Notes: generated by a model from the letters alone, not told the origin. Positions 1-39,075 are shown, numbered from the stretch's first letter. The stretch: DNA of 39,075 bases from a virus (IMGVR_UViG_3300016667_000286:1-39075), one strand, 5' to 3'. Numbers and translations are program-made.

Positions 1-108
1 GGGTCCATGTTTGTTTTTCAGGAATTGAGCCGGGACGCCCATGAGCGGCAACAAATACGACCACCGACCCCGACAGAGTTCTTTAGCCGGTCTTTCGTGC
101 AGCCCCAT
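1..108 (-). CDS. N-terminus of P4-alpha-type primase (zinc-ribbon domain), truncated by the window edge
   Basis: Manual translation from ATG at 108: MGLHERPAKELCRGRWSYLLPLMGVPAQFLKNKHGP. This matches the 'RGRW..IL..LG...LKNRHGPCP' start of Prim_Zn_Ribbon primases. It overlaps the end of the helicase gene. Confidence 0.75.
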   Translation of the reverse strand, partial: MGLHERPAKELCRGRWSYLLPLMGVPAQFLKNKHGP

Positions 109-1570
109 TGCCCGCCTCCCGCGCCTTCGCCTTGGCGATATTGTAGTGCCTGATCCAGCCCTGCGTCTCCGCCGAAATCATCTGCGCGGGCGTCGCTGGC
201 AGCGTGTGATGCGGCCCGACGCCGAGCCGGTTCTTGTACGCATGGTAAGCCCAGCCAGCCTTGTAGCCGCGCAACTTCGCATGCAGCAGCAGTTCCGCAT
301 AAAACGCGGCTTTCTGGTCCATCGACCAGTCTTTCGGCTTGATGCGCCGGTCGCGGGTGATCTCGTGAAGATCTCCCTTCTCGACCTCGACGCCGCTCAC
401 CGCCTGCGCGACGAAGCCGCAAGCTGGGCATTCTTTGACTTTTGGCGGGCGCAGAAATGTACAGCGCGGGCACTCTTTCGGCAGCGGCTCTTTCTTTTCG
501 CGTTCGTTTTTTGCTTTGCGCTTGCCATCGTCGAGCGCATCGTGATGGATGTCGCTGACAAAGCCGAGCCGGATCGTGGTGTCGCTGTGATCAAGGATCA
601 GGCAGTCGGCCTTGCCCTCAGCCGGGCGCAGGCCGCGACCGACCATTTGCACGAAAAGCATTTCGGATTTCGTTGGCCGGGCGAGAATGATGCAACGGAC
701 ATCGCTGTCAAAGCCAGTTGTCAACACGCCGACATTGCACAGCACTTTTATCTCACCCGCTTCAAAGCGGCGCACAATCCTCGTGCGCTCCAGTCGATCC
801 GTGAAAGCGTCCATGTAGCCCGCCGCGACGCCGTTTTTTTCAAATTGGTCTGCGACGTTTTTCGCATGCGCGCGATTGACGCAAAAGCAGATCGTTGGCC
901 TGTTCTCGCCGCGCGCCAGCCACGTCGAGACGATGTCCGCAACCAGCGCGCCTTTGTCCATTGCCTCGCCCAAGGCCTTGATCTCGTAATCCCCGGCGAC
1001 CGTCCTAACGCCGGACAGATCGGGATGCGCGGGCGCGAAGACGCGAAAAGGAGACAGGTGGCCGAGATCAATCAACTCTTGCATTGTCACGGGGATCATC
1101 AACCCGCCCCACAGCGTCCCCATGCCTTTTGCCCACGGCGTCGCGGACAACCCGACAAACGGGATCTTCGACCACGCCGGGTCCATCATCCAATCGCGCA
1201 AAAACTTAAACTGAACATGCGCTTCGTCCACGATGACGAGATCCGCTTCCGGCACGGTGCGGCGTGACAGCGTCTGGATCGAACAGACCTGCACCGGCGC
1301 GCCCCACCGCGTCAATTCGTGCGTGGCCTGCATGACGCCGATGTCGTCAATGCCGACGCCCTCAAACCGCTCGACGGTCTGGTCGATGAGGGACAGCGCA
1401 GGGACAACGAAGAGAACACGCTTGCCCTTTTCCCGAGCCATTCGAATGATCGCGGCGGCGATAATCGTCTTGCCCGCGCCGGTCGGCAATTGCATGACGA
1501 CCCGCGAGATCCCGGCGCGCATCATGTCGCGCAGGCTGTCGATGGCGTTGCTCTGATACGGCCTAAGCAT
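83..1570 (-). CDS. Superfamily 2 (ResIII/DEAH-type) DNA helicase with C-terminal zinc finger
   Basis: Motifs LRPYQ (Q), LPTGAGKT (Walker A), DEAH, SAT, LTTGFD and QMVGRGLR, plus CPRC...CPAC. The start at 1570 is coupled to the upstream stop (TGATG). Confidence 0.93.
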   Translation of the reverse strand: MLRPYQSNAIDSLRDMMRAGISRVVMQLPTGAGKTIIAAAIIRMAREKGKRVLFVVPALSLIDQTVERFEGVGIDDIGVMQATHELTRWGAPVQVCSIQTLSRRTVPEADLVIVDEAHVQFKFLRDWMMDPAWSKIPFVGLSATPWAKGMGTLWGGLMIPVTMQELIDLGHLSPFRVFAPAHPDLSGVRTVAGDYEIKALGEAMDKGALVADIVSTWLARGENRPTICFCVNRAHAKNVADQFEKNGVAAGYMDAFTDRLERTRIVRRFEAGEIKVLCNVGVLTTGFDSDVRCIILARPTKSEMLFVQMVGRGLRPAEGKADCLILDHSDTTIRLGFVSDIHHDALDDGKRKAKNEREKKEPLPKECPRCTFLRPPKVKECPACGFVAQAVSGVEVEKGDLHEITRDRRIKPKDWSMDQKAAFYAELLLHAKLRGYKAGWAYHAYKNRLGVGPHHTLPATPAQMISAETQGWIRHYNIAKAKAREAGNGAARKTG

Positions 1571-1755
1571 CAGCGTTTGCCCTTCTCGCGCTCGACGATC
1601 AGGCGTAGCGCAATCATCGCCGTCTGCGGCACCGGGCGCTCGCCGGAGAGCCATTTATAGATCGTGCGCTCGTGGACGCCGAGCGCCTGCGCGACCTCGG
1701 CGTTCGTGCGACCAAGGCGGTCAAGCAGCCGGGACAATTCGTCGTGTCGTGCCAT
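1570..1755 (-). CDS. Small XRE/Cro-like helix-turn-helix regulator (61 aa)
   Basis: TNAEVAQALGVHERTIYKWLSGERPVP is a typical HTH_XRE motif. RBS AGGGGG lies upstream. Confidence 0.85.
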   Translation of the reverse strand: MARHDELSRLLDRLGRTNAEVAQALGVHERTIYKWLSGERPVPQTAMIALRLIVEREKGKR

Positions 1756-1774
1756 GTAATCCCCCTGTGAGATA

Positions 1775-1794
1775 GGCCGCTCCGAAGAGCGGCC
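1775..1794 (-). terminator. Stable cUUCGg hairpin, possible terminator or processing site
   Basis: Minus strand GGCCGCTC-TTCG-GAGCGGCC is a perfect 8-bp stem, but the U-tract is weak. Confidence 0.5.
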
Positions 1795-1801
1795 CATTGC
1801 A

Positions 1802-2044
1802 TCATCGACCGAGCGCGACATCGTCATGCGCGGCGATCTCGGCAGCAACCTCGGCGGCGGCCACGTCAGGCGACAGGACGTGGTCGATGGTGCAGAAATC
1901 GACATGCATCTCAACGCCCGGAAATCGCTTGGCGAGCGCGGCGCGCAGAGCCTGTCCGTCCTCGCGGTTGGCAAGCCAGAAATACCGCTCGGTCTGGAAC
2001 AGCTTCGTCTCGAAGGTGACGCGGAACTGGTACATCTTGGTCAT
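1802..2044 (-). CDS. Hypothetical early protein
   Basis: ORF MTKMYQFRVTFETK... with GGAG RBS at 2051-2054, directly downstream of a predicted promoter. Confidence 0.65.
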   Translation of the reverse strand: MTKMYQFRVTFETKLFQTERYFWLANREDGQALRAALAKRFPGVEMHVDFCTIDHVLSPDVAAAEVAAEIAAHDDVALGR

Positions 2045-2070
2045 ATCAATCTCCATCAGTTGGCAGTCTC

Positions 2071-2098
2071 AGTATGCATGCCCCGTGGGCAGTGTCAA
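2071..2098 (-). promoter_or_regulatory. Sigma70-like promoter with palindromic operator in the spacer
   Basis: Minus strand TTGACA-N16-CATACT. The spacer contains TGCCC-N3-GGGCA (2079-2091). Confidence 0.7.
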
Positions 2099-2307
2099 CG
2101 GGGTTTATTACCATGCCGCGCGAGGTGTACAATAAAAGACTGCGGCGGATACCCGTAGCGACACTGACACTCGTCGGCGAGGATCTGCGCGAGGATGTCC
2201 ACGATGTGGGCGTCATGCATGCCGATGTCGCGGGCCTCGGCAATGACCGACCCCAGACGGGGGTCGGCCTTGATCAAGCGGGCGAGGAGGTCGGCATCTG
2301 TCATCAT
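2095..2307 (-). CDS. Hypothetical protein
   Basis: 70-aa ORF coupled by an ATGA overlap to the upstream gene. Its 3' end overlaps the -35 box of the next promoter. Confidence 0.5.
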   Translation of the reverse strand: MMTDADLLARLIKADPRLGSVIAEARDIGMHDAHIVDILAQILADECQCRYGYPPQSFIVHLARHGNKPR

Positions 2308-2594
2308 GCGGGCACCACGTCGAGAGCGGCAGCGGCCTTGACGCGGATCGTCTCGACCAGCGTCACCTTGGTGCAGGCGGCGATCTGCTCAGGCGTCAGC
2401 AACTTCTTCACGGCGGCGGTGTCGAGCGAGTTCCGTTCCGACAGCGACAGCGTGACGATGGCGGTCGCGCCGACGATCTCTTCCCGGCCAGCGGCCTTGA
2501 TCTCGGCCTTGGCGGCGGCGAGCAGGCGCTCAAGACCGTCAATCTCGGCCTTGATCAGAGCGTAGCGGTCGGCGAGGGCGGCGAGGTCGGTCAT
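2304..2594 (-). CDS. Hypothetical phage protein (coiled-coil N-terminus)
   Basis: 96-aa ORF with GGAG RBS and codon usage typical of the genome. Confidence 0.75.
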   Translation of the reverse strand: MTDLAALADRYALIKAEIDGLERLLAAAKAEIKAAGREEIVGATAIVTLSLSERNSLDTAAVKKLLTPEQIAACTKVTLVETIRVKAAAALDVVPA

Positions 2595-2644
2595 GTCAAT
2601 CTCCAGATCAATCAGCGGCGGTCACCAGCGACCGTGCAACCGTT

Positions 2645-2700
2645 TTCGCATGCCCAGCGGGCATCGTCAAGCGGGTCGGCATCATATTTTGTAATTTTTT
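2645..2700 (-). promoter_or_regulatory. Promoter with operator palindrome and AT-rich upstream element
   Basis: Minus strand AAAAAATTACAAAAT...TTGACG followed by ATGCCC-GCT-GGGCAT (2650-2664). The spacing from the -35 box is the same as at 2079-2098. Confidence 0.6.
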
Positions 2701-3075
2701 TCAGGCGGCGATTTCAGCCCGGTGCGGCTCGATCAGGATCTCGCACTCAGGCCCGTCTTCGACCCACGCGAGGACAATCTGCTGGCACAGATGATCGTCC
2801 TCAACGATCCCGGCGGCGACGATGATGTCGGAGATCGCCTTTTCGAGGTTCCCAAGATCCCGGCGGCGGCGATCCGGCTTCACAGCGCGGACGGTGAGGC
2901 GATAGGCGCCCTCCACGCTCTGGCCGGGGTACGACATCCGCATCTGCTCCCGCAGCCGCCAGAGAGATACGCTGCGCCAGCCCGCATATTCGCCGGAGCG
3001 GTAGACGCGCCCGCCTTTGGAGGCCCGCCACAGGCGGTTAATGGACGGCGGAAATGGGAGGATCAGGCGGATCAT
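2701..3075 (-). CDS. rusA: RusA family Holliday junction resolvase
   Basis: LPFPPSINRLWR N-terminus and PDRRRRDLGNLEKAISD...IVEDD catalytic motifs. Confidence 0.92.
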   Translation of the reverse strand: MIRLILPFPPSINRLWRASKGGRVYRSGEYAGWRSVSLWRLREQMRMSYPGQSVEGAYRLTVRAVKPDRRRRDLGNLEKAISDIIVAAGIVEDDHLCQQIVLAWVEDGPECEILIEPHRAEIAA

Positions 3076-3278
3076 CGGGCGGCGTCGAACTCGGCGTCCC
3101 GCTCGGCGCGCAGCCGGGCGGCGCGGCGATCCTCGCGCCAGCGGTGCAGCAGGCGGCAGACATCGTGCTGGCGGGTCCATAGACGGCGGGCGATATCGAC
3201 CGTATCGAGCCCCTGCTGCCACAGCGCGCCGACCGTTTCGGGGGAGACGACCGGCGATACAAACCGCGTATTTGGCAT
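3072..3278 (-). CDS. Small HTH-like DNA-binding protein
   Basis: LWQQGLDTVDIARRLWTRQHDVCRLL resembles a GcrA-N/sigma-r4-like HTH. ATGA overlap with rusA. Confidence 0.65.
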   Translation of the reverse strand: MPNTRFVSPVVSPETVGALWQQGLDTVDIARRLWTRQHDVCRLLHRWREDRRAARLRAERDAEFDAAR

Positions 3279-3307
3279 GATTGCTGACCTATTGGTGATT
3301 TGCGCGC

Positions 3308-3384
3308 ATGGTGCATGCATTTTCCGCACCCGTCAAAAAATTACAAAATGCCGGTTGACGGCCAATGACAAATCAGCCTATGGT
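3308..3384. promoter_or_regulatory. Divergent early promoters
   Basis: Minus strand TTGACG(3336-3331)-N17-CACCAT. Plus strand TTGACG(3355-3360)-N18-TATGGT. An A-tract lies between them, and this is the point where gene orientation switches. Confidence 0.65.
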
Positions 3385-3422
3385 CTGGGCATCGAAATTG
3401 ATATAGCCGTTGGAGATACCCC

Positions 3423-3692
3423 ATGATGATCCCGTTCTTCATGATCGATCACACCTCCCCATACAGCAGCGCCACCCGCTTCAGTTTGATTGCACGCAGC
3501 ATCTGCGCTGAGATCCTCGAAAAGTGGCATGATCATGTCACGGAAGACGACCTCGACCGGGTCCATGTCGTTCAGATGGAGGACCAGCGCGATCTCGACA
3601 TAATTGAAGTCGTGACATTCGATGATGCGGTAATTGGCTCGCTCGACCGCGCCATCACCGGCAACGACCTTCCCTTCCTGTCCCGCCTCTGA
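3423..3692 (+). CDS. Hypothetical protein
   Basis: 89-aa acidic ORF with GGAG RBS, first gene of the rightward operon. Confidence 0.65.
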   Translation: MMIPFFMIDHTSPYSSATRFSLIARSICAEILEKWHDHVTEDDLDRVHVVQMEDQRDLDIIEVVTFDDAVIGSLDRAITGNDLPFLSRL

Positions 3693-3713
3693 CCTTACGC
3701 AAGGAGAATTAAT

Positions 3714-4373
3714 ATGAGGATGTCCGACACTATCGACCAGATCGCCGAAGCACTTTCCGCAGCGCAGGGCCAGATCGAAGCGGCCAGCAAGGCCGTAAGC
3801 AATACGTTTTTTAAGTCAAAATATGCCGACCTCAATGCGCTCCGCGACGTGATCCGCGAGCCGCTTGCGGCGAACGGCTTGTCCGTCGTGCAGGGCGCGC
3901 GATACATGCCAGACACCGGCTCGGTCTGCGTCGAAACGATGCTGATGCACCGCTCCGGTCAGTATATCGCTGAGACGCTCGACCTTCCGGTGACGGTCAA
4001 ATACGACCGCGACGGCGCGGCCTTGCCCATTGACGTGCAGGGCATTGGCTCGGCCATTTCATACGGTCGCCGCTACTCGCTGTCGGCGCTGCTGTCTCTG
4101 GCGGCGGAGGACGATGACGGCAACGCGGCGGCGAACACGGGCGGTCAGAACGCTCCCAAAACCGCACAGAAAAAAATTGCAGTTTCGGCCAAGTTGCTCG
4201 AAGAGGGGCTGTCCGTGGCCTCCGCAGGCGGTTCCAGCGCAGTCGCGTCATGGTGGACCAACCTGACCACCGACGAGCGCGAGGCGCTTTCCACGGAGCA
4301 GCGCAAGGCGATCAAAACTGCGGGCGCGCTGTATGACAGCGGCGACACGGCCAGCGCCTCCACCTCGGAATAA
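3714..4373 (+). CDS. erf: ERF superfamily single-strand annealing protein
   Basis: FKSKYADL, ETMLMHRSGQY and the signature QGIGSAISYGRRYSLSALL...EDDDGN. Confidence 0.93.
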   Translation: MRMSDTIDQIAEALSAAQGQIEAASKAVSNTFFKSKYADLNALRDVIREPLAANGLSVVQGARYMPDTGSVCVETMLMHRSGQYIAETLDLPVTVKYDRDGAALPIDVQGIGSAISYGRRYSLSALLSLAAEDDDGNAAANTGGQNAPKTAQKKIAVSAKLLEEGLSVASAGGSSAVASWWTNLTTDEREALSTEQRKAIKTAGALYDSGDTASASTSE

Positions 4374-4401
4374 CAGGGGATGGGGGCGGAAAGGGACCGC
4401 T

Positions 4402-4629
4402 ATGGCAATCAAGATCCGCAGGAATGTTCCGATCAAGCCGCCCCGCCCCAGCACGGGTCGGCCCCCGAAATATCCTTGGGCTGACATGCGTGTCGGTGAC
4501 AGTTTTTACGTCCCCGGCATGACGCCGAGCCAGATGTCGAGCGCGTGGCGGCGCGCTCGTGCAAAACTCGGTCACAAATACTCGGCCCGCACCGAGCGGG
4601 ACGGGGTCAGGGTCTGGAGGATCAAATAG
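4402..4629 (+). CDS. Small basic putative DNA-binding phage protein
   Basis: NVPIKPP..GRPPKYPWADMRVGDSFYVP...GVRVWRIK, a common small phage protein pattern. Confidence 0.8.
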   Translation: MAIKIRRNVPIKPPRPSTGRPPKYPWADMRVGDSFYVPGMTPSQMSSAWRRARAKLGHKYSARTERDGVRVWRIK

Positions 4630-5240
4630 TGGAACAGGGCACCAAAGAATGGCTGCAAGCGCGGGCCGGTCGCGTCACCGCATCGCGGGTGGCCGACATC
4701 GTCGCAAAGACGAAATCCGGCCCCGCCGCCAGCCGGGCGAATTACATGGCCCAATTGATCTGCGAGCGCCTGACCGGTTCGCCGGTCGAGGGGTTCAAGT
4801 CGGCGGCGATGCAATGGGGCACCGAAATAGAGCCGCTCGCTCGCGCAGCTTATGAGGACCGGCATGGCGTCCTCGTGGTCGAGACGGGCTTCATCCCGCA
4901 CCCGACGCTGTCGATGGCTGGAGCAAGCCCGGACGGGCTCGTCGGGGAGGATGGTCTGGTCGAAATCAAATGCCCGGAGACGGCGACGCATCTCGACACA
5001 CTGCTGTCTGGATCGGTGCCGGGCCGCTACCAGATCCAGATGCTCTGGCAGATGGCATGTACCGGACGCGCGTGGTGTGATTTCGTCTCGTTTGATCCGC
5101 GTTTACCCGCGAACATGCAACTGTTCGTGGCGCGGGTCGAGCGCGACGAGAAGAAGCTGGTCGAGATCTCAGGTGAGGTCGAGGCCTTCTTGGGGGAACT
5201 GGATCAGAAGATCCAGAAACTGACGGAGAAGTACGCATGA
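4629..5240 (+). CDS. YqaJ / lambda-exonuclease family recombination nuclease
   Basis: EQGTKEWLQARAGRVTAS, AMQWGTEIE, GASPDGLV, EIKCP and YQIQMLWQM. GTG start overlaps the previous stop. Confidence 0.93.
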   Translation: MEQGTKEWLQARAGRVTASRVADIVAKTKSGPAASRANYMAQLICERLTGSPVEGFKSAAMQWGTEIEPLARAAYEDRHGVLVVETGFIPHPTLSMAGASPDGLVGEDGLVEIKCPETATHLDTLLSGSVPGRYQIQMLWQMACTGRAWCDFVSFDPRLPANMQLFVARVERDEKKLVEISGEVEAFLGELDQKIQKLTEKYA

Positions 5241-5482
5241 ACAACTATCAGCCGAAAGACCTGAGCGGGTCGCTGTTTCGCAACGACAGGAAGGAGAAGG
5301 AAAATCACCCCGATTATACCGGCAGCGTCCTGATTGACGGCGTTGAATATTGGCAGTCGGCGTGGGTGAAGGAGACGAAGAACGGCAAAAAGTTCTTCTC
5401 TCAGTCCTTCAAGCGCAAGGATGACAATGGCTCGGCCCGCAAGCCTGCGCCCGCCGCTATTGACGACGACATTCCTTTTTAG
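5237..5482 (+). CDS. Small single-stranded DNA-binding-like protein
   Basis: 81 aa with GSLFRNDRKEKENHPDYTG and an acidic DDDIPF C-terminal tail like SSB. It sits next to the recombinase and exonuclease genes. Confidence 0.75.
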   Translation: MNNYQPKDLSGSLFRNDRKEKENHPDYTGSVLIDGVEYWQSAWVKETKNGKKFFSQSFKRKDDNGSARKPAPAAIDDDIPF

Positions 5483-5504
5483 GCCAAGCCAAGGGGGGCT
5501 GATC

Positions 5505-5987
5505 ATGCTGGACATCACGACGCCGAAGGGGGAACTTACCCTGCTTCAAGAACGCCGCGCCGCCGAGATCTATCGTTGGCACAACCCCGGCTGCGAATAC
5601 AATCGGACGCCAGACTATCAGCCCGCCCCGGTTGACGCGGTTCTGACGCGCGACGGAAAATGTGAGGGCGTGGTCGAAACAAAATGTCGCAATTTCACGC
5701 TCGACCATTTTCGCAACGGTCTTCAGGGAAAGTGGCTGATCACCTTCGACAAGGTGGTCGCTGCCAAGGAAATCGCAAAAGATCTTCATGTCCCGCTCTA
5801 CGGGTTCCTGTATCTTGTCGATGACGATTGCCTGATTTCGCGCAAGCTGTGGACACCGGAAGACAATTGGCTGGTTGAATTGCAAGTCATGAAGACAAAG
5901 ACGCAGGCGACCGTGAATGGAGGAATTGCACGGCGCGACAATGCGTTCATCGACATGAAGGGCGCAACCGTTTGGAGGATGCTGTGA
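5505..5987 (+). CDS. Putative PD-(D/E)XK nuclease
   Basis: PVDAVL...VVETKCR pattern. Confidence 0.6.
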   Translation: MLDITTPKGELTLLQERRAAEIYRWHNPGCEYNRTPDYQPAPVDAVLTRDGKCEGVVETKCRNFTLDHFRNGLQGKWLITFDKVVAAKEIAKDLHVPLYGFLYLVDDDCLISRKLWTPEDNWLVELQVMKTKTQATVNGGIARRDNAFIDMKGATVWRML

Positions 5988-6298
5988 GCAATCTGCCGCT
6001 GTCGGAGCAATTTCGTCTGATCGCCAAGAAATGGGTTGAAGCCGACGCGGCAGCATCTCTGCTGGAGGAAAGCAAATCCGCTTACCTCTCGCAGGCGATG
6101 GCGGCGCTTGGCGACATGCCGGTCAGTAAAGCGGAGATGTCGGTCAAGGCCTCCGATCACTGGCTGGATTACGTCGAGAAGATGGTGGCGGCGCGCAAGG
6201 AAGCGGCGCTACTGAAGGTGCAATTGGAATATATCAGGATGCAATTCAACGAGTGGCAATCGCACGAAGCCACAAGACGAGCGGAGATGAAGTTATGA
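5984..6298 (+). CDS. Hypothetical coiled-coil phage protein
   Basis: GTG start with GGAGG RBS, overlapping the previous stop. Helical sequence. Confidence 0.75.
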   Translation: MSNLPLSEQFRLIAKKWVEADAAASLLEESKSAYLSQAMAALGDMPVSKAEMSVKASDHWLDYVEKMVAARKEAALLKVQLEYIRMQFNEWQSHEATRRAEMKL

Positions 6299-6516
6299 CA
6301 ATGGAAGAAGAGCATCATAAATTAGGCGACGCCGTTCTTCAGATTTGTGATGGCATCGACAATACCAAGGTTCTTGCCGCGCTTGGCATGGTCATGAGCC
6401 AAGCCCTGTCGAACATCCCACAAGAAATCGGCATTCCGGCCATGATGGATCTGGCAATGATCATCATTCGGAACGCCTATCCAAACGCCGAAATTGAAAT
6501 CCACAACGTCCAATGA
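6295..6516 (+). CDS. Hypothetical protein
   Basis: ATGA-coupled on both sides within the operon. Confidence 0.6.
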   Translation: MTMEEEHHKLGDAVLQICDGIDNTKVLAALGMVMSQALSNIPQEIGIPAMMDLAMIIIRNAYPNAEIEIHNVQ

Positions 6517-6860
6517 AGCGCGTCCGCATCACAGCAAAAATGCGGGCCGACATTTTCATGCGGCATGGCGGCGTCTGTCATCTGTGCAGCATGAAAGTGG
6601 TTCCGGGACAGGATTGGGACGTGAGCCATGAAATCCCTCTGGAAGCCGGAGGCGCAGACGATGCCTCCAATTGGCTGGTTGCTCATCGCGCCTGCCATCG
6701 TACTCACACTGCTAAGGTGGATGCCCCTCTGATCGCCAAGGTAAAGCGCATCCACCAGCGCCACATCGGAGCAAAGGTTTCGCGCAATCCGCTTCCGGGC
6801 GGCAAGCGCAGCCGGTGGAAGAGGAGGCTGGACGGCACGGTGGTGCTTCGAGACACTTGA
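6513..6860 (+). CDS. Small HNH endonuclease
   Basis: CHLC...WDVSHEIPLEAGGADDASNWLVAHRACH..HT is an HNH zinc-binding pattern. Confidence 0.85.
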   Translation: MKRVRITAKMRADIFMRHGGVCHLCSMKVVPGQDWDVSHEIPLEAGGADDASNWLVAHRACHRTHTAKVDAPLIAKVKRIHQRHIGAKVSRNPLPGGKRSRWKRRLDGTVVLRDT

Positions 6861-6915
6861 CAGAAACGTCGATCCCGCTGGTATGTCTGATACAAAATGA
6901 CATATCGGGGGACTG

Positions 6916-7260
6916 ATGAAATACCTGATCACAATGAATATGCCGTCAGCGAATGGAAACACGGTTCATCAGATTACGGTCGATCACCCGGCGCGAAGCT
7001 GCTCTGAAATGTGTGATTTGCTGAACGGTCAGGAGTTCGTGACATGCCGCCTGTTCTATCGCCAGCCCGGCCCCAATGGGGAAACGCTGTGGATGGATCG
7101 CGGCGACATCGTCCTGAACAGCGCCCATATCGGGAAGCTGCAATTGTATGTCGAAATGGAGAGATCTCATGGAGATGACGCATATCAATATTCTCAGCAA
7201 CGCGCAGGCCACGCTGAAGGACCGCGAGGACCAGTACGGCCCCGCCGGGGCGTGTTTTGA
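6916..7260 (+). CDS. Hypothetical protein
   Basis: 114-aa ORF with GGGGG RBS. Its 3' end overlaps the next gene out of frame. Confidence 0.65.
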   Translation: MKYLITMNMPSANGNTVHQITVDHPARSCSEMCDLLNGQEFVTCRLFYRQPGPNGETLWMDRGDIVLNSAHIGKLQLYVEMERSHGDDAYQYSQQRAGHAEGPRGPVRPRRGVF

Positions 7261-7603
7261 CCGGATCTCGAAACTCGCCAGCATCAGCCTGAACAAGCCG
7301 ATCTCGCGCTATGACGTGGCGATGATCCTGCATTGCGTGAAGCTGGGCAGGCTGCAAGACGCCCGCGCCAACCTCGACAATTATCTTGACGGGATCAACT
7401 ATCTGGCCTTTGCGGGCGAGTTCATTCGGTCTGAGGAAAGCGTGATCATCGCCGCCGAGAACGATGTCGCCGCCGCCTTCCGGGGAAACGTCGTCTCTGA
7501 AGCGGTGAAGACAAGCGAGATCGGCAAGGATGAACAGTCCAAGGTCGAGTTTACGCTGCCCAAGGTCGCCGTCCTGTCCGACGACAAGGTCAACATCATC
7601 TGA
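7169..7603 (+). CDS. DUF6378-like protein (dATP/dGTP diphosphohydrolase-related)
   Basis: IL..A...LKDREDQYG...FDRI...DVAMILHCVKLGR...DNYLDGINYLAFAGE pattern. Confidence 0.8.
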   Translation: MEMTHINILSNAQATLKDREDQYGPAGACFDRISKLASISLNKPISRYDVAMILHCVKLGRLQDARANLDNYLDGINYLAFAGEFIRSEESVIIAAENDVAAAFRGNVVSEAVKTSEIGKDEQSKVEFTLPKVAVLSDDKVNII

Positions 7604-7609
7604 GGATCG

Positions 7610-7631
7610 CGGGGGCTTCGGCCCCCGTTTT
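7610..7631 (+). terminator. Rho-independent terminator (cUUCGg loop)
   Basis: CGGGGGC-TTCG-GCCCCCG followed by TTTT, right after the stop codon. Confidence 0.75.
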
Positions 7632-7646
7632 CTGCTGGGGGGCAGA

Positions 7647-8165
7647 ATGACGCTTTCGGAACAGGTTGCCGCGCTATGGGCGCAGGACAAGACAAGCACG
7701 GAGATCGCGACGGCGCTTGGCATCAGCCGCAACTCGGTCATGGGCTTCGTACACCGGCTTCGGCGGGCCGGGCTGATCCAGATCCGCGAGAAGGACAAGG
7801 ATGCCGTCAGGAAGGCTCCTGATGGCCGCAAACGCGCTCCGAGGAAGGCCGCGAAGAAGGCCAAGCCCAAGGTCGAGCGCAAGCCCGGCCCGGCGCGCGG
7901 GCAGAGGGCGGCTAAGACGCGCCTGCCGCCCAAGCCGGTTGAGATGCTGCCGTGGACGCCCGCGAGCGGCACGAAGACCGTGCTGACGCTGCGCCTGATG
8001 GATTGCCGCTACATCGTCTCCGGGGCGGGCCTCGACGCCGTCTATTGCGGCCAGCCAAAGGAGCGGGGCTCATACTGCGCCGAGCATGGCGCACGGTGCT
8101 ACATCGCGCCAAAGCCGGGCCGCAGGCGTGAGCGCCCTCTCCGGCGTCAGGCCTCAAGAGCCTGA
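7647..8165 (+). CDS. gcrA: GcrA-family cell-cycle transcriptional regulator (sigma70 cofactor)
   Basis: N-terminal LWAQDKTSTEIATALGISRNSVMGFVHRL HTH, a basic linker, and the C-terminal TLRLMDCRYIV...YCG.P...GSYCAEH domain. Confidence 0.88.
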   Translation: MTLSEQVAALWAQDKTSTEIATALGISRNSVMGFVHRLRRAGLIQIREKDKDAVRKAPDGRKRAPRKAAKKAKPKVERKPGPARGQRAAKTRLPPKPVEMLPWTPASGTKTVLTLRLMDCRYIVSGAGLDAVYCGQPKERGSYCAEHGARCYIAPKPGRRRERPLRRQASRA

Positions 8166-10033
8166 TTGGCGCGCTTCAGAGCCTGCACGACGATCTCGTC
8201 CGGCTTTTCGAGGATCGACTGGGTTTTCTGGCCGATCCCCTTCTTGGCCCGCTCCGCCGCCATGATCAGGCGATCCGCCTCCACCTCGTGCGAGGAAATG
8301 CGACCGCCTGATTTGCGGCCACGGCGTTTTTCTTCATCCTGAATGATGGTCTGCTCTTTCGCCTGTTGAGCAAGCAAGTCTGCCATTGCAGGAGACTTCC
8401 CGTAAAGGCGAGCGGGTGCGCCGAGGACACGACCAGCCATGTAATTTGTGAAGCCGCCAACCTTCGGGCTTGAGAAAGCCAGTCCAGCGATTGCGCCGGG
8501 ATGAGCAGCAAGCGCGGGAAGGCCTGAAAACAGCATGTTCGACGCGATTGTTCCTGACACGTTGCCGCGCAGCCCCTGCGGCGTCCACGGATGCAGTTCA
8601 ACGCCAGCAATCGCGGCAGGAAGATCAGGATCAACCTCCGCAAGACGCTTGACCAGATCGCCCTTCGACTTCTTGTCTTGTTCGCGCAGGATCTTGCTGA
8701 TGCGATCTGTCGATGACCGACCTTTCGCCGTCATCGTTTTGCTCAGATCATTCAGTTCTTCCGTCGCCTTCTGATAGTTCTCCATGATCTCTGCATATTT
8801 CTTGTCAGGGATCGTGGCCTTTGCAGCCTCCGCAATTTGATCAACCATCCTGCGAATGTCACTGTTCGGAGGAAGATTGTGTTCGTAGGCGTAAGTACGA
8901 ATGTCTTTCTTCAACTGATCAAAATTGACCATTGTGTGAAGGTTTTTGGGTTCGTTCTTCCATTTGTTCACAAGATCATTGATGTCTTTGAAGACCAATA
9001 CCTTTTGAGACTTGTCGTTAAAGGTGAAGCCTTGCGGGTAGGCCATTTTGTACGCTTCTGCAAGAGCGTCATCGACCAGTTTGTAACTCAGCGTTTGCGG
9101 ATTTCGTCCTGACACAGCCGCCATGTCGCGGATGTAGTTGTCGCTACGCTGTTGCGCCACGTCCTTGATGGCCGTGTTGACGCGATTGATCAGATCCTGC
9201 GGCGGAACGCTTCCAGAATAATGCTCCCAGAACACCGGGTTTTTCTCAAACCCTGAGTTCAAAGCCTTCTGCAAGGACGTGCGCGAAACGCCGGATTGCA
9301 TTGAAATAGGATAGTTCGCCACAGACATGGCGGCTTTCGTCGCATATTTCGGAGCCTGAACAGCGAGGTTGATAGGATCAATCGCTTTTCCGACGCCCCC
9401 CGCAATCTGTCCCACCTTTCCAGCGACGCCGGGCAAGCGAGCGCCCAGAGCGCCGCCTCCGGTCAGGACCGTTGCAGCATCGCCAAGAACGCCGACAGGG
9501 CTTTCAGCCAAGGCCTCCTTGAAGCCTGACATAGACCCGTAGCGTTTCGCGTAGAAATCACCGACAGCGTCAGCCGCAGCCTCGTCCTTGGCCTTTTGCT
9601 CAGGGTCTTGCTCAAAGCCAAGTGCGCCCTTCGCCTTGGAGTACAGGCCGACACCAAGTTGCTTGGCTGACTGAAGGGTTTCAGACGGGTTCAAAAACGG
9701 ATGGATGATGGCCTGCGCCTCTTCCACCGCGCTTTTCGGGATGTTCCGCACTGCTTCTGAGGCGGTTTCTCCCCATGTGCGCTCCTTGATCGGAGCCTTT
9801 GGGTCAGCCGAGCGGATCGGTGGCCCCTGCGGCGGAGCGACCGGAGATGCGCTCTGCTGTTGGCTTGTCGCCTGCACTGGCGATTGTTTCAACGGCTGGC
9901 GCAGGCCGTCGAACAGGTCGTCGTCTGGAAGGCTAGACGGATCGAAAGCAGGCTTCTTTTGGCGCGGAGCAGATTGCTGCGCCTTGCCCGACTGTCGATT
10001 ATTCAGGCCATCAAAGAGATCGTCTTCTTCCAT
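8147..10033 (-). CDS. Putative internal virion / DNA ejection protein
   Basis: 628 aa with an acidic DDLFDGL repeat at the N-terminus and Gly/Ala-rich hydrophobic stretches. Last gene of the virion operon, the usual podoviral position for ejection proteins. Confidence 0.65.
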   Translation of the reverse strand: MEEDDLFDGLNNRQSGKAQQSAPRQKKPAFDPSSLPDDDLFDGLRQPLKQSPVQATSQQQSASPVAPPQGPPIRSADPKAPIKERTWGETASEAVRNIPKSAVEEAQAIIHPFLNPSETLQSAKQLGVGLYSKAKGALGFEQDPEQKAKDEAAADAVGDFYAKRYGSMSGFKEALAESPVGVLGDAATVLTGGGALGARLPGVAGKVGQIAGGVGKAIDPINLAVQAPKYATKAAMSVANYPISMQSGVSRTSLQKALNSGFEKNPVFWEHYSGSVPPQDLINRVNTAIKDVAQQRSDNYIRDMAAVSGRNPQTLSYKLVDDALAEAYKMAYPQGFTFNDKSQKVLVFKDINDLVNKWKNEPKNLHTMVNFDQLKKDIRTYAYEHNLPPNSDIRRMVDQIAEAAKATIPDKKYAEIMENYQKATEELNDLSKTMTAKGRSSTDRISKILREQDKKSKGDLVKRLAEVDPDLPAAIAGVELHPWTPQGLRGNVSGTIASNMLFSGLPALAAHPGAIAGLAFSSPKVGGFTNYMAGRVLGAPARLYGKSPAMADLLAQQAKEQTIIQDEEKRRGRKSGGRISSHEVEADRLIMAAERAKKGIGQKTQSILEKPDEIVVQALKRANQALEA

Positions 10034-10042
10034 GACCCTGCC

Positions 10043-13000
10043 TCACTGACCATCAAAAACAAAGTAGCGGTTTACATTCGGAACGTAGCGGATGCCGTCC
10101 CGCTGCGCCATTTTCTGGAGGAACGCCTCAATGATCTGAGGAGATTTTCCGCCATTGATCATCTTTTCGATCTCGACAGGATAGTTCCTGATGAGATGCT
10201 GGATGAACTTCTGCTCCGCCTCATAACGACCGCGCGTGTCATTGTCGAAAGCCTGACCGGCGCGAGCATAAGATCCGCCGGAGGCTTCACCATAAATATT
10301 CATATGGTTTCCACGGTCACGCGCCCGTTGGTTTTCGATCCACATCTGAGCGGCAATCTTGGCTTGCGTATCGGGCGGAAGATCAGGCGTCGCCATCGCG
10401 GTCATCATCATCTGAAACGCGCCAAGGTTATGTTGACCGGCGGAACTGGTGGCGCGACTGGCGAGATGCGTGTTGATCTTGTTCTGGTTCTTCACCAGCG
10501 TGTCGTAGTTGGCGAAATACTCTTCTGGAATGCCAAGCGCACGACCCAGCGTTTTGGCCCGGTTGAGCATGTCGGCGCGGAAGTCTGACGTTGCGCCCGC
10601 CGCACTGATGTTCTGACCGTTTACGATCTTTGACGTATTGATTGCCAGATCACCCATAAGCCCCTGCATGCCGGAAGCCGCATCACGCGCACCCGACACC
10701 GCTTCAGCATAATTCTGCGAAATGCGCTCGTTCGCGGCCTTGTTTGGACCCTTCACCAGATAGATGTCATCCTTTGCGAGGCGGCGGCTGTCCTTGCCGA
10801 AAATGCCACGCTCGGTCATTGCCGGATCGACCTTTGCGTCGATGATCTTGGGCATGTCTGCGTCATCAAGGCCAGCGCCCGTCGGAGGCTTCGCTCCAGT
10901 CTCAGACGTTCCGGGGATCTTGAATTGACCATTTGCATCAAGATAACCGGCCTGCGTAAGGAAGTGCTTGGCGGCGCTGTCCATCGTCGCGCCAGACAGG
11001 TTTGCGCCCGCAGGCAGAAGACCCTTCTTGATCGCCTCGACCGTGTAGATCATGCGGCCATCCGGCAAGCGAACCATGTCGCCAATGAAGGACAGGTTCG
11101 TCGCACGTTGCGCGGTTTCTGCCGTCTGCGCCTTGGTCAGGCCAACGTCAGCATTCTGCTTCTCATAGTCCGCATAGGCTTCAGCACCAGCGCCAAGGCC
11201 TTGCAGGATGGCCGAGCCAGCGTAACGGCTGGGAGACGACGCCATCGCGCCAAGGCCGCGCAGCACCGGAATGATGATGCCCTTGTTGTCGTCCCAGAAG
11301 CCCTTGACGCCGGAGGCGACGCCCTTGGCCTGATCCGAGAAGGAAGCGTTCTGCGCGCCCTGTGCAGGCTGATCGCCCTGCTGAACAAGCTGACCGCTCT
11401 GCGGAGCCACGCCACGAGACTTACCCAATGCCACCCATGTCGGAGCAAGCGCAGCCTTGATACGCGGCGAGAAGCCTTCCTCCTGAAGATCAGCGTCAAG
11501 ATCGCGCCCGGTGCGCCTCTTGTAATCCTGAACGCCAAGTTCCCACGTCGCTGCGTCCTGATAACCCTTTGTCATCGGAGCGCCGCCGGTGATGCGCTGC
11601 CATGTGTCGTAAATCATCTGAGGAGCGCCAGAGGCCGAAGACGTGCCGCCAAGGCCGGGCGTCTTACCGGGATGCGGGCCATTGATGTCGAACGTCTCCT
11701 TGCCGCCGTTGCGAATGTCGTAACGGCCACCGCTCTCGGGACCATAAATGCCCCTGATGAAGTCCTGCCGGTGCTGGGGCATGTCCTCAAGGTTCTGCGG
11801 CTGGATCTTGTACCGCTGTTCAGCTTCTTGCGCGTTCAGGGCGGGAAGATCAGCCTCCTCCACGGGAACAAGGCCAGCCGCCTCCACAGGAGCAACATCG
11901 CTTCCGTCCGCATAACCCATGCGGGGCGCAACACCGCCACCATAAGCGCGCTCGCGCGGAGCAAGGCCGGGAACGGCGTCTTCCGTGGCCCGGTCATAGT
12001 CGAGCGTCAGGAAACCGTCGCGGCTCTGGCCGACCGCCTCCGGCTTGCGGTTGAGAACCTCCTGCGCCATCAGGCCCATGCGCGTCGCGCCGTCACCGAA
12101 GTCATAGGCGTAAATATTCTGGCCGTCATAGGTCTTGCCGACAGGGCGGATGTTGTCCTTCAGACGAGCGTCAGAGACAAAAGGCAACATCGCCATCAGG
12201 GCGCTGAGGCCCGATCCAGCCGCCGAGGCAGCCCCCGGAGCCGCTGACGCGAGAGATGCAGCCGAAGAGGCCAGCCCAAGCGCATCCTTGATGTCAGATC
12301 CCGCCCCACGGCTTTGCCCCGGAGCCTGTCCGGGCTTCGCCAATTCGGCGTTCGTCTGATCTTCGGTTGCGTCTTCGATGTAAGCGCCGACACCCTTCGA
12401 CGGGTCTTGGATCTCCATCGGGTCGATGACCTTGCCGAGGCCCGCATAGCCCAGACGCGGAACAACGCCGCCCTGCTCAAATCCGAACGCCTCGCCAACG
12501 CCGCTGACAAAGCCCTTCGCCTTGTCGAGCCACCCCTGCTCGCCAGAGGACGCCGCAGGTGCGCTAGAAGCGGCGCTGGGCGGCGCAAGGCCAGCATTGG
12601 CGGTCTTGGCCGTGTCTGTCGGCGCTGGCGCTCCAGCGGCCACGCCAGAGGCCTCAGACGGCTTCTTGTCGGGAGAAAGGATGCCAGCCTTCTGGGCAAG
12701 TTTCCCGCCAATGCCTTCTTTGGTCAGAATGCCCTTCTCGCCAAAATACCTTTGCCCCGTCTTTTCTAACTGGTCGATGGTGTTGACGGTGTCTTTCAGG
12801 CGACTGTCTGGATTACGCGGCAATGCGCCTGCCGTCATCAGCTTGGGCGTATGCAGGCCAGCCTTGGGGACGTAGCTGCCGCCGCCCATCGGATTGTCAC
12901 CCGACTTGCCGCCGTAAAGGCCAACCTGACCGAACGGGCCAAAGGACGCCGCCTGCTGCTTTAAGAGCGCCTGCATGTCGTTCGGATCGACCAGACCGCC

Positions 13001-14965
13001 GGGAGCGTAGCCGCCACGAGCATAGTTGCCGGGCTCGTAAACTGCCCCGCCCATGCTGGCCGCGCCAAGTCCGGCCCGAGCAGCGTCTTCCGTCGCGCGG
13101 TCGTAATCGACCGTCTTGAAGCCCTGCGCGCGACCGACCGCGTCGGGATGATGCCGTTCGACTTCTTGCGCGATGAGGCCGATCTGAGTGCCCGGCTCAC
13201 CCTTGTAGTTGTAGCGGTAGATCGTCTGGCCGTCGAACGTCTCACCAACCGGGTGGATGTTCTCCTTGAGCCGCTCGTCCGAGAAGAACGAAGACGGCTG
13301 CGTCGTCGTCGTGGTCGAGCCAGAAAGAGCGCCGGTGCCCATCGCAATGTTTGCCAAGAACTGCGCGACTTGGAACGGATAGCCGCGCTCCTGCAAGAAC
13401 TGCTGGTAGTTCGCGGTGAGATCCGCCTGCCGTGTCTGCTGCTCCAGAGTTCCCGCCGCGATCTGAGCCTGAGCGCCCTGCAATGCAGCGTTCTGTGCGC
13501 CGGTGCCGAGCGCCGCCTGCTGCTGCGCCGTCTGAGCGCCGATGTCGTATCCCTGCCGAGCCAGCGCAGCCTGCTGCTGGGCGGTCGTCGCCCCCTGAGC
13601 AAACTGCTGCTGCCCGAGCCCCTGCTGGGCCTGTCCGTATTGATTGTAGAGGCCCTGCTGCGCCTGACCGATGGCCTGACGCTGCTGCGCCGCCGCAAGC
13701 TGCTGCTGATAGGCCGTTCCGCCCAAGCCAGACATAAGCTGCGCCTGCTGCGCGCCCTGCCCGTAAAACTGCTGCCCAGCGCCAAGAGCAGCCTGCCCGG
13801 CCCCGAGAGCCTGCTGGTATTGGCTCTGACCGAGTTGCGACAACAGGGCAGCGGTCTGGTTGTTCATGCCATACCGCTTCTCGCCGAGCGCCGCAGCCTG
13901 CTGCGCCTCGCCCATGCGCTGCGCGTAACCCTGCTGGCCGATCCCGAGAAGCTGCTGCGCCTGCTGCTGGCGAGCGGCGCGGTTGGCTTGCTCCGCCGAC
14001 AGGTTGACGCCCTGCTGCTGCTGGGCCGTCTGAAGAGCCTGCTGGTAGCCCCGTTCGTAGATCGGGGACATGGCCTGCGCCGTGGCGAGGTTCTGCTGGC
14101 GCGACAGAGCCGCCGCAGCCAGCCCGGCCCGGTCGCCGCCAAACGCGCCGGAACGGATCGCATTGCCAGTCTGGCCCGCCATTTCCTGCTGCTGCTGCTG
14201 GCGCAAGGCCTGATAGGTGCTATCCGCCACGCTCTTCGTGTACGGGTTCATGTACTGGGCGGTCTGAAGTTCTCCCGGAGAGACAGACTGACCGCCTTCC
14301 AGCGCCGACAGCGTGGCAGCATCCTGATAGGGCGAAGCAGCCTGCGTTGCGCCCATCGTCCCGCGCGTGGCGGCATCGTAATAAGGCTCGGCCATCGCCT
14401 GAGCGCCAGCAGCCTGCCGCATGGCGGCGGCATTGGCGGGCTGGGCACGGCCCTGCGCGCTCAGGATCTGGTTCTGGGCATATTCGTTCATGCCACGCGC
14501 CATGCCGGGAGCGGCCATTGCGCTCTCGGTCGCCGCAGCATTGTAGCCTTGAACGCCGCCAAGCCCGCGCGTAACGTCCTGCGAAGCCTGCTGATAATAG
14601 GGTGCAGCGGAAGTCAGAGCGGCGTTATAGCCCTGATCAGCCCGGCCAGCGTGGTATTGGCCCTGCTGCTGGCCCTGCGCCAAGGGCTGATAGGCCTGCT
14701 GCGTCTGCCCCATGCCCTGCTGGTAAGCGGCATTCTGCGTGTTTGACGCGGCGGCGTAGTAGGGCTGGGCCTGATTGGCGGCGGCGTTGGTGTTCGCCAT
14801 GCCCGCCTGCTGCTGCTGGGTCAGACCGGCGACAAACTCGCCGCCGTATCTCTGGAATGGTTGCTGGGCGACACTTTCTGCGCGAGCATTGACGGAATTG
14901 TATCGCGCCAGAACCTCCGGCGGGATTGAAACCGACTGCGTCGTCGTAGAGGATTTGCCGCCCAT
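10043..14965 (-). CDS. Large internal virion/ejection protein with two internal peptidase S74 domains and a lambda-lysozyme-like muramidase domain
   Basis: Gln/Ala-rich N-terminal 560 aa. SDERLKENI...IGLIAQEVE...VDY starts at aa 562 and SDARLKDNI...MGLMAQEV...LDY at aa 931. ESGGRYD...SSASGAPQMIYDTW...QDAATW...LAPTWVAL is the muramidase-like segment. Confidence 0.85.
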   Translation of the reverse strand: MGGKSSTTTQSVSIPPEVLARYNSVNARAESVAQQPFQRYGGEFVAGLTQQQQAGMANTNAAANQAQPYYAAASNTQNAAYQQGMGQTQQAYQPLAQGQQQGQYHAGRADQGYNAALTSAAPYYQQASQDVTRGLGGVQGYNAAATESAMAAPGMARGMNEYAQNQILSAQGRAQPANAAAMRQAAGAQAMAEPYYDAATRGTMGATQAASPYQDAATLSALEGGQSVSPGELQTAQYMNPYTKSVADSTYQALRQQQQQEMAGQTGNAIRSGAFGGDRAGLAAAALSRQQNLATAQAMSPIYERGYQQALQTAQQQQGVNLSAEQANRAARQQQAQQLLGIGQQGYAQRMGEAQQAAALGEKRYGMNNQTAALLSQLGQSQYQQALGAGQAALGAGQQFYGQGAQQAQLMSGLGGTAYQQQLAAAQQRQAIGQAQQGLYNQYGQAQQGLGQQQFAQGATTAQQQAALARQGYDIGAQTAQQQAALGTGAQNAALQGAQAQIAAGTLEQQTRQADLTANYQQFLQERGYPFQVAQFLANIAMGTGALSGSTTTTTQPSSFFSDERLKENIHPVGETFDGQTIYRYNYKGEPGTQIGLIAQEVERHHPDAVGRAQGFKTVDYDRATEDAARAGLGAASMGGAVYEPGNYARGGYAPGGLVDPNDMQALLKQQAASFGPFGQVGLYGGKSGDNPMGGGSYVPKAGLHTPKLMTAGALPRNPDSRLKDTVNTIDQLEKTGQRYFGEKGILTKEGIGGKLAQKAGILSPDKKPSEASGVAAGAPAPTDTAKTANAGLAPPSAASSAPAASSGEQGWLDKAKGFVSGVGEAFGFEQGGVVPRLGYAGLGKVIDPMEIQDPSKGVGAYIEDATEDQTNAELAKPGQAPGQSRGAGSDIKDALGLASSAASLASAAPGAASAAGSGLSALMAMLPFVSDARLKDNIRPVGKTYDGQNIYAYDFGDGATRMGLMAQEVLNRKPEAVGQSRDGFLTLDYDRATEDAVPGLAPRERAYGGGVAPRMGYADGSDVAPVEAAGLVPVEEADLPALNAQEAEQRYKIQPQNLEDMPQHRQDFIRGIYGPESGGRYDIRNGGKETFDINGPHPGKTPGLGGTSSASGAPQMIYDTWQRITGGAPMTKGYQDAATWELGVQDYKRRTGRDLDADLQEEGFSPRIKAALAPTWVALGKSRGVAPQSGQLVQQGDQPAQGAQNASFSDQAKGVASGVKGFWDDNKGIIIPVLRGLGAMASSPSRYAGSAILQGLGAGAEAYADYEKQNADVGLTKAQTAETAQRATNLSFIGDMVRLPDGRMIYTVEAIKKGLLPAGANLSGATMDSAAKHFLTQAGYLDANGQFKIPGTSETGAKPPTGAGLDDADMPKIIDAKVDPAMTERGIFGKDSRRLAKDDIYLVKGPNKAANERISQNYAEAVSGARDAASGMQGLMGDLAINTSKIVNGQNISAAGATSDFRADMLNRAKTLGRALGIPEEYFANYDTLVKNQNKINTHLASRATSSAGQHNLGAFQMMMTAMATPDLPPDTQAKIAAQMWIENQRARDRGNHMNIYGEASGGSYARAGQAFDNDTRGRYEAEQKFIQHLIRNYPVEIEKMINGGKSPQIIEAFLQKMAQRDGIRYVPNVNRYFVFDGQ

Positions 14966-14968
14966 TTC

Positions 14969-15460
14969 TTACTCCGCCGCGCGCCGGAAGTCTCCGGTCT
15001 TTGAATTGTAGAGGAAGAACGCCCCGGAGGGTTTTCCAAATTGCCGCTCGTAGAGGCGAACCTTCGCCTCCGTGCGATGGTTGGAAAGGACACCGATGAT
15101 CAACGGAATGCCCAGTTCATCCGCTACCTGTTTCGAGAACTCGACCAGACGACGCGCCCTTCCACCCTTGGCGCTCCGAAAGTCCGGGTGAATGAAGATT
15201 GCTTTCTCTTCAAGCACCTGCTGGTCAGAATACCACATATTGCCAATTCGCAGTAGCACCGCCCCTTCGGGCTTGCCGCGCTCGCCAATGATGCCGACAA
15301 TGCCCTGATTGACGGTCACGCCGTGCCAGATCTCGGCCAGCAGCCGCGCCGGGTTCGGCTCGACAAAGCCGTTTTCCTCGCAGGCTGACAGCGCCAGCGT
15401 CATCACATCGTCCACGTCTTCCGGCTCGGCGATGCGAACCTTCAGGTCTTCCTTTTCCAT
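14969..15460 (-). CDS. GNAT-fold acetyltransferase-like virion-assembly protein
   Basis: KVRIAEPEDVD N-terminus, IFIHPDFRSAKGGRARRLV acetyl-CoA-loop-like motif and RLYERQ. It lies just upstream of the ejection genes. Confidence 0.75.
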   Translation of the reverse strand: MEKEDLKVRIAEPEDVDDVMTLALSACEENGFVEPNPARLLAEIWHGVTVNQGIVGIIGERGKPEGAVLLRIGNMWYSDQQVLEEKAIFIHPDFRSAKGGRARRLVEFSKQVADELGIPLIIGVLSNHRTEAKVRLYERQFGKPSGAFFLYNSKTGDFRRAAE

Positions 15461-15480
15461 GCCAGCCCCCTTGGCTTTCA

Positions 15481-15509
15481 TTGCAGTCTATTTAGCGGTC
15501 TGGTATAAT
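15481..15509 (+). promoter_or_regulatory. Sigma70 promoter of the HNH-AP2 gene (leaderless)
   Basis: TTGCAG-N17-TATAAT with extended -10 (TGgTATAAT). The ATG is 7 nt downstream and there is no RBS. Confidence 0.7.
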
Positions 15510-15516
15510 CATTTTC

Positions 15517-16011
15517 ATGATTGACCAAACCACTCTCAAATCCGCCCTCTCCTATTGTCCCGAAACAGGGATCTTCACATGGGCTTCCGCAAGACCGCGC
15601 ATAATTGTCGGTGCAGTCGCCGGATATCTCAAGAAGAACAAGGGATACATTTACATCGAAATTGACGGACGATCCTACAGTGCGCACCGTCTTGCGTTTC
15701 TTTACATGACTGGAGAAATTCCATCCGGCCCGGTTGACCATATCAATCGCATCAAGTCCGACAACCGATTTTCCAACCTTCGCATCTCGTCCCACGGGCA
15801 AAACAGGGCAAATAGTCGGGCAAACAACAAACATGGTCTCAAAGGCATTAGCCGCCTTTCGTGGATGAAGGAGGGAGATCGTTGTTGGCAAGCGCAAATC
15901 ACCCACAACAAAAAGGTTAAATACCTTGGGTGCTTCCACACCAAGGAAGAAGCCCACGCCGCTTACGCTATTGCTGCACGAGAATTGCATGGGGAGTTTG
16001 CCAATCCTTAA
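15517..16011 (+). CDS. HNH-AP2 free-standing homing endonuclease
   Basis: [38 protein letters not shown], and AP2 domain WQAQI...[24 protein letters not shown]. Opposite strand to its neighbours and visibly more AT-rich. Confidence 0.92.
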
Positions 16012-16670
16012 TCTTTACGAGGCCCCGGAAGGGCCTTCAGCGTGTCCACGGTCTTCTTCCGCATCTTCTTCACGAAGGCGTCGAGGATCTGGTGGCCGCG
16101 ATCCATGTCGCCGCCGCCCAGATGTGTCACATCATCCGGCCCTATCACGAACTCGCCGCCCGCCGCCACGATGGGGACGGCATTGCCGGTGGAGCCGCCA
16201 GAGGCCTTGCCGGGCAGGCCAAGCTGCGCGTCCATGCCGGGTGCGCCTTCCGCGTCCGGGATGCCAAGACCCGGCTGACCGCCCATCTCAGGCGCTTTCG
16301 TGAAGATCGTGTTGGCGACCCGGAAACCGGCCATCGTGTTCCCCTCGCCCATTGCCGAGATGATGTCGGCGGGGATGACATACGACCCGGATGCGACATG
16401 CATCGGCAAATGGTCGGTGCGGCCCGCCACCGGGCTGTGGATCGGCCCGGAATGGATTTTCTCCACGTCGCCATACTGGCTCGGCTTTGCGACCGGATCG
16501 GCGTCGCGCTTGGTGCCCGGCTCGTACATCATTTCGCCGCCCCCGGCCTTCACCGAGCGCGCCGTCTTCAGGGCGATGGCGATGGCCTGATCCTGCGGAT
16601 GCCCGGAATGCCGCAATTCACGGATGTTCCGGCTGACAGTCTTTTGCGAAGAACCTTGCTTCAGAGGCAT
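16008..16670 (-). CDS. Putative virion protein with duplicated 'GEFVI'-type module
   Basis: [19 protein letters not shown]...QAIAIAL N-terminus, then [22 protein letters not shown] and [17 protein letters not shown]. Confidence 0.7.
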
Positions 16671-16672
16671 GA

Positions 16673-17416
16673 TCACGATCCTTGAATGAGAATGCCTTCG
16701 ACGCCGATGCTGATCGCGCTGGTGCCAGCAGACATGGACGCCCGCCACTGGATGTCGGTCTTGGCGGCATAGGGACGAGGCGCGACGCGGGTCGTCTGGT
16801 AAGTGTTTACGAATGGAGCCTGCTGGAGAACGGTGACGATCCCCGTGGCTGTGCTGCGGGTCCAAACGCTGTAATTGGCGAAGAAGTTGGCGTTGTTGTT
16901 CGGGCTGACATATCCGTTCACACGGGTCAGGTAGAACGTGTAGCCGTTCGGCACCGTATAGAGCGACATCTGGCTGCGTCCGGCGCTCTCCGTGCCGACC
17001 AGATTGATCTGGGCGTAGGTGGCCGTCTTCCCGGCGTTGGAAAGATAAATCACGCCCACCGGGTTTGTTGATCCTACGACCGCGATGCCATTGATGCGGA
17101 GATAGCTGTTTGCGGTCGTGACGCCGGTAGTGCCGTTGGTCAGAACTTTTGTTTCAGAGATCGGATTGTAGCTGGCATCCAAGCCAGAAATGAGGATGCT
17201 GACCGCCGTGTCGGACGCCGACGAACTGTAAAGCAGCATGGTCGAGGCAGACGCCGGATAGGTGTAAGCCGTCGCGTTCTCCCAGATCGGGATCACGGTG
17301 CCATCGACAGCCGCCTGATAGCCGTAGACGTTGACGACCGATGCGCCCGGAACTTGTCCGCGCGCCACCGCCAGATACCAGTCAGGGGAAGACAGGGGCG
17401 GATAGGACGTGATCAT
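16673..17416 (-). CDS. Putative virion structural protein (beta-rich)
   Basis: 247-aa Thr/Ser/Gly-rich ORF in the tail operon, ATGA-coupled. Confidence 0.7.
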
Positions 17417-17829
17417 GTCGAAAGCACCCCGGAAACCATGAATGTCACGCTGGTTGAAGACGCATAGGCGGAGACGAAACCACCGGCGGAAATCGCTTGG
17501 TTTCCGGTCCACTGCACCGACGTTCCGGGCGGAATTGCCGATGCGTAGAAGATGGCATTTGTCGCGTCAGCCGTGCCTCCGAAGGGCACCAGATTGATCG
17601 TAAAGGTCGCCGTGGTTGTGCCGGTGTTCACGATCATGATGTCAGTGATGCAGGCGCTCGTGGTCTGGTTTGGCGTCGTGTAGATCGCCGTCGCAGATGT
17701 CGCCGCCGCCCCGGCGAATAGCCGGATGTTGCGGAAATTGGTGTAGATTTTCGTCAGCCCCTGCACGAGGCCGTTGATGGCGACAACGCCGTTTTTCTGG
17801 GTTGTCAGGATGTCGTCAAGAGAGGCCAT
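17413..17829 (-). CDS. Putative tail-associated structural protein
   Basis: 138-aa beta-rich ORF coupled to the nozzle-like gene. Confidence 0.7.
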   Translation of the reverse strand: MASLDDILTTQKNGVVAINGLVQGLTKIYTNFRNIRLFAGAAATSATAIYTTPNQTTSACITDIMIVNTGTTTATFTINLVPFGGTADATNAIFYASAIPPGTSVQWTGNQAISAGGFVSAYASSTSVTFMVSGVLST

Positions 17830-20141
17830 CAGAAGCGCCCGTCAGGCTGGAGGCGGTAGCGGAAATTGCCGATGCGCCAGAACGATCCGAGATCCGTGCT
17901 TTCGATGCGGATTGACACCAGACGCCCCCGGAAACGCGGCGTGATGTAGGTCGTCGCCTGCGTCAGCGTGTAGGGTCCATAGACCGTCGGCGCGGTTCCG
18001 GCATAGTCCGTCACATAGAAATAGAGACGGATCTGCGCGTCCTGATCGCCGCCGTAATAACCCCATTTCATGTCGGGCCAGACTTGGTCGATAAACATCT
18101 TCACGTCGGCTTCGGTCAGCACGAAATAGCCGGTCTGGAAATACGATACGAGCGGCGAACCGTCGGCGTCCGTCGAGACTTCATGCTGCTGAAGGTAGCG
18201 GTTGAGATCCGCGCCGACGGGGCGACCGACGACGCTCTCATTGCTCCACGCGGAGCGCGAGACATAGGGGTTCGACGCCGAGTTGAAGCCGTAATCCCAC
18301 TGATCAAGAAGGACGTTGTATTTGATGTAGCCCCAGTTCTCGCCCGTGTTCGCGCCCGGCGTCGTGATCGGGAAATGCCACGCAACCTCGCCGAACTGGC
18401 TGTTCGGAGCGATGCGGATCTTGTCCACATGATCGCGGTCGAGATCCTGAAAGACGACATCCCAGACCGGGCATTTCAGCGGCTCGACGCCGCCGCCAGC
18501 CATGCGGAAAAACTGGTTCTGCCCCATCCAGTAAACGACGCCGTTCATGGAACCCGCCGCCTTGTGGCCGATCAGGCCGCAGCCGGTGCCGATCTCGTTG
18601 AACTGGTAGACATAGGGCGGACCCGTGTACTGCATCGCCCAGACGCCGAGATTGGTCCACACAATGCCCTGCTGCGGGCCTTGGATGCACTGGACGATGT
18701 GCGATCCCTTAGGAATGCGGTAGCTACCCGCCTGATTTTCGATTGTCGGTGCCCAAGTATCGTAGTTATTGACATCGCACCAGCGGATCAGCATCGGATC
18801 AGGCAGGCCTGTCTGGGTCGATCCCCACGCCACGATCTGGCGCTGCGGCATTGCGACGAAAAAGCCGTAATTTGCCGACGGCGCGTTGCCGATGGCGAGC
18901 GCGGTGCGTTCTCCGCTGTTCGGGTTCCAAGTGTAGATCGTGCCGCCATAGGGCGAGGCCAGCAGCGTCTCGCCCCAATTGTCGAGGCACCAATCCTCAG
19001 CATTGATCGGAACGCCCCCCTGCGACGGCGGCACGATGCCGAAGCCATAATCGCCTTCGCCGTAGAGGCCAAGGCCATATCCTTGATTGCCGTAAGCCGG
19101 GCCAATGGAACGGGCGTAAACGAAATTGGCGTTGCCCGAGTTTTCGTAGACCGTTTCCGCCGAATAGGCTTTCAGGTCGATGGAAATGTCGAACTGGCTG
19201 GCGCTGATGACTTCGTTGACGATGTAGCTGCCATAGACGGGAACGCCGCCGACCATTGTGGCGACGCGCGCCGGGAAGGTCGTTCCCTCAAGGTAGCCGT
19301 GGTTCGCCAATGTCACGCGGATCACGTCGCTGTTGAGATAGGACGTGTACTGCGGCACTGCGCCGCCAGACGCGACTGTCGATGTGGCGTTGACGGGATC
19401 GCCAAAAATGTCCGTGGCGATGATGCTGTAAGTGTTTGCTCCGACATAGGCGTTGTAGATCGCATACTGCCCGTACAGAACGAGGCCGCCAACCGCCACT
19501 TGCGTTCGAATGTCCACAACGTCCGTCGGGCTGACGGTCAAAGTTGGGTCGGTGATGTTGACGATGGGACTTCCCAGCGTGGTCGAGAAGCTGACCGTCG
19601 GATTGGAGGTCCACGATTGCGGCGTGATGTCGATCACGTCACCAGCATGAACAACGCTCAGAGCGCCACCGCCGCCATAGATCAATCCGCCCGAGACATA
19701 AGCGCCGGTAGCGGTGCTGGCATAGGTCAGCGTGTTTCCATTGATGCCGGTGATGTTGAACGTGCCATTGTAGGCGACCGGATTGACGCCAGAAATCTGG
19801 ATGGCGTAGCCGACCGTCAGATTGGCCGTGCCAGAGAAAGTGACCGTGACGACGGTTCCGCTGCCGCTGATATTGGTGATGGTGAGGGGCGCGCTGCCCT
19901 CCGCGCCGACCGCCAAATAGGCTTCCGTGTTCGTATCCGACCAAGGATGCAAGGCGCGAATGATCGAATTGAACTGGGTCGAGACATAGCGCGACCAGCC
20001 GCCGATCTTCTGCACGATGCCGCCGAGCGTCCGATCCGGCACGAAACGGACAAGCTGGCTCTCCGAGATCGCCGCCTCGTTCAGCGCGGGCGTCTTGGTC
20101 TGATCGACGCCCGGAATGAGTTTCAGCGACTGATGCGGCAT
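17829..20141 (-). CDS. Tail nozzle / packaged-DNA stabilisation-like protein (beta-propeller type)
   Basis: 770 aa with WCLDNWGETLLA, PMLIRWCD...AGSYRI, GCGLIG..A...NGVVYWMG and RFRGRLVSIRIES motifs. It follows an adaptor-like gene. Confidence 0.7.
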   Translation of the reverse strand: MPHQSLKLIPGVDQTKTPALNEAAISESQLVRFVPDRTLGGIVQKIGGWSRYVSTQFNSIIRALHPWSDTNTEAYLAVGAEGSAPLTITNISGSGTVVTVTFSGTANLTVGYAIQISGVNPVAYNGTFNITGINGNTLTYASTATGAYVSGGLIYGGGGALSVVHAGDVIDITPQSWTSNPTVSFSTTLGSPIVNITDPTLTVSPTDVVDIRTQVAVGGLVLYGQYAIYNAYVGANTYSIIATDIFGDPVNATSTVASGGAVPQYTSYLNSDVIRVTLANHGYLEGTTFPARVATMVGGVPVYGSYIVNEVISASQFDISIDLKAYSAETVYENSGNANFVYARSIGPAYGNQGYGLGLYGEGDYGFGIVPPSQGGVPINAEDWCLDNWGETLLASPYGGTIYTWNPNSGERTALAIGNAPSANYGFFVAMPQRQIVAWGSTQTGLPDPMLIRWCDVNNYDTWAPTIENQAGSYRIPKGSHIVQCIQGPQQGIVWTNLGVWAMQYTGPPYVYQFNEIGTGCGLIGHKAAGSMNGVVYWMGQNQFFRMAGGGVEPLKCPVWDVVFQDLDRDHVDKIRIAPNSQFGEVAWHFPITTPGANTGENWGYIKYNVLLDQWDYGFNSASNPYVSRSAWSNESVVGRPVGADLNRYLQQHEVSTDADGSPLVSYFQTGYFVLTEADVKMFIDQVWPDMKWGYYGGDQDAQIRLYFYVTDYAGTAPTVYGPYTLTQATTYITPRFRGRLVSIRIESTDLGSFWRIGNFRYRLQPDGRF

Positions 20142-20144
20142 GGA

Positions 20145-20882
20145 TCAGCCTCGCGTCGGAGTGGCGACCGAAGAAGGCGACTGCGACGACCACGCCGCAG
20201 CCTCAAACTTCTTCCGGTTCTCTTCCATCATGGCCGACTTCAGAAGCGCCTGATACTGGCTCTCGTAAGTCACGGCCATCTGCGGATCATCATTGGCCCG
20301 GCCAAAGTTGCGCTGGTAAGCCGAGACATAGATCATCGACGCCATAATGAAGAGGTCGGGCAAATAGAGCGAGATGAACGTCGTCTTGTTCGTTGCGGAC
20401 ATGCTGTCCGGGCGATAGGTGCCGACGATCTCGCACGAATAATTCTGGTCAGGATAGGGGCCGACGAGGAACGTATAGTCATCAAACGGGCAGAAATATT
20501 GCGGGACACCCCGATTTGCGACCGCCCCCGATCCATAGACAGTGTCAAGGAACTCCTTGGTCGTCGGCAGAAGCGGCGTCCGCGTTGCCAGATCCGGGTT
20601 GGACGAGCCGACAAGGACGTTGATCTGCTCTGGCACGACAATGGTGCCCGCAGGGACGGAGATCTGGCGCGACCCGGCGGTCAGGCCATAGGCTGTCGTC
20701 GCAATCGACGTGAACAGGAAATCGAGATCACGGTAAATCCGGTTCTCGGCGTAGGTGATCATCTGAGGGAGGATGATCTGGAAAGCCGGGTCGGCAGCGT
20801 CCACGACGGCCATCGTGGCGATCTGGGTCACATAGCTGGTCGTGCCAGCCACTGACCCGTCGTAACTCAGCCCAGTCGTCAT
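20145..20882 (-). CDS. Head-tail adaptor / tail tubular protein A-like
   Basis: ITYAENRIYRDL, GVPQYF, VGPYPDQNY, YLPDLFIMASM and YESQYQALL pattern of podoviral adaptors. Confidence 0.7.
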   Translation of the reverse strand: MTTGLSYDGSVAGTTSYVTQIATMAVVDAADPAFQIILPQMITYAENRIYRDLDFLFTSIATTAYGLTAGSRQISVPAGTIVVPEQINVLVGSSNPDLATRTPLLPTTKEFLDTVYGSGAVANRGVPQYFCPFDDYTFLVGPYPDQNYSCEIVGTYRPDSMSATNKTTFISLYLPDLFIMASMIYVSAYQRNFGRANDDPQMAVTYESQYQALLKSAMMEENRKKFEAAAWSSQSPSSVATPTRG

Positions 20883-20910
20883 TTGGGAACTCCGTTTCCA
20901 CGGAATTGTA

Positions 20911-21438
20911 TCACGTTACAGGGGCTTTCGTCATCTCGACCGCCTTGCGGCTTACGTCATTGACCCGGCGTCCCCATCCCTTTCCGAAGACCGGCCACGT
21001 TTTCAGGCTCTGGAGAAAGGCCTCGCGCGCGGCGCAAAGCGAGCGGATAACGTCGGCGGGCGGCAGGGAGCCGACCTCCGCCAGCGTCTTTGGGCCGATC
21101 ACGCCGTCCGGGTCAGCCCCAACGACCGTCTGAAGCATCTTGGCCGCGCGCTCGACGCCGCTGTTCACGGCGAAATCATAGGTCGCGTAATCGACGCCGA
21201 GCGGCAAGCTGTCGCCCCGGATCTTGTCCCAGTACATCCGTTTGTAGAGCGGCTTGACCATGTCGGGCGTCAGCGAGCGCATGTCGGCCTCATCGACCCG
21301 GTGGCCGACGAACTCCTCCCAAACCCGCTTGGTGACGCCGAGATTGGTCATCCCGCCGGGATCTTGCGGGTGGTTCACGAAGCCGCCTTCATGCTTCAGG
21401 ACCAGCCTGAAACACTGATCCCAGTTGCGCGCCGCCAT
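20911..21438 (-). CDS. Endolysin, glycoside hydrolase family 108 with peptidoglycan-binding domain
   Basis: HEGGFVNHPQDPGGMTNLGVT, YDFAVNSG, DGVIGPKT and FGKGWGRRV. Confidence 0.93.
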   Translation of the reverse strand: MAARNWDQCFRLVLKHEGGFVNHPQDPGGMTNLGVTKRVWEEFVGHRVDEADMRSLTPDMVKPLYKRMYWDKIRGDSLPLGVDYATYDFAVNSGVERAAKMLQTVVGADPDGVIGPKTLAEVGSLPPADVIRSLCAAREAFLQSLKTWPVFGKGWGRRVNDVSRKAVEMTKAPVT

Positions 21439-21439
21439 T

Positions 21440-21958
21440 TCAGCGCCCCCGCGCGATCAGGATGTCCTTGGCCTTGGAACTGGCCGAAGACCCGAAATAA
21501 TAGGACACGACCGCCACGAAGCTGGTCTGAAGACCGCCCAACATGATCATGACCACGTCGCCGCTGCCCTTCGGGACGCCGTAGACGAACAGCCAGAACA
21601 GGACACCAAAGAAGCCAAAGGTGATGCCAGCCGCTAGCATGGTCGGGGTCCAGTCCTTGACTTCCATCTCGCGCCTGCGGGCGCTGTCGCGGTCATCCGC
21701 CGAGATCCGCTCAAGGTCGATTTCCAGTTCGGCCATGCGCGTCTTGAAGGCGGCGTCGGTCTTCCGCAATTCCGCCAACTGTTCCGGCGTGGCACCGGAC
21801 AATGCTTCCGCGATTTCGCGCACGGAGCCGGTTGTCTTGCCCAGCAGGGCATCGGAGATGGTCTTGGTGGCGACGCCCGCCAGCGGGCCTCCCAGCGCCG
21901 TGGCGAGGGTCGGCGCGATTTCACCCAGCAGCGGCCCGAAGGCCTTGAGAAGGTCCAT
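21440..21958 (-). CDS. Holin (GTA-type 3TM-like)
   Basis: APTLATALGGPLAG, DRDSARRRE, two hydrophobic helices and YYFGSS. Adjacent to the endolysin. Confidence 0.8.
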   Translation of the reverse strand: MDLLKAFGPLLGEIAPTLATALGGPLAGVATKTISDALLGKTTGSVREIAEALSGATPEQLAELRKTDAAFKTRMAELEIDLERISADDRDSARRREMEVKDWTPTMLAAGITFGFFGVLFWLFVYGVPKGSGDVVMIMLGGLQTSFVAVVSYYFGSSASSKAKDILIARGR

Positions 21959-21971
21959 GTCAGCCCCCGGC

Positions 21972-22217
21972 TTATTTGTCCGCTTTCTTGTCCTTTAGGT
22001 CGTCGATCTTCTTGAAGACCTCGCCGAACAGCTCCTTCAGCTCCTTCATGCCTTCTCGGAACTCATCCCGCTTGATGTAATGGTTCGGCAAATCGACTTC
22101 CAATTTATGGATGTCATCGCGCAATTCCTTGATCGCGCCCCAGATCTCTCTCCCAAACCAGCCCAAAGCCGAAAGCGCCCCGGCCAAGGCCAGATTGATG
22201 ATGGTCTGCTGGTCCAT
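21972..22217 (-). CDS. Small membrane protein (lysis-cassette associated)
   Basis: N-terminal hydrophobic helix followed by a coiled coil ending KKADK. Confidence 0.7.
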   Translation of the reverse strand: MDQQTIINLALAGALSALGWFGREIWGAIKELRDDIHKLEVDLPNHYIKRDEFREGMKELKELFGEVFKKIDDLKDKKADK

Positions 22218-22218
22218 G

Positions 22219-23307
22219 TCAGGCTTCTCCATGACCATCACCGGACAGGCCTTCGGCAATCAGCCGAACATTGGCCTGTAATCGTTCATTGTCCGGCTCC
22301 AGTTCAACGGCCTTCTTGGCCTCCTCCAGCGCGTTCTCAACCATCCCCAGCCTCCAATAGGCGATAGCGGCGAGATCGTGCGGCTGCGCGCCCCAGACTG
22401 CCGGATCACAGGTGTAGACCTTGCTGCGGTCCTCAATGGCGAGCGCCCGGCGCGCAAAGGCGAGACACTCCTCCCAACGATGCAGGCGATAGGCGAGCAT
22501 CGCCAGTTCGCACCACGGTTCGCGGGTGTCGGGAGCCTCCGCCGCCGCCTTCAGGAAGGCGTTTTCCGCCTCATAGGGACGGCTCATTTCAGCCCAGCAG
22601 CGGCCCATCACACGGTAGGCGTAGCAGCGTTCATTGGCCCATGTGGCCTGCGGCATGGCGAGATATTTTTCGCAAGCGGCGATGGCGTCTTCCCAGCGAC
22701 GGTGGAAGGACAATTCACGCGCATAATAGAAGGCGTTGCGCGGACAGTTCGGATCTTCCTTGACTGACAATTCGAGCAGATCGAGATATTGCCCCCGGCT
22801 CTTGTTGGGATCTGGCTGATGCACCGCCAGCAGCATGTCGGTCTGCGCCCAGACTTCCGTGATCCGGCCATCCGCCACCGGATATTCATGGCAGGGATGG
22901 TGCCAGAAATAACCGTGCCGGGCGTGGATCTTCTCGTAGAAGAACTGGATGCCTGCGCCCCAGTCGAACATATAACGCAGCCGGGTCGTCTCGCCCTTTT
23001 TCCAAACCCGCTCGATTTCATCGCGCCAACCCGGTTGCAAGACCTCGTCAATGTCGAGGCTGACGCATACGTCAATGTCGGCGGGGATCAGGGCCAAGGC
23101 GGCGTTCCGAGCCAGATCGAAGCGCCACGGGCTGATATGGATCGAATGGACGACCGCGCCATGCTCACGCGCGACATCTGGCAGGCCGTCCGTCGATCCG
23201 GTGTCCGCGATCATGACCAGATCCGCATCCTTGGCCGACGCGCAAAAGCGAGGCACAAAATGCGCCTCGTTTTTCGAGATGGCGTAGACGCAGATCTTGA
23301 GGGTCAT
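22219..23307 (-). CDS. GT2-family glycosyltransferase with C-terminal TPR repeats
   Basis: ICVYAISKNE, DTGSTD, RFDLARNAAL, LDIDE (DxD) and HE motifs, followed by TPR-like helical repeats. Confidence 0.9.
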   Translation of the reverse strand: MTLKICVYAISKNEAHFVPRFCASAKDADLVMIADTGSTDGLPDVAREHGAVVHSIHISPWRFDLARNAALALIPADIDVCVSLDIDEVLQPGWRDEIERVWKKGETTRLRYMFDWGAGIQFFYEKIHARHGYFWHHPCHEYPVADGRITEVWAQTDMLLAVHQPDPNKSRGQYLDLLELSVKEDPNCPRNAFYYARELSFHRRWEDAIAACEKYLAMPQATWANERCYAYRVMGRCWAEMSRPYEAENAFLKAAAEAPDTREPWCELAMLAYRLHRWEECLAFARRALAIEDRSKVYTCDPAVWGAQPHDLAAIAYWRLGMVENALEEAKKAVELEPDNERLQANVRLIAEGLSGDGHGEA

Positions 23308-23310
23308 AGA

Positions 23311-23628
23311 TCACTCGGGAAACGGCGGCGGGACCGGGATGACGGGCGGGTTCTTCTGCTGCTCAATCTGGGCAGCGATGATAGCCTCCATCTGAGGAAC
23401 GTCCACATATTTGGAGACTTCATTCACCGTCCATTCTTTGGTGATTTCGTCAAAGGGGACGAAATCAGTCGGATCAGGATCAGGAAGCGTCACCGAACCG
23501 TAAACTTCGGACGAGAACGTGCCATCAGACCCGGTCAAACGCCAGTGAATGATTTTGACGACGTTTTCCATCGTGCCCTCGACGGGGACGATTTCAAACT
23601 GCGGGAAGATCCAATTGTAAGTGATCAT
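23311..23628 (-). CDS. Putative tail fibre assembly / accessory protein
   Basis: 105-aa acidic ORF (NVVKIIHWRL, FVPFDEITKEW) directly after a tail fibre gene. Confidence 0.65.
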   Translation of the reverse strand: MITYNWIFPQFEIVPVEGTMENVVKIIHWRLTGSDGTFSSEVYGSVTLPDPDPTDFVPFDEITKEWTVNEVSKYVDVPQMEAIIAAQIEQQKNPPVIPVPPPFPE

Positions 23629-23637
23629 GGTGGCTCC

Positions 23638-26091
23638 TTACCTGAAGACCGAGATGTTGACGATTTCGCTGTCCTGATAGCTTCCGCCACCTGAAATATT
23701 GAACAGGCGCAGGACGAAAGACGATGTTGTCATGGATGAAATGTCGAAGCCGCCCCAACCAGTTCCGATCAATCCGGTGGCGACATTGACGCAGTAATTG
23801 GCGTCCGGCATCGCCGTGGAGAAGGTGATCGTGTACTGGCCCGCGCTGCTGCGGGTGATCGACGCGATATTGCCAGAGCCGCGAATGGTGGCGGTCGTGC
23901 CGTCAAAATTGACCCAAGCGCGGCAACCATAGGCGACCGCCGCAGACCCGTATCCGGAGTTGAAGGACAGGTTTCCGGCCACCGATGCCGTGGACTGCAT
24001 GGTTGCCGCACCGCCGACCGAGATGGTCGAGGAGATGCTGGCTGCGCCAACCACGTCCAGCTTGTTGGATGGGCTTGCCGTCCCAATGCCGACATTGCCA
24101 GCCGCCGTGACCGTCACGCGAGACGTTCCAGAGGTCGTCAGCGACACAGTTGAGCCGCCAACCAGAAGCGGCTGGTAGGTGCTTTCGCTGGCATCCGTCG
24201 CATCCACAATCATGCCAACGCCAGACGACGAAATGAAGCGCGTGGCATAGGACGCGCCGCTGAAGCGCACAAAGCTGGTCGCGCTGTCGCCTGTGACGAC
24301 CTGAAGCCTTTTGGACGGGGAGGCCGTTCCGATGCCAAAATTGCCTGCGCTGGTCAGCGTCGCGCTGACGGCTCCCGCCGTGTAAAGGCCAAGCGTCTGG
24401 TTCGTTCCGTCCAGATAAATGCCGGAACGAACATCTCCAGATGCTCCGCCGGAATAGGAGTAAACGAACTTGTTACCGGAGGTTTGATAGTCTCCGCTGG
24501 TCCTGATCGTGCCCGCGACATCCAGCTTCGTTCCGGGCGAATTGGTGCCAATGCCGATATCACCGGAAGCCGTGACGCGAGCGCGCTCGACATTGTTCGT
24601 CGAGACGATGAACGGAGCCGACGTTGTTGTTCCGATGACATAGGATGTCGCGCCGCTGGCCTGCGTGTACGCCTCTCCGGTCCCATAAACGGTTGTGGCG
24701 ACCGATGAAGATCCAGCGGTCGCAACGGATTGAGCAATGTCCGTCACCAAACTTCCGGCGACACGGGTGTAAGACGACACCGTTCCTGATGCTCGGTAGA
24801 CATCCAGAGCATAAGATGGAGACGACGTTCCAACGCCAAGACGGCCAGATGCGTCAAGGCGCATCCGCTCCGTGCCATCGACGCCGAACGTCAGGATGGT
24901 GCTTGCGCCTGAATTGGTCGGATCAGACTGGATCGAAATTGACCGGGTCGTGTTGCTAAGGTTCTGAACACCGCCGGAATAAACATCATCAGAATTGCTT
25001 CCGACGTAAATCTGGCTGGAGGCCTTGACCGTCCCGACAACCTGAAGCGCATTGGTCGGTGCAGTAGCGCCAGACCCAATGCCGACATTGCCCGCAAAAT
25101 AGTTTTGCGCGGTGCCGTTCATGAAGACGTTCCAGCGGTTTGATCCCGCTGCAATATCTCCGAAGAAACCGTAATTGTTGGTGGCGTTGGTCAGGTTGAA
25201 TTGAGCCAGATAACCATACTGGCTGGTGATCGTGGCGTTGTCGCCATTGGTCGAGCCAGACGCCATGTAATGATAGACGCCGCTGACCGTGTAGGGCGTC
25301 GCATTTGAAACAGGCGTCAAGATCGAGCGATAACCATAGGCAGAAGACACATCGGCGCTTAGGTTCGCCTGAGTGTAATTACCATATGACGCCGAGCCAG
25401 ACAGTGTTCGGCGATTGTAAAAAGACACCGTGCTTGTGCCAGATCCGCCAAGGGCAAGATTTCCGTCGCTGGCGAGACGCAGTTTTTCGGACGAATTGGT
25501 CTGAAACGAAATGTCGGACGCAACGCTGGTGCCAATGCGGTAGGCCGACGGAGAATTGGAGATCGTGTAGGCCTCACCCGTGCCATAGACGATGTGCTGG
25601 ATGCTGTAGGTGTTGGCCTGCGTTGCCGTATTGGCTGTGTCAGAAATCGTTGTGCCAGCATTGCGCGTGTAGGATACAACCGCCCCAGACGCGACATAGG
25701 CGTCAAGCAGGGATGCAGGAGACGACGTTCCGACGCCGACACGGCCATCCGCCGTGACGACCAAAGCAGGGGACGGATCGCTTGCCTGATCCTCGACATA
25801 GAGCGCCGCGCCCGCGCCGGTCTGCGTGACCTTCAAAGCCGGGTCTGTGGTATTGGCGGTGATCGTGGCCCTTCCGCTGACCGCAATGCCTGACGTGGAC
25901 GATACCGTTCCGTCGATCTTCAGCGTCTTTCCAGATCCGACATTCAGGCCGACCGACGTTCCCGTGCCCGCTGCGGCGAACACGTCGTCGATCTTCTGCA
26001 AATCATCATTGACCTTCACGCCCCATGTGTCGCGCGATCCGCCGACTTCCGGCTTGACGAGGCCAAGGTTGGTGGTTGTCGTGTCAGCCAT
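23638..26091 (-). CDS. Tail fibre protein
   Basis: [17 protein letters not shown] anchor, repeated GNVGIGT.SP modules, and C-terminal CRAWVNFDG...GNIASIT...[16 protein letters not shown] domain. Confidence 0.88.
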
Positions 26092-26092
26092 C

Positions 26093-28786
<2,694 letters not shown>

Positions 28787-29062
28787 TTACACCGAAGTGA
28801 TTGTCTGCCAGCCAGAGGCCGTGCGGACGCAGAGTTTCTGGAGGGTGGTGTCAAAGACGATCTGCCCGACCAGAGCCGGGAGCGCCGTCTTCTGCGCCGT
28901 TGTGACGTTCTGGGCGACCATCACGCGCGCGAGATCCGCGATCTGCTGCGTCGTGCAGCGCGCCGAAGTGCCCGCCTGCACGATCTCGACCTGTTCAGCG
29001 CCCGACAGCGACGTGGCGACAGGCAAGTTCGGGATCTGGATATTGCTGGCGTATCTCGGCAT
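28787..29062 (-). CDS. Small paralogue of the collagen-fibre N-terminal anchor domain
   Basis: [23 protein letters not shown] is nearly identical to the N-terminus of the next gene. Confidence 0.8.
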   Translation of the reverse strand: MPRYASNIQIPNLPVATSLSGAEQVEIVQAGTSARCTTQQIADLARVMVAQNVTTAQKTALPALVGQIVFDTTLQKLCVRTASGWQTITSV

Positions 29063-29574
29063 CAGAGCGGCCCCGTCTTCGGCACTTCGTCAAAGCCATA
29101 CGGAAGGCCCGGATCAGCATCGCCCGGAGCGTTCGGATCAGTGCCGGGCTCCTGATTGCGCCCGCCCGGCGGCTCGCCGGTCTGCTGCGTGACGCGGGTC
29201 TTGTCGGGCTCGTCGTCAATCGACGTGACGCGCGTGTCGCCCTGCTGAACCGGAAGGCCTGTCTTGGGATCGACCGCGTTGAAGCCAGAAAGCTGACGAC
29301 GGTCGATTTCATCCCATGCATAGGGCTCGACGCGCGGATTGGTGACCGGCACCGGATCGGCGGGAATGACGATGGCGCGCAATTGGCTCTGCGGCTCGTC
29401 ATAGCAGGACGAGCAGACAAGCATCTTCTTGTTGATCAGGCTTGCGCCCGCCCAGTCATATTGCCACCGCAACTGGTCGCGGTTGTACCAGATGGCGCAA
29501 CGGTCGCAGACGCCGAACGCGCGCGGATTGCTGGCGCTCGTTCTTGCCCGGCCTGACCTCGACGCATACCCCAT
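29062..29574 (-). CDS. Hypothetical virion-region protein with CxxC...CxxC
   Basis: AFGVCDRC...LVCSSCYDEPQSQL. Confidence 0.75.
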   Translation of the reverse strand: MGYASRSGRARTSASNPRAFGVCDRCAIWYNRDQLRWQYDWAGASLINKKMLVCSSCYDEPQSQLRAIVIPADPVPVTNPRVEPYAWDEIDRRQLSGFNAVDPKTGLPVQQGDTRVTSIDDEPDKTRVTQQTGEPPGGRNQEPGTDPNAPGDADPGLPYGFDEVPKTGPL

Positions 29575-29583
29575 TGCCCCTCC

Positions 29584-30276
29584 TTAGCGGAAATAGCCGC
29601 CGATCATGGGCGAGATGTATTGTTGCGCGGTTTCGATGTTCTGGTCGGCAGCGATCTGATAGGCCTCGTCGGCCATCGGCTTCAGCGTCGGCGCAAGAGC
29701 CGGTTGCCAGATCTGCGCCAGCCGGAAAGCCAAGCCATAGGCGAAAGCCTCCAGCCATAGATAGGGGATCTCGACCGTCTGGCCGTTGCCGAACCCGGCG
29801 TCCTGAATGCGAGTGACGCGGTAATATTTCAGGAACTGCGGGCCATTGTCGGTGTTCGGAACCGGCCAGAGCGTGACCGTCGGATTGATCAGGCGGTCGA
29901 ACCAGTAAACCGTCGGATAGCCCTGCTGCTCCTTGTTGGGATACGAGGCGTATTCCGTGCGGCTGACCGGAAGGATGATGCGGTCGATGTTCGCGCCGCT
30001 GTCGTCGTTGGTGACATAGGCGTCAAGGATGACAACCGTCTTGGCGTCCACCGGATAGGTGGCGACGCCGGTGACGAGCGGCGTCTCGACCAGATCGACC
30101 TTCCAGAGATTGACGCCTTGGTTGGCCCAGCGCGACAGCAGCATGTTCGCCGCCATGCGGGCGCTTTCCATATGCTCTTGCAGCAGCGCCGTGTTCCGAA
30201 TGCCGACAAGATTGAACGCATAAAGCGTGATCTCGCCAAGCCCCGGATTGAACGTGTAGGTGCCGCTGGTCGTCAT
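29584..30276 (-). CDS. Head-tail adaptor-like protein
   Basis: MTTSGTYTFN, WANQGVNLW, SRTEYASYPNKEQQGYPT, LWPVP and EAFAYGLAFRLA. Confidence 0.7.
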   Translation of the reverse strand: MTTSGTYTFNPGLGEITLYAFNLVGIRNTALLQEHMESARMAANMLLSRWANQGVNLWKVDLVETPLVTGVATYPVDAKTVVILDAYVTNDDSGANIDRIILPVSRTEYASYPNKEQQGYPTVYWFDRLINPTVTLWPVPNTDNGPQFLKYYRVTRIQDAGFGNGQTVEIPYLWLEAFAYGLAFRLAQIWQPALAPTLKPMADEAYQIAADQNIETAQQYISPMIGGYFR

Positions 30277-30285
30277 CGGTCAGCC

Positions 30286-30633
30286 TCAGTAGGGCGCGTT
30301 GGCAAACTGCGCGATGGTCATGCGGCACGAGCCATCGCCCGCCGTCTGCTTCAGGCGCACGAAGGTCGGCGTGGCGGCAAGCGCGCCCGTAGCCGATGCC
30401 GTCTTGTTGACGATGGCGCTGTCGGCGGCGTCGTTCCAGACCATGCTGTTCTGGGCGACCGGAGCGACCGGGCTGTTGGGATCGTCCATAGACGTTTCGA
30501 CCGTGTAGGTGGCCGTACCCGTGACGGCGACCTGAATGACCGACTGCGCGTGAGCGAAACTGTCCATGCGAACCGGGCGGCTGTATTTGGTCGCCGCGCT
30601 CGCGTCAGACGTTGAAACGGTGATGGGCTGCAT
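30286..30633 (-). CDS. Putative virion structural protein
   Basis: 115-aa beta-rich ORF with AAGGA RBS in the head/neck operon. Confidence 0.7.
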   Translation of the reverse strand: MQPITVSTSDASAATKYSRPVRMDSFAHAQSVIQVAVTGTATYTVETSMDDPNSPVAPVAQNSMVWNDAADSAIVNKTASATGALAATPTFVRLKQTAGDGSCRMTIAQFANAPY

Positions 30634-30689
30634 CGTCAGATCCTTTTCTCACACCAAAATAGCACATCAGGCGCGATTTCACGAACGCT

Positions 30690-30953
30690 TCAGCAATCCC
30701 ATTTGCGAAGCGACTTGTTGATCCGGCTGTCAGGATCATTTTTCGTCTTCGCGCCGGTCAGTTTTGCTTTCATGCCCTGCATGCGGGCGCAAAACGAGCG
30801 ACGGCGCGCAGCGTCCATATCGGACTTCTGCGCCTGTTCGCGCGACACCGGCGGCTTGATGTTGTGCCCCTCGCGCTTGAGCGAGGCGCGACCTTTGGCG
30901 TTCAATCCGCCTTCAGGGTTCTTGCCTTCCTTGCGGGTCCATGCGCCAGCCAT
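30690..30953 (-). CDS. Small basic conserved phage protein (DUF6321-like)
   Basis: AWTRKEGKNPEGGLNAKGRAS...RRRSFCARM...DPDSRINKSLRKWDC, with GGAGG RBS. Confidence 0.8.
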   Translation of the reverse strand: MAGAWTRKEGKNPEGGLNAKGRASLKREGHNIKPPVSREQAQKSDMDAARRRSFCARMQGMKAKLTGAKTKNDPDSRINKSLRKWDC

Positions 30954-30968
30954 TTGTCCCTCCATATG

Positions 30969-30993
30969 CAAACGGGGGCACGAATGCCCCCGC
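30969..30993 (-). terminator. Probable terminator hairpin
   Basis: Minus strand CGGGGGCA-TTCG-TGCCCCCG followed by TTT. Confidence 0.55.
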
Positions 30994-31018
30994 CGCGAAA
31001 CAATCCCTTGCGGGGATC

Positions 31019-31255
31019 TCAGTAATGCGAAGCCTTGCCACGGGGCGTTCCCGCGCCAGCAGCGGACGACATGACCGAACCGCCCGACTTGCGGGGCTTG
31101 CGGCCCGCATGGCACGGAGCCTTCTTGCCTTCCATCGCAACGGCCTTGCCGCCCTTCTTGAAGCCGTCGGCCTTCGACGCCATAGCGGCGGCGGTGCCGG
31201 AGTTCGCGCCCGAGAAAAACTTGGCGGGGAGCTTCTTGCCAGACTTACCCTTCAT
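31019..31255 (-). CDS. Small basic protein carrying two xxxGG motifs
   Basis: GGAGG RBS, and FKKGGKA and RKSGGSV motifs shared with 37250..38824. Confidence 0.7.
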   Translation of the reverse strand: MKGKSGKKLPAKFFSGANSGTAAAMASKADGFKKGGKAVAMEGKKAPCHAGRKPRKSGGSVMSSAAGAGTPRGKASHY

Positions 31256-31275
31256 GATGACCTCCTGCGGTCAAA

Positions 31276-31731
31276 TTACGCGGTCAGGTTGCGGGCCTGA
31301 ACGTAGGTGACGGTGAGAACGCCGACGCCAGCGCCGGTGTTGGTGGACGTGACGAGCAACTTGCGATCCGTCGTTCCGACATCGAGCCAGTTGCCGACGC
31401 GCGTGGCGTCCGTGCCGGGCGAAGCCGCGACGATACCGACAGCCGCGCCATCGACCGCGCCAGCGGCGGTGAAGAACGTGGCCGAAGCCGTCGTGCCGAC
31501 ACCGAGCGTCGTCGCAACGCCGTTCCACGCCGTGGTGACGGACAGGTTGATGCTCAGGATCTGGCTGTTGGCCGGGATCACAATCGTCGTCGCGCCCGAC
31601 GCCTGCGTGACCGCAGAAGACTGGGACATGACCACGAAGCCGACATTGGCGACATCCTTGCCGAGCGTGGTGCCCGTCGTATTGAGGATGTCACCGGCGC
31701 GGATCGGGCCAGTGAAAGTGGTGGTTGCCAT
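31276..31731 (-). CDS. Putative capsid decoration/cement protein
   Basis: MATTTFTGPIRAG, VIPANSQIL, beta-rich. Follows the major capsid gene and has a GGAGG RBS. Confidence 0.7.
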   Translation of the reverse strand: MATTTFTGPIRAGDILNTTGTTLGKDVANVGFVVMSQSSAVTQASGATTIVIPANSQILSINLSVTTAWNGVATTLGVGTTASATFFTAAGAVDGAAVGIVAASPGTDATRVGNWLDVGTTDRKLLVTSTNTGAGVGVLTVTYVQARNLTA

Positions 31732-31808
31732 GAAGGCCTCCTGCACGAGTGTCGCGCTGTCTGTGCAGCGTCCGCTTGGCCGGTCAGCGCGATGCGTTTG
31801 CCAAGATG

Positions 31809-31833
31809 AAAGGGCGGAGCCGAAGCCCCGCCC
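31809..31833 (-). terminator. Terminator after major capsid gene (cUUCGg loop)
   Basis: Minus strand GGGCGGGGC-TTCG-GCTCCGCCC followed by TTT. Confidence 0.7.
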
Positions 31834-31842
31834 CTGTTACGA

Positions 31843-32754
31843 TCAGGTCGGGAACGAGCCCCAGATCGCGCGCCAGTTGTAGTAGCCGAACGAATAACGC
31901 TCGTAGCCCTTCACCAGCAGGTTGTCGGTCACGAAGTCCACTTGCATATCGCTCTCAAACTTCGTGCGCTCCATGTAGGAGAGACCGTCGATGTTCGTGA
32001 GCAGGAACCACGCAGACGCGGACGTGAGATAGTCGTTCACCATGTAGCCTTCGGGAAGGCCACCGGCGGTCGAACTGATCGCGTTAACGTCGTTATCCGC
32101 AGTGCCCGGACGCAGTTCCGTCTTCGTCAGACGGATCGCGGTCGGCTCAAGCTGCGGCGGAACAACGAGACGACGGCCACGCGCGAAGACCTTCAGGCCA
32201 GCCTGATCGCGGAAGTTCGTGCGGATGGCGATCATGCCGTTCAGCAGCGAGGCTTCGTTGAGATCGACATCGACCGTCGGACGGTTTGCAACCGTGCCGC
32301 CGTCAATCGGGTGATCGGTGGCGATCAGCGCCTTGCCGTCGCCGCCAACCGCCGCGTTGTAGGTCGTCGCGGTGTTGAGGACGTTCGCGCCGTAGATTTC
32401 CTTCGTCTGAGCGAAGCTCTCGATCAGACCAAGGTTCGACGGCATGAACTGCGTCTTGTACAGGTTGTCGTCGATGGCCTTGCGCGTGATCGCGTAGCCA
32501 AGGGCGATTTCCGTGTGTTCCTGATTGTAGACGAAACGCTCACCAGCCGAGTTGTCGAACGCGGTCTGACCGCCTTCGGTCTTGAGCTGCGCGAGGCCAA
32601 GGAAACGCATCTCAGCGGTGCGCTCCAGAGCCATCTTGCTCTCGTGCTTGGTGAAGATCTTGTCGTACTGGGACGGGATCTGCTCGTACTTGCCCTCGAC
32701 GCCGCGAAGGCCGGGGAGCAGCAAGTCTTTGATTGCACTAAGGTTCACGGCCAT
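31843..32754 (-). CDS. Major capsid protein (Mu gpT-like HK97 fold)
   Basis: LLPGLRG, KTEGG, IALGYAITRKAIDDNLY, QTKEIYGANVLN, GDGKAL...HP, LVVPPQL, YLTS..AWFL and ERYSFG...WR. Strongly biased codon usage. Confidence 0.92.
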   Translation of the reverse strand: MAVNLSAIKDLLLPGLRGVEGKYEQIPSQYDKIFTKHESKMALERTAEMRFLGLAQLKTEGGQTAFDNSAGERFVYNQEHTEIALGYAITRKAIDDNLYKTQFMPSNLGLIESFAQTKEIYGANVLNTATTYNAAVGGDGKALIATDHPIDGGTVANRPTVDVDLNEASLLNGMIAIRTNFRDQAGLKVFARGRRLVVPPQLEPTAIRLTKTELRPGTADNDVNAISSTAGGLPEGYMVNDYLTSASAWFLLTNIDGLSYMERTKFESDMQVDFVTDNLLVKGYERYSFGYYNWRAIWGSFPT

Positions 32755-32757
32755 AAC

Positions 32758-33264
32758 TCAAACTCCTTGAGTTGTGGGACCGGAAACGTGTTTCCACGTT
32801 TCTCCAGTCTTTGCTCTGCGGATGGCGATAATGCCGACACCGTATTTGTCAGCCAGCGCCTTGTTGCTTTCGGACGATGCGCGAATGGCATCGACCATTT
32901 CACACGTCAGCTTCCGCCGACCATGACGACCGCGAGAAACGGTATCCTGAATGTTTTGAGCCTGCGTTCCCGGCTCAAGATGAGCCGGATTTACGCATGA
33001 TGGATTGTCACACGAGTGGCGAATAACCAGTCCATGAGGAATAGGTCCGCGCCAAAGTTCATATGAAAGACGATGAACACGAAGCCTTTCTCGGTTTCGC
33101 ATCATCACCCCGTAGCCGTAGGAAACGGCACCTTTCCACTCCCAACACCCAGATAATGACACGACGCTCTTATTCATGATGGTCATACGCAGAAGATCGT
33201 CATCCGAAACCTGTCGGAACTCGATATACGGCGAAGCCACCATGAGAACGTCGCGCTTCGTCAT
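32758..33264 (-). CDS. HNH free-standing homing endonuclease
   Basis: CWEWKG...GYG...VHRLSYEL..GPIP.GLVIRHSCDNPSCVNPAHLEPGTQAQNIQD plus a C-terminal HTH. More AT-rich than its neighbours. Confidence 0.9.
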   Translation of the reverse strand: MTKRDVLMVASPYIEFRQVSDDDLLRMTIMNKSVVSLSGCWEWKGAVSYGYGVMMRNRERLRVHRLSYELWRGPIPHGLVIRHSCDNPSCVNPAHLEPGTQAQNIQDTVSRGRHGRRKLTCEMVDAIRASSESNKALADKYGVGIIAIRRAKTGETWKHVSGPTTQGV

Positions 33265-33266
33265 TG

Positions 33267-33851
33267 TCAGATGCCGGTCTGGTTCTTGGTCACGACGTTG
33301 TTGAACGCCACGACGACCCAGTTGTAAGCACCCGCTTCCGTGCCGGGAGCGCCGGGCGGGAAGGAGACGAGGCTCACAATGCGGAAGGGAAGCGTCGCCG
33401 TGGTCGGGCCAACGCCGGTGATGTACGCGCCGGAGATGCCGGTGTTGGCATTGCCGGTGCCGATGGCGTAGCCGACCGTCGCGTTCACGTCGGTCTGGGC
33501 GATGCCGGTGCTGTCCGACTGGACCAGCCACTTGGCGTTCGGGTCGTTGACGATGTAGCCCTCGACGACATTGGTCGAGGCGACATCGGAGCCGGGCCAG
33601 TAGTTGGACCAGACCGTGCGCTTCTGCGACACCGAGAGGTACTTGCAGCCGACGAAGATGCCAGCAATGCCCGCAGCAGCGGTCGTGCCGTCACCCTGAG
33701 CGACCGTGCCGTCAGCCGTAGGCTCAACGGGATCGCCGAAATAAATGGCCGAAGCATTGTAAGCGATCTGAACCGGGATCTGCTCGTAGGTCGGAGCCGA
33801 ACCCGTGCCGCTGTACTGACGGAAACCGAAAGGCGCGTTCGTATTCGCCAT
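33267..33851 (-). CDS. Head-associated (decoration/stabilising-like) protein
   Basis: MANTNAPFGFR, IYFGDPV, GIFVGCKY and GNANTGISG. Typical gene upstream of this capsid type. Confidence 0.75.
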   Translation of the reverse strand: MANTNAPFGFRQYSGTGSAPTYEQIPVQIAYNASAIYFGDPVEPTADGTVAQGDGTTAAAGIAGIFVGCKYLSVSQKRTVWSNYWPGSDVASTNVVEGYIVNDPNAKWLVQSDSTGIAQTDVNATVGYAIGTGNANTGISGAYITGVGPTTATLPFRIVSLVSFPPGAPGTEAGAYNWVVVAFNNVVTKNQTGI

Positions 33852-33966
33852 GACGGAACTCCCTGTGACAGGAGGTTCGTCATCGCACACCGGGGCGACT
33901 AGAACCGGGGGTTGTTACGCCTCCACGCCGGGGGAGGCAGCAGGCCCACGCGGGGCCTTGGCGACA

Positions 33967-33995
33967 AAATTACCTGACCCACGGAACAATGTAAA
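33967..33995 (-). promoter_or_regulatory. Sigma70-like promoter for the capsid operon
   Basis: Minus strand TTTACA-N17-TAATTT, about 115 nt upstream of the start codon at 33851. Confidence 0.65.
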
Positions 33996-34019
33996 GGAAC
34001 AATTCTGTGGACAGGGCGC

Positions 34020-34380
34020 ACCTCCGCCTCCGCTACCCCTCCCCTCCCCGAAGGAAGGAGAACGCGGTCTGAGGGCCACCTCTCTCGACGCACGGTATAT
34101 CAGCGGTGCCCTGCCTTCCGGCTCTCGGGGGGCCTCTCCGCTCCCCTGCCCGGCAGAACCGGGACTAGTGGGGGGTTTAGGCCGCTGATGCTCCCTCGCC
34201 CGGTGGGGCTTCGGGACGGTCGGAGCCGGGAAAATCCCGTGAGTGCCCGCCGCGCGTTTTGTCAGGGATTGGTAGACGCCCTGCCGTCGCGGTCTGGGAT
34301 AGGCTCCCCACCGGAAGATGGCCCGAGAACTGCGGTCAGACGCTCAATCGGCATGGCCGGGCATCATCGTGCATTTTCGG
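34020..34380 (-). ncRNA. Candidate multi-branched structured RNA
   Basis: Long-range stems 34200-34208/34306-34314 and 34099-34106/34182-34189 with nested hairpins. A cUUCGg hairpin at 34041-34060 has G-U pairs only on the minus strand. No credible ORF. Confidence 0.5.
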
Positions 34381-34401
34381 GCAACGCTGGCAGGGATGAC
34401 A

Positions 34402-34430
34402 TTGACTGAAAAAATCGAAACCGATAAAGT
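34402..34430 (+). promoter_or_regulatory. Promoter of antisense small RNA
   Basis: TTGACT-N17-TAAAGT. Confidence 0.65.
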
Positions 34431-34436
34431 CAATGT

Positions 34437-34510
34437 CGTTCGGTGATGCCTGCCAGCGTCACCTTTGTTCTCTGGCCCTCGGCGCGCAAACGCCGGGGGC
34501 CTTTCCTTTT
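34437..34510 (+). ncRNA. Candidate ~75-nt antisense small RNA
   Basis: Promoter, then hairpin GGTGATGC-CTGCCA-GCGTCACC, then terminator GGCCCTCGGCG-CGCAAA-CGCCGGGGGCC-TTTCCTTTT. G-U pairs favour the plus strand. Confidence 0.6.
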
Positions 34511-34659
34511 GTATGTCGATTTTGGCTGGGTCGGCAAGATGGCCGGGAACAAAATTGCGTTCCGCGAAATGAAACCCTCAATCAAACCCGATCAAATGTC
34601 GCCGCTGGGAACAGTCAAGCGATCTTGTTCTCACCCACCCCTTGGCGGAAACCCACCTA

Positions 34660-34748
34660 CTCCTCCCCTGTCTCCTCCCTACCTCCTCCCTATCTCCTCC
34701 CAACCTCCTCCCAACCTCCTTCCCACATCCTTCCCACATCCTTCCCAC
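34660..34748. repeat. Eight tandem ~11-bp pyrimidine-rich repeats
   Basis: CTCCTCCCCTGT, CTCCTCCCTAC, CTCCTCCCTAT, CTCCTCCCAAC x2, CTCCTTCCCAC, ATCCTTCCCAC x2. Confidence 0.92.
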
Positions 34749-34788
34749 CCCTCAAAAGGTAACAATCGCGCCGTTTTGTTACCTTTCG

Positions 34789-34935
34789 CCGCAACGGCGG
34801 AAACCCGTTCACAGATAACGCGCCCAGCGGGCATGGCAGATACTTAAATCGTTTTGAGCAACCATTGAAATTGTTCATCTTTTTTTCGTAACGGCAAAAA
34901 CCCGTTAACAGGCCGCCCGCAACGGCGGAAACCCG
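34789..34935. repeat. 19-bp direct repeat CCGCAACGGCGGAAACCCG with degenerate copies
   Basis: Exact copies at 34789-34807 and 34917-34935. Partial copies at 34887-34904 and 34644-34654. Confidence 0.88.
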
Positions 34936-34942
34936 GCAACAG

Positions 34943-34973
34943 AAAAGGCCGCCCCGGTTTCCCGAGACGGCCC
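34943..34973 (-). terminator. Rho-independent terminator ending the scaffold operon
   Basis: Minus strand GGCCGTCTCGG-GAAA-CCGGGGCGGCC followed by TTTTCT. Confidence 0.8.
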
Positions 34974-34999
34974 CTGTCAGCCCCAAATTGCGACCCAAC

Positions 35000-35632
35000 T
35001 CACTCTTCAGGGACAGGCAACGCTTCCCAGCCCTTGTTGATCTTGGGCCGAACCGACGCATGATCGCGCGTCATCGTGCCTTCCGGCGTTCCCGACAACT
35101 GCGCTTCCTTGGCCCGGACCTGATCGCGCGCGGCCTTGTCACGCAGGCGACGAGCCTGATCGACCACCTCAGCCGGGCGCTCCATCAGGATCAGCCCCTT
35201 GCGCTCAATGGTGCCTTTCGACCAGCCCGGCGGCATCATGTGCGGATGACGCGAGGCCGGGACCGGCTCCCAGCCCATGCGGAGCAACTGCACCGTGTAG
35301 GTCGGATCTTCCGCACCCAGCAGCGTCAGGCGCTTCCACTCGTAGGTCCAGCCCTCCGGGATGTCGGCGCGGTCGATGTAGAAGTCGTCCGTGCCTTCGT
35401 CCATGTCGCCGATATGGCCCATGATCTCGGCGGCGCGGCGCTTGGCGCGCTCCATCGAACTTTCTTCACGCATTTCGGCGCGCATCGTGGAGCGAGGAAC
35501 CGAGCCAGAGGGTTCCAGCGCCTCGGTGTCGGTGTTCATGGATGCGGGCGGCATATCGTCGTCCATGCTGTCCATCGTCTTGATCCGGCGGCCACGACGG
35601 CCCGGCGCTGCATCGTTGAAAATATCAGACAT
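35000..35632 (-). CDS. Conserved head-module protein
   Basis: IPEGWTYEWKR, GWEPVPASRHP and IERKGLILMERP. Lies downstream of the scaffold gene and has a GAGGAG RBS. Confidence 0.8.
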   Translation of the reverse strand: MSDIFNDAAPGRRGRRIKTMDSMDDDMPPASMNTDTEALEPSGSVPRSTMRAEMREESSMERAKRRAAEIMGHIGDMDEGTDDFYIDRADIPEGWTYEWKRLTLLGAEDPTYTVQLLRMGWEPVPASRHPHMMPPGWSKGTIERKGLILMERPAEVVDQARRLRDKAARDQVRAKEAQLSGTPEGTMTRDHASVRPKINKGWEALPVPEE

Positions 35633-35642
35633 CTCGATCTCC

Positions 35643-36527
35643 TCAGTGCATCCGGCCTTCGCGGCGCAGCAGCAGTTTGTTCTTGGCGTATTCCTCCGGC
35701 GTCATGCCGAGAGAACGCGCCGTTTCCGCTTCAGCGGAGGTCAGACGCATCTGGTTGCGGCTGGTCGGCTCCCGGCTGGCCGGGGCGGCGGGTGGCGGAG
35801 CCGAACGGGACGGCTTCGAGGCGCTCGACAGCGGCGATCCCTCATCCGCATCAGCCCGGCGGGGCTGGCGGCTGTTGTTGATCCGCAGCGTGTCTTCGAT
35901 GTAGCTGAAGTAATCGTCGCTGTCGGGCTCGTAACCGTCGGCCACGGCCAGATTGTGCGCGGCGATCATCTTCTGGTTCAGGCGCGGATCGGTCACGCAT
36001 TGCGGATTGCGACGCACCCAGTCAGCCGAGCGCGGCGAAAGCTGCGCGGCGAACCGCTCGACCGGATCAGACTGCTGCGGCACCTGAATGACCGGCTGGC
36101 GAGGCCGGGACTGCATGGCGGCGCGGCCATTTTCAAGCTGAAGCAGCTTCGCTTCGTTCTGCGAGATCGTGCGCTGGATCTTGGCGGCGGCCTGATAGTC
36201 GCCAGCCTCAATCGCCTCGGCATATTTGTCGGTCAGAACCTCGTTTTCGCTCTGAACCGTCGCAATCGCCGTGTTCACAACATGCAAATCGCTGTCATCG
36301 GCGCGCGAATAGGCCGCATTGGCCTGTTCTGCGGCCTGTCGGGCCAGCATTTCGGCCTCCGAACGCGCGCGGCGCTCCCGATCAAGCTGCTCTTTCAGCA
36401 ATTTGATCTTGTCGGACGGCGAAACATCGTCCTCAGCGGCGTCTTCCGGCGCATCATCCGCGCTTTCGACCTTCACGACGAGGCCTTCGTCGTCATCCTT
36501 CGGGATATTGTTGTCGTCCCCAGCCAT
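35643..36527 (-). CDS. Capsid scaffolding protein
   Basis: Acidic N-terminus, coiled coil, and C-terminal RLTSAEAETARSLGMTPEEYAKNK capsid-binding-like helix. GAGGAG RBS. Confidence 0.75.
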   Translation of the reverse strand: MAGDDNNIPKDDDEGLVVKVESADDAPEDAAEDDVSPSDKIKLLKEQLDRERRARSEAEMLARQAAEQANAAYSRADDSDLHVVNTAIATVQSENEVLTDKYAEAIEAGDYQAAAKIQRTISQNEAKLLQLENGRAAMQSRPRQPVIQVPQQSDPVERFAAQLSPRSADWVRRNPQCVTDPRLNQKMIAAHNLAVADGYEPDSDDYFSYIEDTLRINNSRQPRRADADEGSPLSSASKPSRSAPPPAAPASREPTSRNQMRLTSAEAETARSLGMTPEEYAKNKLLLRREGRMH

Positions 36528-36538
36528 TTTCTCGCTCC

Positions 36539-36931
36539 TCACCAGACCTGATCAGGGTTCTTCACGCGGCCACGGATCTGCGTGTCGTTCAGGATGCGGC
36601 ACAGCACCCCGTGAACCGTGATCTGCCAGCCATCGGACGGACGGAACACCAGCCACTCGCGCAAATTGAAGGTTTCGCCGTTGAACCAGCCTTCGGCGTT
36701 CGGCTCAAAGGCGCTCGGACCCTTCTTCAGCAGCAATCCGACCTTCGACTGGTAACGATCCTCGTCCGTCGTCTGGTCGGTGAGATAAATGCCGCTCTTC
36801 GTCTTCTTCGGGCGGATGTAAACGCCGACGAGAACCTGATTGTTGAAAAGTTCGACGCTGGAAAGATCACCGATTTCCTTGATCATCGTGTCGGCAGGAT
36901 CAATCTCATGCTCCATCACCATGTACGGCAT
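36539..36931 (-). CDS. GroES-like co-chaperonin
   Basis: VLVGVYIRPKKTKSGIYL, VGLLLKKGPSAF and CRILNDTQI fit the Cpn10 pattern. Confidence 0.8.
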   Translation of the reverse strand: MPYMVMEHEIDPADTMIKEIGDLSSVELFNNQVLVGVYIRPKKTKSGIYLTDQTTDEDRYQSKVGLLLKKGPSAFEPNAEGWFNGETFNLREWLVFRPSDGWQITVHGVLCRILNDTQIRGRVKNPDQVW

Positions 36932-36934
36932 ATT

Positions 36935-37150
36935 TTACCCCCTTTTGCGGCCTTCAGCCTTGGCCTCTGCTTCATCAAATAATTCGAGGGCTGTTCGCAG
37001 CCCCTGCACAACGCCCACTTGATAGCGGTATTGCGCGTAGTCTGTGATCACGGATTGATTTGGATTGAGGAGTGTTTCACCGATCCGCTGCACTTCTTCC
37101 GAGATCAATTTTTTCAGTTCGTTCAAGACGTGCGCTTGATATGTCAACAT
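36935..37150 (-). CDS. Small conserved head-module protein
   Basis: DYAQYRYQVGVVQGL pattern, typical of the gene upstream of the phage GroES-like gene. Confidence 0.75.
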   Translation of the reverse strand: MLTYQAHVLNELKKLISEEVQRIGETLLNPNQSVITDYAQYRYQVGVVQGLRTALELFDEAEAKAEGRKRG

Positions 37151-37249
37151 TGCAACCGTCCCCCTCGACGGTTCCCCTTCCTGCTTGTGGATGTGACGGG
37201 AGAGCGAAGGGGGCCGCCCTCCCGTCTGATCCTGACCAGCTAGGGCCGA

Positions 37250-38824
37250 TCAGGACTTGCGCTTGGCGATGTCCGTCTTCTGAAGACGACCCTCACCAGA
37301 ACCCGCGCCTGCGGTCATGTCCTTGTAAGACTTCGCCACCTTGCTCACGCGGCCACCAGACTTGCGCGGCATGGGCGGGCCACCGGCGGGCGGGCCGGGA
37401 GGCATCGGAGGCATTCCGCCGGGCGGCATGGGCGGCATTCCACCCGGAGGCATCGGCGGCATGCCCTGCGGCGGCGGAACCGGAACAGGAATGCCCGCAG
37501 GACCAGCGTCCGGCGGCGGCAACGGCAGCGGACCGCCCATCGGGGGAGCTTTGTCAGCGCCCGTGTTGATGTTGATCGTGACGTTTGTCTTGCCCTTCTT
37601 GACTTTGCCGCCGTCCTTGCGCGCGGTGCGGCCCTTGAGCATCTTCTGGATCATCGCGGCTTCGCGCGAACCAATTTTCTGGCGCGAAGAACGGATCGCC
37701 TTGCCAACCGCCTCTTCGTCATAATCCGGCTCAGACACGTTGGCTGCGCGGCTTGTGCGCTTGCCGGAGCCAGCGCCCTGCTTCGGCATGTCATCCATGT
37801 CGAGATCGCCGCCATAAGCCCGGCCAGCGCGACCGGTGTTCTTCTTCGGAGCCATCTCCTTGATCATCTTTTTGATCAGGGCGCGGTCCTGAGCCTCATC
37901 CTCATGCTTGATCTTGCCGCCCTTCTTGGCGCGGGTCTTGCCCATCGCGCTGGCCGGGCTGAGAGCGCCAGCCGCCGTGCGAACCGTTTCAGCGCCATAC
38001 AGACCGCCGGGAACGCCTGCGCGCTTGCCCGCCTTGTCCATCATCTTGGCCGCACCCGCGACGCCCGGCCCCATCGCCGAGAGGTCGCCGCCGTCAGCTT
38101 TCTTGGTGCGACCGCCCGATTTGCGAGGATTGTTGCGAATAATGTCAGCCAACTTGGCCTTGTCTTCGTCGCTGATCCTTGGAGCGCGATCCGCATAGGT
38201 TTCATCGCGGCTGCTGGCCGGAGGGCCATACAGTTTTTCACGAATACGATCTCCTGCGCCGCGAGCATTAAAGACGTTTCCGCCATTTTCGCGTTTGGCG
38301 CGACCGCCCTTCTTCATGCCGGAGTTTGACTGAGAATATTGCTGCTGACCCAAGGCGCTCATGCGCGCATTGTCGCCGCTGTCATTTTTTGAATATTGCT
38401 GCTGGCCCAAAGCCTGATTGGCTTGATTGCCCATTGCAGCGGCCTGATCCTCGCTGATGCCCCTCTGCTCGCCGCCGCCAGCCTTCTTAGCCCGGCCACC
38501 AGACTTCATGCCACCGATATGCTTCTTGCCCTCGCGCTCTTCATTCGCGGACTTCGCATTGCGGTTGACGATTTCATTGCCAATGCGGCCACCCGATTTG
38601 CGCGCCTTGCGATCCGCGCGAGCGGGGGCCTTGTTGCCTTCGACTTTGCCGCCCTTCTTGAAGGCGCGCTTCGTCAGCGGGCGCATGCCCGTCTTGACGC
38701 CTGCGTCGAGATCCTCGGCGGGCGTGAACGTGGAGGCGTCAACCTTTCCGGCTGCGCTGTTGGCTCCAAGGCGCTGGGCCTTGGACTTCATGGCCGCACG
38801 GGCCTTTTTGGACAGTTCCGACAT
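37250..38824 (-). CDS. Basic low-complexity protein with 12 xxxGG motifs and a Pro-rich tail
   Basis: AGGAG RBS, repeated KKGG/KSGG/KDGG/AYGG motifs and GGMPPMPP repeats. Confidence 0.8.
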   Translation of the reverse strand: MSELSKKARAAMKSKAQRLGANSAAGKVDASTFTPAEDLDAGVKTGMRPLTKRAFKKGGKVEGNKAPARADRKARKSGGRIGNEIVNRNAKSANEEREGKKHIGGMKSGGRAKKAGGGEQRGISEDQAAAMGNQANQALGQQQYSKNDSGDNARMSALGQQQYSQSNSGMKKGGRAKRENGGNVFNARGAGDRIREKLYGPPASSRDETYADRAPRISDEDKAKLADIIRNNPRKSGGRTKKADGGDLSAMGPGVAGAAKMMDKAGKRAGVPGGLYGAETVRTAAGALSPASAMGKTRAKKGGKIKHEDEAQDRALIKKMIKEMAPKKNTGRAGRAYGGDLDMDDMPKQGAGSGKRTSRAANVSEPDYDEEAVGKAIRSSRQKIGSREAAMIQKMLKGRTARKDGGKVKKGKTNVTININTGADKAPPMGGPLPLPPPDAGPAGIPVPVPPPQGMPPMPPGGMPPMPPGGMPPMPPGPPAGGPPMPRKSGGRVSKVAKSYKDMTAGAGSGEGRLQKTDIAKRKS

Positions 38825-38860
38825 GATGTCTCCTAGCTAGGCTCGGGCGTCCCCGACGGC

Positions 38861-39075
38861 TTACGCCTTCCTCAACAATAACATAAGCGCATGCTTTACG
38901 ACAGGACTGCCTCCGGCCCGCGCGTGGAAGGAGACGCGACGCTTCTTCCTTGGCTTGATGCGCCCGCCGCGCTTCTGGTTCTGCGCGCCGGTGTCTCCGC
39001 CGCCATCTCCTGCTGGGCCACCCGGATCGGACGGGCCAGCCGCAGCGCCAGCCGCGTCAGCAGCGTCAGCAGCGT
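38861..39075 (-). CDS. C-terminal part of a protein truncated by the window edge
   Basis: Manual translation ...AADAADAAGAAAGPSDPGGPAGDGGGDTGAQNQKRGGRIKPRKKRRVSFHARAGGSPVVKHALMLLLRKA* carries the same GG motifs. Confidence 0.65.
   Translation of the reverse strand, partial: AADAADAAGAAAGPSDPGGPAGDGGGDTGAQNQKRGGRIKPRKKRRVSFHARAGGSPVVKHALMLLLRKA

Follow-up and report, generated by a model that had tools for sequence, protein, structure and literature searches.

Two shortened, internal peptidase S74 units in a putative ejection-protein precursor of an uncultured podovirus

Peptidase S74 is generally treated as an obligate trimeric chaperone of phage fibres, and the ejection proteins of T7, P22, SU10 and crAss001 are separate gene products. 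Polyproteins are known from African swine fever virus (pp220 and pp62) and as core precursors of adenovirus, where they are cut at Gly-Gly by a separate cysteine protease. Described S74 domains cut once they are folded and oligomerised (PMC8326128, PMC10769870), and cleavage takes place upon expression (PMC10769870). In MyRF, a C-terminal coiled coil drives trimerisation, on which cleavage depends, and a single mutation in the coil is enough to abolish cutting (PMC8326128). A search of the open-access literature turned up neither a description of S74 in ejection proteins nor one of a phage ejection polyprotein.

The window analyzed here, meaning the whole stretch of 39,075 nucleotides, derives from a short-tailed phage with an SU10-type adaptor and a major capsid protein 42% identical to that of pelagiphage HTVC023P. 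An open frame on its minus strand (10043-14965) encodes 1640 aa without interruption, and a first-pass annotation had described the product as containing two S74 units and a lysozyme-like domain, which proved accurate on re-analysis. The protein matches PHROG 4287, "DNA ejection protein" (E 2.8e-19), and the regions matched by PHROG 4287 and PHROG 6121 end in unit 1 and unit 2, respectively, each at the C-terminal end of the profile. The precursor and its neighbours are laid out as follows.

14969..15481, minus strand: GNAT-family gene directly upstream of the precursor, the usual neighbour of the first ejection gene
10043..14965, minus strand: putative precursor of internal (ejection) proteins, 1640 aa, 172 kDa (open frame; PHROG 4287, PHROG 6121)
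13283..14965, minus strand: piece 1, aa 1-561, 58.6 kDa, Gln/Ala/Gly-rich first ejection protein, predicted last residue Phe561 (profile matches)
13082..13282, minus strand: mini-S74 unit 1, aa 562-628, Ser562/Lys567 dyad, without coiled coil
12995..13057, minus strand: xGG motif array behind unit 1, aa 637-657 (conservation and enrichment)
12176..12994, minus strand: middle piece, aa 658-930, low-complexity
11975..12175, minus strand: mini-S74 unit 2, aa 931-997, Ser931/Lys936 dyad, optional in the family
11900..11950, minus strand: xGG motif array behind unit 2, aa 1006-1022
11417..11788, minus strand: lambda-type lysozyme domain, aa ~1060-1183, with Glu1077 (profile match)
10046..11323, minus strand: C-terminal all-helical region, aa 1215-1640 (model pLDDT 78)
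8147..10033, minus strand: gene for the following internal protein (628 aa), a homologue of Caulobacter phage RW gp63 (profile E 1e-87)

The GNAT gene adjoins the precursor in 75 of the 76 loci that have one, and the 628-aa internal protein carries a single xGG motif close to its end. Elsewhere in the window we observed a GcrA-like regulator (7530-8165, plus strand, E 8e-13), which hints at an alphaproteobacterial host, a GroES-like gene (36539-36931, minus strand), and an HNH endonuclease frame (32758-33531, minus strand) that lies just before the major capsid gene and overlaps the end of the 33267-33890 gene. About 1.1 kb amid the head genes (33890-35000) holds no convincing coding-strand gene.

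Scanning with the Pfam Peptidase_S74 profile (PF13884), as the first-pass annotation had proposed, matched the protein in two stretches (E 2.3e-17; 63.5 bits, against a curated cut-off of 22). Unit 1 opens with SDERLK at aa 562 (nt 13282) and unit 2 with SDARLK at aa 931 (nt 12175), as first placed, and the nine-residue end shared by both units, DYDRATEDA, begins at aa 620 in unit 1 and at aa 989 in unit 2; the ends of the units had been drawn too short and extend to ~nt 13082 and ~nt 11975. Both units carry the Ser and Lys of the dyad in the arrangement SDxxxK (Ser562/Lys567 and Ser931/Lys936), again as annotated, are 62% identical to each other, and share the core G-(L/I)-x-A-Q-E with classical S74. 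A Thr-rich, strand-like run lies ahead of unit 1 and a hydrophobic Gly/Ala-rich segment ahead of unit 2.

Conservation of Ser and Lys among homologues had been named beforehand as a test of the annotation, and the dyad came through it almost without exception. Ser, Asp and Lys are retained in all 205 units of the top 120 homologues (201 found by pattern and four read from printed lines), and in 250 of 251 units of 131 further representatives, where the exception is cut at the protein start; Ser and Lys are kept in 455/456 units of the combined sets, which consist of related sequences, the counts not being independent events. The Ser is encoded by all four TCN codons (112 units) and is preceded by Phe in 159 of 201 units. 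Tyr585 and Tyr587 of unit 1 align with Tyr615 and Tyr617 of MyRF, the aromatic pair that MyRF needs (alignment E 0.059). A divergent type of site-1 unit, which has an extra loop and no final Tyr motif, was seen in P0014, P0035, P0111, P0119 and P0216; the Ser is present in 5/5 and the Lys in P0014, P0035, P0111 and P0119.

Homologues of the precursor make up a large family among uncultured HTVC023P-like podoviruses. We obtained 1405 homologous matches of 902-2870 aa among 7991 scored candidates, and the unit profile recovered 618 clusters at 50% identity (E up to 1e-30). The survey of unit number suggested earlier gave zero to two internal units per protein: in the top 120 of the 1405 homologues, 86 have two, 33 have one and one has none, and none of the best 150 representatives has three (138 have two and 12 have one). 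Because 86 of the best 120 homologues share the two-unit layout, this layout is neither chance nor misassembly. Where a single unit is kept it is the first in 63/65 proteins. The unit sits within a long frame in 80/80 viral loci, some frames being cut by contig ends; in L025 and L065 the break in the long frame lies away from the unit. Close relatives with a split version were considered and rejected, as the 120 listed of 288 shorter matches mostly resemble truncated or frameshifted pieces. The fused form occurs in one uncultured record of the phage collection, and a search for a cultured host or prophage found none, yielding six loci, all MAG contigs. Site 1 and site 2 units form mostly separate lineages (nine label changes on the tree vs 66 shuffled), and on this ground, together with the 62% identity, we rejected the idea that unit 2 of the present genome is a recent copy of unit 1; several other lineages have re-copied the unit within the gene (84-87% identity).

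A canonical S74 in the same window provides an internal control for the shortened form. It begins at aa 801 of the collagen fibre (26093-28783) and continues into a long amphipathic C-terminal helix.

26096..26383, minus strand: C-terminal S74 of the collagen fibre in its canonical form, coiled coil included (PF13884, E 8.8e-9)

In hhalign the fibre S74 and the mini-units match at 95% (E 2.9e-8). Set against the fibre copy, the internal units are without the C-terminal coiled coil, as the first-pass annotation had seen, and without the collar (first trimer) helix as well: the mini-S74 comprises 67 aa, with only ~11 helical residues (~three turns) past the Tyr, followed by Gly/Pro-rich sequence, and in the model a beta-hairpin replaces the collar helix. 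The model of unit 1 has a mean pLDDT of 64 (core 72-81), and the 20 residues before Ser562, the only upstream residues included, are unordered (pLDDT under 50). Foldseek gave the MyRF ICA 7dc3 as best match (prob 0.98, E 0.11), with none at E <=0.001, and VIA-align placed four solved ICA domains at ranks 1-4 among 48,161 chains (Z 4.1, 4.0, 3.7 and 3.1, next 2.4; rmsd 2.9-9.0 over 60-75 aligned residues). As modelled, unit 1 has the ICA core fold, the structural scores being low and the rank clear.

Self-association of the unit is likewise predicted. A three-copy model scored 0.55 vs 0.23 for the best of three controls, with runs agreeing in at least 47% of contacts and pLDDT at least 73; the mark for self-association is reached by 20/30 solved pairs and 1/23 single chains, counts that hold roughly for three copies with their own alignment, and the score over this mark may reflect likeness to solved ICA trimers. 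The structure prediction of trimers called for earlier thus gave a score above the controls, with confident contacts listed for two copies only. These two are joined symmetrically with the Ser-Lys segment outside the contacts, and the canonical trimer is not reproduced. On the contact list, the unit could possibly be a two-fold dimer with cleavage in cis. Two short proteins, P0357 and P0360, contain two mini-S74 units close together; those of P0357 directly follow one another at the C-terminus, an arrangement that would suit two-fold pairing.

In cultured relatives, piece 1 is a separate gene (HTVC023P gp81, MinM2 gp23, CRP-901 gp33 and RW gp65), and no S74 was detected in these stand-alone genes. 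The piece 1 profile matches HTVC023P gp81 (E 2.5e-13 and 5.4e-10) and piece 1 matches Salmonella 7-11 gp20 (E 4.7e-7), while the comparison with P22 gp7 is not significant (E 0.12). A second group of cultured phages carries a mini-unit on ejection proteins: it is C-terminal, with 3-18 residues past the last Tyr motif, in 6/7 proteins examined (five of them first ejection genes by position or annotation) and in two more, always behind a hydrophobic Gly-rich segment. The carriers include Sulfitobacter pCB2047, Rhizobium RHph_N2, Bradyrhizobium ppBeUSDA76-2, Salmonella 7-11 (gp20), Proteus Privateer (gp18, unit at Ser328) and Vibrio 199E37-1. Privateer gp18, whose unit is C-terminal, is homologous to 7-11 gp20, and its record annotates verification by MS in virions. 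The statement that S74 normally occurs once, at the C-terminus of trimeric fibres, from which the first-pass annotation had set out, is incomplete, as database records already contain the shortened unit on these ejection proteins. When gp7 of Vibrio 199E37-1 (unit at Ser203) is aligned with the unit-less gp7 of Aeromonas 4_4512 (206 aa), the stop of the latter falls at the predicted scissile bond, a match seen in one pair of low-complexity sequence whose end alignment is not clean once P22 gp7 is added. P22 gp7 itself closes with a segment of this kind, hydrophobic and rich in Gly, whose last residue is Phe. Because of this coincidence of stop and scissile bond and the P22 gp7-type end, we read the unit as a device for making a C-terminus. 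On this reading, annotation of mini-unit genes as 'tail fiber domain-containing protein' would be wrong.

The junction at which the unit stands is conserved whether or not the unit is present. Where unit 2 is missing, the hydrophobic segment leads directly into an xGG motif in 30/31 single-unit proteins (shuffled mean 1.3, maximum 4), and this junction is also retained in 57/63 proteins of a larger, partly redundant set; P0023, P0027 and P0041 retain the junction without a unit at site 1. By sequence comparison, the junction is fixed and the unit inserted there is optional. Gly639 and Gly640 are conserved in 93-94% of 201 aligned units. Among the 86 two-unit proteins, xGG occurs 143 times in the 50 aa behind unit 1 (17 shuffled) and 91 times behind unit 2 (8 shuffled), compared with 118 vs 53 in the middle piece, 58 vs 68 in piece 3 and 10 vs 65 in piece 1, where the depletion may also reflect the repeat structure. 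In the 1640-aa protein alone the motif is not enriched (4 vs 3.0, p 0.37); its middle piece has an extra xGG motif at aa 829-833 and a hydrophobic Gly/Ala-rich end before Ser931. The arrays are candidate sites for a second protease, or a candidate binding signal, and their persistence without the unit hints at a second, trans-acting cut. No protease gene for xGG was identified in the window.

The motif also concerns several further proteins. A basic 524-aa protein (37250-38824, minus strand) contains 12 xGG motifs, a number reached in 0/300 shuffles (mean 1.75), and is a candidate internal head protein with the same signal as the ejection precursor. The product of 16008-16667 (minus strand) has a duplicated small domain that lies behind xGG motifs; homologues occur in 74 of the fetched loci and include MinM2 gp22 and RW gp66, and among named Atlas clusters crassvirus cargo protein 1 lies closest (cosine 0.77), which is a lead only. 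In lambda, the tape-measure protein gpH (L090:143-2704) has two [FY]ATGG motifs past a hydrophobic Gly-rich stretch, near its cleavage site. A link between the xGG-associated domain and gpH was dropped, the profile match not being significant (E 0.26).

Behind the second unit, a six-sequence profile of aa ~1060-1183 matched phage lambda lysozyme (1am7/3d3d, E 1.5e-4), confirming the lambda-lysozyme-like domain of the first-pass annotation although Pfam and a single-sequence search gave no match; single-sequence PDB searches with the unit and with the lysozyme domain were also negative. Glu1077 is invariant in 6/6 rows of the profile and, from its position, would be the catalytic residue. The hydrolase slot is interchangeable among homologues, being occupied by PF01464 (SLT), PF07486 (Hydrolase_2), PF05838 (GH108) or PF00959 (phage lysozyme), with a lambda-type lysozyme in 22/120. 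The model of the C-terminal region (aa 1215-1640) had no solved-structure match above background. Profiles detected no significant homology between piece 3 and the stand-alone second ejection genes HTVC023P gp82 and RW gp64, of which piece 3 would be the counterpart by gene order.

Based on these findings, we propose that the gene encodes a precursor of podovirus ejection proteins that would enter the virion, and we consider it likely that, as the virion is assembled, each unit cuts just ahead of its own Ser and so leaves the preceding piece with a free hydrophobic C-terminus, in effect a stop codon at the protein level. The predicted cuts, Phe561/Ser562 and Val930/Ser931, would fall in virion assembly and give primary products of aa 1-561 (59 kDa), 562-930 (37 kDa) and 931-1640 (76 kDa), the preceding piece thereby gaining the kind of free end with which gp7-type ejection genes terminate by stop codon. 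Cleavage would therefore yield one copy of each piece per precursor; the packaged set may differ. A putative second protease, acting at the xGG arrays, could then detach the spent units of ~9 kDa from the next piece, a step for which the chances appear slightly short of even. A consideration against the predicted cleavage comes by analogy, the units being without coiled coil and collar helix while MyRF needs its coiled coil.

With this scheme in hand, the earlier interpretation can be revised. Its predicted cut sites (561/562 and 930/931), the internal position and the S74 identity of the units are supported by the sequence analysis. The unit would belong functionally to the piece before it, because it is C-terminal in cultured phages, and the xGG arrays suggest that it is trimmed off the next one. 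The claim that one precursor gives three ejection proteins lacks support in that form: homologues vary between zero and two units, the precursor's slot holds two genes, not three, in HTVC023P and Caulobacter phage RW, and no stand-alone counterpart of the middle piece was found among split relatives (CRP-901 gp36 looked alike by eye and was unsupported by a profile over 711 ORFs). Nor is there support for S74 timing the release of the cell-wall hydrolase, described S74 domains cutting once folded and oligomerised (PMC8326128, PMC10769870).

The absence of the trimer helices, which MyRF requires for cleavage, could also mean that the units do not cut at all and are small oligomerisation or docking modules, with processing only at xGG by a head protease. 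The predicted self-association agrees with such a role, and so does the persistence of the junction and xGG arrays without the unit, which makes the unit dispensable at either site. Binding would not obviously need both Ser and Lys, yet both are kept in 455/456 units while their neighbours vary, and the unit is placed exactly where a homologue has its stop codon; we regard non-cutting modules as unlikely. Should the units act as classical intramolecular chaperones instead, each would trimerise, fold a short triple-beta stalk ahead of it and leave, the cut being a by-product of folding control. Fold and dyad are of the ICA type, a Thr-rich, strand-like run precedes unit 1 and three copies passed the complex test, but the coiled coil is missing, unit 2 is preceded by a hydrophobic, Gly/Ala-rich stretch and not by a beta-helix repeat, the model shows no order in the 20 residues ahead of Ser562, and unit-less homologues evidently fold without it, which together leave this account rather improbable.

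Least probable, by a small step, is that the precursor is packaged whole and cut only at infection, releasing the lysozyme-bearing piece in the periplasm. Many homologues do have a cell-wall hydrolase behind the last unit, and activation could have become conditional once the trimer helices were lost. On the other side, the unit retained in single-unit proteins is nearly always the first and not the hydrolase-adjacent one, the cultured-phage unit ends the protein with no hydrolase behind it, and described S74 domains cut on expression (PMC10769870). The cutting of each unit before its own Ser during assembly is thus the reading we retain. More tentatively, and with the odds somewhat against it, this reading may be extended to a trimer-independent mini-S74 of 67 residues that serves as a portable autoprotease in place of a stop codon and let phages fuse ejection genes; maturation would then proceed in two steps, self-cuts that free hydrophobic C-termini and subsequent removal of the units at xGG by a putative head protease acting also on other internal proteins.

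If cleavage takes place as proposed, polyprotein processing would be part of DNA delivery in tailed phages and S74 would cleave without a coiled coil. A portable mini-S74 would further imply a polyprotein strategy for the phage ejectosome and a new two-fold or cis-acting Ser-Lys chaperone-protease. For cultured phages the prediction is that gp7-type proteins need a free hydrophobic C-terminus, on which the unit is a removable cap, and a self-removing tag of 67 aa leaving an exact C-terminus could serve as a laboratory tool.

Compared with described systems, the mini-units share the SDxxxK dyad, the G-(L/I)-x-A-Q-E core and the fold rank with the PF13884 domains of K1F endosialidase (3GW6), the T5 L-shaped fibre (4UW8) and Bdellovibrio MAT fibres. 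They differ from those of tailspikes and fibres in being internal, at most two per chain and without coiled coil or collar helix, and their host is an ejection protein, whereas PF13884 hosts are trimeric beta-helix fibres. The MYRF ICA (7DC3), the best structural match with the aligned aromatic pair, is likewise an internal S74 that releases an N-terminal product, but it occurs as one copy with a four-heptad coiled coil needed for cleavage (PMC8326128), a helix that the mini-units do not have. HTVC023P-like and P22 (gp7/gp20/gp16) ejection sets follow the same order of upstream gene, first ejection gene and further internal genes, and differ in consisting of separate genes with no S74. In ASFV and adenovirus one precursor gives several core proteins, with GG motifs at the junctions, much as the precursor described here would; their polyproteins are not known to have a built-in Ser-Lys autoprotease. 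The gp7-type ejection proteins (PHROG 4287 and 6121), a set known from database annotations and for which we found no account of cleavage in the open-access literature where a C-terminal mini-S74 is present, have the same shortened unit behind a hydrophobic Gly-rich segment and a comparable genomic position; in them the protein stops with the unit, while in the 1640-aa precursor the frame reads on. What is new is thus a known S74 domain in shortened form, in a new role within a widespread family of putative ejection precursors.
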